DNA from: an uncultured Syntrophobacteraceae bacterium
GTDB taxonomy: Bacteria; Desulfobacterota; Syntrophobacteria; Syntrophobacterales; Syntrophobacteraceae
DNA: 64,000 nucleotides
Reading direction: 5' to 3'
NCBI GenBank assembly: GCA_964505935.1
Contig: CAZDKX010000002.1
Coordinates: 2,617-66,616, forward strand
Part shown: positions 1-64,000 of the stretch, piece after piece
Position numbering within the stretch: the first letter of the stretch is position 1
How the letters are laid out: every line of letters begins with the position of its first letter
Program-made: the position numbers and the translations under genes
Notes under the pieces: generated by a model
The model's database searches: none
Seen by the model: only the letters and a program-made list of their open reading frames with translations
Told to the model about the DNA's origin: nothing

Positions 1-1151
1 TCGCTCAGCTTGGCATTGACGGCCTTGTTGGCATCGAACACAAACTGTCCCGCAAAAAACGGCACATCCTTCGTAAACCGGCCGTCATCATCAAGGGGAG
101 AATAGACCTCCAGGCCATATTCGAGCGCCATGTCATAATCTTCACGGCCGTGTCCCGGCGCCGTGTGAACACAGCCGGTACCGGCTTCGAGCGTCACGTG
201 GCTTCCCAGGATAAGGGTGCTCTCACGGTCCAGAAAGGGGTGCCGGCAGGCCAGGCCGCGCAGGTCAGCGGCACGGAAGGCCCGCAGGATTTCGTAATGT
301 TGAACACCCAGCAGGCGCATGCAGTCATCCAGCAGTCCCGCGGCAAGGACCCAGATCTCGTCGGCCACGGATACGGCCACGTAGTCAAAATCGGGATGCA
401 GCGTGATGGCCAGATTGGCCGGAATGGTCCAGGGGGTGGTGGTCCAGATGAGCACAAAGACGGGCTTTCCGGAGAATTCCGGGAATTGCGCCCGGCTCTT
501 TTCGGTCAGCGGGAACTTGACATAGATGGAAGGTGAGACATGGGCATGGTATTCGACTTCAGCCTCAGCCAGGGCCGTGCGGCAACTGGCACACCAGTAG
601 ATCGGCTTCTTGCTGCGGATGACACTGCCGCGTTCGAAGAACCGCCCCAGTTCCCGAGCGATGGTCGCCTCGTAAGCGTAGGCCATGGTCAGGTAAGGGT
701 TCTCCCATTCCCCGAGCACGCCGAGCCGCTTGAATTCATTGCGTTGAATGTCGATGAAGCGTTCCGCGTAAGCCCGGCAATGCCGCCGGATCTCCACCTG
801 CGTCATGGAAGCCTTCCGCGGTCCCAATTCCCGATCGACCTGATGTTCGATGGGCAAACCATGACAGTCCCAACCCGGCACATAGACGGCATCAAAGCCG
901 CTCATCTGCCGGCTCTTGACAATCATGTCCTTGAGGATCTTGTTAAGGGCCGTACCCAGATGAATATTCCCGTTCGCATAGGGAGGACCATCATGGAGGA
1001 TATACCGGGGGCGGCCTTTACCCTGCTCTCGCAGCAAGTGGTAAAGCCCCATCCCCTCCCATCTGGCCAGGATCTCAGGTTCACGCCTGGATAGATTGGC
1101 CTTCATGGGAAAATCCGTTTGAGGAAGGTTCAAACTCTCCTTATAGTCCAT
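1..1151 (-). CDS. ileS: isoleucyl-tRNA synthetase, N-terminal ~383 codons; the gene continues past the left edge (absent from the ORF track because no stop lies in the window)
   Basis: Hand translation of the minus strand from the ATG (complement of 1149-1151) gives [37 protein letters not shown]...[27 protein letters not shown]...[12 protein letters not shown]. This shows the class I aaRS HIGH-type signature and an IleRS-typical N-terminus. GGGAGA lies 8 nt upstream of the ATG. Plus-strand ORFs 150-536 and 540-1094 are antisense shadows. Confidence 0.85.
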
Positions 1152-1361
1152 CTTCACATCTCCCTATGGATAAGATTCCGGCGCCTTCAGCACTCCTGTT
1201 CATGCAGGGCGAATTCCATGTGTCCGCAACAGGAACGGTATGACGCAGCCGCCACTCCGAACCAAAGAAAGTGATTTTAACAGCACCCTACGGCTGCCTG
1301 TCAAGCGCTTAAGCGCATGGCTGTCGACTCCCGGCGAAGGCGTATTGCCGGCGGGAAACAC

Positions 1362-1407
1362 CAGAAACAAGAAGCCCCCTTTCCGGCGCGCTGCCTGGAA
1401 AGGGGGC
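1362..1407 (-). terminator. rho-independent terminator candidate downstream of groEL
   Basis: Perfect 11-bp stem GCCCCCTTTCC (1374-1384) / GGAAAGGGGGC (1397-1407) with a 12-nt loop. On the minus strand it is followed by TTCTTGTTTCT. Confidence 0.5.
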
Positions 1408-1592
1408 TCACTTGCTGTCAGCCAGTCCCGTGTTGGTCACCACAATCGGAGCAGCGATGCCGCCCGTGAACCACAAGCCGAGAGCGGCCCCTGCCTGCCC
1501 TTGCCAATGGACGCCTCAACAGGTACCGACCTCTCGCCACTCATCACTGACCGCTGACCACTATTCGCTCTTCACTTTTCACTTTTCACTTT

Positions 1593-3254
<1,662 letters not shown>

Positions 3255-3273
3255 TCACGCGATGGGAATTGCA

Positions 3274-3564
3274 CTATTGTTCGATAATGGCGAGGATGTC
3301 ATCCTCGCGCATAATGAGGAGCTCTTCCCCCTCCACCTTGATGTCCGTGCCGGCATACTTGCTGAACAGCACCCGGTCAGCCGCCTTCACATCGAGAGGC
3401 CGACGGCTCCCGTCCTCCATGAGTTTGCCGTTGCCAACCGAAACCACTTCACCCTGGACCGGTTTTTCCTTGGCGGTATCCGGAATGATGATCCCTCCGG
3501 CCGTCTTCTCTTCTTCCTCCACACGCCTCACCACCACACGATCATTGAGCGGTTTGAGCTTCAT
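3274..3564 (-). CDS. groES: co-chaperonin GroES (Hsp10), 96 aa; start moved to the internal ATG of ORF 3274-3765
   Basis: [46 protein letters not shown]... is a canonical GroES. It lies 52 nt upstream of groEL. The 67 upstream codons of the ORF run through the CIRCE element and are not GroES-like. Confidence 0.95.
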
Positions 3565-3644
3565 CGCTGCGACTCCTTTCCTCTTTAAAAATGGCAATAA
3601 TCGGAAAACCAAGCACCTGATATCCCGGAGATTGGGCCAAAATA

Positions 3645-3671
3645 TTAGCACTCGCCTTCGACGAGTGCTTT
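3645..3671. promoter_or_regulatory. CIRCE operator (HrcA-binding inverted repeat) of groESL
   Basis: TTAGCACTC-gccttcgac-GAGTGCTTT compared with consensus TTAGCACTC-N9-GAGTGCTAA. Located about 80 nt upstream of the groES ATG. Confidence 0.85.
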
Positions 3672-3696
3672 TAATCACTACCGGGTTTCTTGGCAA
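3668..3696 (-). promoter_or_regulatory. sigma-70-type promoter candidate for groESL, overlapping CIRCE and the pilS-like stop codon
   Basis: The minus strand reads TTGCCA-17 nt-TAAAAG. The -10 hexamer overlaps the first CIRCE arm, which is the usual CIRCE/promoter arrangement. Confidence 0.4.
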
Positions 3697-5443
3697 GAGG
3701 AAAAGCCGGATCGAAGGGGAAAAAAAGTGATACGGTGGTCCCGGATTGGCCATCACTATTGACATCGAGGCGCCCCCCGAGACTTACCATCAATTGATAG
3801 ACAATGCTCAACCCCAGGCCCGTCCCGGTGTTCTTGCTGGTGAAAAAGGGCTCGAAGATACGGGGGCGGTTTTCTTCGGATATGCCGTGCCCGGCATCCG
3901 CAACCTCGATCAGCGTCTGCCCGGGAGCATCCCGGCTCGCCCTGAATTCGGCCACGCGAACGCTGAGCACGCCCCCCTCCGGCATTGCCTCCAGGCCATT
4001 GGCCATGATTTGCCAGAGCACCTGCCGCAAGTGGAGAGGATCCATCCGGAAGGTGGGGGTGACCTGAAAAATCGTCTCCACCCGGTGTCCGTCAAGCAGC
4101 AGGTCTTTTGCCCGCAACTGGGCAACAACCTCCTCAACCACGGCCGGCACGCTCACCTCTTCAATTCTGGCCGATTTTTGAGAACCCCTTGCCATCCACA
4201 GAAAATCGGTGATGAGATCATCAATGCGCCGAACCTCACGGGCAATGATATTCATCAGTTTGACTTGAAAAGGTTCCTGGGCCAATTCGTGTTGCAGCAT
4301 CTGCGCGGCGCCACTGATAGCGGCCAGGGGATTTCTGATCTCATGGGCAATTTCCGCCGCCATTTTACCCGCCTGGGCCATCCGTTCGGTACGCTGAAGG
4401 TGTTCCTCCATGGCCCGCAGAGGCGTCAGGTCCTGAAAAATGAAAACCCACCCCCATCCATCTCCGCGTTCCAGATTCAATAAGGAAACGCTGTACCCCA
4501 GACACAGCTCCTCACCTGTCGGCCGCTGATAACTGAAGTCCTTACGAACCAGCGCTTCAGGCTCGGGCTGAAGCGGATGAAGGCCTGCGCAGGGCCAATT
4601 GAGGGTATTCAGGGCAGGAAAGAGCCGGTCAATGGTCCGCCCCTTAATCTGATCCCATGGCAGAGCCAAGATCTTCTGGGCCGCATCATTGGCAAAGAGC
4701 ACCTCCCGTTCGGGGCTGATCATGAGCAAACCGCTGCTCAGGCTTTGAATGACATTGCGATGGAGGATTTCGAGCTGGTGCAAATCCCGCTCTTGCTCTC
4801 GAATCTGCTGGGTGGACCGCAACCATGCTTCTGCCAGGTAGCCGGCGAGATAGGCCGTCAGATAGAAGCCGGCAATATTCATCAGCAGACTGTGAAAGAA
4901 GGCTCCACTGTCGGGAATCTGAGAGGCTATCCCCATCAGCTGAAGCGGGGCAATCCATCCAAAGTATTGCAGATCGAGCAGCAACCCGTAGGAAAGGGCG
5001 CAGGCGGACGCGACCACGACACTGCCCCGGCGATACAGCAGCAGGGCACCACTGACAATGGCGGGCATGTAGAGGAAGGAAAAGATGCTTTCCACCCCGC
5101 CTGAGAGGTAGATCAAAAAGGTCACCGCCCCCACGTCGAAAAGTGCCTGAAGATAGGCGAATTGTCTGAGTCGCCGGACCCGCTTCAGGCTCAACGCAGC
5201 GACAATCGTGAAAGCGAAAAGAATGACCGAAAAGATATAGAGAGGTCTGAGTTGTCCTGAGAGGAGGTCCTCGGCCCGCCGGCTCTGGACAATGAGGGTG
5301 AGCGTCAAGAAAAAGACGGCAAGAAGCAGTCGGAACAACAAGACTCCCTGCAGCTTGCGCTTGAGCGAAAGATCGTTGGCATCAGCCTGGACTCGGTTGT
5401 CAGGTTCTTTTCCCGAGGTCACATCAGGTTTCAAGAAGCTCAT
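3671..5443 (-). CDS. membrane sensor histidine kinase, PilS-like (polytopic N-terminus, PAS, HisKA, HATPase), 590 aa
   Basis: About 6 hydrophobic helices in residues 30-210. H-box [23 protein letters not shown]-boxes DAGHGI...[12 protein letters not shown]. Lies directly downstream of pilB-pilC, which is where pilS normally sits. Confidence 0.8.
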
Positions 5444-5594
5444 CCTCCTACTGACATCAAATCTACCTCAAGCAATATATACTCGATAAGGTTGAGAACT
5501 TTCATTTTGCTCGGGTCCTGTTTGTTGGGTTTCGTTGCCACTCAACCCAACCTACAGTTCTGATTCAGATTTACCTCAAACAATAAAGAACGTT

Positions 5595-6815
5595 TTACCG
5601 TCCTCCTCTCGAGACAACATCGGCCAACTGGAAGATCGGCATATACATGGCCACCAGGATGCCGCCGATGGTGACGCCGAGGAAGATCATCAAAAGCGGT
5701 TCAAGGAGCGAGGTCAGTGCTTCGACCGTGGCATCCACCTCGTCATCGTAAAAATCGGCGATCTTCTCGAGCATGCTGTCGAGCGCCCCGGTCGCTTCCC
5801 CCACGGCAATCATCCTGGTCACCATGGGGGGAAAGACCTTGGTATCCTCCAGCGGCTCAGCTACTGATCGACCTTCCGCGATGGCGCTCCGGGATTCCCG
5901 GATAGCCTCTTCAATCACCGCGTTGCCGGCGGTGTTGGCCACAATATTCAGCGCGTCCAGAATGGGCACGCCGCTGCTGAGCAGGGTCCCCAGGGTGCGA
6001 CTGAAACGCGCGACCGCGACCTTGCGAATGAGCATCCCAAAGACTGGAGACCGCAGGACCAGGCGATCTGTTAAAAGTCTCCCTCTGGGATTTTTGCGGA
6101 TTCTCCGAATGAGGAATACCAGCAGGATGATCCCCAGGATCACCCAGTAAAAGTAACGTTTGGAAAAGTCACTGACGTTGATGACGAATTGGGTCAGGGG
6201 CGGGAGCTTCACGCCCGCATCGAGAAAGAGCCCGGTAAATACCGGAATGACATAGATGAGGATGACGGCGATGACACACACGGCGATCGTCACCACAATC
6301 GCTGGATAGGTGAGCGCTCCCTTAACCTTCTTCTTCAATTTCGCCAGTTTTTCGATGTAGACCGCCAGACGGTTCAAAATGATATCGAGAATACCACCCG
6401 CTTCTCCTGCCGCAACCATGTGAACAAAGAGGTGATCAAAGACTTTCGGATGCTTCCTGATCGCATCGGAGAAGGTGGCCCCTCCCTCGACATCCCTTTT
6501 GATTTCCTTGAGAATACTTTTAAAAGTCTTGTTCTCCTGCTGGTCCCGCAGGATTTCAAGGCTCTGTACCAGGGGCAGACCGGCATTGATCAGGGTGGCG
6601 AACTGGCGCACAAAAACCACCAGATCTTTTTCCGTGACCTTGGTCTGCAGGAAAGGCACGTATTCGAGCAGGTCTTTGGGCTTGGCTTTGAAGCTCGTGA
6701 TGGTGATTCCCTTACGCACCACAAACTGACGAGCAATGGTGGGATTGTCCGCTTCGACCTCACCGGTCTGCTTTTTCCCTCGCCGATCCGTTCCCTTCCA
6801 AATGTAGACGGGCAT
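5595..6815 (-). CDS. pilC: type IV pilus inner-membrane platform protein PilC (GspF family), 406 aa
   Basis: Two GspF-type repeats (..FVRQFATLINAGLPLVQSL.. and ..FSRTLGTLLSSGVPILDAL..) and three TM segments. Adjacent to pilB. Confidence 0.9.
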   Translation of the reverse strand: MPVYIWKGTDRRGKKQTGEVEADNPTIARQFVVRKGITITSFKAKPKDLLEYVPFLQTKVTEKDLVVFVRQFATLINAGLPLVQSLEILRDQQENKTFKSILKEIKRDVEGGATFSDAIRKHPKVFDHLFVHMVAAGEAGGILDIILNRLAVYIEKLAKLKKKVKGALTYPAIVVTIAVCVIAVILIYVIPVFTGLFLDAGVKLPPLTQFVINVSDFSKRYFYWVILGIILLVFLIRRIRKNPRGRLLTDRLVLRSPVFGMLIRKVAVARFSRTLGTLLSSGVPILDALNIVANTAGNAVIEEAIRESRSAIAEGRSVAEPLEDTKVFPPMVTRMIAVGEATGALDSMLEKIADFYDDEVDATVEALTSLLEPLLMIFLGVTIGGILVAMYMPIFQLADVVSRGGR

Positions 6816-6843
6816 GGACAGTCCTCGCTATGATGGATAGCAC

Positions 6844-8538
6844 CTAGTCCTTGGCCGAACAGCGCAGGACCTCGCTGATCGAGGTAACCCCTTCCATGAG
6901 CTTCTTGATCCCGCTTTGGCGAAGGGTCAGCATGCCGAGGTTGATGGCCTCCCGCTTGATTTCCGGGGCCGAGGCCCCGATCAGCACCATCTCCCTGATC
7001 TTCTCGTGCATGGCCATGACTTCATAAAGCGCGATCCGCCCTCGATATCCGGTCCCACTGCATTCCGCACAACCCTTCCCCCGGTAGCAGACAAAAGAGT
7101 CCACTTCCTCTGCCCTCACCCCCAGATCGACCAGCGCCTCACGCGGGACCTCTTCCACCATGCGACATTCGGGACAGATGCGCCGCACCAGCCTTTGCGC
7201 GAGCACCAGGTTGACGGCGGAAGAGACCAGGAATGACTCGACCCCCATATTGAGCAACCTCACAATGGTGCTTGAGGCATCATTCGTATGCACCGTGCTG
7301 AGCACGAGATGTCCGGTCAAGGCCGCCTTAATCGCCACTTCAGCCGTTTCAAAGTCCCTGATTTCCCCCACCATGATGACGTCAGGGTCCTGCCGCAGGA
7401 ACGACCTCAGAGCAGCGGCAAAGTTCAAGCCAATCGCCTCATGGATGTGGACCTGGTTAATTCCGGAAAGACTGTATTCGACGGGATCTTCAGCCGTCAG
7501 AATATTGTGGCTGACCCGGTTGAGTTCCGAAAGGGCACTGTAAAGCGTGGTCGTCTTGCCGCTGCCGGTCGGCCCCGTTACCAGGATCATGCCGTAGGGC
7601 TGATTGATCGCCTCACGAAATGCCTGAAACTGGCTTTCCTCAAAGCCGAGCTTGGTCATATCAAGCTGCAGCCCGGTCTTGTCCAGAAGCCTGAGCACCA
7701 CTTTTTCGCCAAAGAGGGTAGGCATCACGGACACGCGGAACTCCATCTCCCGCCCTCGGGCTTTGAGCTTGATGCGGCCATCCTGAGGCAGCCGCCGTTC
7801 CGCAATGTCCAATCGACTCATGATTTTGAGGCGGGACACCACAGCATTTCTCAGCTGCAGGGGGGGCCGCATCATCTCGTATAGCACGCCGTCAAGTCGA
7901 AAGCGCACCCGCAGCGATTTCTCGTAGGGTTCAACATGGATATCGCTGGCCTGCTTCCGAATCGCATCCATGAGGATGTGATTGACCAGTTTCACCACCG
8001 GCGCCTGCTCAGCAGCGTCCTCCAGGAACGATATGTCCATTTCCTGAGAAGAGTCCACCACGTCCACATCCACATCATCTCTCAGGCGGTCGAGCACTTC
8101 GTCGATATTTTCATCTCCGGTCTGGTATCGACTCAACACTCGCTTGATAACGGCTTCGGAAGCGACGTGGACCTGGATATTCTTCCTGGTCAAAAAACGG
8201 ATGTCGTCAATGACGAAGAGATTGCCGGGATCAGCCATGGCCACATTGAGGGTGTGACCCATCAAGCCAAAAGGAACCGCCTGATATTTCAACGCAATCT
8301 CGGGAGGGATGAGGCTGATGATCTCCTGCGGAATGGTCAAACGCGAAGGGTTTACCGATGGCACATGGAACTGTCGGGCCAGAAATTCCACCAGCACTTC
8401 ATCGCTGATGAACCCCATCTTGATCAAAACGGCCCCAACTCGCTCCCCGCCGTGCCGCTGCTCTTCAAGCGCCCGGTTGAGTTGTTCGGCTTCGATCAAC
8501 CCTTCCTGGAGCAACAACTCCCCCAGCTTCTTGGCCAC
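6844..8538 (-). CDS. pilB: type IV pilus assembly ATPase PilB (GspE family), 564 aa, GTG start
   Basis: N-terminal GSPII_E_N-like domain (LGELLLQEGLIEAEQLNRALEEQ). Walker A GPTGSGKTTTLYS. Tetracysteine CPECR...CAECSGTGYRGR motif. Confidence 0.92.
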   Translation of the reverse strand: MAKKLGELLLQEGLIEAEQLNRALEEQRHGGERVGAVLIKMGFISDEVLVEFLARQFHVPSVNPSRLTIPQEIISLIPPEIALKYQAVPFGLMGHTLNVAMADPGNLFVIDDIRFLTRKNIQVHVASEAVIKRVLSRYQTGDENIDEVLDRLRDDVDVDVVDSSQEMDISFLEDAAEQAPVVKLVNHILMDAIRKQASDIHVEPYEKSLRVRFRLDGVLYEMMRPPLQLRNAVVSRLKIMSRLDIAERRLPQDGRIKLKARGREMEFRVSVMPTLFGEKVVLRLLDKTGLQLDMTKLGFEESQFQAFREAINQPYGMILVTGPTGSGKTTTLYSALSELNRVSHNILTAEDPVEYSLSGINQVHIHEAIGLNFAAALRSFLRQDPDVIMVGEIRDFETAEVAIKAALTGHLVLSTVHTNDASSTIVRLLNMGVESFLVSSAVNLVLAQRLVRRICPECRMVEEVPREALVDLGVRAEEVDSFVCYRGKGCAECSGTGYRGRIALYEVMAMHEKIREMVLIGASAPEIKREAINLGMLTLRQSGIKKLMEGVTSISEVLRCSAKD

Positions 8539-8572
8539 CCGCGGATACCTCTATTGTTGACTCAGGCGATGT

Positions 8573-8657
8573 GATTCCCCCTTGAGGGGGGTAGGGGGGG
8601 TGTAAGGAGTTGTATGTGCGCCAAAGACACCCCCCTTCCCCCTCAAGGGGGGAATTT
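8573..8657. repeat. C-tract/G-tract palindromic element (REP-like), two inverted copies
   Basis: GATTCCCCCTTGAGGGGGGTAGGGGGGG ... ACCCCCCTTCCCCCTCAAGGGGGGAATT. The same CCCC(T)CC-loop-GG(A)GGGG hairpin type recurs at 35510-35530, 53406-53426 and 53483-53503. Confidence 0.7.
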
Positions 8658-8755
8658 GTTCTGTGCGAGTTCCCTATTTCAACAACATTCATGCCTTTCC
8701 CCGGCAGCACCGCACCCAGGTTTTGTCCAGGACCTAAAAAAACCTCAGCAAGGCC

Positions 8756-8784
8756 TTGACAGCCGTAGCATCCTGGTTTATATG
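8756..8784 (+). promoter_or_regulatory. sigma-70 promoter candidate for the Cys-rich protein gene
   Basis: TTGACA (8756-8761), 17-nt spacer, TATATG (8779-8784). Followed by a 7-bp stem with a UUCG tetraloop (ACTCTCC-ttcg-GGAGAGT, 8791-8808) at the predicted 5' end. Confidence 0.4.
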
Positions 8785-8840
8785 CGCTGCACTCTCCTTC
8801 GGGAGAGTTAATAATAATACCAGAATTGGAGGTAATTGTC

Positions 8841-9128
8841 ATGATTTGTGCAACCTTGAAGGCGGGGACCGACTGTGCCTTTATGACGAAAGCGGGGTGT
8901 GGGTTCAACGGCGGTTCCTGCAAGCCGGTGGTCGAGCAATGTGAGGGCTGCCAGCGAGTCATGGACCTGCCCTCGGGCAAGTACTGCAGCAGTTTTCCAA
9001 ATCCTGCCAGCAAGTGGAAAACCAGTCAGTGCAACTTTGCGACCCATTCGAAGTTGGATTCACAGAGCCAACAGCAGGCCAAGATCAATCCCTTGAAGGC
9101 TTCCAAGAGAAGTACCAAACGGAAGTAG
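8841..9128 (+). CDS. small cysteine-rich protein, PxxKW-family-like, 95 aa
   Basis: MICATLKAGTDCAFMTKAGCGFNGGSCKPVVEQCEGCQRV...CSSFPNPASKWKTSQCNFATH. It has eight Cys, a P-A-S-K-W motif and a basic tail. GGAGG lies 7 nt before the ATG at 8841. The family assignment is from memory of the NCBI family name. Confidence 0.65.
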   Translation: MICATLKAGTDCAFMTKAGCGFNGGSCKPVVEQCEGCQRVMDLPSGKYCSSFPNPASKWKTSQCNFATHSKLDSQSQQQAKINPLKASKRSTKRK

Positions 9129-9418
9129 GATGCGGCCGGTTTGTGAGAGCGGGCTTCTTGACATCACGCTGGAGTCATGCTCTCACCAAAGCCATCCTCC
9201 TGTCGCGCAATTTCCACCTCGCCCCCCTCCGGGGAGCCCTCCGGCGAAATTCTCTATTTTCATTTGACTTCTTTCATTTCGGTCGTTATGGGATAACTGC
9301 TTTGCGGCGGCCCGCTACTCACCGTAATTCAGGCGGGACGCCGGCAACTCCCGGCGTTTCTTGACATTGGTCTCCGACCAGTATTCACCTTTTTCGTGCA
9401 AGAGAGGGACCCACAACT

Positions 9419-10627
9419 GTGGCACAAACACTCATACTCACTGGTAATCAGACGGCAGCGCTGGCTGCAAAGCTCTGCCGTGTCCAGGTGGTCGCCGCCT
9501 ACCCCATCACCCCCCAGTCAAGCATTCCGGAAGTATTGTCACAGGACGTGGAACGGGGAGAACTTCAGGCAGAATTCGTTCGCGTCGAGAGCGAACATTC
9601 CGCCATGGGGGTGTGCATCTCCGCCTCACTGGTGGGCGCCAGAGTCTTCACCGCCACCGCCGCCAATGGTCTGGCCTATATGCACGAACAGCTTCACTGG
9701 GCGGCAGGCGCCCGGGTGCCCATTGTGATGCCGGTGACCAACCGCGGGCTGGGAGCACCCTGGACGATTCTGAATGACATGCAGGACACGGTCTCGCAGC
9801 GTGATACCGGGTGGATGCAGTTCTATTGCATGACCAACCAGGAAATTCTCGATCAGATCATCCTGGCCTATAAGGTCGCCGAGCAGGTAATGATACCGAT
9901 CATGGTCTGTTTCGACGGCTTCCGGCTCTCTCACACCATGATGCCCGTGACCATCCCGTCACCGGATGAAGTGGACGCTTTCCTGCCTGCCTATCGCTTA
10001 CCGTATCGGCTGGACCCGGAAGTGCCGGTCAACATCAACCCGGTGGTGATGACCGACCCCCTGCCCGGCCCGGACGGTACCCTTTGCCCAAGCTACATGG
10101 GATTTCGCCGGCGTTTGCAGGAGACCTTCGAGGGGGCTGCCGAGATCATTGCTGCCGCCGGCAGGGATTTTCAGACGGTATTCGGCCGCTCCTACGAAGA
10201 CCCACTCTATCGATACCATACCCAGGACGCCCGGTTCCTGTTTGTCACCATGGGCTCACTCGCCAGTGAAGCGAGTGAAGCGGTTGATCTCCTGCGCGAG
10301 CGTGGGACACCCGCGGGCGTCATTGGGGCGCGGGTGTTCCGTCCATTCCCGAGTCGGGCCCTGGCTCAGGCCGCAGCCGATGCCGAAGCGCTCATTGTTC
10401 TCGAGAAAGCCATCAGCTACGGTTATGAAGGGGCCCTGGCAACCGAACTGAAGGGCGCCCTCTTCAGCCACGATGGCCGCCGGCCCGTGGTCTATAATTA
10501 CATCCTGGGCCTGGGGGGCAAGGACGTCAACCCTGCCGATCTCCTGGAAGCCGCGGAAGACACCCTGCTGGGCCTCGAACAAGGGAAACCCCAGGAGCAT
10601 TCTCGCTGGATCGGCTCCGGAGTATGA
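9419..10627 (+). CDS. 2-oxoacid:ferredoxin oxidoreductase, alpha subunit (PorA/VorA-like), 402 aa, GTG start
   Basis: LTGNQTAALAAKLCRVQVVAAYPITPQSSIPE...ESEHSAMGVCISASLVGARVFTATAANGLAYM is typical of the POR/VOR alpha subunit. Confidence 0.85.
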   Translation: MAQTLILTGNQTAALAAKLCRVQVVAAYPITPQSSIPEVLSQDVERGELQAEFVRVESEHSAMGVCISASLVGARVFTATAANGLAYMHEQLHWAAGARVPIVMPVTNRGLGAPWTILNDMQDTVSQRDTGWMQFYCMTNQEILDQIILAYKVAEQVMIPIMVCFDGFRLSHTMMPVTIPSPDEVDAFLPAYRLPYRLDPEVPVNINPVVMTDPLPGPDGTLCPSYMGFRRRLQETFEGAAEIIAAAGRDFQTVFGRSYEDPLYRYHTQDARFLFVTMGSLASEASEAVDLLRERGTPAGVIGARVFRPFPSRALAQAAADAEALIVLEKAISYGYEGALATELKGALFSHDGRRPVVYNYILGLGGKDVNPADLLEAAEDTLLGLEQGKPQEHSRWIGSGV

Positions 10628-11565
10628 TGCAAACCATTCAAGAGGAAGCACCGACAACGATGACCACAACAACAGCGATTCTAGACCTCCCTGAACTAGA
10701 ATATATCCAGCCGGGAACACGGACTTGTGCCGGTTGCGGGTTACCGATCGCCTATCGCTACATGCTCAAGGCCCTGGGTCCCAAGACCATCATGACGCAC
10801 CCGGCGTGCTGTCTCACGATCCTCCACGGCATCTACCCCAAAACCCCTGTCGCCATCAATGCCGTCAACAATACCTTTGCCAGCACGGCCGCCTCGGCAT
10901 CGGGACTGGTGGCAGGTCTCAAAGCCACCGGCCAGGATGACTTTACCGTACTCGCCATGGCCGGCGATGGCGGCACCTTTGATATGGGCATCCAGGCGCT
11001 CAGTGGCGCCGCCGAGCGTGAGACCGACTTTATCTATGTCTGCTATGACAACGAAGCTTACATGAATACCGGGGTTCAGCGTTCGAGCGCCACGCCGGCA
11101 GGCGCCACCACCACCACGACCGCGGTCATCCCCAAGGAGCAACCGAAGAAGGATTTCCTGCAAATCATGGAAGCCCATCACTTGGCTTATCTCGCTTCGG
11201 CATGCTCCTCCTACCCCGGCGACATTTATCACAAATTTCTCAAGGCCAAGAGCATCACGGGGACGCGGTTCATCCATCTCAGCGTGCCCTGTCCGGCCGG
11301 ATGGGCCTTTCCCACCAAGGACACCATCAAGGTCGGGCGACTGGCGGTGGAATCCGGGGTGGTCGTCCTCTATGAAGTCGAAAAAGGGACGTTCCGGCTG
11401 ACGGGGAAGTCTCTCAGCATGGCACGGAGCGGACGGAAGCGTCCGGTTGAAGAGTATTTACAACTCCAGGGACGTTTCAAAAAGATGAGTGCGCAGCAGA
11501 TTGCCGACTTCCAGCGCCAGGTGGATGAACGGTGGGACGAACTGATGAAGCGGGCGGAACTGTAA
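10624..11565 (+). CDS. 2-oxoacid:ferredoxin oxidoreductase, beta (TPP-binding) subunit, 313 aa
   Basis: CAGCG Fe-S ligand region. The TPP motif GDGGTFDMG...YDNEAYMNTG. ATGA start/stop overlap with the alpha subunit gene. Confidence 0.85.
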   Translation: MMQTIQEEAPTTMTTTTAILDLPELEYIQPGTRTCAGCGLPIAYRYMLKALGPKTIMTHPACCLTILHGIYPKTPVAINAVNNTFASTAASASGLVAGLKATGQDDFTVLAMAGDGGTFDMGIQALSGAAERETDFIYVCYDNEAYMNTGVQRSSATPAGATTTTTAVIPKEQPKKDFLQIMEAHHLAYLASACSSYPGDIYHKFLKAKSITGTRFIHLSVPCPAGWAFPTKDTIKVGRLAVESGVVVLYEVEKGTFRLTGKSLSMARSGRKRPVEEYLQLQGRFKKMSAQQIADFQRQVDERWDELMKRAEL

Positions 11566-11603
11566 GTCCAGTCCGGGATCAGACGCCACGTCGATACGTG
11601 CTC

Positions 11604-11689
11604 GCTCGTCATTCCCGCAATCTTTAAGCGGGAATCCAAGAGATTTGCCCATTCTGGATTCCCGCTAGAAGCACCCGGGAATGACGAGC
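11604..11689. repeat. composite palindromic element containing ATTCCCGC-N9-GCGGGAAT hairpins
   Basis: Outer arms GCTCGTCATTCCCG / CGGGAATGACGAGC. Inner hairpin ATTCCCGCaatctttaaGCGGGAATCC. The same core recurs at 40939-40963 and 53299-53323, each followed by ..GC.TTCTG. Confidence 0.7.
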
Positions 11690-11739
11690 GGAGTTCGGAC
11701 ACTCATTGGTGCGGAGCTATAATTAGCCGAGAGCCGGCC

Positions 11740-12744
11740 TCACTCCCACCAGCGCGTGAGGACGCTGCCCCAGGTGAAGCCGGCACCAAACGCTGACATC
11801 ACCAGGTAGTCTCCCTTCTTCACGCGTTTTTCCTCCACCACCACGTCGTAGAGGCAAAGCGGGATGGTACCCGCCGTGGTATTGGCATACCGCTCGATAT
11901 TCACGACCACCTTACCGGGTTCCAGCCCCATGCGGTTGGCGCTGGCATCAATGATGCGAAGGTTGGCCTGGTGCGGCAGAAAGAAGGCCACATCCCTGCC
12001 GCTCAGGCCGTTCTTTTCCAGGATCTGGACCGATACGTTGGCCATTTCCTTTACTGCAAATTTGAACACCTGCTGGCCTTCCTGATAAACGTAGTGCTCC
12101 TTGTTCTTGACCGTCTCAAAGCTTGAGGGCCGGCGACTGCCTCCCGCCTTCATATGCAGGTGCTTGCCCCCTGAGCCGTCCACGCGGTGGATGAAGTCCA
12201 AAACCCCATACCCAGGTTCAGGACAAGGCTCCAAAAGGACCGCGCCGGCCGCATCCCCGAACAGGACACAGGTATTGCGATCCTCATAATCGACAATGCT
12301 GCTCATGACGTCGCTGCCGATCACCAGGACCTTTTCATAGCGCCCCGATTCGATCATCTGGACGCCCGCGGTGAGCGCAAAGATGAACCCCGAGCAGCCG
12401 GCCGAGAGATCAAAGCCCCAGGCGTGAGTGGCGCCGATACCCTCCTGCACCAGGCAGGCCGTGGCAGGGTAAAACATATCGGGGGTCACGGTCCCCAGAA
12501 TGATGGCATCGACTTCGGCGGGAGCCGTTCCACCCCGCTCCAGGCACTCCCTGGCGGCGCGAATGGCCATATAGGAATTCCCCAGGCCGGGTTCCAGAAT
12601 GCGTCGTTCGCGGATACCGGTCCGGGAAAGGATCCACTCGTCCGTCGTGTCCACCATTTTTTCCAGCTCTTGATTGGTAAGCCGTCGCTCCGGCAGGAAT
12701 CTCCCCACCGAACGGATGTAAGCATGTCTATTTGGCATCTTCAA
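11740..12744 (-). CDS. fabH: beta-ketoacyl-ACP synthase III, 334 aa
   Basis: Active-site LSAGCSGFIFAL, LPHQANLRII and YANTTAGTIP motifs (Cys-His-Asn triad context). Confidence 0.9.
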   Translation of the reverse strand: MKMPNRHAYIRSVGRFLPERRLTNQELEKMVDTTDEWILSRTGIRERRILEPGLGNSYMAIRAARECLERGGTAPAEVDAIILGTVTPDMFYPATACLVQEGIGATHAWGFDLSAGCSGFIFALTAGVQMIESGRYEKVLVIGSDVMSSIVDYEDRNTCVLFGDAAGAVLLEPCPEPGYGVLDFIHRVDGSGGKHLHMKAGGSRRPSSFETVKNKEHYVYQEGQQVFKFAVKEMANVSVQILEKNGLSGRDVAFFLPHQANLRIIDASANRMGLEPGKVVVNIERYANTTAGTIPLCLYDVVVEEKRVKKGDYLVMSAFGAGFTWGSVLTRWWE

Positions 12745-12756
12745 AAGACCGCACTC

Positions 12757-13548
12757 CTACATGATTCCTTTGTAGTATCCCCCATCAATCTGGATGGAGG
12801 CACCGGTAATATAGCCCGAACGTTCCGAAGCAAGAAAAGTGACCAGGGCGGCAAAGTCTTCGGGGGTCCCCAGACGTCCCATGGGAATCGTGGCCGTCCA
12901 GCCCTGGATAATCGCTTCCGGCGTGGTCCCTTTCTTTTGGGCGACATCGATGGAGAGTTTGCGCACCCGCTCCGTCATGGTGTAACCGGGACAGACATTG
13001 TTCACCGTGATGTTGAAAGGTGCCAGTTCATTGGAGAGCGTCTTGGCAAAACCGATCACTCCGGAGCGGACGGTATTGGAAAGGATGAGTCCATCGATGG
13101 GCTGCTTGACCGAGATGGAGGTCATATTGATGACACGGCCCCAGCGCTTTTCTTTCATGATGGGGACAGCCTCGCGGGTCATCAGGATCGTGCTCATGAG
13201 GTTCAGCCTGATCCCCAGCTGCCATTGCTCTTCATCGACTTCCAGAAAGGTCCTGTCCGGAGGGCCGCCGGCATTGTTGACCAGAATGTCCACCGTGCCA
13301 AAGTGTTCGATCCCTTTGCGCACAAACCCCCTGGCGTCTTCAGCTTTGCTCAGGTCCACCGGAATGCCGATCACCTCCCCCGCACCCGCCTGGCGGATTT
13401 CGCTTACCGCCTGGGGCAGCTCGGGATCGTCGAGCGCGCAAATAGCAACCTTCGCCCCTTCGCGGCTCAACTCCAGGGCCACCGCCTTGCCCAGACCCTG
13501 GCTCGCTCCTGCGACCAAAGCCACCCTGCCCTTCAAACCCAATTCCAT
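12757..13548 (-). CDS. SDR-family oxidoreductase (FabG-like), 263 aa
   Basis: Rossmann motif VAGASQGLGKA, an NNAGG motif and SDR length. Lies 12 nt upstream of fabH. Confidence 0.8.
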   Translation of the reverse strand: MELGLKGRVALVAGASQGLGKAVALELSREGAKVAICALDDPELPQAVSEIRQAGAGEVIGIPVDLSKAEDARGFVRKGIEHFGTVDILVNNAGGPPDRTFLEVDEEQWQLGIRLNLMSTILMTREAVPIMKEKRWGRVINMTSISVKQPIDGLILSNTVRSGVIGFAKTLSNELAPFNITVNNVCPGYTMTERVRKLSIDVAQKKGTTPEAIIQGWTATIPMGRLGTPEDFAALVTFLASERSGYITGASIQIDGGYYKGIM

Positions 13549-13670
13549 GATTGCCTCCCTTTGCCCCCCGGCAGCTTGACGAAGGAACGCGTGCGTCTCC
13601 TATCGCCAACTTCCAGGCAGCAATCGTTTGTCCTCTCTTGCGAGTCTTCCGCAAGCACCTCTCAGGGCCC

Positions 13671-14402
13671 TCAGCTGCCTCCAGCTCCTCCTTCATAAAG
13701 CAGGCGCATGGCTTCACTGTAGGTCTGATCCACGCCGTAAATGAAGAATGGGGGCTTGATCCGCAATTCTTCACCAGCCCCTTTCATACTCTCCAGGCAC
13801 ACCAGGCAAGCTCCCGAAGCCACATGGGAGTATATCATCGTAAGTTGCCTCGGACTCAACCCATGCTCCTGCACCGCTGCCAGCAGGAAAGGCAGTCGCA
13901 TTGCCGGATAGATAACCGACAGCCTTCCTCCATCGCCCAGCAGATGGCGGGCAGCTTTGCACACGTCCAGGACGGAGGCTGTCACTTCGTGCCTGGCCAC
14001 GGCGCGCTGGCGGTCGGGGTTGAGACGGCCGCTCTGAAGGCGCCGGTAGGGCGGATTACTGAGCACGAGGTCAAAGCTTGCCGCCGAATAACTCCCGGAG
14101 ATCGTGCGGAAATCGCGCTCCTCAATGGCAACTTTGTCGCTGAATCGATTGGCGATAACGTTCTCCCGGGCCGTCGCTGCCAACTCCGGCTGGATCTCCA
14201 GGCCCACAATCCGCTTTCCCAAGCCGCGATAGGCCAGCATCAGGGGGATCACCCCACACCCGGTCCCCAGATCGGCAATGCGGTCCTGTCGGTGCACTTT
14301 CGTGAGACCCGCCAGCAGCACCGCATCAATCGAAAACCGATAACCCTTTTTCGGCTGGTGGACGATCAACTTCCCATCGAAGAGCGTACTGCGCGTCAGC
14401 AC
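13671..14402 (-). CDS. tRNA1(Val) (adenine37-N6)-methyltransferase-like (YfiC/TrmN6 family), 243 aa
   Basis: GYRFSIDAVLLAG, SAM motif DLGTGCGVIPLMLA, and catalytic LSNPPY. Confidence 0.75.
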   Translation of the reverse strand: MLTRSTLFDGKLIVHQPKKGYRFSIDAVLLAGLTKVHRQDRIADLGTGCGVIPLMLAYRGLGKRIVGLEIQPELAATARENVIANRFSDKVAIEERDFRTISGSYSAASFDLVLSNPPYRRLQSGRLNPDRQRAVARHEVTASVLDVCKAARHLLGDGGRLSVIYPAMRLPFLLAAVQEHGLSPRQLTMIYSHVASGACLVCLESMKGAGEELRIKPPFFIYGVDQTYSEAMRLLYEGGAGGS

Positions 14403-14430
14403 CGACGATCAATCCTGCAAACAAGCCCCG

Positions 14431-15762
14431 TCAGGTGACGGCAAGAGGGTAGATGACGAGGCCGCTTCCGACCTTCGGGTAGAAATAAGTGGCCTTATGG
14501 GGCATGATGAGGCCGGCACTGGCAACTTCCTGCACCTGCTCGATACGGGTCGGGTTGATGAAGAAGCCGGCCTCAAAGTCTCCTTCCTGCACTGCCGCAA
14601 CAGCCTCCAGCAGGTCGTGTTTGAAATGAATGATGCGTTCGTTGGCCAAGAACGTATCCGATATTTCGAGCAGATGGCGAAGCAGCAAGCGGTCCAGGAT
14701 CACCACGTCGAGCCGGTGCAGCAGTTTGTTGATCCCCCGCGCGGCAAGATAGGACGAGACCAGCTCGTGCCGGGCCCGGAGCAGGTACAGGGCATCCGCC
14801 TGCCGCCAGTACAGCCCGATCACTGTCTCCCCGGTCTCCCGGCCCTTCTCCAAATCCGCCCGCCACCGGTGCTGCCCCTCAGCGTTCACGGCATAGTCGC
14901 TGATGTCAAAATAGGCTAAGGCATCACGCAGGAAACCACGCGGTTCCCAGGGTCCCATGTGTTTTAGCAGCCGGTGGGTCGGAAGAATCACCAAACCGCC
15001 CTGATCGAGGTTGGACAGATACATCATCACGAATTCATAAGGGGCCTGTGGCGAGGAATTCCCGAAACGCCGATGCTGAAGGGCGCGATAGTTGAGAGCG
15101 GTCTCATAGCGATGATGCCCGTCCGCAATGAAGATGGGTTTTTCCAGCATGAGGGAATTCACCCGGTCGACGATCTCCGGGTTGACCACCCGCCAGATCC
15201 GGTGCTCCATGCCTTCACGATCCGCAAAGGCAATGATGGGCGCTCGTTCTCTGCCAATCCTCAGGGTATGATCCACCACCATGGCTGGGTCGGAATAGAG
15301 AGCAAAGACCGGACTGAGATTGGCTTCACAGGCTTGCGTCAGGCTGAGTCGCTCATCCTTCACGGCCTGAAACGTTCGTTCGTGAGGGCGGACGAACCCC
15401 GAGCTGAAATCCTCCAAGCGCAGGGCACAGATGAATCCGTACCGGGTTTGGCGGACCTCGGGGGAGACCGCAAAGATCAGTTCATAGTAGTAGACGGCCG
15501 GCTGTTCGTCACGCATCAAGACCTTCGCCCGCTGCCACTCGCGAAGGCTCCTGGCGGCACGGGTATGGGCGTTGTCGGATTCGGTATCCCGCGGGGTGGT
15601 TCTCCCCAGCTCCAGATGCACCATATTGTAAGGACTGATCTGATGGAAGAGCTCCTGATCCTTGGGAGAAATGACATCATACGGGGGAATCACCACGTCG
15701 GCCAGAGATGCAAGTTTTTCGGGATTGTAGCGCAAGCCGCAAAATGGCGCGATTTCTGCCAT
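14431..15762 (-). CDS. DUF1015 family protein, 443 aa
   Basis: The N-terminus MAEIAPFCGLRYNPEKL...VIPPYDVIS and ...FIADGHHRYETAL are the hallmark motifs of DUF1015 as I recall them. Confidence 0.7.
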   Translation of the reverse strand: MAEIAPFCGLRYNPEKLASLADVVIPPYDVISPKDQELFHQISPYNMVHLELGRTTPRDTESDNAHTRAARSLREWQRAKVLMRDEQPAVYYYELIFAVSPEVRQTRYGFICALRLEDFSSGFVRPHERTFQAVKDERLSLTQACEANLSPVFALYSDPAMVVDHTLRIGRERAPIIAFADREGMEHRIWRVVNPEIVDRVNSLMLEKPIFIADGHHRYETALNYRALQHRRFGNSSPQAPYEFVMMYLSNLDQGGLVILPTHRLLKHMGPWEPRGFLRDALAYFDISDYAVNAEGQHRWRADLEKGRETGETVIGLYWRQADALYLLRARHELVSSYLAARGINKLLHRLDVVILDRLLLRHLLEISDTFLANERIIHFKHDLLEAVAAVQEGDFEAGFFINPTRIEQVQEVASAGLIMPHKATYFYPKVGSGLVIYPLAVT

Positions 15763-15844
15763 GGTTCATTTCACCTTCACGTTGAGTAATCGTGCAGTCC
15801 CGGTTCAAATCCCCGAAAAGGAGTCTCCTGCTGAATACAGCCGT

Positions 15845-15877
15845 AAAGCGGCTTGATATCACATTTCGCCGCTTTTT
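15845..15877 (+). terminator. hairpin plus T-run (intrinsic terminator-like) on the plus strand, in a gap between two minus-strand genes
   Basis: AAAGCGGC - 15-nt loop - GCCGCTTT followed by TT (a T5 run in total). On the minus strand there is no U-run after the stem. Confidence 0.3.
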
Positions 15878-15997
15878 ACAAGCCTGATGACGATATGACG
15901 ATATTTCGATGCCGTCGTCTCTTGTTGCGGCACGATGGCCGGTTGCCGGTCTCAGCCCAGCACCTGGAAAACAGGCAAAACGAGGCCAGTTAATTGA

Positions 15998-18900
15998 TCA
16001 ACGTGCCTGTTTCGCTTGCCCACTGTCCAAGGTCTCCCTGACCAGTTTGGCAAGGGTTCTCAGGGAGAGCGGCTTCATGAGAAACTTTTTGATTCCCACC
16101 CGCTTCGCTTCCTCTTCGGTAATCAGCTCACTGAAGCCGCTGCAGAGAATAATGGGAAGGTCGGGGCGGATTTTCAGGAGCTCTTTCGCCAGGTCTTTGC
16201 CGGTCATCCCCGGCATGGTCATATCGGTGATAACGAGATCGATGCGGGCGGGCTGCTCCCGAAAGATCGCCAGGGCCTCGGCACTGCCCGTCGCCGGGAC
16301 CACCTCATAGCCGAGTCCTTCAAGCATCTCCCGGCCCATATCGACCAGGATCGCCTGGTCATCCACAAACATCACCCGTTCTCTGCCTTCCGCAAGAATA
16401 GCGGCAGGGACCGCTGCTGATTCGGTCTCACGGTCGATGGCCGGGAGGTGGACGATAAAGGTGGAACCAGCACCGGTTTCGCTCTGAACGGTAATCGACC
16501 CCCCATAATCCTTGACAATGCCATAGACCACTGAAAGCCCCAGCCCGGTGCCTTCCTCCCGTTTCTTTGTGGTGAAGAAGGGATCGAAAATCCTGCCGAT
16601 GATTGCCGGTGGTATCCCCGTGCCGGTATCACGCACGGTGAGTTTCACATGCCTCCCTGGTCTCAGGTCCGGGTACAATGGGAGCATATCCGGTTTGATC
16701 TCTTCCGTGGTAAGCCTCACTTCGAGCACGCCGCCTCGCTCCCGCATGGCATGGGCCGCATTGGTGCACAGGTTCATCACAATCTGATAGATCTGGGTCG
16801 GATCTGCAAGGATGGTATCGACCCCGGCAGCGATCTGCGGGCGAATCTCGATGGTGGTCGGGAGGGTGGCACGGAGGAGTTTCAGGGCCTCCTGGATCAG
16901 GGAGCCAATGGCAATCGGCTTGACCTCTTTCTCCGCCCGGCGGCTGAAGACCAGAATCTGGGTCACCAAGTCGCGGGCCCGCTCACTGGCATTCAACACG
17001 TGGTCCAGATAGCGCTGGAGCTCTCCCTGCGGAAACTTGCGCTTGGCCATTTCCGTGTAGCCGATGATGGCCGCCAGCAGATTGTTGAAGTCATGGGCAA
17101 TGCCGCCTGCCAGGGTACCGATGGCCTCGATCTTCTGAGTCTGAATGAGCCGGCCTTCCAGCATCTTGCGCGTGGTGATGTCCTGGGCCGTACCTTCGTA
17201 GTAGAGCAGGGCCCCCTCACCGTCACGAACGGCGCGCAGGTTGAGGCTGATCCATACGACGCTTTGGTCTTTCCGATGGAACTGAACCTCGTATTCTCTC
17301 ACCACGCCCCGCTCGTCAAGCAGGCGCAGAAGTTCATCCCGGCGGGCCGGTTCCACATAGAGCTGGCGCGATAGGTCGGTCACCATCCTCATCAGCTCTT
17401 CCGGGGAATCGTAGCCCAGAATGTTGGCCAAGGCCAGGTTGGCGCTCAGGATGCGTCCTTCCCGGCTGGTCTGATAGATACCCATGATGGCGTGTTCGAA
17501 GATGCCTCGATACTTCTCTTCCGCCCGCGCCAGCGCCTCTTCGGCTTCCCGCCGTGCGGTGATGTCATGGATGGATTGAATCGCTCCGACTACCGCCCCC
17601 TTGGAGTCGCGCAAAGCGCTGGCCGTACCCCGAAGATAGGCCTTGCCCCCCCTCAGGGCAGGGATATAGGTTTCACCGGTGAGCACCGAGCCTCTCCTGT
17701 CCATGGTCACGTAACCCCTCTCCACCTGCTCATCAGGTTTCAGGACGAGGTCGATGATGATGGGTCTCCTGACTCCATAAAACGGCAGCGCATATTCGTA
17801 ATCGCCCCTGCCCAGCATGTCGGCCGCCTTGACCCCGGTCATCTCCTCGATGGCCCGGTTCCAGGCAATGACCTTGCCTGCATTGTCAATGACAAAGGTG
17901 GCGTCCGGCAGAAAATCGATGATGTCGAGCAACTGCTGTCGGGATTCCTTGAGCTCCTCCTCCGACCTCTTCGTGTTCGTGATGTCTTCGAGGGTCTCAA
18001 TAGCACCGACCATGCCCCCCTTATCGTTCCTGATGGCTGCCGCCGTGAAGCGCAGCCATTTCCCGCCCGCGCCAAGTTCAGGGAAGAAGGCCGTCGCCTC
18101 GTAAGCCTCATCCAGCAAGCTGGACTTGCTGCTCTCCCCGCCGTACCACTCGGGGATCAACGCCATGTCTTCGTCGACCAGCAAGTCCGCCATGCAGGGC
18201 CGCTGCTCCGGGTAGAACGCCTGCCACTGCTGTTCCGTGCCGACCATTTCCGCGGCCTTGAGCCCCGAGAGCTCCTCCAGGGCGCGGTTCCAATAGAGGA
18301 CCTTATGGTCCCTGTCGATGACGAAGGCCGGAATGGAGAAACCCTGGATGAAACGGTGCAGTTTCTGCTCGCTGTCCCGCAGGGCCTCCGCCGCCTGATT
18401 GCGTTCGGCAATCTCCTCGACCAGTTCCACCGTTCGCTCACGAACCCGCGTCTCGAGCTCATCGCGGGCTTCCCGCAACTCCCTTTCCGCGCTTTTGCGC
18501 CGATGCGTGTTGACAAGGAGCACCAGGATGATCAGCACCAAGCCGGCAACGCCGACAAGGACGCTCCAGACCAGCCCTTTGTTGACCGCATAGAACGACA
18601 CCGGCTCATTGATGACGACGCTGTCGGGTGGCAGGTCGGATCGCTTGATGCCGTATCGCTCCATCCACTTATAGTCGAACATATAGCGGGTCGGACACTC
18701 CCGGACCACAGGGATGCTCTCGACGCGCTCTCCCCGCAGAATCCGCAACGCGATTTGCCCCGCAAGGCGTCCCTGCTCGTAAGCACTGGTCAGCATGCCC
18801 CCGATGATGCCATGTCCCAGATCGAAGTCCCAGGTGCCATAGATCGGGACTTTTGCCGTTTGCGCGATCGCCGCCATGCTCTCATCATATTCGAATGCTC

Positions 18901-19639
18901 TGCCCTCCCGGTCGCGCGAGAAGAAGGAGTTCAGGATCAGGCTGTCCTCAGGCAACTTTGCCACGGCCTGCAGGAGTTCCGGCATCGTCAAGTCCTGAAG
19001 AAATTCGAAATGGACCCGATCCTGAAAGCGAGGGACAATCTCCATGAATTCCTCGCGAACCCTTCTGCCCGTCGTGGTCGTATCACTGATGAAAACCACC
19101 CGTCTGGTGCCGGGATGAAGCCTCAGCGCGAGCTGCAGCGTGGCCTGGAAATCAGCGCTCTCATTGATGCCGGTGTAAAGGGGCTGTCCCTTGAGGTCAT
19201 CGTCGGAAAAGAAATTCACACCGCAAAAGACCACCGGCACGCGACCGAACACCTCGTCCCGATAGCGCACCAGAAACCACAGGGCGTCGTTATCCATCGC
19301 GATGATCAAATCAAAGGGCATATTTCGGAATTTGTGCTGCAAGAGACGCTGAAGTTGTTCAAAACACTGCTCGTCACTCACCCACTTGGCACCCATGTAT
19401 TCAATGTAGAGCTTGAGCTCATCTTGGAAAGGACCCAAGGTTTCGACGGCCCCGCGAGTTTCGTCGTCGGTCCATTTGTAGCCCTGGTTATAGGAATGGA
19501 GGATGAGGACATTCTTCCTGCTGTCGGCAAAGCTGTCGGCAACGAGGGACAGCGCCACCACCAGGAAGGCGGCACCTGCCAGGAACATAGCCCTCAAACG
19601 ATACTGCCGGGGACCGTAAAGGAACATAGTCACATCCAC
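15998..19639 (-). CDS. hybrid sensor histidine kinase: periplasmic binding-protein-like domain, TM, ~4 PAS, HisKA, HATPase, REC; 1213 aa
   Basis: N-terminal TM, then NVLILHSYNQGYKWTDDETRG... (ABC_sub_bind-like). Second TM VWSVLVGVAGLVLIILVLLV. H-box GGIAHDFNNLLAAIIGYTEMA. GTGLGLSVVYGIV. REC VMFVDDQAILVDMG...DLVITDMTMPGMTG. Confidence 0.9.
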   Translation of the reverse strand: MDVTMFLYGPRQYRLRAMFLAGAAFLVVALSLVADSFADSRKNVLILHSYNQGYKWTDDETRGAVETLGPFQDELKLYIEYMGAKWVSDEQCFEQLQRLLQHKFRNMPFDLIIAMDNDALWFLVRYRDEVFGRVPVVFCGVNFFSDDDLKGQPLYTGINESADFQATLQLALRLHPGTRRVVFISDTTTTGRRVREEFMEIVPRFQDRVHFEFLQDLTMPELLQAVAKLPEDSLILNSFFSRDREGRAFEYDESMAAIAQTAKVPIYGTWDFDLGHGIIGGMLTSAYEQGRLAGQIALRILRGERVESIPVVRECPTRYMFDYKWMERYGIKRSDLPPDSVVINEPVSFYAVNKGLVWSVLVGVAGLVLIILVLLVNTHRRKSAERELREARDELETRVRERTVELVEEIAERNQAAEALRDSEQKLHRFIQGFSIPAFVIDRDHKVLYWNRALEELSGLKAAEMVGTEQQWQAFYPEQRPCMADLLVDEDMALIPEWYGGESSKSSLLDEAYEATAFFPELGAGGKWLRFTAAAIRNDKGGMVGAIETLEDITNTKRSEEELKESRQQLLDIIDFLPDATFVIDNAGKVIAWNRAIEEMTGVKAADMLGRGDYEYALPFYGVRRPIIIDLVLKPDEQVERGYVTMDRRGSVLTGETYIPALRGGKAYLRGTASALRDSKGAVVGAIQSIHDITARREAEEALARAEEKYRGIFEHAIMGIYQTSREGRILSANLALANILGYDSPEELMRMVTDLSRQLYVEPARRDELLRLLDERGVVREYEVQFHRKDQSVVWISLNLRAVRDGEGALLYYEGTAQDITTRKMLEGRLIQTQKIEAIGTLAGGIAHDFNNLLAAIIGYTEMAKRKFPQGELQRYLDHVLNASERARDLVTQILVFSRRAEKEVKPIAIGSLIQEALKLLRATLPTTIEIRPQIAAGVDTILADPTQIYQIVMNLCTNAAHAMRERGGVLEVRLTTEEIKPDMLPLYPDLRPGRHVKLTVRDTGTGIPPAIIGRIFDPFFTTKKREEGTGLGLSVVYGIVKDYGGSITVQSETGAGSTFIVHLPAIDRETESAAVPAAILAEGRERVMFVDDQAILVDMGREMLEGLGYEVVPATGSAEALAIFREQPARIDLVITDMTMPGMTGKDLAKELLKIRPDLPIILCSGFSELITEEEAKRVGIKKFLMKPLSLRTLAKLVRETLDSGQAKQAR

Positions 19640-19710
19640 GAACTCATTGGCTCGACCAACACACCAGCAGCCATGCCGGAATTATCCGTCATTACCCTGC
19701 CTTCAGAAGA

Positions 19711-21810
19711 CTATCTCCCCTCCAGGACTTTCCGGATGATTCTGGTCATGTCAGCAATGACATAGGGCTTCATGACAAACGCGCGAATCCCTTCCTCCTC
19801 GGCCTGTTTTTCGTTGATCAGCTCACTGAAGCCGGTACAGAGGATGACCGGGATATCGGGCCGGATGTTCATGAGCTCCCGCGCAAGCTCGCTGCCCGTA
19901 AGGCCCGGCATGGTCATATCGGTGATGACCAGGTCGAAGGCGTCAGGCTGGGCCAGAAAGGTCTCGAGAGCGTCAAAGCTGTTCGTTTTGACACTGACCG
20001 TGTATCCCAGAGGTTCGAGCATTTCCTTGCCCAGGTCAACCATGTCTTCTTCATCGTCGACGAACAGGATTCGCTCATGGCCGGGAAGCAACGGAGCAGG
20101 CGTTTCCGAGCTTTGGGCAATCACCTGTTCAATCCGGGGGAACAGCACCTCGAACCTTGCTCCCCGGCCAGGCTCGCTTTGAACAGTGATCGCCCCCCCG
20201 TAGCTCTTCACGATTCCCTGGACCACTGCCAGCCCCAGGCCAGTCCCTTCCCCCACTTCCTTGGTGGTGAAATAAGGTTCGAAGATTCGCTCCTGTACCG
20301 TCGCCTCCATCCCGTAACCGGTATCGCTGACCGTCAGCTTCACATAAGGGCCTGGTTGAATGTCCCACGGGCGGGAAGCGAGGGAGGCAGGGATCAGCGT
20401 CTCCGACACCCTCACCGACAGGATGCCGCCGGTGGCGCGCATGGCATGAGCTGCATTGGTACACAGATTCATCAATACCTGGTGGATCTGGGTGGGATCG
20501 GCAAGAACACTGCCCTGCTCATTATCACCGGCAAGATTGTGGCGAATTTCGATGGTGGTAGGAAGGGAAGAGCGCAGCAGCTTGAGCGCCTCTTTGACAA
20601 TGGGACCGATTTGCAGCGGTCTTCGCTCCTGCTCCCGCTGACGACTGAAGGCCAGGATCTGTTTGACCAAGTCGGTGGCCCGATGGCTGGCCTTGAGCAC
20701 CTGCTCGAGGTTGCGCCGAACCGGACTTTCCGGGGGAATCTTGGCATGGGCCATTTCCGTGTACCCCACGATGGCGGCAAGGATGTTGTTGAAATCATGG
20801 GCAATGCCCCCGGCCAGCGTGCCGATTGCCTCCATCTTCTGCGCCTGGCGGAGCTCCCCTTCGAGCTTCACCTCATGGGTGATGTCCCGGTGAATGCCGA
20901 CATAGTTGATGATTTCCCCGGAGATCTCCCGCACCGGCGAGGCCGTTGCTTCCACTTCATAGTAGGTGCCGTCCTTTTTCCTGCTGCTGTGCCGTCCCGA
21001 CCACACTTCGCCCCCCACGAGAGTCTTGCGGATTTCGGCATAGTAGTGGTCTGCGTGCTTATCACTCTTGAGCATGCGGGTGTGCTGACCGATGATTTCG
21101 CTCTTGTCATAGCCGGTCATTTGTTCGAAAGCCGGGTTGGCATATTGAATGATCCAGTTGGTATCGGTGATAAAGATGCCCTCCGCCGACTGCTCGATCG
21201 CGGTCACCAGGCGCATGCGCTCCTTTTCCACACGCCTGTGCTCGCTGATCTCCGCCTCCAGGCGGGCATTGGCCTCAGCCAGTTCGACGGTACGCTCCGC
21301 GACCCTTCGTTCCAGCTCTGCATGGATCTTTTGAAGCGCCTCTTCCGCCCTCCGGCGCTCAGCGATCTGCCTCTCGAGCTCGCGATTCTGCTCCTCCAGC
21401 GCCTTTTGAAGGCGCCGCAGCGTCAGGTGGGTGGCAATGCGAGCCAGGAGGTCCTCCGGGTCAAATGGTTTCGTGATGTAGTCCACGCCCCCCGTCTCGA
21501 AGCCTTTGACCTTGTCAACGGCCTCGTCCAGCCCGCTGATGAAAATCACGGGGATTTTACATAGTTTCTCGTCGGCTTTCAGGCGGCGGCAGACTTCATA
21601 GCCGTTCATACCCGGCATGATCACGTCCAGGAGGACCAGGTCCGGCGCTTCAATGGCCACCGACCTCAGCGCCAGTTGACCATCGGCGGCCGGGCGCACC
21701 TGATAGCCGTGATGCCCAAGAAAGTCCGTCAGCAGCTTGAGGCTGCCCGGGGAATCGTCAACAACCAGGATTTGAGCCTGGCTCTTGTCACTGCCCTTAC
21801 GACTGCTCAT
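19711..21810 (-). CDS. hybrid kinase/response regulator: REC, coiled coil, PAS, HisKA, HATPase, REC; 699 aa
   Basis: N-terminal REC ILVVDDSPGSLKLL...LVLLDVIMPGMNGYEV. H-box GGIAHDFNNILAAIVGYTEMA. GTGLGLAVVQGIV. C-terminal REC ILFVDDEEDMVDLG...DLVITDMTMPGLTG. Confidence 0.9.
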   Translation of the reverse strand: MSSRKGSDKSQAQILVVDDSPGSLKLLTDFLGHHGYQVRPAADGQLALRSVAIEAPDLVLLDVIMPGMNGYEVCRRLKADEKLCKIPVIFISGLDEAVDKVKGFETGGVDYITKPFDPEDLLARIATHLTLRRLQKALEEQNRELERQIAERRRAEEALQKIHAELERRVAERTVELAEANARLEAEISEHRRVEKERMRLVTAIEQSAEGIFITDTNWIIQYANPAFEQMTGYDKSEIIGQHTRMLKSDKHADHYYAEIRKTLVGGEVWSGRHSSRKKDGTYYEVEATASPVREISGEIINYVGIHRDITHEVKLEGELRQAQKMEAIGTLAGGIAHDFNNILAAIVGYTEMAHAKIPPESPVRRNLEQVLKASHRATDLVKQILAFSRQREQERRPLQIGPIVKEALKLLRSSLPTTIEIRHNLAGDNEQGSVLADPTQIHQVLMNLCTNAAHAMRATGGILSVRVSETLIPASLASRPWDIQPGPYVKLTVSDTGYGMEATVQERIFEPYFTTKEVGEGTGLGLAVVQGIVKSYGGAITVQSEPGRGARFEVLFPRIEQVIAQSSETPAPLLPGHERILFVDDEEDMVDLGKEMLEPLGYTVSVKTNSFDALETFLAQPDAFDLVITDMTMPGLTGSELARELMNIRPDIPVILCTGFSELINEKQAEEEGIRAFVMKPYVIADMTRIIRKVLEGR

Positions 21811-21875
21811 GTCTATCCCCTCCAGGCATCCATGGTGACCTTCTCACGGGTTTGAAGTCAGGTCGTCCCCGAGCT

Positions 21876-24800
21876 TCAATCCTCCTGCTCCAATAATCTC
21901 AGGAGGCCATGGTAATCCAGATTCTCCGTGACCGCCCGCAGGGCGGTACCCAGCAGAGCGTCTCTTTCGGAAATCCTCTCGATAACCTCCATCGTCCGGA
22001 CCATGTCCAACCGAAGCAGCGCATCATGCAGCTCCCTGCGCAACTCTCCGGGCAGCACCGCGAGTTGGGCGGCAGTCACTTCCGGTTCGGGCCGGCTGCG
22101 CTCTTCCTCAGTCTGATCCCGTTCGTAAAGATACTTCACCCCCAGGTGCTTCGCCATGAGCTCGAAGAGCTCCTCTTCGCGAAAGGGTTTGCGCACAAAA
22201 TCATCACAGCCCGCCGCCAGGATCGGCTCGCGCTCCTCCTCCAGCGCCTGGGCGGTCAGCGCGATGACTACGAGCGATTTGCCCGCCTCCGTCGCCTTGA
22301 GCCGCCGGGTCGCTTCCAGACCATTCATCACGGGCATGCGCATATCCATCCAGATGAGATGCGGCTGAAACTCCTCGAACACCCTGATCGCTTCCTGACC
22401 ATCAGCGGCTTCCCGCACTTCAAAGCCCACGTCTTCGAACAGGGTGACCATCAGCCGGCGACTTTCCTGCTGATCTTCGGCCACCAGGATGCGGGGCGTG
22501 GCTTGCCCCGGTTCCAGGCCAATGACCATGCCCTTTTGCCGCTTTTCGATGAGCTCCGGCTGAGTGCCCTCCTGGATAGCGAGTTCCAGGCGGAACGTGC
22601 TGCCTTCCCCCACCCGGCTGGTGACGGAGATGTCCCCTCCCATCATACGGGCATACTCCCGACTGATAGCCAGCCCCAGGCCGGTGCCGCTTTCGCTCTG
22701 CCTGCCGCTTGCCGCTTGTTCGAAGTACTGGAACACCCGCTCCAGTTCGTCTTCAGCAATGCCGGTTCCCGTGTCCTTCACCTCTATCACCAGGCACATC
22801 CCGGTCGGAGTTTGCTCCCTTACCGCAAGGTGCATGAAAATGCCGCCGGCCAAGGTATATTTGACCGCATTTCCCAGCAGGTTGACCAGGACCTGGCGCA
22901 ATTTGTTTTCATCCACCATCACATAGCGCGGAAGATCATTGATGCCGGTCAGCTCGAACCACAGGCCCTTGGCATCGGTCCTCACCCGAAACATGAGCTC
23001 CAGGTCCTTGAGCAACAAATGGAGATCGCAGTTACGGGGTTCGAGGGTAATCCGCTGGGCTTCGATCCGAGATATTTCCAGGACATCATTGATCAAGGCC
23101 ACCAAATGCTCCCCGCTGCGATTGATGATATGCAGGTATTCCCGCTGTTGAGGGGGCAGCGCGGAGCTTCGCTGCAACAGTTGCGAATATCCCAGAATGG
23201 CATTCAAGGGGGTGCGCAGTTCATGGCTCATGTTGGCCAGAAAGACACTCTTGGCCCTGCTGGCCGCCTCGGCCCTTTCCTTGGCAACAGCCAGCTCGGC
23301 TGTACGCTCCTGCACTTTCACCTCGAGGGAGTCGTGCGCCCGCAGCAAGGCCTCCTCCGCCTGCTTACGCTTGGAGATGTCCTCCAGCAGTGCCAGCACG
23401 TAATCCATCGTGCCATCGGGATGGCGGACGCAGCCGACTGAAAGATTCGTGAAAATCACCACCCCGTCCTTGCGGACGAACCGTTTTTCCATGGTGTAAT
23501 CGTCGATTTCCCCGGCCAGGAGTCGATCGAATTGGGCCACATCCAGCGGCAGATCATCTGGATAGGTCAGCTCCGCCCAGGTCATACCCAACAGTTCGGC
23601 TCCCGAATAGCCCAGCATCTGGCAGATCTTGTCATTGACCTGCACCCACTTCTTTTCGGGTGAGGTGATCGCCATGCCGATCAGCTGGCGCTCGAAGAAG
23701 AGGCGCATCCGCTCCTCGCTTGTTTTCAGCGCAGCTTCGGCCCGTTTGCGGCGAGTGATGTCACGGAAGAAGATCAGCGCCCCATCTTCATCGTGATAGC
23801 GGAAGGGGACCGCAGCCACCTCGACATCGATGGGGGAGCCATCCATTCTCACATAGACCTCATCGATCATCTCAACGGCCTTGCGTTCAGCAACAAGACT
23901 CTTGACCCGCTCGCGGATCAAAGCATGGAATGATGCGTGGATGCGATCGAAAGCCGAAGTCCCCAGCAGGCTGTCGGCGGAAGGTGCCCCCAGCAGGTTC
24001 ACGGCTGTCGCATTGACATAGACAAATCGGTTGTTCGTCTGGATGTAGATGCCATCGGGGGCGTTTTCGACGAGCGTGCGGAAATTCTCCTCACTCTTGG
24101 CAAGTGCCTCCTCCGCCCGTTTGCGCTCGGTAATGTCGGTCCCCACGCAAAGGATTTCCGTGAGCTTGCCCGAGGCATCCCGCACCGGTTTGTTTGACCA
24201 TGCCACCCAGATGCGCTCACCGTTGCGGCGCATGTTCTCATTCTCGCTCACCGCGTAATGCTCTGTGTTCTTCACCACATCGCTGAACAAAGCGCGAAGG
24301 TCGCGGCCCGAACTCTCGGTTTCGGGCATGATCGTGCCGACCAGATTTCTGCCGAGGATTTCCTCCTCGGCATAACCGTAGAATCGCTGGGCAAATTCAT
24401 TGAAGAAGGTGATGTTGCCCGCGGAATCGACCCGCAGGATAAGACTGTTGGCATTCTCCACGAGTTCTCGATACTGCTCTTCGCTCCTGCGCAACGCCTC
24501 GGCAGCCGACCGCCGGTGAAGGATATTCAGCATGAGAAGCACCACAAAGCCACTCAACCCCAGCAGCAACGCGGCTGTCGCCCACACGAGAGGCTGGTAT
24601 TTTTGGTAAAAGGAATCAGGGCGATTGACCAGGAGGGCACCCGGCGGAAGTTCGGAGAGGCCGATCTGAAACCTCACAAGTTGCTGATAGTCAAACATGC
24701 TCTGGTTGGCGTCCGTCCCCTTGACCACGGGAAGGTCCTCGGCCTTTTCCCCTTTCAGGATGCGGAGCGCCAACTCCGCTGCCATCCGACCCTGCCGATA

Positions 24801-25634
24801 GCCGCTCACCAGCTTGCCTCCCACAATGCCGTACCCCAAGTAGACATCCCAGAAAGAATAAACGGGGACAGCGCTGTGGCGTGAGACCCATTTCGTCGTT
24901 TCACCGTACATCAACTGGCGGCCCGTCTCATCGGTTATCAGGCCATTGAGAAACAGGAGCGAGCGTTGCCCCACTTTCTCCAGTCGCGTTCTCAATTCTA
25001 AAATCGGCAAATCATCCCAGAAAGCGACCTTTACCTGAGGAGGCAGGTCGGGTAGAGCCGCCACGAAACTGTCACGATTGTATTTGTCGGCTGCGACGGA
25101 GGTTCGCCCAACGACGATGATTTCCTCGGTGCTGGGGTGAAGCCGGAGGGCCATAATAACCGTTTCGACGATCGAAACGTCTTCAGCAACACCGGTAATG
25201 CCACGTTTTCCCAAGAGCATGGAGGGAGTAAAGTCATTGATCCCGCAAAACACGATGGGGGTATCGGGAAACAGCCGGTCACGCTCTGAAAGCACGAGAT
25301 TCAGGGCGGCATTGTCCGATACCATGACGAGGGTCGGGGCTGTCCCTTCCAGCTTTGAGAGAACCAGGTCACGAATCAGGCGGGTCCGCCCGGGATCAAT
25401 ATAGCGCCGGGCATCGAGAAACTCGGCGCTCAGTTGAACCTCGCAACCACTGCGGGAAAACGTATCGTGAATCCCGTCCATGATCGATTCGGTCCAGCTT
25501 AGGCCTGCATGGTAGGAGTGGATGACGAAAACCTGACTGTTGACCCGTGGCGAGTCCGCCGGGCTCGGAGCTGCCGCCAGCAGCGTCAAAAGTCCGATCC
25601 CAAGCGCCAGGAGCATGCCATAGCGAACACCCAT
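21876..25634 (-). CDS. hybrid sensor histidine kinase: periplasmic binding-protein-like domain, TM, ~4 PAS, HisKA, HATPase, REC, ~100-aa helical tail; 1252 aa
   Basis: Signal/TM, then [21 protein letters not shown]... (paralogous to the sensor domain of 15998-19639). H-box [57 protein letters not shown]...[13 protein letters not shown]. No HxxKG Hpt motif is seen in the tail. Confidence 0.9.
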
Positions 25635-26277
25635 GAACCCTCCTCACCTCCTCCTTGGAAAAGTTGCGAGTTGTGAGTGGCGAGTGGCCGGTTGCAGTTG
25701 CCTGTCAACCGCGGTCCTTTTCATGTGTTTCCGGGTGTCCCAAGGGGACATGAGCAACTGCTTTGCTGAAAACTGCCCCGAGAAATCTCCCTGAGCTCCT
25801 GTGGGGGCCGGCTTGCGAAAATCTCGCCTGCCAGAACCGCTGGCTCAATAAAGGCTCTGCTCCGGACCCGTCTCTGCTGCAACCGCCCCAAAACAACCTG
25901 CACCCAGTGCAAAGCTGTACCCAGTGGGAATATGAAGAACATGACGGAAGTTCTTGCTGCCCCTGTTGCTCTTCCTGATCAAAAAAATACTTCGGAAAGA
26001 GCCGCAAAATGAGTCGTGAGATCTTAACACGATGCTCTGAAGAATTCTTGGAGTTTTGCGGTCTTGGTGCTAATTTATGCATATCCTCTTCAACAGGGCC
26101 GGCAGCTTTCGCACCGCATGCGCCCCGTTGGCCGGCTTGGACTGCGATTCTGCCAGGTCTGCCGAACAGCTGCCAAATAGTTGGTGTTGAAGCGGATGAA
26201 GAATTAAAATTTTGATCAGTACAGCTGGAAAAAAATCTTATGCTTGACGAGTCCCATAGAAAGAGGAGTCGGTGAAG

Positions 26278-26859
26278 ATGAAAAAAGTCCAACTGGGTCC
26301 AAAGACCCTGCTCTACCCCATGCCCGCTTTCCTTGTCGGGGCAAATGTTGACGGAAAACCCAATTTCATGACGGCTGCCTGGAGCGGCATCGCCTGCAGC
26401 ACCCCGCCGATGCTCACGGTGGCCCTTCAGCACCATCGTTACACGCTGAAAGGCATGAAGGAAACCGGCGTCTTCTCCATCAACGTTCCCTCCGTCGACC
26501 TCATCAAGGAAACGGACTACTGTGGCCTCTTTTCGGGCGAGAAAGAAGATAAAGTGGCCACCTGCAGTTTCAAGGTGTTCTACGGTGTGCTGAAAACCGC
26601 CCCGATGATCGAACAATGCCCGGTCAACCTCGAGTGTAAAGCGATGCACACGCTGTATCTCGGCAGCCATGCCCTGCTCGTCGCCCTGATCAAGGAGGTC
26701 TATGTTTCCGAGGCGTGCTTGACCAACGGAGAGCCTGATATTGACAAGGTCCACCCCTTGATCTACGCGACGGGGACCGATAAAGCGTATTACGAGTTCG
26801 GCGGGAGACTCGCCGAAGCCTTCAGCGTGGGCAAAGAGTTGAAGAAAGCAGCGGGCTGA
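26278..26859 (+). CDS. flavin reductase-like (flavoredoxin family) protein, 193 aa
   Basis: MKKVQLGPKTLLYPMPAFLVGANVDGKPNFMTAAWSGIA... is typical of the FMN-binding split-barrel flavoredoxin family. GAGGAG lies 9 nt upstream of the ATG at 26278. The antisense 390-aa ORF 25705-26877 was rejected. Confidence 0.8.
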   Translation: MKKVQLGPKTLLYPMPAFLVGANVDGKPNFMTAAWSGIACSTPPMLTVALQHHRYTLKGMKETGVFSINVPSVDLIKETDYCGLFSGEKEDKVATCSFKVFYGVLKTAPMIEQCPVNLECKAMHTLYLGSHALLVALIKEVYVSEACLTNGEPDIDKVHPLIYATGTDKAYYEFGGRLAEAFSVGKELKKAAG

Positions 26860-26934
26860 AGCGAGTGGTGGCGGCACTTACGATAGGTGCCGGCTGCCGT
26901 CTCGGTGACCGGAGCAGGCCCTCGAGCGAACGCG

Positions 26935-27441
26935 CTATTCCGCCATTTCGTTGATCTCGCCGGCGAGGGATTCGTGCTGGCTCTTTTCCAGAAGTTGTCT
27001 GCTGGTGGTTCTCTCGAAGCTGATGATCCGGTTGTCGTCAAACTCTTCCGCAATGCCGACGGTAACAAAATAGATGAACGGGAGGATCGCCAGAATACCG
27101 ACGATGGTTCTGATCACCAGGCCGGCCCCGGTGAAACGCGCTACCACAAAAATCACTCCTATGCCCAGGATCATCGAAATCACCACCCGCAGGTAAAGCT
27201 GCCATGAGCGGTTGGGCTGGTGAACCGAGCACCTGCCTTTTGCCATCGCCTCCAGTTGTGGCACCAGCGTCCCGTCAAGGAGGTGCGCCTTCAAGAACTG
27301 GGCGTATGCCTTTCTGGCAAGGGTGAGCTCGCTCTTGTGGCGAGTCCAGTGAACAAAGACGGCCATTCCGGCAATCAATGCTGCCAGAAAAACAACGAAT
27401 GCTGCTTCGTATTCCACTCTGCTACTCCCCGGCAAAACCAT
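26935..27441 (-). CDS. hypothetical integral membrane protein (~3 TM); start uncertain (27480, 27441 or the GTG at about 27417)
   Basis: Hydrophobic segments AAFVVFLAALIAGMAVFV, LRVVISMILGIGVIFVVA and IVGILAILPFIYFVTVGIA. I do not recognise a family. Confidence 0.45.
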   Translation of the reverse strand: MVLPGSSRVEYEAAFVVFLAALIAGMAVFVHWTRHKSELTLARKAYAQFLKAHLLDGTLVPQLEAMAKGRCSVHQPNRSWQLYLRVVISMILGIGVIFVVARFTGAGLVIRTIVGILAILPFIYFVTVGIAEEFDDNRIISFERTTSRQLLEKSQHESLAGEINEMAE

Positions 27442-27618
27442 GCCTGCGCCTGCAGCACCCTCTCCAGGCACCAGGAACACAAAAACGCCTACTTCGGTGG
27501 CGCCCCGGCGGCGAGGGGAAGTTGACCTTCACTCTCAGCAGGCCCTTTTCTCGCGCGGCATGATAATCTTCCCGGAAATCATCTGTCATCAAAAAAAAGC
27601 ACGAAGCATCATCGCCTT

Positions 27619-28305
27619 TCAGGGGAGCAGCTTTTCGCCGGCGGCGAGGTTTTCGAGTCCCTGACGGTCCAGCAGCGAAATTTTGCGGCCTTCCACCTGG
27701 ATGAGCTGCTGTTGATTCATGCGCGAGAGGATGCGAGAGAGGGTCTCGGGAATGGTTCCGAGAAGACTGGCCAATTGGGCTTTCGTGATGTCCAGTTGAA
27801 AGGTCTCCGCATCCCGGCGACGGCTGCTCAGGTAAAGGAGATAGGCGGCAAGTCGCCCGGGAACCTCCTTCAGGGAAAGGTCTTCGATCAAGTGAGTGAA
27901 GCGACGCAACCGCTGGGAGAGAAGGGCCAGCATGTTCAGGGCGAGGGAAGTTTCGGTCTTCAGCAGGTCGAAGAACGCGTCTTTGGGAAAGAACAATACC
28001 CGGCCGGCCTCCAGAGCTTCGGCGTGGGCCGGATAATTGCCGCCGGCAAACAGGGGGACTTCGCCAAAGAGCTCTCCTCCGGAGAAGATGTGGAGGATCT
28101 GTTCCTTGCCTTCCAGAGAAAGCTTGTAGACTTTGACCTTTCCTGAGATAATCACGAACAAGCCGATGGCCCTGCTGCCCTCGGCGAACAGCGTCTGCCC
28201 CTTCCGGACCTTCTTTTCGACAGCGATTCCAGCCAGCTTTTCCAGTTGTTCCCGGGGTAAGCCCTTGAAGAGAGGAGTTACGGCAATATGCTCGGCCAGT
28301 TCCAT
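27619..28305 (-). CDS. hcpR: Crp/Fnr-family transcription regulator, HcpR-like, 228 aa (start at the internal ATG)
   Basis: A cNMP-binding-type beta-barrel (LFKGLPREQLEKLA...FGEVPLF) and a C-terminal HTH (ITKAQLASLLGTIPETLSRILSRM). Divergent from hcp. Confidence 0.8.
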   Translation of the reverse strand: MELAEHIAVTPLFKGLPREQLEKLAGIAVEKKVRKGQTLFAEGSRAIGLFVIISGKVKVYKLSLEGKEQILHIFSGGELFGEVPLFAGGNYPAHAEALEAGRVLFFPKDAFFDLLKTETSLALNMLALLSQRLRRFTHLIEDLSLKEVPGRLAAYLLYLSSRRRDAETFQLDITKAQLASLLGTIPETLSRILSRMNQQQLIQVEGRKISLLDRQGLENLAAGEKLLP

Positions 28306-28421
28306 GAATTCGTCCTTCTTCGAGCAGCGGCAAGCGGTGCTTCTACCTCGCCACGATATTCTAAGGATCACCTCTTCAGGATACTCAATCACCAGTAAGA
28401 AATTCAAAGGATTTATGCTTC

Positions 28422-28435
28422 TTGACTTAGGTCAA
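28422..28435. promoter_or_regulatory. CRP/FNR-type palindrome (candidate HcpR operator) between hcpR and hcp
   Basis: Perfect TTGAC-ttag-GTCAA, 105 nt upstream of the hcp ATG and 117 nt upstream of the hcpR ATG. Confidence 0.65.
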
Positions 28436-28539
28436 AGACGGCGGTGGCAAGACTGATTAAAAGAGTACCGTCACATTGAGATGGGAGCTTCACGCCGCTT
28501 GCGGCAACGAACCATTTTAACTCGAAAGGAGAGACGGTC

Positions 28540-30168
28540 ATGTTTTGTTACCAGTGCGAACAGACGGCTAAGGGTGAAGGGTGTACGAAAGCGGGAGTAT
28601 GCGGCAAATCGCATGAGGTGGCGGCAATCCAGGACCTCTTGATTTATGCTATCGAGGGGCTTTCCCTGGTGGCGGTCGAGGGCCGCAGAGTGGGAGTAAC
28701 GGACCGGGATGTAAACGTTTTTACGGTCCAGGCGACGTTTTCCACGCTGACCAATGTGAACTTCGACCCCGAACGCTTGGTTACGCTGCTCAAGCGTGCC
28801 GTGGAACTGAGGGAGTCACTCAAAGCCAAGGTGAAGGCAGCCGGCGGCAACGTGGCTTTTTCTGAAGAAGCAGCCGGCTTCAAGCCCGAGACCACGGTGG
28901 CGGGGCTGGTGGCTCAGGGGGAGAAAGTGGGACTGAAGGCCGATCCCTCCATTGACCCCGACATCCTCTCCCTCCAGCATACCCTGCTCTTTGGCCTCAA
29001 GGGCCTCTCGGCCTACGCCGACCACGCTCATATCCTCGGCCAGGAAGACGACGCCGTCTTTGCTTTCGTCCACGAAGCTCTGGCAGCGATGTTCAACAAG
29101 GAGCTCGCGTTGGGCGACTGGTTGGGGTTGGTCCTCAAATGCGGGGAAATCAACCTCCGCACCATGGAACTGCTCGATGCGGCCAACACCGGTGCCTACG
29201 GCCATCCCGCACCGACCAGGGTGCCCCTGGGGGCGAAGCAAGGCAAGGCGATCCTGGTCAGCGGGCACGATCTCAAAGACCTTGAAGAGCTCCTCAAACA
29301 AACCGAGGGCAAGGGCATCAACATCTACACCCATGGCGAAATGCTGCCCACCCACGGCTATCCGGGCCTGAAGAAGTACGCTCACTTCTACGGACACTAC
29401 GGCACCGCCTGGCAAAATCAGCAAAAGGAATTCTCCCAGTTCCCCGGCGCCATTCTCATGACCACCAATTGCATCCAGAGGCCCCAGGCAGTCTACGCCG
29501 GCAACATCTTCACCTGCGGTCTGGTCGGGTGGCCCGACGTGCCTCATATCGCCAACCGGGACTTCACTCCGGTCATCCAGAAGGCCCTGGCTTTGCCGGG
29601 TTTTCCCGAAGACACCAACGGCAAAGCGGTGATGGTCGGCTTCGGGAGAAATACCGTCCTCGGGGTTGCCGACAAGGTGATCGACGCGGTCAAGAACAAG
29701 GCGATTCGCCATTTCTTCCTGGTGGCCGGCTGCGACGGCGCCAAACCGGGTCGGAACTACTACACGGAATTTGTGGAAAAGGTGCCGGACGACTGCGTCG
29801 TGCTCACGCTGGCCTGCGGCAAGTTCCGCTTTTTTGACAAGGACCTCGGCACCATCGGCGGCCTCCCGCGGCTCATGGACATGGGCCAGTGCAACGATGC
29901 CTACTCGGCCATTCAGGTCGCAGTAGCCCTGGCCAAGGCCTTCGGCGTGGGCGTGAACGACCTGCCGCTCTCCCTCATTCTGTCTTGGTATGAACAAAAA
30001 GCGGTGGCAATTCTCCTTACCCTGCTGGCCCTCGGCATCAAGAACATTCGACTTGGCCCCTCGCTTCCGGCCTTTACCACGCCGAATGTGCTCGACGTCC
30101 TGGTCAAGAACTACAACATCAAACCGATCAGCACGCCGGATGCGGATCTGAAGGAGATCCTCGGCTAA
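28540..30168 (+). CDS. hcp: hybrid cluster protein / hydroxylamine (NO) reductase Hcp, 542 aa
   Basis: N-terminal Cys motif MFCYQCEQTAKGEGCTKAGVCGK, conserved length, and an AAGGAGAG Shine-Dalgarno. Confidence 0.95.
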   Translation: MFCYQCEQTAKGEGCTKAGVCGKSHEVAAIQDLLIYAIEGLSLVAVEGRRVGVTDRDVNVFTVQATFSTLTNVNFDPERLVTLLKRAVELRESLKAKVKAAGGNVAFSEEAAGFKPETTVAGLVAQGEKVGLKADPSIDPDILSLQHTLLFGLKGLSAYADHAHILGQEDDAVFAFVHEALAAMFNKELALGDWLGLVLKCGEINLRTMELLDAANTGAYGHPAPTRVPLGAKQGKAILVSGHDLKDLEELLKQTEGKGINIYTHGEMLPTHGYPGLKKYAHFYGHYGTAWQNQQKEFSQFPGAILMTTNCIQRPQAVYAGNIFTCGLVGWPDVPHIANRDFTPVIQKALALPGFPEDTNGKAVMVGFGRNTVLGVADKVIDAVKNKAIRHFFLVAGCDGAKPGRNYYTEFVEKVPDDCVVLTLACGKFRFFDKDLGTIGGLPRLMDMGQCNDAYSAIQVAVALAKAFGVGVNDLPLSLILSWYEQKAVAILLTLLALGIKNIRLGPSLPAFTTPNVLDVLVKNYNIKPISTPDADLKEILG

Positions 30169-30187
30169 CCGCAGGATTGAGGCCACG

Positions 30188-30213
30188 GGTTCCCAAGCTG
30201 GAGCTTGGGAACC
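30188..30213. repeat. palindromic element GGTTCCCAAGC-tgga-GCTTGGGAACC
   Basis: Perfect 11-bp arms 20 nt after the hcp stop. A near copy lies at 32645-32674 (CTCGTTCCCAAGC-agga-GCTTGCGAACGAG) and a half copy at about 42533-42551. Confidence 0.75.
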
Positions 30214-30384
30214 AGCGTTCTGAGGGTCCAGTGGGCTGAGGGGGTGGCGGGCTGCTGTGTCTACGGCCCGCTATTCCGGCTGACTCCTGGACCAGTGAAT
30301 TGCTGAACAGCACAGCGGCGGGGCAGCCGCCAACGGACAGCGCCTTTCTCTCCTTTTGGGAGGAAAGCGGGGGAGTAAACAGGG

Positions 30385-31125
30385 ATGAAATGCCCAGGAC
30401 AAGACCGTCGTTATTGGGAAGCAGGGGCCATCTTTGAAGTCGACTGCCCGCAGTGCGGCCGGCCGGTTGAATTCTTCAAGGATGAAACGAAAAGGAAGTG
30501 CCGGCATTGTGGTCATTTGTTTGTCAATCCCCAGATGGACTTTGGCTGTGCCTCATACTGCAAGTATGCCGCTCAGTGCCTGGGGGACCTGCCGCCGGAA
30601 CTGATCGCCCAACGGGATGACCTCCTCAAGGATCGCGTGGCCCTCGAAATGAAGCGCACCTTCGGGCGTGACTTCAAGCGCATCGCCCATGCCACCAAGG
30701 TGGCGCGGTACGCTGAAAGCCTTGTCAAGGCGGAACGGGGAGACCCGGCGGTCGTCCTGGCCGCCGCCTATCTGCATGACATCGGCATCCAGGAAGCCGA
30801 ACGCAAGTACAACAGCACGGCCGCCCGCTACCAGGAGCAGGAAGGCCCGCCCATCGCCCGGGAGATCCTGACCAGGCTCGGCGCGCGCGCCGAGCTCATC
30901 GACGAGGTTTGTGACCTGGTGGGCCATCACCATCATCCGCGCGAGTCTGAAACCGTCAACTTCAAGTGTCTCTATGATGCGGACCTTATTGTGAACCTGG
31001 AAGAACGCCGGAAGGAGCAACCCATTGCCCCCGAGAGACTGGAACAGCTGATCGCGGGCAGTTTTTTCACCGATAGCGGCAGGAAGCTGGCCGGCGAGGT
31101 TTTGCGGCAAAACAGCACGCCGTAG
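30385..31125 (+). CDS. HD-domain phosphohydrolase with an N-terminal zinc-ribbon-like Cys cluster, 246 aa
   Basis: CPGQ...CPQCG...CRHCGH...C..YC...C at the N-terminus. HD motif AAAYLHDIG and GHHHHP. Confidence 0.7.
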   Translation: MKCPGQDRRYWEAGAIFEVDCPQCGRPVEFFKDETKRKCRHCGHLFVNPQMDFGCASYCKYAAQCLGDLPPELIAQRDDLLKDRVALEMKRTFGRDFKRIAHATKVARYAESLVKAERGDPAVVLAAAYLHDIGIQEAERKYNSTAARYQEQEGPPIAREILTRLGARAELIDEVCDLVGHHHHPRESETVNFKCLYDADLIVNLEERRKEQPIAPERLEQLIAGSFFTDSGRKLAGEVLRQNSTP

Positions 31126-31132
31126 GGAGAAA

Positions 31133-31888
31133 ATGAGAATGAAAGCCGTTCGGAAAATCATCGAAATTGACGAGGAGCGCTGCGACGGTTGCGGGCAGTG
31201 TGTGATTGCCTGCGCGGAGGGCGCCATTGAGATCATTGAAGGCAAGGCCAAACTGGTCAAAGACTCTTATTGCGACGGCCTCGGGGCATGCCTGGGAGAA
31301 TGCCCCCAGGGGGCCCTCACCATCCGCGAACGCGAGGCCGACGAATTCGACCCGGAAGCGGTCGAACATTATCTCCAGGAAAAAGAAAAGGCCGGCAAAC
31401 CCGTCGAGCCGGCAGTTCCCTTTCAATGCCCCTCGGCTCAGCTCCGGATGCTCAAACCAGCCGGTGATGCCCCCGGTCAACGCGCTGCCCAGGCAACCAA
31501 CTCCTCCGCCCTCTCTCACTGGCCCGTGCAAATCCGCCTGGTGCCGCCCAACGCCCCGTTTCTGAAGGGCGCCCATCTCCTTGTGGCCGCCGACTGCACA
31601 CCCGTGGCCTGTGCCGACTTCCATCATGATTTTTTGCAGGGAAAGGTCCTGCTGCTGGGTTGTCCCAAGTTTGATGACGTGCCGCACTATTTGAAGAAAT
31701 TCGCCGAGATCTTCAAAACCGCCGGGATCAAAAGGGTTACCGTGCTTCAGATGGAGGTACCCTGCTGCTCCGCGTTGCCGGCAATCGTGAGAAAGGCCAT
31801 GGCGGAGGCAGGCAAAGAGATCCCCCTGGAAGAGATCATCATCGGTGTGCAAGGAAATATTTTGAAGCGCGGGGACCTTATCGGGTAA
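31133..31888 (+). CDS. 4Fe-4S ferredoxin-domain protein (hcp-associated Fe-S protein), 251 aa
   Basis: CDGCGQCVIACAEG and CDGLGACLGECPQG cluster motifs, plus a Cys-rich C-terminal domain (CTPVAC, GCPKF, VPCCS). Lies 8 nt after the HD gene. Confidence 0.75.
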   Translation: MRMKAVRKIIEIDEERCDGCGQCVIACAEGAIEIIEGKAKLVKDSYCDGLGACLGECPQGALTIREREADEFDPEAVEHYLQEKEKAGKPVEPAVPFQCPSAQLRMLKPAGDAPGQRAAQATNSSALSHWPVQIRLVPPNAPFLKGAHLLVAADCTPVACADFHHDFLQGKVLLLGCPKFDDVPHYLKKFAEIFKTAGIKRVTVLQMEVPCCSALPAIVRKAMAEAGKEIPLEEIIIGVQGNILKRGDLIG

Positions 31889-31960
31889 CATGCTGCGGTG
31901 ACGAATCAAGGAGAATGTCTTTCAGCAACTTTTACCGTCATCAGAGAAGGAGAGCAAGCC

Positions 31961-32503
31961 ATGAGAAGAGTGTCGGGAATTGGTCTTTGGGTATTCCTCC
32001 TGGTCGGGCTGGCTTTACCGAGCGGATGCGCCAGGAGCGGGGAGCGGGCGGCACCGGCTACCAAGGCGATTGCGGTCCTCACGCCCACTCAGGGAAACAA
32101 GGTGCAGGGCGTGGTCTCCTTCAGCAAGGAGCGTGATGGGGTGCGGATTGAAGCCGCCATTCAGGGGCTCAAGCCCGGTCTGCACGGCTTTCATATTCAC
32201 GAGTACGGCGATTGCAGTTCGCCTGATGCCAATTCTGCCGGCGGCCATTTCAATCCCGGAAATATGCCCCACGGCGGGCCAACGGCCGAGAAGCACCATG
32301 CTGGAGATCTGGGCAACCTCCAGGCCGACGCTTCGGGGAATACCAAACTCACGCTGGTTGTTGCAGGGCTCTCTTTCGAAGGCTCGAGCTCGATTCTCGG
32401 GCGGGCGGTGGTCGTGCATGCCAATCCGGACGATTTCACCACCCAACCCACGGGCGGGGCGGGGGCCCGCGTTGCCTGCGGCGTGATCGGCATCGCCAAG
32501 TAG
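31961..32503 (+). CDS. sodC: periplasmic Cu/Zn superoxide dismutase, lipoprotein, 180 aa
   Basis: Lipobox LALPSGC. HGFHIHEYGDC, GGHFNPG, HAGDLGN, GGAGARVACGVIG. GAAGGAGAG Shine-Dalgarno before the ATG at 31961. Confidence 0.92.
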   Translation: MRRVSGIGLWVFLLVGLALPSGCARSGERAAPATKAIAVLTPTQGNKVQGVVSFSKERDGVRIEAAIQGLKPGLHGFHIHEYGDCSSPDANSAGGHFNPGNMPHGGPTAEKHHAGDLGNLQADASGNTKLTLVVAGLSFEGSSSILGRAVVVHANPDDFTTQPTGGAGARVACGVIGIAK

Positions 32504-32644
32504 CCACCACCGCCGTCCATCCTCCCTCACAGCACAGGAGCAAAACCTCATCCAAAATCATGCCAGCCCCGAAGGACGCCATGAGCACAAATTCATCGCT
32601 CGGCGTCCTTCGTGCGCCTCGTGGTGCAAAACCTCAAGCTGACG

Positions 32645-32674
32645 CTCGTTCCCAAGCAGGAGCTTGCGAACGAG
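32645..32674. repeat. GTTCCCAAGC palindromic element copy, within a 580-bp repeat-rich spacer
   Basis: See 30188-30213. The neighbouring TGTGATCTCTGTGTCGCCGTGGTGAAG (about 32697-32723) belongs to a further short-repeat type that is also related to 40998-41052. Confidence 0.6.
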
Positions 32675-33083
32675 CAAATGTCCAGACCATCAACCTTTGT
32701 GATCTCTGTGTCGCCGTGGTGAAGATGAGCGATTTCAACCTGACCGGGTATAAGTGCTCAGATTTGCTTGACGATGATGAAGACGGGTGGTAGAAGGAAG
32801 GCCCAGTCTGTTTCAACGCCAGCTTGGGTGGGTTGGCCGAGCGTCTCCCGATTTGTTGAGGGGCTGCCTTTCATCTGTCGGGTAATGATTCCATGCCTAT
32901 GTCATTGAAGGATCTTCTTGCCGCTGCAGTGGACGAGGGGCGAGCGCTTGTTGGCGGGCATCGCCGGCTCTTTTCAGTCCACGAAAGCGCCTCTGTACCG
33001 ACCATTGCAGCGACCGCCGCCCTCAAACGCCAATCCATCACCAGCTTTTCGCAGCGGATGCCCCTTCCAGAAAGAGTCGCCTG

Positions 33084-34133
33084 ATGCAGATCGAACTCGA
33101 AGCGATCACCAAGGCCTGGGGCGAAGTCGTTGCCGTGGACCAGGTCAGCTTCATCGCCAACGATGGCGAGCTGCTGGTGGTGCTCGGGCCATCAGGCTGC
33201 GGCAAATCAACCGTTCTCAGGCTGATCGCCGGCCTGGAAACGGTGACGGCCGGGGCCATCCGCATCGGCGGCCAGGACGTCGCCAACCTGCCACCAGCCA
33301 GCCGCAATGTGTCCATGGTGTTCCAATCCTATGCCCTCTTTCCCCATTTGAATGTGGCCGAAAACATCGTCTTCGGCCTCAAAGTGCGCAAGATCGAAGC
33401 TACCGAGCGCCAGCGGCGTCTAGAGCGGGCGGTGGAGCTTCTGGGCCTGCAGGGATTGCTGCACCGCAAACCGGCTGAACTGTCGGGGGGACAGCGCCAG
33501 CGGGTGGCCCTCGGCCGGGCCATCGTGAGCGAAGCGCCGGTGTGTCTGATGGACGAGCCCCTCTCGAACCTCGATGCCAAGCTCCGCCACGAGATGCGCC
33601 GGGAAATCCGCATGCTGCAGCAGCGCCTGGGGATCACCATGATCTATGTCACTCATGACCAGGTCGAAGCCATGACCATGGCGGACAAGATCGTGCTCCT
33701 CAACGCCGGGCGCGTCGAACAGTTTTCGCCTCCGGAAGAGCTCTATGCCCGTCCGGCCACGGTCTTTGTCGCCGGCTTCATCGGTACGCCTCCGATGAAC
33801 CTGCTGCCGCTCACCATCCCCGAGGTCATGCAGTGGGCCAGGGCCAACCTGGCCGCCTGTCTGCCCCAGGGAAGGCCGGAGCAGCTGATCCTGGGGGTGC
33901 GGCCGGAAAAGATCAGCCTTGATGAAGCGGGGCTGGCCGCCAACGTTCTCAGCCTCGAATACCTTGGCGCCGACAGCCTCATCGCCTGCCAGATCGGCGC
34001 CCGCGAATTGATCGTGCGCCAGAGCGGCCGGGTGAAGTTGGCCCCCGGCGATCGCATTCACTTGAACTGGCCGCAGGCCGAAAGCCATTTCTTCGAGGCG
34101 GGCACCGGTCTGCGCCATACCGGACAAGCGTGA
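33084..34133 (+). CDS. ABC transporter ATP-binding protein, MalK/UgpC type, 349 aa
   Basis: Walker A GPSGCGKST, signature LSGGQRQRVALGRA, Walker B CLMDEPLSNLD, and a C-terminal TOBE-like domain. Confidence 0.9.
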   Translation: MQIELEAITKAWGEVVAVDQVSFIANDGELLVVLGPSGCGKSTVLRLIAGLETVTAGAIRIGGQDVANLPPASRNVSMVFQSYALFPHLNVAENIVFGLKVRKIEATERQRRLERAVELLGLQGLLHRKPAELSGGQRQRVALGRAIVSEAPVCLMDEPLSNLDAKLRHEMRREIRMLQQRLGITMIYVTHDQVEAMTMADKIVLLNAGRVEQFSPPEELYARPATVFVAGFIGTPPMNLLPLTIPEVMQWARANLAACLPQGRPEQLILGVRPEKISLDEAGLAANVLSLEYLGADSLIACQIGARELIVRQSGRVKLAPGDRIHLNWPQAESHFFEAGTGLRHTGQA

Positions 34134-34192
34134 AAACTCCCCGGTCGCTTGCCGCCGGGGGTTGATGGAAACCCAAGAGGAAGGGGAGCGGT

Positions 34193-35479
34193 ATGAAACG
34201 GTTCGTGACGAAGGCGTTGTTCTGGGTCGTGGTAGCGGCCTGCCTGGGGGCAACCGGAGCCCAGGCGGCCGTCGAGCTCAACATGTACTACCCGGTGGCC
34301 GTCGGCGGCCCCATTACCAAAGTCATTGATGACATGATCGCAGAGTTCGAAAAGGCCAACCCGGATATCAAGGTCAAGGCGGTCTACGCCGGCAACTACG
34401 ACGACACCCGGGTCAAGGCCCTGGCCGCGCTCAAGGCCAACCAGCCGGTGCAACTCAGTGTGCTTTTTTCCATCGATGTGTTCGAGCTGATCGACCAGGA
34501 CGTGCTCGTCCCCTTCGACGAGGTCGCCACCTCAGCCGGGGACAAGCAGTGGCTGGCTTCCTTCTACCCCGCCCTGATGCAGAACTCCAAGGCTAAGGGC
34601 AAGATCTGGGGGGTCCCCTTCCAGCGCTCGACCATCGTGATGTATCACAACAAGGACGCCTTCAAGGAAGCAGGGCTCGACCCGAACAAGCCGCCCGCCA
34701 CCTGGGAGGAGATGGCAGCCCTTTCACAGAAGCTGGTCAAGAAGGATGCCTCGGGCAATGTCGCCCGCTGGGGTGTGATGATCCCTTCGACCGGCTACAC
34801 TTACTGGATGTTCCAGGCGCTTTGCATCGAAAACGGCCAGGAGCTCATGAACCAGGAAGGGAACAAGACCAACTTCGATCATGCCGATGTGGTGGCCTCC
34901 CTGCAGTACTGGCGCGACCTGGCCGTCAAGCACAAGGTGATGCCCGAGGGCACCATCGATTGGGGCACGCTGCGCCAGAAGTTCCTGGAGGGCGCTACGG
35001 CGATCATGTGGCACACCACGGGCAACCTCACGGCGGTGCGGGAGGGCGCGAAGTTCGACTTCGGCGTGAGCATGCTGCCCGCCTCGAAGCGCCGCGGCTC
35101 GCCCACCGGCGGCGGCAACTTCTACCTTTTCAAGAAGACCTCGCCCGAGGAGCGCGCGGCGTGCCTGAAATTCATCAAGTTCATGACCTCACCGGAGCTG
35201 AGCGCCCGCTGGTCCATCGCGACGGGCTATGTGGCCACCAGCCCCGCTGCCTATGAGACGGAAACGCTCAAGAAATACGTGGCCGATTTTCCGGCGGCGG
35301 CAGTGGCCCGTGACCAGTTTCCTTACTCGGTGGCCGAATTTTCCGTATATGAGAATGCCAGGGTCAAGAAATTCCTGGATGACGCCATCCAGAGCGTGCT
35401 GACCGGCGGGAAGCAGCCCGCAGAGGCCCTGACCAGCGCTCAGCAGCAGGCCGAACGCGTGCTCAAGGCCTACCGGTGA
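34193..35479 (+). CDS. ABC transporter substrate-binding protein, family 1 (UgpB/sugar type), 428 aa
   Basis: Signal peptide MKRFVTKALFWVVVAACLGATGAQA and a family-1 SBP-like sequence (WGVPFQRSTIVMYHNKDAFKEAGLDP). Confidence 0.85.
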   Translation: MKRFVTKALFWVVVAACLGATGAQAAVELNMYYPVAVGGPITKVIDDMIAEFEKANPDIKVKAVYAGNYDDTRVKALAALKANQPVQLSVLFSIDVFELIDQDVLVPFDEVATSAGDKQWLASFYPALMQNSKAKGKIWGVPFQRSTIVMYHNKDAFKEAGLDPNKPPATWEEMAALSQKLVKKDASGNVARWGVMIPSTGYTYWMFQALCIENGQELMNQEGNKTNFDHADVVASLQYWRDLAVKHKVMPEGTIDWGTLRQKFLEGATAIMWHTTGNLTAVREGAKFDFGVSMLPASKRRGSPTGGGNFYLFKKTSPEERAACLKFIKFMTSPELSARWSIATGYVATSPAAYETETLKKYVADFPAAAVARDQFPYSVAEFSVYENARVKKFLDDAIQSVLTGGKQPAEALTSAQQQAERVLKAYR

Positions 35480-35494
35480 TGCCGGTGCCATGCT

Positions 35495-35652
35495 TTCCCC
35501 CTTCCCTTTCCCCTCCCACGAGGGGAGGGGGATCGGTCCATGTCTCCCCTTCCTCGAAGTGAGGGAGGGGGGGAGGAGAGCAGCAGGAAGATCTGCAATG
35601 ACTTCTTCGTGTGATTTTGCAGGTCTTCGCGTGACTTCGTGTGACTTCGTGG
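35495..35652. repeat. intercistronic cluster of REP-like elements (C/G-tract hairpins plus CTTCGTG repeats) between the SBP and permease genes
   Basis: CCCCTCC-cacgagg-GGAGGGG (35510-35530), a second C/G-tract pair up to about 35580, then TTCGTGTGA...TCTTCGCGTGACTTCGTGTGACTTCGTGG (35606-35652). Confidence 0.7.
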
Positions 35653-35719
35653 ATGAAAAAGTGGTTAAAAAATATCCGCCCTTGGGCGTTAGACTGCTGC
35701 TGACTTCAAATTTGGCTGG

Positions 35720-36607
35720 ATGATGCGCCTCAAGTATCAAACCGCTAACTGGGTTTATGCGTGGCTGCTGCTCCTTCCCGCCTCGATCCTGATGGTGGCT
35801 TTTACCCATTACCCGATTGTGGGGAGCATTTGGGCCAGCTTTTTTTCCACCCCGCGCCAGGGCCGGGCCAGCCGGTTCGTCGGCGTGGACAACTATGTGT
35901 CGATGGTCAACGACCCCGTTTTCTGGCAGGTGCTGGCCAACAATTTTCTCTACGCCCTGGGTGCCATCCCGGTCAGCGTCTGCCTGGCTTTGCTCATGGC
36001 CGTCTGGGTCAACGGCAGACTGCCGGGCCGGGGCATTGTCCGGGCCGCCTATTTCACCCCGACCATTCTCCCGATGGTCGCCGTGGCCAATATCTGGCTC
36101 TTCTTTTACACACCTCAGATCGGCATTCTCGATCGCCTCTGCGGCCTGTTCGGAATCCCCAGCCACAGCTGGCTCGGTGACCCTGCCACCGCTTTGGGTT
36201 GCCTCGTGGTGCTGGCCATCTGGAAGGACGCAGGCTTCTTCATGATTTTCTTTCTGGCGGCCCTCCAGGGAATTTCACCCGAACTCGAGGAAGCCGCCCT
36301 CATCGAAGGGGCCGGCCGCTGGTATTTCTTTCGCCGGGTGACCCTGCCGCTGCTGATGCCGACGACGCTTTTCGTGCTGGTCAATGCTACGATCAACTCC
36401 TTCAAGCTCGTCGACCACATCTTCATCCTGACCAAGGGCGGCCCCGACAACGCCTCCTCATTGTTGCTCTACTACATCTATGAAGTCTCTTTCGGCTTCT
36501 GGGACACGGCCTACGCCTCGACCCTGACGGTGGTGCTGCTGTTGATCCTGAGCGTGCTGGCCGTCACGCAGTTTAAATACCTGGAGAAACGGGTGCACTA
36601 TCAGTGA
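35720..36607 (+). CDS. ABC transporter permease (UgpA/MalF type), 295 aa
   Basis: Six TM segments and the EAA-loop-like motif EEAALIEGAGRWYFFRRVTLPLL. Confidence 0.88.
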   Translation: MMRLKYQTANWVYAWLLLLPASILMVAFTHYPIVGSIWASFFSTPRQGRASRFVGVDNYVSMVNDPVFWQVLANNFLYALGAIPVSVCLALLMAVWVNGRLPGRGIVRAAYFTPTILPMVAVANIWLFFYTPQIGILDRLCGLFGIPSHSWLGDPATALGCLVVLAIWKDAGFFMIFFLAALQGISPELEEAALIEGAGRWYFFRRVTLPLLMPTTLFVLVNATINSFKLVDHIFILTKGGPDNASSLLLYYIYEVSFGFWDTAYASTLTVVLLLILSVLAVTQFKYLEKRVHYQ

Positions 36608-36651
36608 CGCCTGAGTCGTGAGTTTAGGGGGACAGGGGATCAGGTGGGAAC

Positions 36652-37473
36652 ATGATCATCCGAAAAGCCGACTGGGGATATTACCTGGAAACTGCGGGAG
36701 CCTGGCTGCTGGCGTTTCTGTGGGCGGCACCGCTGCTCTATGCCACGTGGGCAGCCTTTCACCCCATGGATTTCGTCAGCCGCTTCGACCTGCTCGCCCC
36801 GCTGACCCTGGACAACTTCCACTCGGCCTGGAGGGTTGCGCCTTTTGCCCGGTACTTCCTGAACACCTTCCTCCTGGTTTCCATGACCCTGACCGGCCAG
36901 TTGATCCTCTGTACTCTGGCCGCCTATGCTTTTGCCCGCTTTGAATTTCCCGGCAGGGAGACCGCCTTCATCCTCGTGCTCATCCAAATCATGATCATGC
37001 CCGATGTCCTCATCGTTCAGAACTACCTCACGACGAGCAAACTGGGCCTGGTGGACACCATCCTCGGGATTGGACTGCCCTACATGGGTTCCGCTTTCGG
37101 CATCTTCCTGCTGCGCCAGGCCTTCAAGCAGGTCCCGCGAGAACTGGAGGAAGCCGCCCGAGTCGAAGGCGCCGGCTGGCTGTCGATTCTCCTGAAGGTT
37201 TACGTGCCGCTCGCGCGACCAACCTACCTCGCCTACGGCCTCGTCTCCGTCAGCTACCACTGGAACAACTTCCTGTGGCCGGTGGTCATCACCAACTCCA
37301 CCAACACACGGCCTCTTACCGTGGGGCTGTCGATCTTCGGAGCGCCCGAGTCGGGGGTGAACTTCTCCGTCATCTCGGCCGGTACCCTTCTCGCCGTTTC
37401 CCCCCTGCTGCTTGCCTTTCTGTTGTTCCAGCGCCAGTTCGTCCAGAGCTTCATGCGTTCCGGCATCAAGTAG
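36652..37473 (+). CDS. ABC transporter permease (UgpE/MalG type), 273 aa
   Basis: EAA loop EEAARVEGAGWLSILLKVYVPLARP and six TM segments. Confidence 0.88.
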   Translation: MIIRKADWGYYLETAGAWLLAFLWAAPLLYATWAAFHPMDFVSRFDLLAPLTLDNFHSAWRVAPFARYFLNTFLLVSMTLTGQLILCTLAAYAFARFEFPGRETAFILVLIQIMIMPDVLIVQNYLTTSKLGLVDTILGIGLPYMGSAFGIFLLRQAFKQVPRELEEAARVEGAGWLSILLKVYVPLARPTYLAYGLVSVSYHWNNFLWPVVITNSTNTRPLTVGLSIFGAPESGVNFSVISAGTLLAVSPLLLAFLLFQRQFVQSFMRSGIK

Positions 37474-37688
37474 TGGTGAATATTATCCAACTCTCAGCAT
37501 GAGTGTATAATAATACCCGTATACTACTAACCTATCGACATCGTAAGGCAACTTATCCCATCCGGCCCGTTTCCGGTTATCCGGAAAGGTAATGTGGATA
37601 TTATTACTCATATTGCGCGATTCAAGAGCGACTCTTATCAGTTATGCAAGTTATTGCAATAATGCAAAAGAATCTTCTACAGTAACAA

Positions 37689-37704
37689 TGGCACATACCT
37701 TGCT
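37689..37704 (+). promoter_or_regulatory. sigma-54 (-24/-12) promoter
   Basis: TGGCACatacCTTGCT matches TGGCAC-N5-TTGCW at all conserved positions, with canonical GG-to-GC spacing. Intergenic. Inverted repeats lie upstream: TTTCCGG-ttat-CCGGAAA at 37570-37587 and TGCAA/TTGCA/TGCAA at 37645-37667. Confidence 0.7.
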
Positions 37705-37715
37705 CTAGGTAACCA

Positions 37716-38390
37716 TCGGAAGCTGCAGGGTCGTGATGAAATCTGAGTATTGCAGGGTGAATCTGAAGCTTCCGCAAGTCGCTCTTTGGCAAAATATCTA
37801 GAATGAGCCGGTTATATCCTTGTGTGCTGTTCGACTGCTCGTGATGAGAAAGCGCTGGCGGAGAGACTGGATCCCGATATTGTGATGCCGGATGTCACCT
37901 CCCTGACAAAACTGGTTTGCTCCTGCTCGAAGGGATAATTCTCAGGGGACCCTTCGACCCCGTTGTGTTGGAAGCTGTGTTGTCCTCTGCGCGCTCGAAA
38001 GCGAAATCAAGGCAGGTGTGGAATTTTCAAGGAAAGCTGAAAACCGAACCCGAAGGTATAGCAGGCTCAGTCTCCAAACAGGGAACTCTCAGAAGTAAGT
38101 GTTTCAGATTCCATGCTGAGCTCATGTGGCGGTTGCGGGTTCGACTTGAGGTTCCGGTTAATGTGAATTTTGCAGTGGCGGTTCGAGCGGTAGCGGAGGT
38201 GCTGATTTCTTGCTGAGCTGATGGTCGTGTGGAAGTTCCAGTGGAAGATCTGATACGGGGTTGCGAAATTTCAAATTCAAGCTGGTGATTGTAGCTCTTT
38301 CGAATGTCTGACTTAGAAGAAACGATCTGAGAGCCCCCCTTTCATGGCAGGAGGCTGTGGGGAACACCCTTACAGCCTCCTGTTTTTTTT
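37716..38390 (+). ncRNA. candidate ~0.68-kb sigma-54-dependent noncoding (or micro-ORF) transcript; unrecognised class
   Basis: Defined only by the promoter at 37689-37704 and the terminator at 38348-38390, with no SD-preceded ORF in between. Low G+C. Contains imperfect internal repeats. Confidence 0.3.
38348..38390 (+). terminator. rho-independent terminator
   Basis: Perfect 11-bp stem CAGGAGGCTGT / ACAGCCTCCTG with a 13-nt loop, followed by T8 (38383-38390). Confidence 0.85.
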
Positions 38391-38518
38391 GCCTCCCGAT
38401 TTTGCGTATGGTATTCTGAATCATTCGTGAACAGGGAGCTCAGTGTAACCCGGCTTGCCGGGAAGCCTGATCTGTATCGGGAGTAAGGTACGGTACGGCA
38501 CTCGGGGGGCAATCCTTT

Positions 38519-39361
38519 ATGGTTCAACCTGTGCAAGGATCGAGACAGGGGTACAGCGCCTTCATCTTCACCCTGGCTGCCCTGGCCATTGCGTTTCTCG
38601 CGTCGGGGTGTGTCACCAACCCGATTACCGGCCGCAGTCAGGCCATGATCGTGAGCGATCAGGAAGCCTCAAAAGTCTCACGGCAGGCCTATCTTCAATT
38701 GCTGTCGGCGGCCAATCGTGAGAACGCCCTGGACAGTAACCAGCAAACTTTACGCCGCGTGCGTGGGATCACGGATAGGGTTGTCGCACAAGCCATCCAG
38801 TTGCGCCCCGAGACCCGGAACTGGCAATGGGAAGTCCATGTTTTGAAAGCCAATGAGGTAAACGCTTGGTGTATGGCGGGAGGCAAGATGGCTGTCTACA
38901 CGGGTTTGCTCGAAAAGATCAAACCCAGCGACGATGAACTCGCACAGGTCATGGCTCATGAAATCTCCCATGCCCTCCTGTCGCATCAGGCCGAGAAGAT
39001 CTCCCGAGTGCAGATGCAGAGAACGGGGCTACAACTGGGAGTCCTGGTAGGGGCGATTGCGGGTTACGACTTGAGCGGGGTTGCCGGCCTGGCCGACAGC
39101 GCGGCAGCAGTCGCCTTGCAGTTACCCAACAGTCGAGAGGCCGAGCGCGAAGCGGACCAGTTGGGGATCATGCTCGCGGCGCGTGCAGGCTATAACCCAC
39201 AGGCCGCCGTTTCCCTGTGGGAGAAGATGCTGCGGTCCTCAAGCGGCGCCCCCCCCGAATGGCTGAGCACGCATCCCGACCCTGAAGCACGTGTCAGTTA
39301 CATGCGTACCTTGGCAGAAGAGTACATGCCGGTCTATCGAAGCGCTGCGGGAAAGCTGTAG
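38519..39361 (+). CDS. M48-family zinc metallopeptidase, lipoprotein (LoiP/YcaL-like), 280 aa
   Basis: Lipobox FLASGC. The HEISHALLSH zinc motif. The downstream E (REAEREAD) and family-typical WLSTHPDP. Confidence 0.88.
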   Translation: MVQPVQGSRQGYSAFIFTLAALAIAFLASGCVTNPITGRSQAMIVSDQEASKVSRQAYLQLLSAANRENALDSNQQTLRRVRGITDRVVAQAIQLRPETRNWQWEVHVLKANEVNAWCMAGGKMAVYTGLLEKIKPSDDELAQVMAHEISHALLSHQAEKISRVQMQRTGLQLGVLVGAIAGYDLSGVAGLADSAAAVALQLPNSREAEREADQLGIMLAARAGYNPQAAVSLWEKMLRSSSGAPPEWLSTHPDPEARVSYMRTLAEEYMPVYRSAAGKL

Positions 39362-39411
39362 AGGCAGCGCCCGCCCGGCATCGTCCAGCAGCACCAAAGG
39401 GAGCTCTCCTC

Positions 39412-39432
39412 AAAGGGCACGCCCTGCCCTTT
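39412..39432. terminator. stem-loop between convergent genes (bidirectional terminator candidate)
   Basis: AAAGGGCA-cgccc-TGCCCTTT, a perfect 8-bp stem with A/T-run flanks built into the stem. Confidence 0.35.
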
Positions 39433-39520
39433 GCCCCTCATAAAATGCCATAGCCTGCCGCAGTTCGGTGAACTGCTGGATGACGAAAACTGGTGACAGC
39501 CAACAGCATGACCTGGATAT

Positions 39521-40606
39521 TCATGGCAGGGCTCTCAGGATCGTTTTGGCGTGCCGGACCAGCCGCCCGCGATAATCCCGGTTGAGCCAGGAGTTTCGCG
39601 CGATGCGCAGCAGGGTGATGCCCATGTAGAAGGGGATGCGACGGGTGATGGCCCTGAAGGCGCTCATGCGATCCGGGAAATGGCGGCAGTATTCCCAGAG
39701 GAAATGCCCGATAAAGGGTTCGGCGGCGCCGGGGTCGCCCTTCCCCTGGAGGAAGAAGTGCGCCAGCTCTCCACAGAGCCTGCCCAGGTCGAACACTCGA
39801 TCGGCCCACTGCATCCGCTCCAGGTCAATGGCCATCACGGCCTGGCCCTGGCCGAAAAGGAAATTCGCGGGTGTGACGTCGCCGTGCACCAGCACGCTTC
39901 GGTCCTCCCACATGATGCTCTGAGTCCGCCAGCTTTCGCCCAGGTGGTAGAGCTCGCCGGAATCGTCGCCTCCCAGGTTGAGTCTGGCGATCAGCGCCCC
40001 AATGACCCGCCCCAGGTAGGCATGACTGTGGTCGAAGTTGACGCCCAACTCCCCCGCCGTGAGGTTGTGCATAGCGGCCAGAAAATGGGCCAGGGCCGTG
40101 AGCTTCCGGTATAGCCGCTCGCCCTTGCCCAGGTGCATGGCCTCATTGATCACTTTCCCCAGCGCGTCACCTTCCAGAAATTCCATGATCAGCACGTTGC
40201 CTGTGTCCGGGTTGAAGCCCAGGGGCCTGACCACATAATGAGGCGGCGAATCGAACCCCAGCCCGCGCAGATAGACGAGGTTGCTGAACTCGACCTCTCC
40301 TGTTTCAGGATGCTGGCCGGCATTGCCTCGGGAAGGATAGAATTTGCCCACCAGCCGCACGCGGCTGTATTTCTCCTCATAGAGGTAGACGTTGCGCGAA
40401 TACTCGGCCTGGAAGACGCGGAATTCCACTCCCGCCGGTCCGACTTTCAACTGGGGAAGGATATGATCCTGAAGATACTGGAAGAGAGGATCATGATGGT
40501 CAAGATGTCCAAGATACCTGCCGATCATCGTCACGCTCGGGAAATCATCATGACAGTGGGCCGCTGCCGGCCCTCCTGCGGAGGCACAGCCCCCGTCATA
40601 TACCAT
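39521..40606 (-). CDS. aminoglycoside-phosphotransferase-fold kinase (APH/choline kinase family), up to 361 aa; the start may be the internal ATG at 40528
   Basis: Brenner motif VLVHGDVTPANFLF, the downstream IDLE, and the N-terminal nucleotide-binding lobe. Confidence 0.75.
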   Translation of the reverse strand: MVYDGGCASAGGPAAAHCHDDFPSVTMIGRYLGHLDHHDPLFQYLQDHILPQLKVGPAGVEFRVFQAEYSRNVYLYEEKYSRVRLVGKFYPSRGNAGQHPETGEVEFSNLVYLRGLGFDSPPHYVVRPLGFNPDTGNVLIMEFLEGDALGKVINEAMHLGKGERLYRKLTALAHFLAAMHNLTAGELGVNFDHSHAYLGRVIGALIARLNLGGDDSGELYHLGESWRTQSIMWEDRSVLVHGDVTPANFLFGQGQAVMAIDLERMQWADRVFDLGRLCGELAHFFLQGKGDPGAAEPFIGHFLWEYCRHFPDRMSAFRAITRRIPFYMGITLLRIARNSWLNRDYRGRLVRHAKTILRALP

Positions 40607-40938
40607 GGTCCAGGCAGTATGTCATCCGTTCAACTCCATGGAAACGGGCATGATGGACGAACCGACCGGCAAGGAATGCTGGCAGGCCTTCAACGCCTTA
40701 CCACGTCCCTCGAAGAAACGCGGTATGATTGGGGCCTGGCTATTCAGCTATGAAAGGCTATTCTTGCAGTTGCTCCCCCTGGCCCTCCTGAATTCGCCAG
40801 ACAAACACTCATGGTAGTCGCGCTTGAGGAGTGTTATACTTGTTTACGATTGAAAGTCGCGCTTTTCAGTCTTTCTGGATGCCCGCCAGAAGCACGCGGG
40901 CATGACGGTTGTGGGCCTGCCGCGCACTCATTCCCGCA

Positions 40939-41052
40939 GGTTTTTAGCGGGAATCCAGCATTCTGAAACTTCATTTTGACGCTGAGACACAGAGGACACA
41001 GGGTCTCACGCCAAGGGCTTTTTCCGCAAGTTCCGCGTCTCTGCGTGAGACA
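40939..41052. repeat. composite REP-like region (ATTCCCGC hairpin plus GTCTCACGC/GCGTGAGAC hairpin)
   Basis: ATTCCCGCaggtttttaGCGGGAAT (40939-40963), and GTCTCACGC ... GCGTGAGAC arms at about 41012-41052. Confidence 0.6.
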
Positions 41053-41117
41053 AAAACGGTAGCTTCTCAAGCTGAACAAGCATAAGACTGCCTGAAAAGC
41101 CTTTCGAGGAGACAAAC

Positions 41118-42476
41118 ATGACTGCACCCAAGCGATTCGTACTACTCTTGATTGGCCTGGCACTGCTCGTTGTTCTGCCGTCCGTTGACGCGGTCACTTT
41201 TGGTGCCGATGAGGGGTTGGGGACGCAGTCGGACCAGGCTACCGGCGAACTGCGGCTCCTGGTGGTTGCCGTGCGGTTCCCGGACGCGACGCCTGCGTTC
41301 AGTCTGGATCATCTCCGAAAAAGGGCCGTCGACGACCTGGACCGCTATGTGCGGGAACAGTCCTTCGGTCGAGCCTGGCTCAAGGCCGATTTTCGGGGTT
41401 GGGTGGACCTGCCCGAGGCGCTTGCTAAATACAAGGTTAGCCCATACAACTTCAAGGTAGACCGCACTCGGGTGAGGAAGCTCATCGAAGATACCATGAC
41501 GAGAGTGGACCGCGACCTCAATTTCAGGCGCTATCAGCACCTGCTCATCATTCCGGGCGTTCGCACCATGCCGGGCGAAGGATACGGCATGCTCTGCTAC
41601 TGCGCCAACCCGGGGATGCTCACGGGCGTGAGAAGGAATGTGGCTTTCACGACCGTCCGCTCAGGTGACGGCAGGGAGTTTGACGGTGGCATCTTTGTAG
41701 GGGCCGAGAATGCGCACCTGGGGATGTTCGCCCACGATTTCTTTCACGCCCTGGGAGGCCTTGAGGGGGGTAAGCGGCGCGTACCCTGACTGTACGACTA
41801 CGAGCGTCAGTCTGACGCCTCCAGGCTCCCCTCTTTTGATCACCACGCCATCTACGTCGGCCCCTGGGACATCATGTCTCAGCATTTCGTGGAGCGGGGC
41901 GGACTGCCCCCGGGGCTCACCTCCTTTACGAAAATCCGCCTGGGCTGGATCAACAAGGAGGAAGTCCGCTTGGTGAGACCCGGTGAGACGGCCCTGGCCT
42001 TCCTCTCCCCGCTGAGTGTCGGCGGCGGGACCGTGGCGGTGAAGGTCCCCCTGTCATCGGGAAAATATTATCTCGTCGAGAATCGCCAACCGGTTGGCTT
42101 CGACCGTGCGCTGCCCGATTCCGGCATCCTGGTCCTCAAGGTCAATCCAGACGCCCAGGAAGGCTACGGCACCGTGCAGGTCATGGATGCAACGCCGACC
42201 GCCGCCCATTTCAGGCAGGCGACGTACCGGCTCGAGGCCGCGGGCAGAGACCTCTTCCGAGACCCCGAGGTGGCCGTCATCCCGCTCTGGCAGGAAGGCG
42301 ACAGGCTGGGGATCCTGATCACGACTCCCGAAAAGAGCACCCAGGCGGTGGAGGCCGCGCGGGCGGTGGCAGCCCTGACGAGGCAGGGCGGCCCCGCGGA
42401 GCGCCGCGCGGCACAGGCGAAGGCCGCCTTCATGGCCTTCGACTTCAAAAAGTGCCTCGAACATGCAGGCCATTGA
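41118..42476 (+). pseudogene. secreted M6 (immune inhibitor A)-like metallopeptidase homologue, interrupted by a single in-frame TGA at 41787-41789 (pseudogene or recoded gene)
   Basis: ORFs 41118-41789 and 41874-42476 are in the same frame, and the 28 codons between them are open. Signal peptide present. LLVVAVRFPD. A degenerate zinc motif HDFFHALGG (HExxH with E replaced by D). Then VP-TGA-LYDYE and VGPWDIMS...FTKIRLGWI, matching the M6 layout HExxH..G.P-D-LYD / WDLMS / LGW. Confidence 0.6.
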
Positions 42477-42648
42477 CCGGTGGCCGCGGAGAAGAGAATG
42501 GGTCGCCCATATCCTCCGCAAGACGGAACTGGAGCCTGGGAACCAGCTTCAACCATTGGCTATCACCGAAAGATGGGAGGTCTCCAGCATCTGCGGTCAG
42601 TGGTGGATGATGACGCTTCCTGTCTGAGCCAGTCATCATCAAGCCTGT

Positions 42649-43503
42649 CTAGGAACTGGTATACTTCTTGAGAAGGCGAAAGAGCTTGAGGGTGAGGTCA
42701 CCTGCTCTTCCCTTACCGATCTTGATCCCGTCTACGCTGTGAACACCCAGGATGTCGACCGTGGTTCCCGTCAAAAACATCTCTGCCATGAGAGGAAGAT
42801 CATCGGCCCGAATAGAGCTTTCGCGTACGACAAGACCGAGCTCCGCAGCATGATTCAACACCCAGGCACGGGTGATGCCGGCAAGAATACGGTTTGACAG
42901 CGGAGCGGTAAAGAGCGTTCCGTTCTTAACACCAAAGACGTTCGTATGCGTGCCTTCGCTGACGCAGCCGTCATCCCCCACAAAGATCGCCTCTTCCGCC
43001 CCCGCCCGCCTGGCGGCCTCCTGAGCCAGGCAGTTCGGCAGCAGGTTGACGGATTTGATGTCGCAACGCTGCCAGCGAATATCTTTAGTGGTCACGGTTG
43101 GCACCCCGACTGCTCGAACCCGTTCGTACTTGTCCGGCGGAATCTCCTGCACATAGATGAGCTCATTCGGGGCCGGGAGGGGGTCAGGAAAACAATGACT
43201 GCGTTTGGCGGCACCCCGGGTCACCTGGATATACAGCAACCCATTCCTGAAGCCTGCATGGTCGAGAGTGGTCAGCGCCCTTTGTTTCAATCGATCGAGG
43301 TTGCAGTCCATCTGAATCCCATTCAGGCTGGCCCTCAGTCGGTTGAAGTGTTCCTCCAAAAGCCAGGGCTTCCCACCGCAGGTGCGAATAGCCTCGTAGA
43401 CCCCGTCGCCGAAAAGGAACGCTCTGTCTGTGACAGGTACAAGGACTTCGTTGAGAGGCATTTCAAGGCCGTTCCAGTTTGCCAGAGGTTCGTTTCCACT
43501 CAT
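42649..43503 (-). CDS. class IV aminotransferase (D-amino-acid or branched-chain aminotransferase), 284 aa; start at the internal ATG
   Basis: VTDRAFLFGDGVYEAIR, catalytic-Lys region CDIKSVNLLPN, EGTHTNVF, and ILAGITR. GGAGGG Shine-Dalgarno before the ATG at 43503. Confidence 0.8.
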   Translation of the reverse strand: MSGNEPLANWNGLEMPLNEVLVPVTDRAFLFGDGVYEAIRTCGGKPWLLEEHFNRLRASLNGIQMDCNLDRLKQRALTTLDHAGFRNGLLYIQVTRGAAKRSHCFPDPLPAPNELIYVQEIPPDKYERVRAVGVPTVTTKDIRWQRCDIKSVNLLPNCLAQEAARRAGAEEAIFVGDDGCVSEGTHTNVFGVKNGTLFTAPLSNRILAGITRAWVLNHAAELGLVVRESSIRADDLPLMAEMFLTGTTVDILGVHSVDGIKIGKGRAGDLTLKLFRLLKKYTSS

Positions 43504-43908
43504 GGTTTGCCCTCCAACCAGATATTCAATGCCAAAGCCCCCGCCTTCGCAGGGTACTTCCAAGGTGCTGATGAGCCAAGTCCTCAATCCGGCAGCGCTC
43601 TTGGTCTGGATGCCAGGGGTTCGTTGAATACATCGGAAACATAGGATATCTCCTTTGCTGACAGGAAGCAACCCGACGGAGGCATTCAGCAGCCCCTGAA
43701 ACGGCTCAGTTCGGACCGGAGACCCGGGGAACCGGCTATGGCGCCATCAGGAAGCCCCAGCAGAAAGACGGCTTGTGAAAAGCTCGCGCATCGGCAGCCT
43801 TTCTGCTAGAATGACTTTGGCAACAGCCACGCTTCTGCAAGGGGCACGGCATCCGGTACGGCCACTCATTTTGTTGTCTGCCTGTTCACATGTTGAAGGG
43901 AAAAGTCC

Positions 43909-45069
43909 ATGTTTACCTTGATAAAAGATGCGCGCCTCTACACGCCCGAGCCCCTGGGCGTCATGGATATACTCATTGCCGGACGGTCGATCGTAAAGAT
44001 TGCAGAGAGCATCCAACTCCCGGCGGACTTCGAACACCTTCTCATTGCGGCCGAAGGGAAGATGGTCGCCCCAGGCTTTATCGACCTGCACGTCCACCTG
44101 TTGGGAGGAGGGGGAGAGGGAGGCTTCGGGACGAGGACTCCCGAGATCGTGCTCTCCCGCATCGCCGCAGCCGGAGTAACCACCGTCGTCGGCTGCCTGG
44201 GCACGGACGATGTCTCCCGAAGACCCGAAACGCTTCTCGCCAAAGCCATGCAATTGGAAGAAGAGGGGGTTTCGTCATTCATCTACACAGGATCATACCA
44301 GTTCCCCATGCCCACCATTACGGGGAGCGTCCGGAAGGACGTGGCCCTCATTCCCAAGGTCGTCGGCGTAGGGGAAATCGCGATCTCGGATCACCGTTCC
44401 TCCCAGCCGTCGTTCGAAGAGCTCTCCAGAGTGTCCGCTGAAGCGAGGGTTGGGGGAATGATCGGCGGCAAGGCGGGGGTGGTTCACCTCCATGTGGGAA
44501 ACGGTCCCTCGATGCTCGATCCCGTGCTGCGGATCGTAAAGCAAACGGAGATTCCCATCGGTCAGTTCCTGCCCACCCACCTTACCAGGACTGAAGCGCT
44601 GCTTGAGGAGGCTATTGCCTTCGCCAGGATGGGAGGAAACATCGACTTCACGGCCGGGGCAGGAGACCTCGGTTTTGCCTCCAGCATCTCGAGGGCCGTA
44701 AAGAGGGCCTTGGAACGGGGCGTACCGGTGGAACGGATGACCTTGAGCTCCGACTCAAACGGCTCGATGCCTGTCTTCGATGAAACCGGCAGACTTGTGC
44801 GGCTGGCCGTGGCAGACATCCGCAGCCTCTTCGTGGAGTTTACCAGGCTCGTGCGGGACGGTATCGCCCTCAAAGACGCATTGAAAATGATCACCTGCAA
44901 TGCTGCGCTGCGGGTGGGCATCTTTCGGCACAAGGGAAGCCTCGAGGCTGGGAAAGACGCCGATCTCGTGATACTTGGTGATGATCTGGCCCTCGAATCG
45001 GTGATGGCCGGAGGCCGGCTGCTGGTCCACAACGGGAAAGCCCTGGTCAGAGGGACCTTCGAAGACTGA
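43909..45069 (+). CDS. iadA: isoaspartyl dipeptidase (beta-aspartyl peptidase), 386 aa
   Basis: GFIDLHVHLLGGGGEGGFGTRTPE, and ...GEIAISDHRSS...VHLHVG..., the amidohydrolase-fold IadA signature. Confidence 0.85.
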   Translation: MFTLIKDARLYTPEPLGVMDILIAGRSIVKIAESIQLPADFEHLLIAAEGKMVAPGFIDLHVHLLGGGGEGGFGTRTPEIVLSRIAAAGVTTVVGCLGTDDVSRRPETLLAKAMQLEEEGVSSFIYTGSYQFPMPTITGSVRKDVALIPKVVGVGEIAISDHRSSQPSFEELSRVSAEARVGGMIGGKAGVVHLHVGNGPSMLDPVLRIVKQTEIPIGQFLPTHLTRTEALLEEAIAFARMGGNIDFTAGAGDLGFASSISRAVKRALERGVPVERMTLSSDSNGSMPVFDETGRLVRLAVADIRSLFVEFTRLVRDGIALKDALKMITCNAALRVGIFRHKGSLEAGKDADLVILGDDLALESVMAGGRLLVHNGKALVRGTFED

Positions 45070-45164
45070 AGAGATGTCTGAGAACCATGCCGTTGTCCGA
45101 TTGTGTAAATTTTCGTCGCATGGTATAAGGAAATCCTTCCCCTGATCGGTCACATTCTCTTAGG

Positions 45165-46184
45165 ATGCGAATGGAACCGCTCGAAACCATTCTGGATATT
45201 CAGTCTCTTAAAACCTACTTCTACACTTTCGAGGGTGTAGTGAAGGCTGTTGATGACGTGTCCTTTCAGCTGTGTCGGGGAGAAATCCTGGGCATTGTGG
45301 GGGAGTCCGGGTGCGGCAAAAGCGTTACGGCCCAATCCGTCATGCGTCTGATCCCCGACCCGCCCGGAAAGATTGTGGGAGGACGCATCCTTTTCGATGG
45401 AAAGGATCTCGCCTCCCTCCCCATGGAGAAGATCAGGGGCATACGGGGAAAGCGTATTTCCATGATCTTTCAGGAGCCCATGTCGTCTTTGAACCCCGTC
45501 TACACCATCGGGGACCAGATCTCGGAGATGTTCATGCTCCATGAGAAGCTCGGCAGACGCGAGAGCCTCGACCGGTCCATCGAGATGCTTCAGAAGGTAC
45601 AGATCCCTGCGCCGGAGAAAAGAGTCCACGATTACCCGCACCAGCTTTCGGGGGGCATGCGCCAGCGCGCCATGATTGCCATGGCCCTCTCCTGCAACCC
45701 GGAAGTCCTGATTGCCGATGAACCCACCACCGCTCTCGATGTCACCGTCCAGGCGCAGATCCTTGACCTGATCCTCCAGCTTCAAAAAGACTTCGACACG
45801 GCCATCATGATGATCACCCATGACCTGGGGGTGATTGCGGAAATCGCCGGCCGGGTCGTGGTCATGTATGCCGGAAAAATCGTGGAAGAGGCCCGGACGA
45901 TACCGCTCTTCGAGCAGCCTAAACACCCCTATACCCGTGGACTGCTGCTCTCCATTCCGAAGCTTGGGGAGCGTTCCCTGGGCGAGCGCCACCGGCTCTC
46001 GGAAATCCGGGGGATCGTTCCGGGGCTTCTGGATCTTCCGCAGGGCTGCCGTTTCTGGCCTCGCTGCGACCATGCCATGGCAAGCTGCCGGGAACAGGAG
46101 CCGCCCCTGGCAGAGGTCGGGCCCCGGCACCAGGTGAGATGCTGGCTGTACATGAGCCCTCAAGAACAGGGGAAAAGCACGTGA
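45165..46184 (+). CDS. peptide ABC transporter ATP-binding protein (DppD/OppD type), 339 aa
   Basis: [36 protein letters not shown], and the C-terminal oligopeptide-type extension with CRFWPRC. Confidence 0.9.
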
Positions 46185-47146
46185 ACCCTCTTCTCACCGT
46201 CGAGGACCTCAAGGTCCATTTTCCCGTGAAGAAAGGCCTTTTTTCCAAGGTATCGGGCCATGTCTATGCCGTAGACGGCGTTTCGCTTTCGCTCGAAAGA
46301 GGCCAGACGCTGGGCCTTGTGGGCGAGAGCGGATGCGGGAAGACAACCACGGGTCTTGGCATCCTGGCCCTCATTCGGCCCACCTCCGGTAAAATCGTGT
46401 ACGACGGGGAGGAGATGAGCGAGGCCAAGCCGGCACGCCTGAGGGAGCTGCGCAGAGAGATCCAGATCATCTTCCAGGACCCCTATTCGTCGCTCAATCC
46501 CCGCATGACCGTCAATCAGATCCTTGCAGACCCGCTCAAGGTTCACGGCGTTTTCCCGGGAAAGGAAAGGGCCGAGCGCATCGCGTTTTTGCTCGATAAG
46601 GTGGGACTCACGCCGGAGCACGGGCGGCGCTATCCTCACGAATTTTCGGGCGGTCAGCGCCAGCGGATCGGGATCGCGCGGGCCTTGGCCCTCAATCCCA
46701 AGATCATCATCGGCGATGAACCGGTCTCCGCCCTGGACGTTTCCATTCAAGCCCAGATCATCAACCTCCTCGTTGATCTGCAGAAAGAATTTCAGCTCTC
46801 CTATATCATCATCGCCCATGATCTTGCCGTCGTGGAATATATCTGCGACCACATCGCGGTCATGTACCTGGGAAAGATCGTGGAATCCAGTTCCTACCGC
46901 GAGCTCTACACCCAGCCGAAGCATCCCTACACGCAGGCCCTGCTTTCGGCCATTCCCGTTGCCGATCCCCGCAGGAAGCGGGAGCGAATCATCCTCAAGG
47001 GCGACGTTCCGAGCCCCATTAAACCTCCCAGCGGGTGTCACTTTCATCCCCGCTGCGCTCAGCGCATGGAGGCGTGCAGTAAGGAAAGGCCTCGACTCCG
47101 GGATATTGGAGGCGGCCACCAGGTAAGCTGCTTTCTGTATGACTAG
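46181..47146 (+). CDS. peptide ABC transporter ATP-binding protein (DppF/OppF type), 321 aa, GTG start overlapping the upstream stop (GTGA)
   Basis: GESGCGKTTT, FSGGQRQRIGIARAL, IIGDEPVSALD, and CHFHPRC. Confidence 0.88.
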   Translation: MNPLLTVEDLKVHFPVKKGLFSKVSGHVYAVDGVSLSLERGQTLGLVGESGCGKTTTGLGILALIRPTSGKIVYDGEEMSEAKPARLRELRREIQIIFQDPYSSLNPRMTVNQILADPLKVHGVFPGKERAERIAFLLDKVGLTPEHGRRYPHEFSGGQRQRIGIARALALNPKIIIGDEPVSALDVSIQAQIINLLVDLQKEFQLSYIIIAHDLAVVEYICDHIAVMYLGKIVESSSYRELYTQPKHPYTQALLSAIPVADPRRKRERIILKGDVPSPIKPPSGCHFHPRCAQRMEACSKERPRLRDIGGGHQVSCFLYD

Positions 47147-47333
47147 CAGCTGGCGATCTGATGGCCGCAAGGTCCGGTTATCAGTTGGTGTGTGTTTCTG
47201 AGAGGGTGTCCAACGAGCTGCAACAGGTGCATCCTCGCCTGTTCCAGATGGTGAAGAAACCTGGAGGCTTTTGGGATACCCGTTGCGAGAGGCTGGTCGC
47301 TTTTATCAACCAACAAGAGGAGGAGGTTTGCCC

Positions 47334-48869
47334 ATGAGAAGAACGTTTTTCATTTTGTTGATGTGTTTGTGTGTGGTGGGGATGGCTTCCGCCGCCGGAG
47401 CGGCGCCCGCAAAGTCGTCTCTGGTAGTGGCCGTGGCCTCGCCTCCGGCGATGATGAACCCGATGGGAGACGATTCGGATGCCAACCTTTCCTTCATGGC
47501 CAATTTTTTCGACGGTCTGCTGCAGCGCGGCCCCGATGGGAAACTGGCCCCGGCCCTTGCTGTCAAGTATGAACACCCGGACCTGCTGACCTGGAAGATC
47601 GAGCTGCGAAAAGGCGTCAAGTTCCAAAACGGCGATGATTTCACCTCGGCTGATGTCAAGTTCACTTTCGAACGGATGGGCGACCCCAAGGTTTCACAGT
47701 TTAGAGACACGGCGCAGTCCATCGAGTCCATCGCAACTCCGGACGATTACACCGTGGTGATCAAGACCAAAACCCCCATTCCCTGGTTTGCCAACAACCT
47801 GCATCAGCTCTTTATCATGGGCAAGAAGTCCACCGAGGCTGCCAGTGAAGGGGATGTCATGACGAAGCCCAACGGCACCGGCGCCTACAAACTGGTGGAA
47901 TGGGTGAAGGGCTCTCACCTCAAGCTCGAAGCCAACGAAAACTACTGGGGAGGCGCTCCTCCCATAAAGGAGATCGAAGTCCGCACCATTACCGAGGCTT
48001 CGACCCGTTTTGCCGCGCTCGCCTCGGGTCAGGTGGACCTTGTCGCCGGGATCCCCGTCGAACTGCTGGCTCAGATCGCCAAGGACCCTAAGCTCCAGGT
48101 CATCACGAAGCCATCCCGCCGCTGCATCTTTCTCGCCCTGGGCAACAGCCCCGGCACGCCGACGGCCGACATCCGAGTACGCCAGGCGATGTATATGGCT
48201 ATAAACGAAAACGAGATCATCAAGAAGGTCATGCGCGATCAGGCATCACCGTCGGCCCAGGTCCCCGACCCGCCGACCGTGGGGTACAATCCTGCCATCA
48301 AGCGGCTTGCCTACGACCCCCAAAAAGCCAAGAAGCTGCTCCAGGAGGCGGGTTATCCCAACGGTTTCGACATCACTCTGAGCGGCCCCAACGACCGGTA
48401 TGTTCAGGATGCGGGTATCGCTCAGGCCGTGGCCGAGTACCTGGCAAAAGTGGGGATCAAGGTGAAGCTGGATGTGAAGCCCAAGTCCATCTTTTTCCCC
48501 GAGGTGAATCAGGGCAAGCTTCCCTTTTACCTCATCGGCTGGTTTGACGGGACCTACGACATGGGGCGGACCTACTTCAAGCTGGCCCACACCCGTGATA
48601 AGGAAAAAGGCTTTGGTGAACTGAACGGGTCCGCTTACAGCGATGGCGAAATTGACAAGCTCCTGGAGGCCACCGCCACCATGGCCGACCTGGAGGCACG
48701 CAAGAAGGCTCTGGAACATCTCAACAAGGTCGCCATGGAGGACAAGGTCCTCTGGGTCCCCCTCCACTACCAGGTCGAAGATTATGCCGTGCAGAAGGCC
48801 AAGAACATCAATTTCATGCCGCGCCCGGATGCCTGGATGGTTTACAAGGAAATCTCTTTCAAGAAGTAG
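47334..48869 (+). CDS. ABC transporter substrate-binding protein, family 5 (peptide/nickel), 511 aa
   Basis: Signal peptide MRRTFFILLMCLCVVGMASAAGA. GAGGAGGAGG Shine-Dalgarno. Family-5 motifs (TWKIELRKGVKFQNGDDFTSADVKFTFER). Confidence 0.88.
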   Translation: MRRTFFILLMCLCVVGMASAAGAAPAKSSLVVAVASPPAMMNPMGDDSDANLSFMANFFDGLLQRGPDGKLAPALAVKYEHPDLLTWKIELRKGVKFQNGDDFTSADVKFTFERMGDPKVSQFRDTAQSIESIATPDDYTVVIKTKTPIPWFANNLHQLFIMGKKSTEAASEGDVMTKPNGTGAYKLVEWVKGSHLKLEANENYWGGAPPIKEIEVRTITEASTRFAALASGQVDLVAGIPVELLAQIAKDPKLQVITKPSRRCIFLALGNSPGTPTADIRVRQAMYMAINENEIIKKVMRDQASPSAQVPDPPTVGYNPAIKRLAYDPQKAKKLLQEAGYPNGFDITLSGPNDRYVQDAGIAQAVAEYLAKVGIKVKLDVKPKSIFFPEVNQGKLPFYLIGWFDGTYDMGRTYFKLAHTRDKEKGFGELNGSAYSDGEIDKLLEATATMADLEARKKALEHLNKVAMEDKVLWVPLHYQVEDYAVQKAKNINFMPRPDAWMVYKEISFKK

Positions 48870-48883
48870 CGTGACGGTGAATC

Positions 48884-48919
48884 GGTGCGGCGGTGCGACC
48901 CCTGGCGCGCCGCCGCACC
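48884..48919 (+). other. intercistronic stem-loop after the SBP gene
   Basis: Perfect 10-bp stem GGTGCGGCGG / CCGCCGCACC with a 16-nt loop, 15 nt after the stop. Confidence 0.5.
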
Positions 48920-49008
48920 GTGGTCGCGACGTGCGGTCCGAGGCATGATCCGGAGACCGTGCAAGACGTGCTGCAACCTTTGGACGCTCCGGGACAAGAT
49001 CAGCGGGT

Positions 49009-49974
49009 ATGTTCACCTATACGGCAAGAAGGTTCATTCAGGGCTTGTTTGTGCTCCTGGCGGTCTCGATGACCTGTTTTGTCATCTTCCGCTACCTGGG
49101 AGACCCGGTCGTCAGCATGTCGGGTCTGTACGCCACCTTCGAGCAGCAGGAGGAGGTGCGCAAGATGCTTGGCCTGGACCAGCCCACCTATGTGCAGTAC
49201 GGCCGGTTCATCTGGGGTGTCTTGCACGGCAACTTCGGCATCTCCTACGTAAGCCGCGTTCCGGCCCTGGATCTCATTCTGGAGCGCTTTCCGGCCACCT
49301 TCGAACTGGCCACGACCGCCATGTGCCTCTCGTCCATTCTCGGGGTGTGCCTGGGCGTCTTGGTTTCCCTTAAACCCCGGGCATGGCATAGTCGGCTGAT
49401 CATGGCCGGCTCCCTGGGTGGCATTTCGATCCCGACTTTTCTGACCGGTATCCTGCTGATCATGGCGTTTTCCGTCTACCTGGGCATCCTGCCACCCTTC
49501 GGCCGCGGCGATACGGTCCCGATCGGTTTCTGGCAAACCGGCCTGCTTACGGCCGACGGCCTGCAGCATCTGATTCTTCCGGCGCTGACCCTGGCCATGT
49601 ACCAGCTGGCGGTGCTGCTGCGACTGACGCGCGCCGGCATGCGGGAAGTGCTGGCCGAAGAATATATCAAGACCGCCTGGTCCAAGGGGCTCTCCCCGTT
49701 CAAAGTCATTTTCAAACATGCCCTGCGCAACGTGATGATTCCGGTTGTGACCATATGCGGACTTCAATTCGGCGAGCTCATCGCCTTCTCCATCGTTACC
49801 GAGACCATCTTCCAGTGGCCGGGAATGGGCAACCTGCTGCTTACGTCCATTTACGAAACCGACCAGCCGGTCATTGTGACCTACATCATGCTGGCTTCCT
49901 TTATCATCCTTACCATCAACATGGTGGTGGACATCCTTTACGCCGTATTGAACCCGAAGATTCGCTATGACTGA
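49009..49974 (+). CDS. peptide ABC transporter permease (DppB type), 321 aa
   Basis: MFTYTARRFIQGLFVLLAVSMTCFVIF... and the EAA-like EYIKTAWSKGLSPFKVIFKHALRN. Confidence 0.9.
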   Translation: MFTYTARRFIQGLFVLLAVSMTCFVIFRYLGDPVVSMSGLYATFEQQEEVRKMLGLDQPTYVQYGRFIWGVLHGNFGISYVSRVPALDLILERFPATFELATTAMCLSSILGVCLGVLVSLKPRAWHSRLIMAGSLGGISIPTFLTGILLIMAFSVYLGILPPFGRGDTVPIGFWQTGLLTADGLQHLILPALTLAMYQLAVLLRLTRAGMREVLAEEYIKTAWSKGLSPFKVIFKHALRNVMIPVVTICGLQFGELIAFSIVTETIFQWPGMGNLLLTSIYETDQPVIVTYIMLASFIILTINMVVDILYAVLNPKIRYD

Positions 49975-50842
49975 GCGCCGCATCAGATCAAAACGGCTTC
50001 ACAGCTTCCTTCACGACCCATCTGCCGTCGTTGGGAGCATCATGCTGCTGGTGTTTATCCTGGGGGCGCTGTTTGCCCCGTGGATCACGCCGCAGAACCC
50101 CTACGACCTGACCGAGATCAGGCTGGCAAACTCCTTGAAGCCCCCCATCTGGTCCGAAGACGGTGAACAGCCTTTTCTCCTTGGCACCGACGACCAGGGA
50201 CGAGACATCTACAGTACCATTGTCTACGGATGCCGCACTTCGCTCACCGTCGCCTTCAGCGTTGTCCTTATCGCCGGCAGCTTCGGCGTCCTCATCGGGC
50301 TTCTGGCTGGCTATTACGGCGGATGGATCGACACGCTCACCATGCGGCTGGCCGATACCGTTTTTTCCTTTTCCACGACCCTCCTGGCGATTCTGCTGCT
50401 GGGGGTCTTCAAGAGCAGCGGCGTTCTGACCGTCATTGCCGCCATCTGTATTGCGGATTGGGTGCGCTACGCACGGACCATGCGGGGAAGCGTTCTCGAA
50501 GTCAAGCAGGAGGCGTATGTGATGGCGGCCAGGGCCTCGGGCGCAAGAGACGTTCGCATCCTCCTCAGACACATCCTGCCCAACGCCATCCCGCCCATCC
50601 TGGTAGTCGTTGCGGTGGACCTGGCCGTGGTGATCATGCTGGAGGCAACCCTGAGCTTCCTGGGGGTTGGGGTCCCCCTGACCGAACCTTCCCTCGGCAT
50701 GATGATCTCCACGGGCCAGCGCTATGTCTATGCCGATATGTGGTGGATGGTACTCTTCCCCGGCACCGCGCTCATTCTCCTGGTTGTGGGCATCAACCTT
50801 TTTGCCGATTGGCTGAGAGAAGAGCTCAATCCCAAAATTTAG
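49967..50842 (+). CDS. peptide ABC transporter permease (DppC type), 291 aa
   Basis: LGTDDQGRDIYS motif and EAYVMAARASGARDVRILLRHILPN. 8-nt overlap with the dppB-like gene. Confidence 0.9.
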   Translation: MTERRIRSKRLHSFLHDPSAVVGSIMLLVFILGALFAPWITPQNPYDLTEIRLANSLKPPIWSEDGEQPFLLGTDDQGRDIYSTIVYGCRTSLTVAFSVVLIAGSFGVLIGLLAGYYGGWIDTLTMRLADTVFSFSTTLLAILLLGVFKSSGVLTVIAAICIADWVRYARTMRGSVLEVKQEAYVMAARASGARDVRILLRHILPNAIPPILVVVAVDLAVVIMLEATLSFLGVGVPLTEPSLGMMISTGQRYVYADMWWMVLFPGTALILLVVGINLFADWLREELNPKI

Positions 50843-50894
50843 TCATGAGGCCGCAATCTCATATCAGGAAAATTGTGCAGAGCGAGGGAAATTT

Positions 50895-53120
50895 ATGACC
50901 ACAGTTCGTCCGCGCTTCCGTATCGGCGTCCTGACCAGCGGTGGTGATTCACAGGGCATGAATGCCGCAGTGCGCTCCGTGGTGCGCACCGCGCTCAATC
51001 TCGGTGCGGAAGTCTTCGCCATATTCGAGGGCTATCGCGGCATGCTCGAAGGCGGCCCCTATATCAAGCAGATGGGCTGGAGCGACGTGGGAGGGATCCT
51101 CCAGGAAGGCGGCACGATCATTGGTTCGGCACGTTCGACGGCCTTCCGGCAGCGTGAAGGACAGCGCAAGGCCGCCCTCAATCTGATCACGAACGGTATC
51201 CAGGGTCTCGTCGTCATTGGCGGCGACGGCAGCCTCACCGGCGCCAATCACTTTCGCCGGGAATGGTCCGAGCTGCTCAAAGAGCTCGTTGCCGAGGGGG
51301 CCGTTGATCAGGCCACCGCCGAGGCCCATCCGTTCCTTTCCCTGGTCGGACTGGTCGGGTCCATCGACAATGATATGTTCGGCACCGACATGACCATCGG
51401 CGCAGACACCGCCCTCCATCGCATCGTGGAAGCGGTGGACGCCATTGCCGCCACCGCTGCCAGCCACCAGCGATCCTTTGTCGTGGAGGTCATGGGGAGA
51501 CATTGCGGCTACCTGGCGCTCATGGCCGGTCTGGCGACCGGCGCCAACTGGATTCTGATCCCCGAGGACCCGCCCCAGGAGGGGTGGGAAACGGAGATGT
51601 GCGAGGCGGTGTTGAGCGGGCGCCGGAGTGGGCGGCGTCACAACGTGGTCCTGGTGGCCGAGGGCGCCATTGACCGCGCCGGGAATCCCATCACGGCCGA
51701 TTATGTGAGACAAGTGCTCACCGACCGGCTCAAAGAAGACACCCGGGTGACGATCCTGGGCCATGTTCAGCGCGGCGGCGCGCCCAGCGCCTTCGATCGC
51801 AACATGAGTACCATCGTCGGCCACGCCGCTGTCCTTGAATTGCTGGCTGCCACGCCCGAGAGCGAGCCGCAGCTGATCGGCATCCGTGACAATGAGGTGG
51901 CGCGTTCGCCGCTCATGAAAAATGTGCATCAGAAGGATCGGGTCGCGGAGGCTATCGAAGCCGGCAAGTATGCCGAGGCTATGGAGCTGCGCGGCCGCAG
52001 CTTTGTCGAAGCCAACGCCATTCTGCACACGATCCTCCAGGCCCAGCCCCGCCCGCCGGAAGCCGGCCAGCGCCAATTCCGACTGGGCATCCTGCACGCC
52101 GGCGCCCCTGCACCGGGGATGAACACGGCGGTGCGCGCCGCCGTGCGTCTGGCCATCGATCAAGGGCACGTGATCCTGGGCATTCGCAACGGCGTAGCCG
52201 GGCTGCTCAGCGGCGACATCTGTGAGATGGGCTGGATGAGTGTCCATGGCTGGGTTGCCAGGGGCGGGGCGGAACTGGGCACCAGCCGCAGGCTGCCCAG
52301 AGGCGACGAATATGCGATGCTCGCCCAACGGCTGGGCGAATTCGGGATCGACGGCCTGCTGGTCATCAGCGGCTGGTCCGGCTATCAATTTGCCCACGAC
52401 CTCTTTGCCCGCCGGGCAGAAGATCGCGCCCTGCGCATTCCCATCATTTGCGTCCCGGCCTCCATCAATAACGACCTGCCCGGCGCCGGGTTGAGCATCG
52501 GCGCCGATACGGCGCTCAATACCATCGTGCAAAACGTGGACAAACTCAAGGAATCGGCCGTCGCCTCACAACGCTGCTACGTGGTGGAAGTGATGGGCTA
52601 CGACTGCGGCTACCTTGCCCTCATGGGCGGGCTGGCAACAGGCGCGGAACGTATCTATCTGCCCGAACAGGGCATCGCCCTGAACGCCCTGCGCGATGAC
52701 GTGGCGCGTTTGAAAGAAGGTTTCAGCCACGGGAAACGGTTGGGTCTGATCATTCGCAGCGAGCATGCGGACCCGCTGTACACGACGGAGTTCCTGACCA
52801 CGCTTTTCGAGAAGGAAGGCGCCGGCGTCTTCGACGTGCGGCGCTCGATCCTGGGCCATATCCAGCAGGGCGGCCGCCCCACGCCCTTCGATCGCATCCA
52901 GGCCACCCGACTTACGGCGCGCGCCCTGGGTCGCCTCATCGAGCTGGCAACCAACGGCGCGGCGGCCGCCGAAGCGGTCGGCCGCCAGGCAGGCAAGATC
53001 GGGTTCACCAACCTGGCCAACCTCGGCGACCTGATGGAGCCCGCCGCCCGTCGCCCGCAGCTGCAGCCCTGGGAAAAAATCATCGCCGTGGCTGAGATGA
53101 TGGCCGAACTGTCGCATTAG
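50895..53120 (+). CDS. pfk: 6-phosphofructokinase, long tandem-duplicated form (two PFK-A domains), 741 aa
   Basis: N-terminal half: GVLTSGGDSQGMNAA, VIGGDGSLTGA, MGRHCGYLAL. C-terminal half: GILHAGAPAPGMNTA, VISGWSGYQFA (degenerate GGDGS), MGYDCGYLAL. Confidence 0.88.
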   Translation: MTTVRPRFRIGVLTSGGDSQGMNAAVRSVVRTALNLGAEVFAIFEGYRGMLEGGPYIKQMGWSDVGGILQEGGTIIGSARSTAFRQREGQRKAALNLITNGIQGLVVIGGDGSLTGANHFRREWSELLKELVAEGAVDQATAEAHPFLSLVGLVGSIDNDMFGTDMTIGADTALHRIVEAVDAIAATAASHQRSFVVEVMGRHCGYLALMAGLATGANWILIPEDPPQEGWETEMCEAVLSGRRSGRRHNVVLVAEGAIDRAGNPITADYVRQVLTDRLKEDTRVTILGHVQRGGAPSAFDRNMSTIVGHAAVLELLAATPESEPQLIGIRDNEVARSPLMKNVHQKDRVAEAIEAGKYAEAMELRGRSFVEANAILHTILQAQPRPPEAGQRQFRLGILHAGAPAPGMNTAVRAAVRLAIDQGHVILGIRNGVAGLLSGDICEMGWMSVHGWVARGGAELGTSRRLPRGDEYAMLAQRLGEFGIDGLLVISGWSGYQFAHDLFARRAEDRALRIPIICVPASINNDLPGAGLSIGADTALNTIVQNVDKLKESAVASQRCYVVEVMGYDCGYLALMGGLATGAERIYLPEQGIALNALRDDVARLKEGFSHGKRLGLIIRSEHADPLYTTEFLTTLFEKEGAGVFDVRRSILGHIQQGGRPTPFDRIQATRLTARALGRLIELATNGAAAAEAVGRQAGKIGFTNLANLGDLMEPAARRPQLQPWEKIIAVAEMMAELSH

Positions 53121-53163
53121 AGGCTGTCCAAGATCAAGTGGCAGTTATTGCAGTCTTTTTCAA

Positions 53164-53503
53164 ACCACGAAGCACCCGAAGGACACGAAGAAATCACTTC
53201 GTGTGCTTCGTGCTCTTCGTGGTAAAGAGATCATTTGTTTTTGGACAACTCCTTAGTACCGCGCCACAGTTCAAAGTGACTTTTTGTCACGAAACGTCAT
53301 TCCCGCATGTTTCTGGCGGGAATCCGGCTTCTGGAAGTCCCATGGACCCCCGCCTGCAGCAAGGACTCTCTTACGAGAAGTTACGAGTTAGTTCTCATCC
53401 GGAAACCCCTCCCTTGGTGGGAGGGGCAGGGGGAGGGGGTGATCAAGTGCTTGGAATCGAATCATTTTTCACCCCCACCTAGCCTCCCCCATCAAGGGGG
53501 AGG
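53164..53503. repeat. mosaic of three REP-like element types downstream of pfk
   Basis: ACCACGAAG..CGAAGGACACGAAG-loop-CTTCGTGTGCTTCGTGCTCTTCGTGGT (53164-53223). ATTCCCGCatgtttctgGCGGGAAT (53299-53323). CCCCTCCC-ttggt-GGGAGGGG (53406-53426). CCTCCCCC-atcaa-GGGGGAGG (53483-53503). Confidence 0.8.
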
Positions 53504-53851
53504 AGAAATCAAGGTACTTTCCGGATGGACACGAGTTATGATTTGCGAGTGCCGGGTGGGAATCGAGCCTTTTCATGTGTCTTCGGGTGCCCCCACATGA
53601 GCAACTCCCCTTTGTTGATTGCCCCCGTGACTGCGTCGCACCATGGTGATGTTTGTCAACACCCGCCAGGAGCTCGATACAGCAATATCGCAGGATTGTC
53701 CTTGACACAATCCCTGACCGGTGCTACCCGAAAAGCCTCAAGAGGCGACTGACTATGATGCTGCTGAAGCTGGTGACGCTATCCGCGGCAGAACAGGCAG
53801 GAGGGCTGCAACGCCCGATGTCAGCGGGCCGGATAAAAGGAGGACGAAGAA

Positions 53852-53959
53852 ATGATCATGTTTGTATTGGGATTCGTAGTAGGATTGGTGGTGGCCTGGA
53901 ATTTCCTGCCTCAGCCGGCCTGGCTCAAGGACATGCTCGCCGGTTTGCGCAAGAAGTAA
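53852..53959 (+). CDS. candidate small membrane protein, 35 aa (below the ORF-track length cutoff)
   Basis: AAAGGAGG (53836-53843) lies 8 nt before the ATG. The product MIMFVLGFVVGLVVAWNFLPQPAWLKDMLAGLRKK has one TM helix and a basic tail. TAA stop at 53957-53959. Confidence 0.45.
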   Translation: MIMFVLGFVVGLVVAWNFLPQPAWLKDMLAGLRKK

Positions 53960-54121
53960 GCAGCTCCACCTGGTGCGCGATCATTCTACTCGACCGTCGA
54001 GTGAAACAAGATTTTGCACCAGCTGGAGACAACTCTCTCTCATGCTTAGAAAGTCTGTCGTGCCGCTGCTTCTGGCTGCTGCGGTTGCGACTGAGCCGGC
54101 CACTGCTGCCGCTGACCTGTC

Positions 54122-54787
54122 CTATCGCCCATCCTGCACGATGCGATGCCATTCCTGAATCACCGGCGTATCAGCCGGAAGCCTGCCAAGGGCCGCCTCA
54201 AATTGCTCCCGTGGTGCTGATGGTCCAACCCCGAAGCCAAAATCAAGCAGCGCCAGGACCGCCTTCAAGACCGAAGGCGGTTGTTTATCCAGGACCGAAA
54301 GCAGAGACGATGGATCATGACCGGCCCACAACGTTATGGCCTCTGCGTACCCTTCCGCGAAAGAGCCATCGACCCCTCTCGCCATCTTGATAAAGATCTC
54401 CGCCGCCCGGCGGTCTCCTGACGCCGCCTGCTTGCCCAGGCGTGCAACCGCAGCCTCTCCCAAAGTGGTGGATACACCGGACCCTGAGCGGCAGGAAAAC
54501 CTGGATATCTGCGTGCCGGCAATCCAACCTTCAACCGGAGCATTGATCCGGTACCAGTGTTTGCCCTTTTTGATGATTTCAATACCCGTACCACTGGGCA
54601 GGGCCGCCACGACGTTATTGCTCTTGACTTGAGGGTGAGAGCGAACATTGGCATACCCATCCGCAGCGGTCACCATGAATTTCCGGCACTCGCCCGCGTG
54701 CACCGGTTCTCCAGGGAGGACCAAGGCAAGGAACAGCGTGATGGCAGCTGCCAGTCGAGGCATGATTTGGTCTACCATCTTGACCAT
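54122..54787 (-). CDS. exported SH3b-domain protein, 221 aa; its start overlaps the upstream stop (TGATG)
   Basis: Signal peptide ..MPRLAAAITLFLALVLPGEPVHA. SH3b-like YANVRSHPQVKSNNVVAALPSGTGIEIIKKGKHWYRINAPVEGWI. Helical C-terminal half. Confidence 0.7.
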   Translation of the reverse strand: MVKMVDQIMPRLAAAITLFLALVLPGEPVHAGECRKFMVTAADGYANVRSHPQVKSNNVVAALPSGTGIEIIKKGKHWYRINAPVEGWIAGTQISRFSCRSGSGVSTTLGEAAVARLGKQAASGDRRAAEIFIKMARGVDGSFAEGYAEAITLWAGHDPSSLLSVLDKQPPSVLKAVLALLDFGFGVGPSAPREQFEAALGRLPADTPVIQEWHRIVQDGR

Positions 54788-56283
54788 CAGGGTTGTGGAC
54801 AAGTCCCCAAGCCCCAATCTACGAACAAGTCACGAGGGTCTGATTCCCGCAACCAAACGACCAATTTCTTGAAATCAGCCGCATTATAAATGCCGACGCA
54901 GCCTGCTGTGCCTGCTCCTCGCTCATAACGCCGGTTCCAATCAATGTGAATCAGGATCGCGCTGCGGCGGGTGGTACCCGGTCCCTGGTAATCGAGGAGA
55001 ATCTTTGCCGGACCGAGGCCCCGGTTCCAGATCTTGCCGCTGTAGTTGTCCTTACCGTCGGCCCATTCGATGTCATGGACATACCATTTGCCCTCCGGCA
55101 GCGGTTCGAATGACCCTGAAACACTGTCGCTTCCTGTATGGAAAAATTGCCTGTAGGGCGAGCCGGAGCAGACTTCCAAGCTGTCCTTGCGTTGCCCGTC
55201 CTTGAAATAATCCAGCTCGAGCACCGTACATCCAACTTCATCCCTACGATTGGTCCTGGTCAATGTCAGATAATGTCTCCCGGGAATAGATGGACCCTCA
55301 GCTACCGGCGGCAGCGGGGTAACCTCTCCCCACAACTTCGCCCAAGTCTTCGGACCCACCTTTCCATCCGCCTCGGCCGTGGCAAAAAACCTGGTCTGAA
55401 AGTCCCTGACACCCTCATCGGTACGGCGCCCGAAATCTCCGTCGATGGGGCCATCGTAATACCCAAGGTCTTTCAGCCGCTCCTGTAACCGCTTGACATC
55501 AGGGCCACTGCATCCTCGAGCCAGGGTGCGCTTAAGAGCTCTGGGAGGTTCCACCTTCGCCATGGCGCTTCCCCTGACGCTGAACACGATGCGCTCGCCC
55601 TCTGGAATAGCTTTTTCCGCCGGAGCAACGTGAAACTTCTCAGCATGAGGGTACTGGCGCACCGCTGCAACCCAGCTGTCTTTGGAGGAATTTTCCAGCG
55701 TAAGAATCTCGACGACCTGGTCATCTTGCCACGCAACAATGACGTCTTTTTCGCCCTGCCGATAGCCTTCGAGCAACGTGACCTTGTCCCGTGGTGACTC
55801 CTCGACCGTAATCGGCGTTCCTTCCCCGCCGACCTTTGAGAACAGCTCCCGCTCTTCTGACCTGCGCCTTGTCAGACCTTTGAGTTCCTGCTTAACACCG
55901 TTGACAATCCCCTTGTTCCACCTTGGGAACTCATCAGCCGCTCCCTGATAGTCTCCCCGATTGAGCTTCCTGAGCAGGGTACTTTCTTCCAGACTTCCCA
56001 GGCCCAGATTGTAGGAAAAGGATACCAGCGCATCGAACTGGTTTTGGTTGAGCGGCACTTTGACCAGATGCGTAACGCCTTTTGCCACCGCATCGCACTC
56101 AAACTTGAGAAAAGCCTCCGCCTCCTGTTCGGTAATGCGGTCGCCAAGGCGAACTTTATGCCCGTCGGGATAACGGATTGTCCCATAGCCGATGGTTGGT
56201 ATCCCTACCGGGTCAAGATAAGCATCGAGACGTAACCCTTCGAACTTCTCAATCAATGCGGTGCCGTTTTGGGAAACATGCAT
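54787..56283 (-). CDS. three-domain cell-wall enzyme: GH24 lysozyme, PG_binding_1 domain and an L,D-transpeptidase-fold (YkuD/Tlde1-like) domain; 498 aa, no signal peptide
   Basis: FEGLRLDAYLDPVGIPTIGYG aligns with T4 lysozyme [21 protein letters not shown], with the Glu-9-Asp-6-Thr spacing preserved (E15, D24, T30). GPDVKRLQERLKDLGYYDGPIDGDFGRRTDEGVRDFQ. C-terminal EPLPEGKWYV...ILIHID-x9-GTAGCVGI (His...Thr-x-Gly-Cys). AGGAGG Shine-Dalgarno. Confidence 0.8.
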   Translation of the reverse strand: MHVSQNGTALIEKFEGLRLDAYLDPVGIPTIGYGTIRYPDGHKVRLGDRITEQEAEAFLKFECDAVAKGVTHLVKVPLNQNQFDALVSFSYNLGLGSLEESTLLRKLNRGDYQGAADEFPRWNKGIVNGVKQELKGLTRRRSEERELFSKVGGEGTPITVEESPRDKVTLLEGYRQGEKDVIVAWQDDQVVEILTLENSSKDSWVAAVRQYPHAEKFHVAPAEKAIPEGERIVFSVRGSAMAKVEPPRALKRTLARGCSGPDVKRLQERLKDLGYYDGPIDGDFGRRTDEGVRDFQTRFFATAEADGKVGPKTWAKLWGEVTPLPPVAEGPSIPGRHYLTLTRTNRRDEVGCTVLELDYFKDGQRKDSLEVCSGSPYRQFFHTGSDSVSGSFEPLPEGKWYVHDIEWADGKDNYSGKIWNRGLGPAKILLDYQGPGTTRRSAILIHIDWNRRYERGAGTAGCVGIYNAADFKKLVVWLRESDPRDLFVDWGLGTCPQP

Positions 56284-56415
56284 ATCGATCTCCTCCTGAA
56301 ATCACGTCAAGGTACCATTAATGGGATTTTACCGCCCCTTTGGCCGCTGCCTTGGTCTCTCCCGATCGATAGGATGGTTGGTCAGTAAGCGTAATGGATG
56401 AATCAAACTGACGGA

Positions 56416-57204
56416 TTATGGCAATACGTTATTCAGTTGTTTGACCTTGCCCTGCTCATCGAACCAGACGGCGCCGTCGGCCATCATGATGCCCTCGGCG
56501 TTGGCGAACATATGGTGGGGAATGCCTTTCGCAATGCGATTGATGAAGTTCCTGGTAAAGATTGCATCATAGTATCTCAAGAATTCCGCCTGATTGGCCG
56601 CCGTCTTGCGCTGACCATTCTGGAAGAAAGCGACCGGATAGGCCACGTAGCGCCCCGCTGTCGCCCGTTTCCCAGCCAGCACGGCTTCCAGGAATGCCCG
56701 GGCGTTGCGCTCCACCAGCGCATCGTCCTCGGCCCCGGCTACCGCATAGCGACCTTGCCCGGGAATCAGTCGCGTGGTACCGGTCTGCCGAAGGTACACC
56801 GGGTAGCGCCGCTTGCCGTCGGCACCTGTCCACTCACCGACGAGCACTTCCTTATCCAGCCGAGCAGAGCCGAAGTTGCCCCGGGGGTCCCGGTCGAGGA
56901 ATCTCAAGGTGAAAACGCCGCCGCTGGTGCCGTCAGCGGCACGTTCACGCAATACGAGGTCCCGCTCACCCACAAACTCGCCCTCCAGGTGCAGGTCTTG
57001 CAGGTATTTCCGGTAGAAATAAACACCCTGTATCTTCTTCCGGTCATGAGGGTCCTCAAGGCTCATGCCGATCAGAATGTTCTTGTTAAGGTCTCCCCTG
57101 TAGTCAATATACCTTACTTCCGTCGGTCCCTTCTCCTGGGCTCCGGAAAGTACCGGTGAGCAGAGCAGACAGGCAATCATCACGATGAAGAAGCCGTTCT
57201 TCAT
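56416..57204 (-). CDS. exported hypothetical protein, 262 aa
   Basis: Signal peptide MKNGFFIVMIACLLCSPVLSGAQE and a GGAGA Shine-Dalgarno. I do not recognise a family. Confidence 0.6.
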   Translation of the reverse strand: MKNGFFIVMIACLLCSPVLSGAQEKGPTEVRYIDYRGDLNKNILIGMSLEDPHDRKKIQGVYFYRKYLQDLHLEGEFVGERDLVLRERAADGTSGGVFTLRFLDRDPRGNFGSARLDKEVLVGEWTGADGKRRYPVYLRQTGTTRLIPGQGRYAVAGAEDDALVERNARAFLEAVLAGKRATAGRYVAYPVAFFQNGQRKTAANQAEFLRYYDAIFTRNFINRIAKGIPHHMFANAEGIMMADGAVWFDEQGKVKQLNNVLP

Positions 57205-57385
57205 TAAGGGTCTCCGGCAGGGTCAGTTACCTGGGAAAACGCTATTTCAGCTGATAGGAAAGCTCATAGGACCTGATGGGAAATCGCTTTTTCAGGGTTT
57301 CCTGGTAGCAGGTGTCATCGATTCTGTCAAGGAAAACTACTTCACCGTTACCCTCGGACAACGGCCTCCCAGGCTGTCCGAAACC

Positions 57386-58828
57386 CTACCGGCCGGCTGC
57401 CGGCTGGGCGTGGGTGAGGGCCTCGGCCCTGGTCACCCAGCCCCCTCCCATGGCTTTGTAGAGGTTGACATAGGCCGCCAGCAAGGCGGTCCTCACCTGA
57501 GACACGGTGAGCTCGGCGGGGAAAAGCTGGGTCTCGGCGGTGAGGACGGTGAGATAGGGGGTGTAGCCCCCGTTGTACTGCAGCCAGGCCAGGCGGTCGT
57601 AGTCCTTGAGCGCGGTGACCAGGGCTTCCTGGGCCTTCAGCTGCTCCGCAAGCTTCCGGCGGGAGACCAGGGCATTTTCCGCGTCACTGAAGGCGCTCAG
57701 GATGGCATTCTTGTAGCTTTCCAACGCCGCCTCCCGCAGCGCTTCGGCCTGTTTCACCTGGCCGGTGATGGCTCCGGCCGTAAAGATCGGGCCCGTAAAG
57801 GACCCCGAATACTGCCAGACCCTCGCCGGCCCCGTGAAAAGGTCGGAGAACTCGGAGCTCTGGGTGCCCAGGGCGGCCGTGAGCGAGATGGTCGGAAAGT
57901 AGAGTGCCCTGGCCGCCCCGATTTGGGCATTCGCTGCAATCAGGTCCTGTTCGGCCTGGGCCAGGTCCGGGCGGCGCTCCAGCAGCTGCGACGGGAGTCC
58001 CGAAGGGATCGCCGGCGGCACCAGCTCGGCGAGGGTTTTTCCCCGGACGATCGGACCCGGGTTGCGGCCCAGCAGGGTGCAGAGGGCATTTTCGGTCTGG
58101 GCGATCTGCGACTCGAGCGGCGGCACGGCCGCCGCCGCGGTCTCATACTGCGAGCGGGCCTGCGCCACGGTCATCTGCGAAACCTGGCCGTAGGCAAACT
58201 GTAGTTCGAACAGCCTGACGGACTCGCCATATGCGGCGAGCGTGCGCTGGGCAATTTCGAGCTGCTCGTCGAGCCCCCGGAGCTGGAGGTAGGTGCTCGC
58301 CACGGATGCCACCAGGGACAGGACCACTCCGCGCCGCGCCTCCCGACTGGCCAGCAGATCCGCCCGCGCGGCCTCGGACAGCCGGCGAAGGCGTCCCCAC
58401 AGGTCGATCTCCCAGTTGGCGCCGGCCAGCAGTTCGAAGGAGCTCCAGGGATTGGGAACGCTGGAGACCGCGCGAGGCAGGGAAACCGCAGTGTGCTCGC
58501 TCACCCGCTGCCGCGCTGCGTCCCCGCTGTAGCTCAGCTGGGGAAAGAGCGGGGCGCGGGTTTGCATGAGCACTCCGGCCGCCTGATCGATGTTGGCGGC
58601 GGCCATCTTGATGTTCTTATTGTTCGCCAGCGCCTCGGCAATCAGCGCATCCAGCACCGGGTCCTGAAACTCCTTCCACCAGTCGGTGTTGGCGGTGTCG
58701 CGCGTCTCATTGTCCGCAAAGCGGTAGGACGGCATGACCTCCACGCGCGGGCGCCGGTAGTCGGGGCCGAACATGCAGCCGCTAAGCAGGACAGCGAGAG
58801 CAATGACGATGACAGTGAAGCGACGCAT
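57386..58828 (-). CDS. RND efflux outer-membrane factor lipoprotein (NodT/OprM family), 480 aa; start at the internal ATG
   Basis: Lipobox LLSGCMFGPDYRRP, which is typical of NodT. Two OEP repeats. Confidence 0.9.
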   Translation of the reverse strand: MRRFTVIVIALAVLLSGCMFGPDYRRPRVEVMPSYRFADNETRDTANTDWWKEFQDPVLDALIAEALANNKNIKMAAANIDQAAGVLMQTRAPLFPQLSYSGDAARQRVSEHTAVSLPRAVSSVPNPWSSFELLAGANWEIDLWGRLRRLSEAARADLLASREARRGVVLSLVASVASTYLQLRGLDEQLEIAQRTLAAYGESVRLFELQFAYGQVSQMTVAQARSQYETAAAAVPPLESQIAQTENALCTLLGRNPGPIVRGKTLAELVPPAIPSGLPSQLLERRPDLAQAEQDLIAANAQIGAARALYFPTISLTAALGTQSSEFSDLFTGPARVWQYSGSFTGPIFTAGAITGQVKQAEALREAALESYKNAILSAFSDAENALVSRRKLAEQLKAQEALVTALKDYDRLAWLQYNGGYTPYLTVLTAETQLFPAELTVSQVRTALLAAYVNLYKAMGGGWVTRAEALTHAQPAAGR

Positions 58829-58885
58829 ATCAGTTTGCCTTCTGACTCTCATGGGGCATGGCACTGGCAATCCCTTTCTTTGCTC

Positions 58886-58960
58886 ACCACGAAGGACCCG
58901 AAGATCACGAAGTAAAGCCACTTTGTATGATCTCTTCGTGTCCTTCGTGCTCTTCGTGGT
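58886..58960. repeat. CACGAAG/CTTCGTG REP-like hairpin between the RND permease and OMF genes
   Basis: ACCACGAAGGACCCGAAGATCACGAAG - loop - CTCTTCGTGTCCTTCGTGCTCTTCGTGGT. Confidence 0.8.
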
Positions 58961-59002
58961 TAAGGAGAAACATCTTTCTTGCGATGCTGTGCATGTTCGT
59001 CG

Positions 59003-62000
59003 TCACACCTGTTCTCGGTCCCGGTTCGGACCAGGATATTCGATCGGCTGATCAGGCGGAGGTTTCTCTTTCTTTGCGGGCGAGCGCTCGGCGAGCCGGT
59101 CGAAAAGATAGAAAAAAAGCGGTACGTACAGCATGGCCAGGGTGGTTTCCCCGATCATGCCGCCGATGATGCCGGTGCCGATGGAATGGCGGGCATTGGC
59201 GCCCGCGCCGGTGGCAACGGCCAGCGGCAGCACCCCGAGAATGAACGCCAGCGAGGTCATGATGATCGGCCGCAGCCGCTCCTCGCCCGCCTTGATGGTC
59301 GCATCCATGATCGACAAGCCCTGTTGGCGCAGTTCGACGGCGAAGGTGACCCGGAGCACGGCGTTCTTGGCCCCGAGCCCAATCAGCACCAGCAGGCCGA
59401 TCTGGAAATAGACGTCGTTCTGGAGGCCCCGCAGCCAGTTGAAGACAAGCGCGCCGAGGATCCCGAAGGGCACCGCCGTCATGACCGATCCCGGCAGCGT
59501 CCAGGATTCGAACTGGGCGGCCAGGACGAGAAAGACGATGATGAGGCCGAAAGCGAAGGCGGCCATGGAGGTGGCCCCGGATTTCTTTTCCTCGAAGGCC
59601 ATGCCCGACCAGGCAAAATCGTAGCCGTCAGGCAGCATCTCGCGCCCCAGCTCCTCCATCGCCTGGATGGCATCCCCCGAGCTGTGGCCCGCCGCCGCGG
59701 CGCCGGTGATCTGGGCCGCGGGAAACCCGTTGAAGTGGGGCACCAGGTCGGGGCCGGTTACGTATGCGGTCTTGACCAGAGCGGAAAGCGGTACCATTTG
59801 ATTGTCCCGGGTTTTAGTGTACAGCCGGGCAATATCGGAAGGGTGGGTCCGGAAGGGGGCGTCGGATTGGAGGACCACGTTCCACACCCGGCTGAACTGG
59901 TTGAACTGGCTGACCGTGATCGAGCCGAACTGGGCCTGCATGGCGCTGTAGACCTCCGCCACCGGCACGCCGAGCAGCACCGCCCTGGAACGGTCGACTT
60001 CAGCCCGGAGTTGCTGCGAGGCGGCCCGGAAGGTCGAGTTCAGGCCGCTGAGTTCGGAGCGCTGCCGGGCTCGAGCGAGAAACTGCTGCGTCACTTCGTA
60101 AAGCTGCTCGGGGTCTCCGGCCTTCTTGTCCTGGATCCAGAACTCAAATCCGCCCGTGGTGCCGATGCCGGGAATCGCCGGCGGGGCGATCGGAATGAAC
60201 ACGCCCGTATGGATATGGGTGCGGGCGTCGGCCAGCGCCTGGAGCAGGACCGCCTTGGCGTTCTCCTTGCGGGCCCGGGCGATCGACGCATAGCGTTCCT
60301 TGAAGTCCTTCAGCGGCACGAACAGGGTTGCCGCACTGGTCTTGTACTGACCGTCGATCAGACTGTAGCCGTTGACCACCGCCCGGTCGGCCACCGCGGG
60401 ATTGGCGGCGAACAGCCGGTCCATCACCGCCGAGGTGCGGGCCGTGCGGTGGAGGTTGGCGACGTCGGGCATCACGATCATGGACATTAAATAGCCCTGA
60501 TCCTCATTGGGCACAAAACTTGTGGGGATGGTGCGCAACAGGTATACGAGCCCCCCGATCAAGGCGGCGAGCAGGATAAACGCCACCCCCATCCGCTTGA
60601 TCATGAAGACCACCACCTCGCCGAAGGCCCGGGTGAAACGGTCGAACCGCCGGTTGAACCAGGCGAACGGGCCGCGCTCCGGCGGCGTCCGGTGCTTGAG
60701 CATGACTCCGCACATGGCCGGGGTGAGGGTGAGCGCCACAAACCCCGAGAGCGCCACCGAAATGACGATGGTGATGGCGAACTGTTTGTAGAGCTGCCCC
60801 GTGGTGCCCGGCAGAAACGCCGCCGGGATGAACACCGAGGCCATCACCAGCACCACCGCCACCAGCGAGGTGGCGATCTGCTCCATGGCCCGAATCGTGG
60901 CCTCGCGGGGCGAGAGGTGAAATTTCACCATATTGCGTTCAACATTTTCGACCACGACGATGGCATCGTCGACCACCATGCCGATGGCGAGCACAATGCC
61001 GAAGAGCGTCAGCAGGTTGATGGAAAAGCCCATGGCCAGCATGCCGGGAAAGGTCCCGATGAGGGCCACGAAGATGGCGACCGTGCAGATGATGGTGGCC
61101 CGGAAGCTCTGGAGAAAGAGATAGACGATCAGCACTACCAGGATCACGGCTTCAATGAGCGTATAGACAATCTCCTCGATGGAAAGGCGCACAAAATCGG
61201 TGGTGTCGAGCACGATTTGGTATGCGATGCCGTCGGGCATCGTTTGTTTCAGCTTCTCCAGGGTCTGGCGCACGGCTTTGGAAACTTCGAGCCCGTTAGC
61301 ACCGGGCTGCTGATAGACGGCAACCAGCGCGGCGGGGGCGCCGTTCAACCGGTTGTCTTCGACGTAGGCCTTGCGCCCGACTTCGGCACGGGCGACGTCC
61401 TTGAGCCGGACCGTGGCACTGCCGTCCCGGCTGCCGCGCAGGATAATGGCTTCATACTGCGCGGGCTGGATGAAAGGGGGCTGGGTCACCACCGGGAAGG
61501 TCAGCTGAAGTTGGCCGGCATTGGGCTGCTGACCGATCTGGCCGGCGCCGAAGAGGGCGTTCTGACGCGCCACGGCTTGTTGAATATCGGTGGTCGTGAT
61601 CCCGAGGGAGGCCATTCGGTCCGGGTTCATCCAGATGCGCATCGCCTGGTCGGGCACGCCGAAAATCTGCGCCTGGCCTGCGCCGTTGACGCGTTTGACG
61701 GCGTCGAGCACATAGACGTTAGCATAGTTGGTAACGTACTCCGCGCTGAAGCGCCCGTCCCGGTTGCTCACCCCGATGATCATCAAGATGGTGGACGACT
61801 TTTTCTGCACCGACACGCCGTACTGCACCACCGCCGCCGGAAGCTGCGGCGCGGCTAGATTGACTCGGTTCTGTACCTGCACCTGGGCGATATCGGGATC
61901 GGTGTCGAGGCTGAAGTAGACGGTGATCGTCAGCTGGCCGGTGCTGGAACTGGTCGACGTCATATAGAGCATGTTGTCGACGCCGTTGATCTGCTCCTCG

Positions 62001-62197
62001 ATGGGAGCGGCCACCGAGTCGCCGACCGTCTTAGCGTCCGCGCCCGGATAGGTGGTCGTCACCGTGATCTGCACCGGGGTGATGGTCGGATACTGGGCGA
62101 CCGGCAGCGCCTGCATCGCCACCAGACCGGCGATCACGATGATGAGCGAAACCACCGTGGCAAAGATGGGCCGCTCGATGAAGAATTTCGAGAACAC
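59003..62197 (-). CDS. RND efflux permease (AcrB/MexB/MdtC type), 1064 aa, GTG start
   Basis: (V)FSKFFIERPIFATVVSLIIVIAG... canonical N-terminus and 12-TM architecture. AGGAGG lies 10 nt before the GTG at 62197. Confidence 0.92.
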   Translation of the reverse strand: MFSKFFIERPIFATVVSLIIVIAGLVAMQALPVAQYPTITPVQITVTTTYPGADAKTVGDSVAAPIEEQINGVDNMLYMTSTSSSTGQLTITVYFSLDTDPDIAQVQVQNRVNLAAPQLPAAVVQYGVSVQKKSSTILMIIGVSNRDGRFSAEYVTNYANVYVLDAVKRVNGAGQAQIFGVPDQAMRIWMNPDRMASLGITTTDIQQAVARQNALFGAGQIGQQPNAGQLQLTFPVVTQPPFIQPAQYEAIILRGSRDGSATVRLKDVARAEVGRKAYVEDNRLNGAPAALVAVYQQPGANGLEVSKAVRQTLEKLKQTMPDGIAYQIVLDTTDFVRLSIEEIVYTLIEAVILVVLIVYLFLQSFRATIICTVAIFVALIGTFPGMLAMGFSINLLTLFGIVLAIGMVVDDAIVVVENVERNMVKFHLSPREATIRAMEQIATSLVAVVLVMASVFIPAAFLPGTTGQLYKQFAITIVISVALSGFVALTLTPAMCGVMLKHRTPPERGPFAWFNRRFDRFTRAFGEVVVFMIKRMGVAFILLAALIGGLVYLLRTIPTSFVPNEDQGYLMSMIVMPDVANLHRTARTSAVMDRLFAANPAVADRAVVNGYSLIDGQYKTSAATLFVPLKDFKERYASIARARKENAKAVLLQALADARTHIHTGVFIPIAPPAIPGIGTTGGFEFWIQDKKAGDPEQLYEVTQQFLARARQRSELSGLNSTFRAASQQLRAEVDRSRAVLLGVPVAEVYSAMQAQFGSITVSQFNQFSRVWNVVLQSDAPFRTHPSDIARLYTKTRDNQMVPLSALVKTAYVTGPDLVPHFNGFPAAQITGAAAAGHSSGDAIQAMEELGREMLPDGYDFAWSGMAFEEKKSGATSMAAFAFGLIIVFLVLAAQFESWTLPGSVMTAVPFGILGALVFNWLRGLQNDVYFQIGLLVLIGLGAKNAVLRVTFAVELRQQGLSIMDATIKAGEERLRPIIMTSLAFILGVLPLAVATGAGANARHSIGTGIIGGMIGETTLAMLYVPLFFYLFDRLAERSPAKKEKPPPDQPIEYPGPNRDREQV

Positions 62198-62255
62198 TGG
62201 CTGGTGGCCTCCTGAACCTGGCACCCTCTAAAGAGTCGCCCTCTATTTCTTTCTC

Positions 62256-62330
62256 ACCACGAAGGACGCGAAGAGCGCGAGGAAGAAACCACCTTTCTTA
62301 TCTCTTCGTGTTCTTCGTGTCCTTCGTGGT
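62256..62330. repeat. CACGAAG/CTTCGTG REP-like hairpin between the two RND permease genes
   Basis: ACCACGAAGGACGCGAAGAGCGCGAGGAAG - loop - CTCTTCGTGTTCTTCGTGTCCTTCGTGGT. Confidence 0.8.
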
Positions 62331-62394
62331 CAAGGAGAGGCGTCTTTGGCGTTATCAATAGACTTTGGCAATAGCTGCTCCTTCACAGTTACAC

Positions 62395-64000
62395 CTATTC
62401 TTGATCGTGGCTCGGGCCAATACCCTCGATCGACTCGTCAGGCGGAGACTGCTCATTTTTTAATTTCGGGCGCTCGGCGAGTCGGTCGAAGAGATAGAAA
62501 AAGAGCGGCACGTAAATCATCGCCAGCGTGGTTTCGCCGATCATACCGCCGATGATGCCGGTGCCGATCGAGTGGCGGGCGTTGGCGCCCGCGCCGGAGG
62601 CAATCGCCAGCGGCAGCACGCCCAGAATAAACGCCAGGGAGGTCATGATAATCGGCCGCAGCCGCTCCTCACCCGCCTTGATGGTCGCATCCATGATCGA
62701 CATGCCTTCGCGGCGCAATTCGACGGCGAAGGTGACCCGGAGGACGGCGTTCTTCGCCCCGAGCCCGATCAGCACCAGCAGGCCGATCTGGAAATAGACA
62801 TCGTTCTCTAAACCCCGCAGCCAGTTGAACACGAAGGCACCGAGGATCCCGAAGGGCACCGCCGTCATGACCGAGCCCGGCAGGGTCCAGGATTCAAACT
62901 GGGCGGCGAGGACGAGAAAGACGATGATCAGGCTGAAGATAAACGCCGCCGTCGAGGTCGCCCCCGCTTTCTTTTCCTCGAACGCCATCCCCGACCAGGC
63001 AAAATGGTAATCGGCGGGGAGCACCTCGTGCGCCGTCTCTTCCATCGCTCGGATAGCATCTCCCGAACTGAAGCCCGCCGCCGCGGCGCCAGTGATCTGG
63101 GCGGCGGGAAAGCCGTTGAAGTGGGGAACCAGATCGGGGCCGGTCACGTATTCGGTCTTGACCAGCGCGGAAAGCGGCACCATCTGTTGCTCCTCGGACC
63201 GCGTGTAGAGCCGCGTGATGTCCCGCGGATCACTCCGGTAGGGGGCGTCGGACTGGAGGATGACGTTCCACACCCGGCTGAACTGGTTGAACTGGCTGAC
63301 CGTGATCGAGCCGAACTGGGCCTGCACGGCGCTGTAGACATCCTCGATGGGCACACCGAGCAGCACGGACTTGGAGCGGTCAACTTCAGCCCGGAGCTGT
63401 TGCGAGGAGGCGAGGAAGGTCGAGTTCAGGCCGCTGAGCTCGCGCCGCGCGCGCGCGCTGGCGAGAAATTTCTGGGTAAGATCATACAGCCGCGCCGGAT
63501 CTCCCGCCCCAGTATCCTGGATCCAGAACTCGAAACCGTCGGTCGTGCCGATGCCGGGGATCGCCGCCGGAAAGAGCGGGAGCAGCTCACCGGTATCGAT
63601 GCTGCCGCGCACTCTGGCGGCCACATCCTGAAAGACGGCCCGGGCGCTTTCCTTGGCGGCGTTCTCCCGCGAAGCATAGCGCTCCTTGAAGTCCTTGAGC
63701 ATGATGAAGAGCGTCGCCGCGTTGTTCTTCGTCTGCAGATCGAGCACGCTGAAGCCGTTCAGCACCACCCGATGGGCTACGGCCGGGTTTTTCGCGAACA
63801 GCCCGTCAATGAGGTCGGTGCCTGCAGCGGTGCGGCCGATGCTCGCCGCATCGGGCAGGACGAAGACGGGGAACAGATAGCCTTGGTCCTCGTTCGGCAC
63901 AAAGCTTGTCGGGATAGTCCGGAAGAGAGACACGAGCCCTCCGATCAACACCGCGAGCAGCACAAACGCCACCCCCATTCGTTTGATCATGAAGACCACG
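62395..64000 (-). CDS. RND efflux permease, C-terminal ~535 codons; the gene continues past the right edge; close paralogue of 59003-62197
   Basis: Open to the window end. Collinear with the C-terminal half of the neighbouring permease, with long identical runs such as GSITVSQFNQFSRVWNV and FLVLAAQFESWTLPGSVMTAVPFGILGA. Confidence 0.9.
   Translation of the reverse strand, partial: VVFMIKRMGVAFVLLAVLIGGLVSLFRTIPTSFVPNEDQGYLFPVFVLPDAASIGRTAAGTDLIDGLFAKNPAVAHRVVLNGFSVLDLQTKNNAATLFIMLKDFKERYASRENAAKESARAVFQDVAARVRGSIDTGELLPLFPAAIPGIGTTDGFEFWIQDTGAGDPARLYDLTQKFLASARARRELSGLNSTFLASSQQLRAEVDRSKSVLLGVPIEDVYSAVQAQFGSITVSQFNQFSRVWNVILQSDAPYRSDPRDITRLYTRSEEQQMVPLSALVKTEYVTGPDLVPHFNGFPAAQITGAAAAGFSSGDAIRAMEETAHEVLPADYHFAWSGMAFEEKKAGATSTAAFIFSLIIVFLVLAAQFESWTLPGSVMTAVPFGILGAFVFNWLRGLENDVYFQIGLLVLIGLGAKNAVLRVTFAVELRREGMSIMDATIKAGEERLRPIIMTSLAFILGVLPLAIASGAGANARHSIGTGIIGGMIGETTLAMIYVPLFFYLFDRLAERPKLKNEQSPPDESIEGIGPSHDQE

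Follow-up and report, generated by a model that had tools for sequence, protein, structure and literature searches.

The regulatory RNA genes that depend on sigma-54 include Qrr1-5 (with LuxO in Vibrio), GlmY/GlmZ, and Pxr in Myxococcus. Small RNAs derived from 3' UTRs are represented in enterobacteria by CpxQ, SroC and DapZ. For receiver domains that depart from the usual phospho-acceptor, a point of reference is NtrC, in which the D54E substitution is phosphomimetic. In Geobacter, the gene hgtR codes for a small regulator; it has a promoter that depends on RpoN and a terminator of its own, adjoins a gene for a putative enhancer-binding protein, and is induced when cells grow on hydrogen (PMC2817479). 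A literature search gave no specific description of a sigma-54 RNA or regulator of such a kind in Syntrophobacter.

Here we analyse a spacer (positions 37474-38390) in a 64-kb stretch of DNA from an uncultured Syntrophobacteraceae bacterium, the whole of which is referred to as the window. We conclude, with a probability of about 0.85, that the spacer is one copy, complete yet decayed, of a ~1-kb transcription module conserved among Syntrophobacteraceae-like bacteria. The module consists of three palindromic boxes, a sigma-54 promoter, a receiver gene, a non-coding 3' element and a terminator hairpin.

Like Qrr1-5, GlmY/GlmZ and Pxr, the window unit combines upstream activator sites (predicted here), a -24/-12 promoter, a putative untranslated transcript and an intrinsic terminator. 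Unlike these systems, the transcript would be ~675 nt rather than about 100-200 nt, the unit derives from an mRNA that encoded a protein, the activator does not adjoin it, and there is no sequence or structure match in Rfam. The module resembles hgtR in its ancestral-looking context, where a monocistronic gene for a small regulator, sigma-54-driven and without sensor domain, comes after an activator gene and the locus is linked to hydrogen metabolism. However, HgtR is a ribbon-helix-helix repressor and the module family consists of receiver domains; hgtR has no described counterpart of the conserved 3' RNA element, and the window copy is a pseudogene that does not lie beside hydrogenase genes. 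Like other single-domain or aspartate-less receivers, the intact family keeps the receiver fold, with Glu at the phospho-acceptor position. It differs from them in being uncharacterised and in always being accompanied by a sigma-54 promoter and a conserved 3' element, and the window copy makes no protein. The features of the window copy are collected in Table 1.

Table 1. Features of the decayed module copy, in window positions (strand given as + or.).
Feature	Position	Strand	Basis or remarks
Activator box 1, TGGTGAATATTATCCA	37474..37489	.	0-1 mismatch to TGnAnAATATTnnTCA; same offset in 11/11 copies
Activator box 2, TGTATAATAATACCCG	37504..37519	.	Two mismatches to TGnAnAATATTnnTCA; position conserved in all copies
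Palindrome TTTCCGG-N4-CCGGAAA of the sequence-only reading, TTTCCGGTTATCCGGAAA	37570..37587	.	Partly conserved
Activator box 3, TGGATATTATTACTCA	37595..37610	.	94 nt before the -24 element; offset conserved in all copies
Sigma-54 -24/-12 promoter TGGCAC-ATACC-TTGCT, TGGCACATACCTTGCT	37689..37704	+	Perfect match; conserved in all 11 copies
REC (receiver-domain) pseudogene	37729..38099	+	phmmer, tblastn, codon-by-codon alignment
Closing helix 5' arm, GGGAACTCTCAGA	38081..38093	+	Complementary to 38326-38338; invariant in 11 copies
3' element interior, G+T-rich	38094..38325	+	No ORF; length 211-282 nt among copies
Closing helix 3' arm, TCTGAGAGCCCCC	38326..38338	+	11 pairs; 99% of cells paired in 11 sequences
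Intrinsic terminator	38346..38390	+	17-pair hairpin, then T8

The G+C content of the spacer is 48.3%, compared with 58.7% for the whole window. The drop after the upstream permease gene that the sequence-only reading had counted by hand is real, with 126 of 300 positions G or C at 37501-37800 (127 in the hand count) and 36 of 60 at 37381-37440. Its statement that no credible ORF lies between promoter and terminator also holds, the sole plus-strand ORF of at least 60 codons being a 99-codon TTG frame (37917-38216). GC3 is 0.48-0.55 in the spacer frames against 0.81 in the neighbouring genes, and the host signature is missing from every frame. The internal direct repeats described for this region are, on the other hand, short, and their similarity of 76-85% is close to that expected by chance and gives no signal; Tandem Repeats Finder returned only weak two-copy matches, and no tandem repeats were found in the 3' elements of two related copies (L177 and L178).

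Pfam gave zero matches in the six frames of the spacer (E up to 10), the decayed remnant being too damaged for hmmscan to recognise. A permissive Rfam scan of 36500-39500, a check proposed with the sequence-only reading, returned chance matches that all lie outside the spacer, and zero within it at E up to 10; in seven related loci, scanned against Rfam with a limit of E 1, the module likewise had no match. A distant blastn search of a plasmid collection also gave no match. GGA motifs number 15 in the spacer against 13.1 expected and AGGA is not enriched, unlike in a protein-sponge RNA of the CsrB/RsmZ type, which has many GGA or ANGGA motifs in hairpin loops. The global fold of the putative transcript is not unusually stable (z of +0.65 on the plus strand and -0.22 on the minus strand). 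Six contigs of the same species (L001-L006) are 99.6-99.8% identical to the window DNA and are therefore uninformative.

The identity of the spacer emerged from protein searches. Exhaustive phmmer with a 121-codon open frame gave matches to receiver proteins, and the matched family members carry PF00072. In tblastn, two matches to the spacer fall in different frames (E 1e-16 to 1e-17); with an intact family member as query they span 37747-37905 (64% identity, E 3e-16) and 37950-38093 (75% identity, E 2e-17). Along the remnant, the start codon has changed from GTG to GGT (37729-37731), an in-frame TGA is present at 37744-37746, CGA has become TGA at 37804-37806, 1 nt is deleted after 37885 and 93 nt after 37938, and the stop codon has become AAG (38097-38099). 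The Shine-Dalgarno sequence, formerly GGAGG, has weakened to GGAAG. With the receiver frame long destroyed, receiver protein cannot be made from the window copy. The receiver lesions were placed by codon-by-codon alignment; L172, a relative that is 93% identical, has all of them except the TGA at 37744-37746, which is confined to the window lineage; four of the five ORF-disabling lesions and the stop-codon loss are thus common to both. Since L172 also has these lesions and most of the coding substitutions, the age of the pseudogene is several times that of the 7% split between them. Of the options offered by the sequence-only reading, a decayed gene that kept its signals is the one borne out: receiver-family DNA aligns from promoter to terminator, and the window copy carries disabling lesions. 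The search for a corresponding gene in relatives, also proposed there, recovered an intact receiver-domain family.

This family has 71 members, all with PF00072 and mostly of 147-154 aa. The intact protein is a single-domain receiver of ~150 aa, in which the conserved acidic pair, Ser and Lys are kept. At the phospho-acceptor position, to which Asp54 of Spo0F and Asp55 of DctD align, the family proteins have 69 Glu, one Gly and no Asp by motif count, P0003 being without this segment. Given Glu at this position, the receiver would be controlled by synthesis and not by phosphorylation.

At the DNA level, the module is present in the window and on 10 other contigs, all from Syntrophobacteraceae-like bacteria. 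Each of the 11 copies has the three boxes, a sigma-54 promoter, the two arms of the helix and a terminator. A whole-module nhmmer profile matches the window at 37468-37939 and 37939-38390, which is all but the 93-nt deletion, and five further loci align to the window DNA from promoter through terminator at 75-79% identity.

Three other explanations of the spacer were considered. An RNA gene, small or long, that stands alone, depends on sigma-54 and has never coded for protein would account for the promoter-plus-terminator layout without an ORF and for the lack of an Rfam match, but the body of the unit aligns codon for codon with intact receiver genes and shows recognisable lesions; this homology refutes the proposal, which retains next to no probability. 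The long regulatory RNA considered in the sequence-only reading therefore falls in its never-coding form and survives in a modified one, in that the unit may derive from a former mRNA and now give RNA only, and the conserved part of the possible RNA-only transcript may be the old 3' UTR. A micro-peptide locus, considered there as well, would have one of the 10-30-codon ATG frames as its source, and several such frames are present. However, none of them has a Shine-Dalgarno sequence, they are unconserved among copies, in which indels are not multiples of three, and neither GC3 nor the six-frame Pfam search gives any sign of coding, so that a micro-peptide is highly improbable.

The spacer might instead belong to a neighbour, either to the M48 peptidase gene downstream, as its long leader, or to the ABC transporter operon upstream, as its 3' UTR; all three share a strand, and no terminator directly follows the permease stop codon. 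This is made very unlikely by the six different neighbour pairs with which the module is found, by the strong terminator that separates it from the M48 gene, and by its absence beside the closest homologues of either neighbour. In the synteny search through the M48 peptidase (80 loci, genome contigs), the closest relatives, with M48 genes 78-86% identical, have other upstream genes and no similar spacer; in that through the ABC permease (80 loci, metagenome contigs), relatives with 84-93% identity have other downstream sequence.

The -24/-12 promoter proposed in the sequence-only reading is the sole perfect TGGCAC-N5-TTGCW on both strands of the 64 kb (shuffles expect 0.09), and the predicted transcription start is at ~37715. 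In 11/11 copies TGG(C/T)A(C/T)-N5-TTGCT precedes the receiver start codon by 24-33 nt, with a variable sequence in the 5-nt spacer. Upstream of it, the copies share a palindromic 16-bp box with the consensus TGnAnAATATTnnTCA, placed at about -215, -185 and -94 relative to the -24 element. In the window, box 1 begins 215 nt before the -24 element, immediately after the stop codon of the permease gene, and box 2 sits 30 nt past box 1, a distance of 29-31 nt across copies. Two other repeats had been pointed out in this region, and both are present: the palindrome at 37570-37587, and TGCAAGTTATTGCA(ATAATGCAA) at 37645-37667. As conserved activator sites they do not hold, being degraded in the 93%-identical L172, whereas the three boxes are conserved family-wide; sequence similar to the TTTCCGG palindrome is found in L171, and it is missing from most copies. 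A sigma-54 activator gene is absent from the window, in line with the sequence-only reading: no GAFTGA or Walker motif was found, and tblastn with a family activator matched receiver domains only.

Downstream of the receiver gene, the ~300-nt 3' element has no conserved ORF across copies, and its indels are not multiples of three. Its identity between dispersed copies is 72-87%, against 46-71% for upstream spacers; between L167 and L181 the values are 87% for the 3' element, 89% for the coding sequence and 71% for upstream spacers. The element is bounded by a long-range closing helix of 8+3 bp, supported by invariance and not by covariation. The 5' arm overlaps the end of the former coding sequence in the window and lies outside the coding sequence in the copies of group B (defined below). 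Interior helices show few compensatory changes and several broken pairs, and are for this reason not claimed; the element alone folds at a z of -1.4. Like CpxQ, SroC and DapZ, it is a conserved non-coding stretch downstream of a coding sequence that ends at the terminator of the mRNA. It differs from them in its ~300-nt length, its invariant long-range closing helix and its occurrence in a different phylum. The terminator noted in the sequence-only reading is confirmed and extended, its 11-bp perfect core stem lying within a hairpin of 17 pairs (38346-38384) that is followed by T8. Compensatory changes occur in 7 of these 17 pairs among the 11 copies, with 98.9% of cells paired, and the covariation score was reached by 0/500 shuffles.

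Whether the decayed copy has kept a function can be approached through positions that are invariant in the family, as defined from 9 intact copies. The window has substitutions at 24/150 such coding positions and at 3/79 non-coding ones (Fisher p=0.005), and at 1/44 in the 3' element and terminator alone (p=0.019). At the 16% rate of the coding positions, ~13 changes would be expected in the 79 non-coding positions. When positions invariant among the four closest copies only (group A) are used, substitutions number 27/183 in the 3' element and 47/284 in the dead coding part; by this measure the two have changed at the same pace. The remnant and the 3' element have diverged by 7% from L172, as has the neighbouring M48 gene. 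By contrast, 37474-37760 has diverged by 31%, and L172 has a different left-hand neighbour, so that recombination between copies may have re-imported good boxes and promoter; the retention test is confounded for this upstream part. A perfect -24/-12 element, the helix arms and the terminator are still present in both the window and L172 lineages.

These data can be read in two ways. The copy may be an inert relic, a pseudogene whose signals have not yet decayed, functionless and possibly untranscribed (the activator being absent or never active here). The two mismatches in box 2, the weakened Shine-Dalgarno sequence, a divergence from L172 equal to that of the M48 gene (as expected under neutrality at short distance) and the group-A comparison favour this, and we give it a little under an even chance; the 3 changes seen where ~13 are expected speak against it. 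Alternatively, after death of the ORF, selection may have kept the boxes, promoter, 3' element and terminator as an exapted RNA-only unit, with a role for example in making the 3' RNA element (such as a 3'-UTR-type regulatory RNA) or in titrating the activator. This possibility, which we hold tentatively and at less than even odds, refines the pseudogene explanation and does not exclude it. It is favoured by the retention of invariant non-coding positions while invariant coding ones decayed, by signals that are perfect in both lineages despite the age of the pseudogene, by the conservation of the 3' element in intact dispersed copies, which is nearly that of coding sequence and far above that of upstream spacers, and by a first helix arm that is conserved whether inside or outside coding sequence. 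On the other side are the small numbers in the retention test, the possible refreshing of the upstream part by recombination, the dead-coding pace of change in the interior of the 3' element, a closing helix without covariation and weakly supported interior helices; moreover, a target or partner was not found, and predicted duplexes of the 3' element with hydrogenase leaders were no better than those of shuffles. That the RNA or its control region is still under selection we consider somewhat less likely than not.

For the intact copies, the following mechanism is proposed. An NtrC-type enhancer-binding protein would bind the three boxes, ~215, 185 and 94 nt upstream of the -24/-12 promoter, and turn on sigma-54 RNA polymerase. 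The resulting monocistronic mRNA would encode the ~150-aa single-domain receiver with Glu at the phospho-acceptor position, run on into the ~300-nt untranslated 3' element with its closing helix, and end at the intrinsic terminator. From the intact boxes, promoter, closing helix and terminator, which are the signals by which transcription is judged here, we infer that the window unit would still fire when an activator encoded elsewhere in the genome is active, giving an untranslated RNA of ~675 nt from about 37715 to 38390. The further proposal that the ~300-nt 3' element is an undescribed regulatory RNA under a hydrogenase-linked NtrC-type activator, and the window copy a pseudogene exapted to a sigma-54-dependent ncRNA gene, is speculative and on balance unlikely. 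Should the dead copy still be transcribed, nature would offer here a clean case of an mRNA gene becoming a non-coding RNA gene, and the function of the 3' element, present in this copy without the protein, could be approached directly.

The puzzle of a promoter and terminator that enclose nothing is thus explained as gene decay, and exhaustive protein search can recognise relics missed by Pfam, Rfam and synteny. The analysis also defines an uncharacterised regulatory module in syntrophic or sulfate-reducing Deltaproteobacteria. It combines an enhancer-binding protein and the 16-bp palindrome that this protein probably binds, arranged as three boxes in a fixed layout, with a receiver that is driven by sigma-54 and carries a phosphomimetic Glu, and with a conserved 3' RNA element. 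The order activator - receiver - [NiFe]-hydrogenase is found in six members (group B), namely five DNA loci and P0033, whose neighbours are known from the gene table alone. On the five contigs, the module is flanked by an NtrC-type activator gene on one side and by [NiFe]-hydrogenase genes on the other, and elsewhere it is dispersed; its ancestral place is likely beside an uptake-type [NiFe]-hydrogenase.

Judged from sequence comparison, the spacer between the ABC permease and M48 peptidase genes is a gene that has decayed while its signals stayed in place. This was the third option of a sequence-only reading, beside a long regulatory RNA and a micro-peptide locus, and it is the one borne out by homology to a receiver family and by mapped lesions. 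The observations behind that reading are confirmed. The proposed sigma-54 promoter is the sole perfect TGGCAC-N5-TTGCW in the 64-kb window on both strands (shuffles expect 0.09), and the terminator is a 17-pair hairpin followed by T8 (38346-38390). The G+C drop (0.40-0.50 in the spacer vs 0.58-0.65 in the flanks; 126/300 in 37501-37800) and both palindromes are present, and no sigma-54 activator is encoded within the window. The sole plus-strand ORF of more than 60 codons is a 99-codon TTG frame (37917-38216), and the host third-position G+C bias is absent from every spacer frame (0.48-0.55 vs 0.81). The internal direct repeats are there, but short and weak. A second near-consensus sigma-54 site, TGGCACCCCGACTGCT (43099-43114, plus strand, one mismatch), falls inside the large ORFs 42649-43671 (minus) and 42946-43644 (plus).

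Coordinates of the features in the window and of the ~58-aa ORF in related loci
Feature	Position	Strand	Basis or remark
Large ORFs of 1213, 699, 1252 aa	15998-25634	-	
ABC permease gene	36652-37473	+	Pfam
Palindromic box 1	37474-37489		
Palindromic box 2	37504-37519		
Palindromic box 3	37595-37610		
Sigma-54 -24/-12 element TGGCACATACCTTGCT	37689-37704	+	TGGCAC-N5-TTGCW, perfect match
Lesion: start GTG to GGT	37729-37731		
Lesion: TGA	37744-37746		
Lesion: CGA to TGA	37804-37806		
Lesion: 1-nt deletion	after 37885		
Lesion: 93-nt deletion	after 37938		
Lesion: stop codon lost	38097-38099		
M48 peptidase gene	38519-39361	+	Pfam
~58-aa ORF	L173:4886-5062		
~58-aa ORF	L179:4890-5066		
~58-aa ORF	L177:4758-5150		C-terminal part
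~58-aa ORF	L180:4816-5154		C-terminal part

Scans of the spacer with Rfam and of its six frames with Pfam (both E up to 10) give no match, folding of the whole putative transcript is not better than that of shuffles, and GGA motifs are not enriched in the spacer. Contigs with an identical M48 protein are of the same species (99.6-99.8% identity), and none has a gene call within the spacer. The nearest M48 homologues in genomes (78-86% identical; an uncultured delta-proteobacterial MAG and a Syntrophobacteraceae MAG) and the nearest permease homologues in metagenomes (84-93%) have other neighbours and no similar DNA beside them; by these comparisons the spacer sits at a synteny breakpoint and does not belong to either gene as a conserved intergenic region.

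When the 121-codon open frame at 37851-38213 is searched exhaustively with phmmer, it matches a 99-aa protein (88% identical), a gene call of that same spurious ORF in a relative, and more weakly proteins of 83, 113 and 144 aa. The 144-aa protein begins MSAENRVLLVEDEASLRCSLIKYLERAGY..., and another window frame reads ...VLQGESEASASRSLAKYLE*AGY.... Searching with the 144-aa protein returns 71 relatives, all with PF00072 (receiver domain) and mostly of 147-154 aa. When the contigs of nine receiver-family proteins and of the 88% relative are compared, blastn aligns the window from 37689 (promoter) to 38391 (terminator end) with family loci at 75-79% identity. An intact member matches the window by tblastn at 37747-37905 (64%, E 3e-16) and 37950-38093 (75%, E 2e-17), in different frames because of the 1-nt deletion, and a whole-module profile matches at 37468-37939 and 37939-38390.

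The window feature is itself ordinary in kind; what makes it of interest is the uncharacterised module that it reveals, whose architecture and conservation are evident across 11 distinct copies. Three 16-bp palindromic boxes (consensus TGnAnAATATTnnTCA) begin ~215, 185 and 94 nt upstream of the -24 element, and the promoter, TGG(C/T)A(C/T)-N5-TTGCT, lies 24-33 nt ahead of the start codon of the receiver coding sequence, which is followed by a 3' element, 289-361 nt long and non-coding. This element opens with GGG(A/T)ACTCTCAG at or just past the stop codon and closes with TCTGAGAG(C/T)CC. Complementary to each other, these blocks are invariant in 11/11 copies (11 pairs, 99% of cells paired), with changes in the closing helix limited to G-C to G-U. 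In group-B copies, which lie between an NtrC-type activator gene and [NiFe]-hydrogenase genes, the opening block falls outside the coding sequence, and its conservation is therefore at the nucleotide level. The interior is G+T-rich and variable in length, with no ORF conserved across copies. Compensatory changes occur in 7/17 pairs of the terminator hairpin, and 0/500 shuffles reach its covariation score. No module part matches Rfam. A sequence one mismatch away from the activator-box consensus, TGGAGACGATTTTTCA (4065-4080, minus strand), also occurs in the window, far from the module.

The module receiver belongs to PF00072, but without the acceptor Asp, and shares just 27% identity with the activator's own receiver domain. 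Alignment to Spo0F and DctD shows the phospho-acceptor Asp replaced by Glu (Glu 69, Gly 1, Asp 0 over the family proteins; one member lacks the segment). NtrC with Glu at this site is a phosphorylation mimic. A Glu-bearing receiver would be regulated by the amount made, in agreement with how tightly it is coupled to a promoter that depends on an activator. In intact copies the Shine-Dalgarno sequence GGAGGCT can pair with AGCTTCC of codons 13-15, a pairing that may mask the ribosome-binding site; at the corresponding place in the window, a 12-bp inverted repeat (37717-37774; CGGAAGCTGCAG / CTGAAGCTTCCG) would fold the transcript 5' end into a hairpin.

Group B comprises five loci with DNA (L173, L177, L178, L179, L180) and P0033, a protein with a gene table alone. 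The activator gene (receiver and sigma-54 interaction domain, mostly also an HTH_8 match) comes first and the module begins directly past its stop codon, followed by the ~58-aa ORF, the genes for both hydrogenase subunits (small, then large) and, in four loci, a HycI-type protease gene. The ~58-aa ORF (M..K...L.K..EKGM.V.EAA..IGFD..LL.LYL..D.YPVP.RI..KL) is conserved between terminator and hydrogenase genes in 4/5 loci with DNA, has no Pfam match and is absent from the window. Two extra box-like sites upstream of the L177 activator gene (2052-2067 and 2174-2189; gene start 2367) hint at autoregulation. In Geobacter an activator gene adjoins the RpoN-dependent small-regulator gene hgtR, induced with hydrogen (PMC2817479); the intact module is similar in arrangement but differs in its protein.

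The dispersed copies (L167, L171, L174, L181, and the window with its relative L172) are flanked by unrelated genes without an adjoining activator, and L167 and L174 seem to retain remnants of the activator 3' end upstream of box 1. The module starts at the first base after the stop codon both in the window (37456-37490; permease end ...TCCGGCATCAAGTAG, then TGGTGAATATT) and in L173 (3722-3760; activator end ...CTCGGCATTGAATAG, then TGCCGAATATT), and the last codons are alike (SGIK* in the permease, LGIE* in the activator). SGIK* is also the ending in L087 and L089, which marks it as native to the permease; its likeness to LGIE* may have arisen by chance or reflect microhomology exploited during insertion.

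The lesions were mapped by codon-by-codon comparison with the intact copy L167. L172, a 1.36-kb contig of another sample with the same M48 junction, is 93% identical from 37761 onward and has every lesion except the first TGA. Of the coding positions on which nine intact copies agree, 24/150 are substituted in the window, where 28 more are deleted, and 23 are substituted in L172; an earlier count with six intact copies gave 23/27 substitutions in common. With all lesions but one and most substitutions shared, the window copy is an old pseudogene whose inactivation long predates the 7% split. Other family members look damaged: a 10-residue segment around the Glu site is missing from P0003, the P0012 frame continues beyond the usual stop, and P0002 is an ORF starting inside the receiver and extending into the 3' element. 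Dispersed copies may often decay.

A further interest is that the dead copy possibly persists as an RNA-only unit. Only 3/79 family-invariant non-coding positions are substituted in the window vs 24/150 coding (Fisher p=0.005), with 1/44 in the 3' element and terminator (p=0.019), and the window and L172 alike retain intact -24/-12 bases, helix arms (both) and terminator stem. Against this, 37474-37760 (L172:171-457) has diverged from L172 by 31-35% vs 7% elsewhere, and the left-hand gene of L172 differs. This is most simply explained by recombination between two module copies, suggesting a past crossover that rearranged the chromosome; such an event could have brought good boxes and a good promoter back in. 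Moreover, when invariance is judged from just the four closest copies, a shallower standard, the 3' element and the dead coding part have changed at the same pace, and the retention counts are small. Continued selection, as an RNA-only unit or an activator-titrating site, is therefore given rather less than even odds.

If the unit is still used, an activator encoded elsewhere in the genome would bind the three boxes and switch on sigma-54 polymerase at the promoter, and transcription from ~37715 to 38390 would yield an untranslated RNA of ~675 nt, its last 310 nt being the helix-closed element and terminator. As a putative sigma-54-dependent RNA gene it may be likened to Qrr with LuxO, though it is in no Rfam family. 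The 3' element is like 3'-UTR-derived RNAs in position only, and its predicted duplexes with hydrogenase leaders are not better than shuffles. A weak, sub-threshold RsmY-like Rfam match (21 bits, E 0.39) at L167:7854-7927 (plus strand) has no relation to the module; it precedes an SBP gene. Elsewhere in the window, the activator receiver domain matches by tblastn at 16061-16381, 19720-20076 and 21370-21774; this places receiver domains in the large minus-strand ORFs there, which probably encode hybrid signalling proteins.

Follow-up and report, generated by a model that had tools for sequence, protein, structure and literature searches.

Domains with the YkuD fold are a rare but recognised class of catalytic domain in phage lysins, represented by 10 proteins in PhaLP and by three in the table of endolysin domains that PMC5017753 reproduces (PMC8310338; PMC5017753). 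In these lysins, the YkuD domain is joined to other catalytic and wall-binding modules, as in the enzyme described here; they are catalogue entries of phage databases, whereas the present enzyme is cellular, and no biochemical study of them was found in the literature. The catalytic motif of YkuD enzymes reads H-x(14-17)-(S/T)-H-G-C-h(-R/N) (PMC9638812). Two structurally described members, Csd6 of H. pylori (PDB 4xzz) and Bd1075 of Bdellovibrio (PDB 7o21), are L,D-carboxypeptidases that act as exported determinants of cell shape and carry no muramidase fusion. The Tlde1/DUF2778 proteins (PF10908; Salmonella Tlde1a) are signal-less, YkuD-like L,D-peptidases with an H...(S/T)xGC motif that target peptidoglycan as effectors of type VI secretion (T6SS) (PMC9638812). 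The closest counterparts of the present enzyme are gp077 of the Nodularia phages vB_NspS-kac65v151 and vB_NpeS-2AV2 (Ravarandavirus), annotated as an endolysin, and S2L_53 of cyanophage S-2L, annotated as a lysozyme, both of which combine a GH24 head with a YkuD-fold domain.

The enzyme is encoded in a 64,000-nucleotide stretch of DNA from an uncultured Syntrophobacteraceae bacterium (the window). From its homologues, it is predicted to belong to a large, conserved, and already known type, the phage-type modular peptidoglycan hydrolases. We consider it likely that it is a two-headed hydrolase of this type that was acquired horizontally together with an adjacent SH3b gene, and that it is now a chromosomal orphan.

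Gene arrangement and domain composition

Three open reading frames lie on the minus strand, encoding the enzyme (498 aa; 54787-56283), an SH3b protein downstream (221 aa; 54122-54787), and a 262-aa protein upstream (56416-57204). The enzyme gene has a strong Shine-Dalgarno sequence (AGGAGG, 8 nt 5' of the ATG), and its TGA stop shares one base with the ATG of the SH3b gene (54787-54785; TGATG). The open reading frame listing starts the SH3b frame further upstream, at TTG 54817 (231 aa). The 221-aa product is the one called in public assemblies, and 54122-54787 is most likely the true gene.

The N-terminal half of the enzyme begins with a T4/P22-type GH24 muramidase domain (aa 1-150; 55834-56283), which matches PF00959 over residues 13-144 with an E-value of 1e-45 and a score of 155.5 bits (cutoff 22.3). 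The catalytic triad of such lysozymes consists of Glu, Asp or Cys after eight intervening residues, and Thr after a further five. It is intact here as Glu15 (codon 56239-56241), Asp24, and Thr30, and among 160 unique homologues Glu15 is kept in 159 and Thr30 in 156, while position 24 is Asp in 137 and Cys in 23. The enzyme has no hydrophobic segment at its N-terminus, where a GH24 match begins as early as residue 2, and it has no signal peptide. A conserved middle domain of about 90 residues, delimited by alignment with homologues (55534-55806), gave no Pfam or NCBIfam match; it is also found in Nodularia phage gp077 and recurs both between GH24 and the C-terminal domain and with the C-terminal domain alone. 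It is followed by a single copy of PG_binding_1 (PF01471, 2.8e-17; aa 259-317; 55333-55509), the predicted wall-anchoring module. The best PHROG for the protein is phrog_7, 'endolysin', at 6.7e-67 over residues 1-497.

Each of the two neighbouring products begins with a hydrophobic, signal-like segment, and the 262-aa protein has no match in Pfam, NCBIfam, PHROG, or PADLOC; PADLOC likewise returned nothing for the enzyme and the SH3b protein. No Pfam match to phage structural, integrase, or T6SS genes was obtained among the genes called up to 10 kb on each side or among the ten largest open reading frames in positions 1-36,000. There is no tRNA near the locus and no defence gene nearby. No holin-like small transmembrane (TM) gene adjoins the enzyme on the same strand; the lone small TM frame in the vicinity encodes 35 aa with a single TM segment and lies some 160 bp past the SH3b gene, on the other strand. 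A gene-poor stretch of 1 kb adjoins the enzyme/SH3b pair. Within the scanned part of the window, the locus is outside any recognisable prophage. The first-pass annotation, which had described a signal-less enzyme of three cell-wall modules with an intact Glu/Asp/Thr triad, a downstream gene whose start overlaps the enzyme's stop, two exported neighbours (the upstream one of no recognised family), and surroundings free of phage, holin, integrase, and T6SS genes, is borne out on these points, the last of them within the range scanned.

The C-terminal domain

The C-terminal domain (aa 333-498; 54790-55287, minus strand) contains the motifs EPLPEGKWYV (aa 393-402) and H446-x12-T459-A-G-C462-V. The YkuD profile PF03734 scored 22.5 bits on the whole 498-aa protein, slightly below the cutoff of 23.4, and 25.8 bits on the C-terminal 166 residues alone; it also matches 19 of 20 homologous C-terminal domains (best E 2.1e-7). 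The Tlde1_dom profile PF10908 gave 12.6 bits for all 498 residues and 14.2 bits for the isolated domain, which does not reach its cutoff of 30.1, and weak matches in nine of the 20 homologues (best E 0.0048). The AF2 model of the domain has a pLDDT of 92.3, and among the 50 PDB matches listed by Foldseek each of the best 41 is a YkuD enzyme, with Csd6, Ldtfm, and Bd1075 at the head (probability 1.0, TMq 0.50-0.59), while LdtMt2 reaches a TMq of 0.37-0.44. The best fold match is Csd6 (4xzz; E 1.7e-4, TMq 0.59), and Bd1075 has a TMq of 0.55; the Cys/His core is the same in both as in the window domain, although sequence identity is only 12-14%.

His446 (codon 54946-54948) and Cys462 (codon 54898-54900) are invariant in 160 of 160 homologues. 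Asp448, Asn450, and Thr459-x-Gly461-Cys462 are also present, with Thr459 and Gly461 invariant or nearly so. By hhalign, Cys462 falls on Cys139 of B. subtilis YkuD, in an alignment of only 12 columns. Counted in the sequences, the spacing from His to Cys is 16 in both of these proteins, whereas it is 10 in Tlde1a (H121/C131; PMC9638812). In the model the domain has the fold of YkuD (L,D-transpeptidase/carboxypeptidase) enzymes, and its His...(T)xGC catalytic constellation is invariant. The domain is closer to YkuD, Csd6, and Bd1075 than to Tlde1, given that Tlde1_dom stays under its cutoff and that the 50 PDB matches listed include no structure described as Tlde1. Of the resemblance to YkuD and Tlde1 proposed in the first-pass annotation, the YkuD part holds for the fold and the His/Cys pair, and the Tlde1 part is not supported; a non-catalytic fold or loss of the His/Cys pair in homologues, named there as counting against the proposal, was not found.

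The domain departs from Csd6 and Bd1075 in its active-site surroundings. The second His of (S/T)HGC is replaced by Ala in the window and by Ala, Val, Ile, or Leu across the enzyme family, and the Arg trailing GC(I/V) has given way to Gly or Ala. For this reason, the chemistry of the domain could differ from that of its structural neighbours. Cys372 and Cys495 covary, both being present in 139 of the 160 homologues, both absent in 14, and discordant in seven, and they are lost together in S-2L. This suggests that they form a disulfide, which would place the action of the enzyme outside the cytoplasm.

Elsewhere, among 149 representatives, the Pfam partners of this domain are Amidase_2, Amidase_3, Glucosaminidase, SLT, and PPC with Por_Secre_tail (a T9SS sorting tail); phage tape-measure and tail-lysozyme proteins contain it as well. 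No fusion to PAAR, VgrG, or Rhs was seen among 50 other architectures, in which the partners are further lytic domains. The domain appears, from these combinations, to be a modular lytic unit that is reused with other lytic partners.

The YkuD fold and the conserved Cys/His pair would also fit a housekeeping wall remodeller, in which the domain would be a synthetic L,D-transpeptidase that makes 3-3 cross-links or attaches proteins to peptidoglycan, rather than a hydrolase. The stable inheritance of the chromosomal gene in several lineages would agree with such a role. Nonetheless, we regard it as very improbable, because the enzyme has no signal peptide, which to our knowledge the characterised Ldts possess, because the domain has a muramidase as its fusion partner, or amidases and glucosaminidases in relatives, and is found in phage endolysins and virion lysins, because its nearest structural matches, Csd6 and Bd1075, are carboxypeptidases, and because the SHGC His and the trailing Arg are lost.

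With hydrolysis as the preferred reading, the Cys462 head would react at the diamino acid's L-centre carbonyl to form an acyl-enzyme, which would then be hydrolysed. By analogy with Csd6 and Bd1075, this would amount to L,D-carboxypeptidase or endopeptidase activity, trimming stems or severing the donor side of cross-links. The putative bond cut is read solely from the fold neighbours (TM 0.55-0.59).

Phage counterparts and the spread of the family

Nodularia phage gp077 consists of GH24, the middle domain, and the C-terminal domain, and has 46.6% identity to the enzyme over 82% of its length. S2L_53 consists of GH24 and the C-terminal domain, is flanked by small TM proteins, and adjoins tail-fibre genes. 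The C-terminal domains of these phage proteins are 48-50% identical to that of the window and up to 64% identical to those of other family members; the H...TAGC motif is kept and a signal peptide is absent, as in the window enzyme, and gp077 also has the Cys372/Cys495 pair in common with it. Unlike the window enzyme, both lack PG_binding_1 and an SH3b partner gene, and both lie in phage genomes beside small TM (holin-like) genes, whereas the gene in the window is on a chromosome and has neither phage genes nor a holin gene in its vicinity. In BFVD, the fold is matched by the Nodularia endolysin with a TM of 0.94 and by a tape-measure protein with 0.71, as well as by GH19 and tail-lysozyme proteins of Synechococcus phages. 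By homology to these bona fide phage endolysins, the enzyme would be a modular peptidoglycan hydrolase made in the cytoplasm. The setting that defines an endolysin, a lysis cassette of a phage or prophage genome with a holin and in some cases a spanin, is not found at the window locus. The fusion had been put forward as uncharacterised, and this holds for its biochemistry, given that no biochemical characterisation of a GH24 and YkuD-fold fusion was found in the literature; the phage proteins are, however, annotated precedents.

Isolated phages seldom carry the family, with two lineages in 50,697 records, and a scan of IMG/VR, which depends on the sequence pattern used, gave GH24-only matches and nothing else. 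For these reasons, the family could equally have come from phages or have arisen in hosts and been captured by phages.

Full-length homologues, with 53-70% identity, number more than 1000 and come from cyanobacteria, Acidobacteria, and Proteobacteria. Among the recurrent neighbours in 80 related loci there are no T6SS genes (Hcp, VgrG, PAAR, Rhs) and no eCIS, and comparison of these loci by clustering revealed no phage genes. Small TM frames on the same strand lie upstream of the enzyme in five of 57 loci and downstream in 15, approximately seven of the latter being the SH3b signal peptide and the others scattered short frames. Synteny with housekeeping genes is stable by lineage in Okeania, Trichodesmium, Dapis, and Microcystis, indicating that the enzyme gene is maintained by selection.

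The GC3 values of the enzyme (0.613) and SH3b (0.631) genes are below those of host genes (0.71-0.84), and a plasmid of Nostoc, pNsp_e, carries such a pair with a Tn3 transposase and a relaxase as neighbours. Both observations argue for horizontal acquisition of the pair. The foreign GC3, the endolysin-type architecture with 'endolysin' as best PHROG, the absence of both export signal and holin, and the gene-poor kilobase could also be taken to indicate that a prophage lysis cassette has decayed to an inert remnant, with holin and phage neighbours lost and no present function. This is very improbable, given that the reading frame is full length with all catalytic residues intact and a strong Shine-Dalgarno sequence, that the many homologues are conserved over their whole length with His446 and Cys462 invariant and Glu15 nearly so, that cyanobacterial lineages have kept the synteny, and that none of the 80 related loci compared by clustering contains phage genes.

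As a functional phage-type hydrolase, the enzyme would cut MurNAc-GlcNAc bonds with its GH24 head, while PG_binding_1 would keep it on the sacculus. With no holin gene next to its own, the enzyme would reach the wall from the cytoplasm only through a membrane lesion or some export route.

The SH3b partner and the upstream gene

The signal-like segment of the SH3b protein is modelled by AF2 as a helix (aa 8-23). It precedes an SH3b domain (SH3_3 in Pfam, 2e-06) that is clamped by two invariant cysteines, Cys35 and Cys100 in the numbering of the alignment and Cys34 and Cys99 in that of the 221-aa product. A domain of seven helices forms the C-terminal part (pLDDT 81.8 for the protein). A fold search gave matches for the SH3b part only, and the helical domain corresponds to no known immunity or lysozyme-inhibitor fold.

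In 15 of 67 assessable species-level loci, across phyla, an SH3b gene lies immediately 3' of the enzyme gene and on its strand; the pair is found in cyanobacteria, Gammaproteobacteria, and the window's own clade. The start and stop codons overlap in the window and in one other locus (L169), while in Nostoc an insertion sequence (IS) lies between the two genes. In Microcystis aeruginosa LEGE 91341, the SH3b gene has been cleanly deleted and the enzyme gene is intact. From this we infer that the SH3b gene is a frequent yet dispensable partner, and therefore unlike an indispensable immunity gene.

This bears directly on the possible effector-immunity module of the first-pass annotation. In such a module, or in a bacteriocin-like one, the enzyme would be exported (by T6SS, eCIS, release on lysis, or otherwise) and kill competitors through degradation of their wall, with the periplasmic SH3b protein as cognate immunity. 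A signal-less enzyme with a disulfide-like Cys pair that implies extracytoplasmic action, a periplasmic partner overlapping it on the same strand, the foreign GC3 of the pair, and its retention in distant clades and on a plasmid would all suit such a module. Furthermore, YkuD-like L,D-peptidase toxins are known (Tlde1; PMC9638812), and the authors of the Tlde1 work remarked on cyanobacterial DUF2778 homologues whose secretion route is not known (bioRxiv 10.1101/2020.02.18.954545). However, the partner is missing from 52 of the 67 loci, can be lost beside an intact enzyme gene or parted from it by an IS, and has a helical domain of no known immunity fold; obligatory co-inheritance, as for an immunity gene, is seen neither for it nor for the 262-aa gene. 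Pesticin-type toxins have an N-terminal translocation or receptor domain, for which an enzyme that is GH24 from residue 1 leaves no room. Tlde1 effectors belong to T6SS, whereas no T6SS, eCIS, PAAR, VgrG, or Rhs gene or fusion was found in the scanned window, the 80 loci, or the 50 architectures, Tlde1_dom is below its cutoff, and phages have the enzyme as an endolysin without the partner. The co-conservation of the neighbours and the pairing of effector with immunity are thus not upheld; the reading as a toxin-immunity module lacks support, and we judge it unlikely.

For the phage-type hydrolase acquired with its partner, the periplasmic SH3b protein would instead be an accessory factor, that is, a modulator, an inhibitor, or a wall-targeting partner. 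The enzyme's conservation in several phyla, together with that of its partner, hints at some cellular role beyond this explanation.

The 262-aa gene is probably outside the enzyme/SH3b module. It is a lineage-specific neighbour that adjoins the enzyme only in close relatives of the window (L170 and L173). More distant homologues, at 49-50% identity, are flanked by purN and tyrS and have no gene for the enzyme in their vicinity. The GC3 of the 262-aa gene, 0.711, is host-like.

The lysozyme-type enzyme and its C-terminal domain

The three minus-strand genes that the first-pass annotation had grouped as a possible peptidoglycan-targeting effector-immunity module are all present in the window, with the gene for the 262-aa protein at 56416-57204, that for the 498-aa enzyme at 54787-56283, and the SH3b gene starting with an ATG at 54787-54785 and ending at 54122. 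The TGATG overlap it had described is also real, given that this ATG has one base in common with the TGA of the enzyme gene. The 221-aa SH3b product is identical to that of the gene called in public assemblies, and a 231-aa version started at a TTG is probably over-extended. In the enzyme, Pfam recognizes a Phage_lysozyme domain (1e-45, aa 13-144) and one PG_binding_1 domain (2.8e-17, aa 259-317), and the motifs quoted earlier are found in its sequence. The protein has no signal peptide, as proposed; the GH24 domain opens it directly and the N-terminus is not hydrophobic. Over 160 family sequences, Glu15 of the GH24 triad is kept in 159 and Thr30 in 156, while position 24 is Asp in 137 and Cys in 23. 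It is unlikely that the enzyme is an inert remnant of a prophage, given that full length and catalytic residues are conserved family-wide.

A middle domain of approximately 90 aa (enzyme aa ~160-250; window 55534-55806) is conserved, is shared with a Nodularia phage endolysin, and reappears in architectures made of middle and C-terminal domains; it matches no Pfam or NCBIfam family. A pesticin/Pim-like bacteriocin was considered and rejected, given that GH24 starts at residue 1 and that the sole unassigned region, this middle domain, also occurs in a phage endolysin.

The C-terminal domain is a divergent member of the YkuD superfamily, structurally nearest to carboxypeptidases, and does not belong to the Tlde1 family. 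The Pfam YkuD profile scores 22.5 bits against a cutoff of 23.4 on the full enzyme (aa 359-483) and 25.8 bits, above the gathering score, when the last 166 aa are scanned alone; it is matched by 19 of 20 homologous domains, with a best E-value of 2.1e-7. An AlphaFold2 model built with 20 homologous domains as input has a pLDDT of 92.3 and a pTM of 0.89, and its best 41 PDB matches are all YkuD-family enzymes. The top match is the L,D-carboxypeptidase Csd6 of H. pylori (E 1.7e-4, TMq 0.59), and E. faecium Ldtfm is also among the best; the L,D-carboxypeptidase Bd1075 of Bdellovibrio gives a TMq of 0.55 and LdtMt2 one of 0.37-0.44. Of the likenesses first ascribed to this region, the YkuD fold with its conserved His and Cys is retained and that to Tlde1 is not, given that Tlde1_dom reaches 12.6 bits against a cutoff of 30.1 in the full enzyme and is also far under threshold for the isolated domain.

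Across 160 unique family members, His446, Asp448, and Cys462 never vary, and Asn450, Thr459, and Gly461 almost never do. The spacing between His and Cys is 16, the same as in B. subtilis YkuD, the reference sequence of which was checked against PDB 1y7m, and hhalign of the domain profile against this single sequence places Cys462 on YkuD Cys139, with just 12 columns aligned. The canonical motif of the family is H-x(14-17)-(S/T)HGCh (PMC9638812), from which the domain departs twice: the second His gives way to Ala, Val, Ile, or Leu, and the position after GC(I/V) holds Gly or Ala in place of Arg. Searches of the PDB with the sequence or the profile of the domain returned chance-level matches only; it took Pfam and a comparison of folds to reveal the kinship with YkuD. 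Two further cysteines, Cys372 and Cys495, covary strongly: 139 sequences have the two, 14 have neither, and 7 are discordant, and the protein of phage S-2L likewise lacks both. This covariation points to a disulfide, and so to an enzyme that would work in an oxidising compartment.

Phage counterparts and lytic use of the domain

In 50,697 phage records, searched in translation, this fusion of GH24 and C-terminal domain turned up in two lineages, the Nodularia siphoviruses (Ravarandavirus) and cyanophage S-2L. The Nodularia phage 'endolysin' gp077 (417 aa) combines GH24, middle, and C-terminal domains and, unlike the window enzyme, lacks PG_binding_1, while the S-2L 'lysozyme' S2L_53 (380 aa) consists of GH24 and the C-terminal domain; H...TAGC is kept in both, as in the window enzyme. 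Both phage genes adjoin genes for small transmembrane (TM) proteins, and that of S-2L lies directly after tail-fibre genes, which is a normal setting for a lysis cassette. In a viral structure library, the C-terminal model matches the Nodularia endolysin with a TM of 0.94 and a phage tape-measure protein with a TMq of 0.71, and further fold matches are a Prochlorococcus phage protein, GH19 and tail-lysozyme proteins of Synechococcus phages, and a large polyvalent protein. PHROGs assigns aa 1-497 of the enzyme to phrog_7, 'endolysin' (6.7e-67). A scan of IMG/VR returned GH24-only matches, which is no evidence of absence because the back-translated patterns used cannot match the C-terminal domains of phages (EPLPEGSW, EPIPEGLW). 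Catalogues of phage lysins already list YkuD among the rare catalytic domains (PMC8310338; PMC5017753). Our literature searches found no biochemical study of YkuD as a phage-lysin domain, and none of the GH24-YkuD fusion or of the SH3b partner.

The enzyme has more than 1000 full-length homologues (sequence clusters at 90% identity), which are 53-70% identical to it. Their carriers are cyanobacteria (Microcystis, Nostoc, Anabaena, Okeania, Trichodesmium), Acidobacteria (Pyrinomonadaceae), gammaproteobacterial MAGs, Thiohalocapsa, Roseiarcus, and Kineosporia, and the sources label them only 'lysozyme' or 'glycoside hydrolase family protein'. The profile of the C-terminal domain, run against 1.84 billion representative proteins, matched 474 clusters, the best 149 of which were classified by architecture with four family HMMs. 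Among these best 149, the domain stands alone or with regions unrecognised by the four HMMs in 101, follows GH24 in 18, and precedes it in 2, and the full four-part architecture is found in 6. The Pfam partners of 50 members without GH24 are Amidase_2 (8), Amidase_3 (7), Glucosaminidase (3), PPC with a T9SS sorting tail (4), SLT, SH3, and PG_binding_1, with no PAAR, VgrG, Rhs, or other T6SS marker among them. With lytic partners and no T6SS markers, the C-terminal domain behaves as a lytic module of cell-wall hydrolases. The same fusion partners, together with its use by phages, make it unlikely that the domain is a synthetic L,D-transpeptidase.

The domain is also embedded in giant proteins of 2742 aa (cluster representative P0264) and 5260 aa (P0186). 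In the latter, a phospholipase-D-like N-terminus is followed by the YkuD-like domain (residues ~4566-5000) and then by an M23-type metallopeptidase motif, an arrangement similar to that of the 'polyvalent proteins' known from phages and conjugative elements.

The enzyme combines a wall-binding module with two heads, a muramidase with its triad intact and a YkuD fold with invariant Cys and His; it lacks a signal peptide and is homologous to bona fide cyanophage endolysins. It is most probably a modular peptidoglycan hydrolase of the phage type, the second catalytic domain of which is of the rare YkuD class, and its family is large and annotated. The GH24 head would hydrolyse MurNAc-GlcNAc bonds, while PG_binding_1 would tie the enzyme to the sacculus and a Cys372-Cys495 disulfide would stabilise the C-terminal domain outside the cytoplasm. 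Judging by how YkuD enzymes work in general and by the nearest structures (Csd6, Bd1075), Cys462 would be expected to attack the carbonyl at the L-centre of the diamino acid, with hydrolysis of the acyl-enzyme resulting in removal of D-Ala4 or, on cross-linked donors, in severing of the cross-link. A cellular enzyme of this kind could reach the wall through a membrane lesion, by release when a subpopulation dies, or by an export system. The family matters because it is large and includes the bloom formers Microcystis and Trichodesmium, and it is of interest both for which bond a lytic YkuD-fold domain cuts and for why many bacteria maintain an intact, holin-less endolysin-like gene.

The SH3b partner

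An SH3b gene follows the enzyme gene on the same strand in 15 of the 67 species-level loci with an assessable downstream region, at an offset of -34 to +239 nt from where the enzyme match ends. Carriers of the pair include Microcystis, Anabaena, Hydrococcus, Xenococcaceae, gammaproteobacterial MAGs, and Thiohalocapsa, and the enzymes with a partner are scattered over the enzyme tree. In Nostoc sp. ATCC 53789, both genes are borne on plasmid pNsp_e (locus L174, 8001-11474), separated only by an ISAs1 insertion and close to a Tn3 transposase, a recombinase, and relaxase/MobC. In the window, third-position GC (GC3) is 0.613 for the enzyme gene and 0.631 for the SH3b gene, versus 0.71-0.84 in twelve other genes. 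Given the recurrence on the same strand, the scattered distribution, the plasmid-borne pair, and the shared low GC3, the two genes look jointly acquired, and their composition points to a horizontal acquisition limited to these two (54122-56283). As matters stand, the window locus is an ordinary, horizontally acquired member of the family and not a new kind of system.

In the partner, a signal peptide precedes an SH3b domain bracketed by two cysteines that are invariant in a broader alignment of partner homologues (Cys35/Cys100 in that alignment, Cys34/Cys99 in the 221-aa product), and the C-terminal domain consists of seven helices. An AF2 model built on 9 sequences has a pLDDT of 81.8, and its fold matches cover the SH3b part only, to wall-binding domains of lysins. 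The partner was absent from the phage collection searched. A role as spanin, considered for its position after a lysin, was discarded given the cleavable-looking signal, the SH3b and globular helical domains, and this absence from phages.

Three observations speak against the SH3b gene being an obligatory immunity gene. It is missing in 52 of the 67 loci, and the start/stop overlap is not conserved over the family. Moreover, in M. aeruginosa LEGE 91341 (L025), compared with locus L074, a clean 1.6-kb deletion (around L074 9627-11234) takes the SH3b gene and the next one and leaves an intact enzyme gene and syntenic flanks at 96-98% nucleotide identity (95.8% over the shared flank in which the enzyme gene lies). 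These three observations also weigh against the enzyme and the SH3b protein being an effector-immunity or bacteriocin-like pair, to which we give a low probability. Such a pair would agree with a conserved, co-transferred periplasmic partner, with the disulfide signal in the C-terminal domain, and with a remark in the Tlde1 work that no secretion route is known for the DUF2778-like proteins of cyanobacteria (bioRxiv 10.1101/2020.02.18.954545). In its most developed form, which we consider rather improbable, the pair would be a self-contained, plasmid-mobile bacteriolysin-immunity (lysin-antilysin) system spread over cyanobacteria, Acidobacteria, and Proteobacteria, the hydrolase of which attacks the walls of neighbours. 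Were this so, the signal-less two-headed hydrolase would exit by a non-classical route or by subpopulation death, the SH3b/helical protein, periplasmic and clamped by a disulfide, would represent a new inhibitor class for a phage-type lysozyme or L,D-peptidase, and hosts could use it to blunt lysis by cyanophages with the same endolysin. The SH3b protein is best seen as an accessory in the periplasm that the enzyme can do without, and it could be an inhibitor or a wall-targeting factor; if it is an inhibitor, it could bear on the dynamics of cyanophage-host lysis and on the design of anti-cyanobacterial lysins.

The upstream gene and the surroundings of the locus

The 262-aa gene is probably a bystander. 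It adjoins the enzyme gene only in the close clade of the window (L170, at 63% identity, and L173), was found in none of 80 related genome loci, and has a host-like GC3 of 0.711. At 49-50% identity, more distant homologues (L171, L172) are kept in a purine-biosynthesis neighbourhood, flanked by purN and tyrS and without an enzyme gene close by; the family of this exported protein has no domain match. Of the first-pass interpretation, the observation and the YkuD-type fold stand; the likeness to Tlde1, the 262-aa gene as part of a module, and an immunity role of the SH3b partner are not supported.

No phage, integrase, or T6SS genes were found among the genes called up to 10 kb from the enzyme gene on either side and the ten largest ORFs of positions 1-36,000, in agreement with the first description. 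In the window, no holin-like small TM gene adjoins the enzyme gene on its strand, and none is conserved in that place at other loci: of 57 loci, 5 have a small TM ORF on the same strand upstream and 15 have one downstream, where approximately 7 are the signal peptide of the partner and the rest are scattered short ORFs. From reading representative sequences, the neighbours at other loci are presumably housekeeping genes (pdxJ, urease, RNase J, recJ, uppP). Synteny around the enzyme gene is kept within lineages, which indicates a maintained chromosomal gene. Within 10 kb of it, the window holds an RND efflux operon with an outer-membrane factor, a 741-aa phosphofructokinase, and an oligopeptide ABC transporter, and elsewhere type IV pilus genes, GroEL, a hybrid-cluster protein, and histidine kinases. 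The RND/OEP efflux genes, the type IV pilus genes, and the hybrid-cluster protein indicate a diderm and probably an anaerobe. Scans of the window for tRNAs and, at gathering thresholds, for Rfam families gave no match, and a promoter and terminator scan performed no better than shuffles. PADLOC found no defence system among the enzyme, SH3b, and 262-aa proteins, and PHROGs and NCBIfam gave nothing useful for the latter two.

The phosphofructokinase-family protein (50895-53120, plus strand) is unusually long, and its gene is convergent to the lysin pair. In the 1-kb gene-poor gap that follows (53121-54121, GC 0.542, with no tRNA or Rfam match), a 35-aa single-TM ORF (MIMFVLGFVVGLVVAWNFLPQPAWLKDMLAGLRKK; 53852-53959, plus strand) is convergent with the SH3b gene and is a gene call in the public assembly; it may encode a small membrane peptide connected with the lysin pair, or it may have nothing to do with the pair or be spurious. 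A REP-like palindromic element of CTTCGTG heptamers (5 pattern matches versus 0 expected by chance) is found at three intergenic sites, after the phosphofructokinase gene (53163-53227), between the RND pump and OEP genes (58886-58964), and upstream of the RND pump (62304-62330). Two of its copies flank a 5.7-kb stretch with the OEP, 262-aa, enzyme, and SH3b genes.
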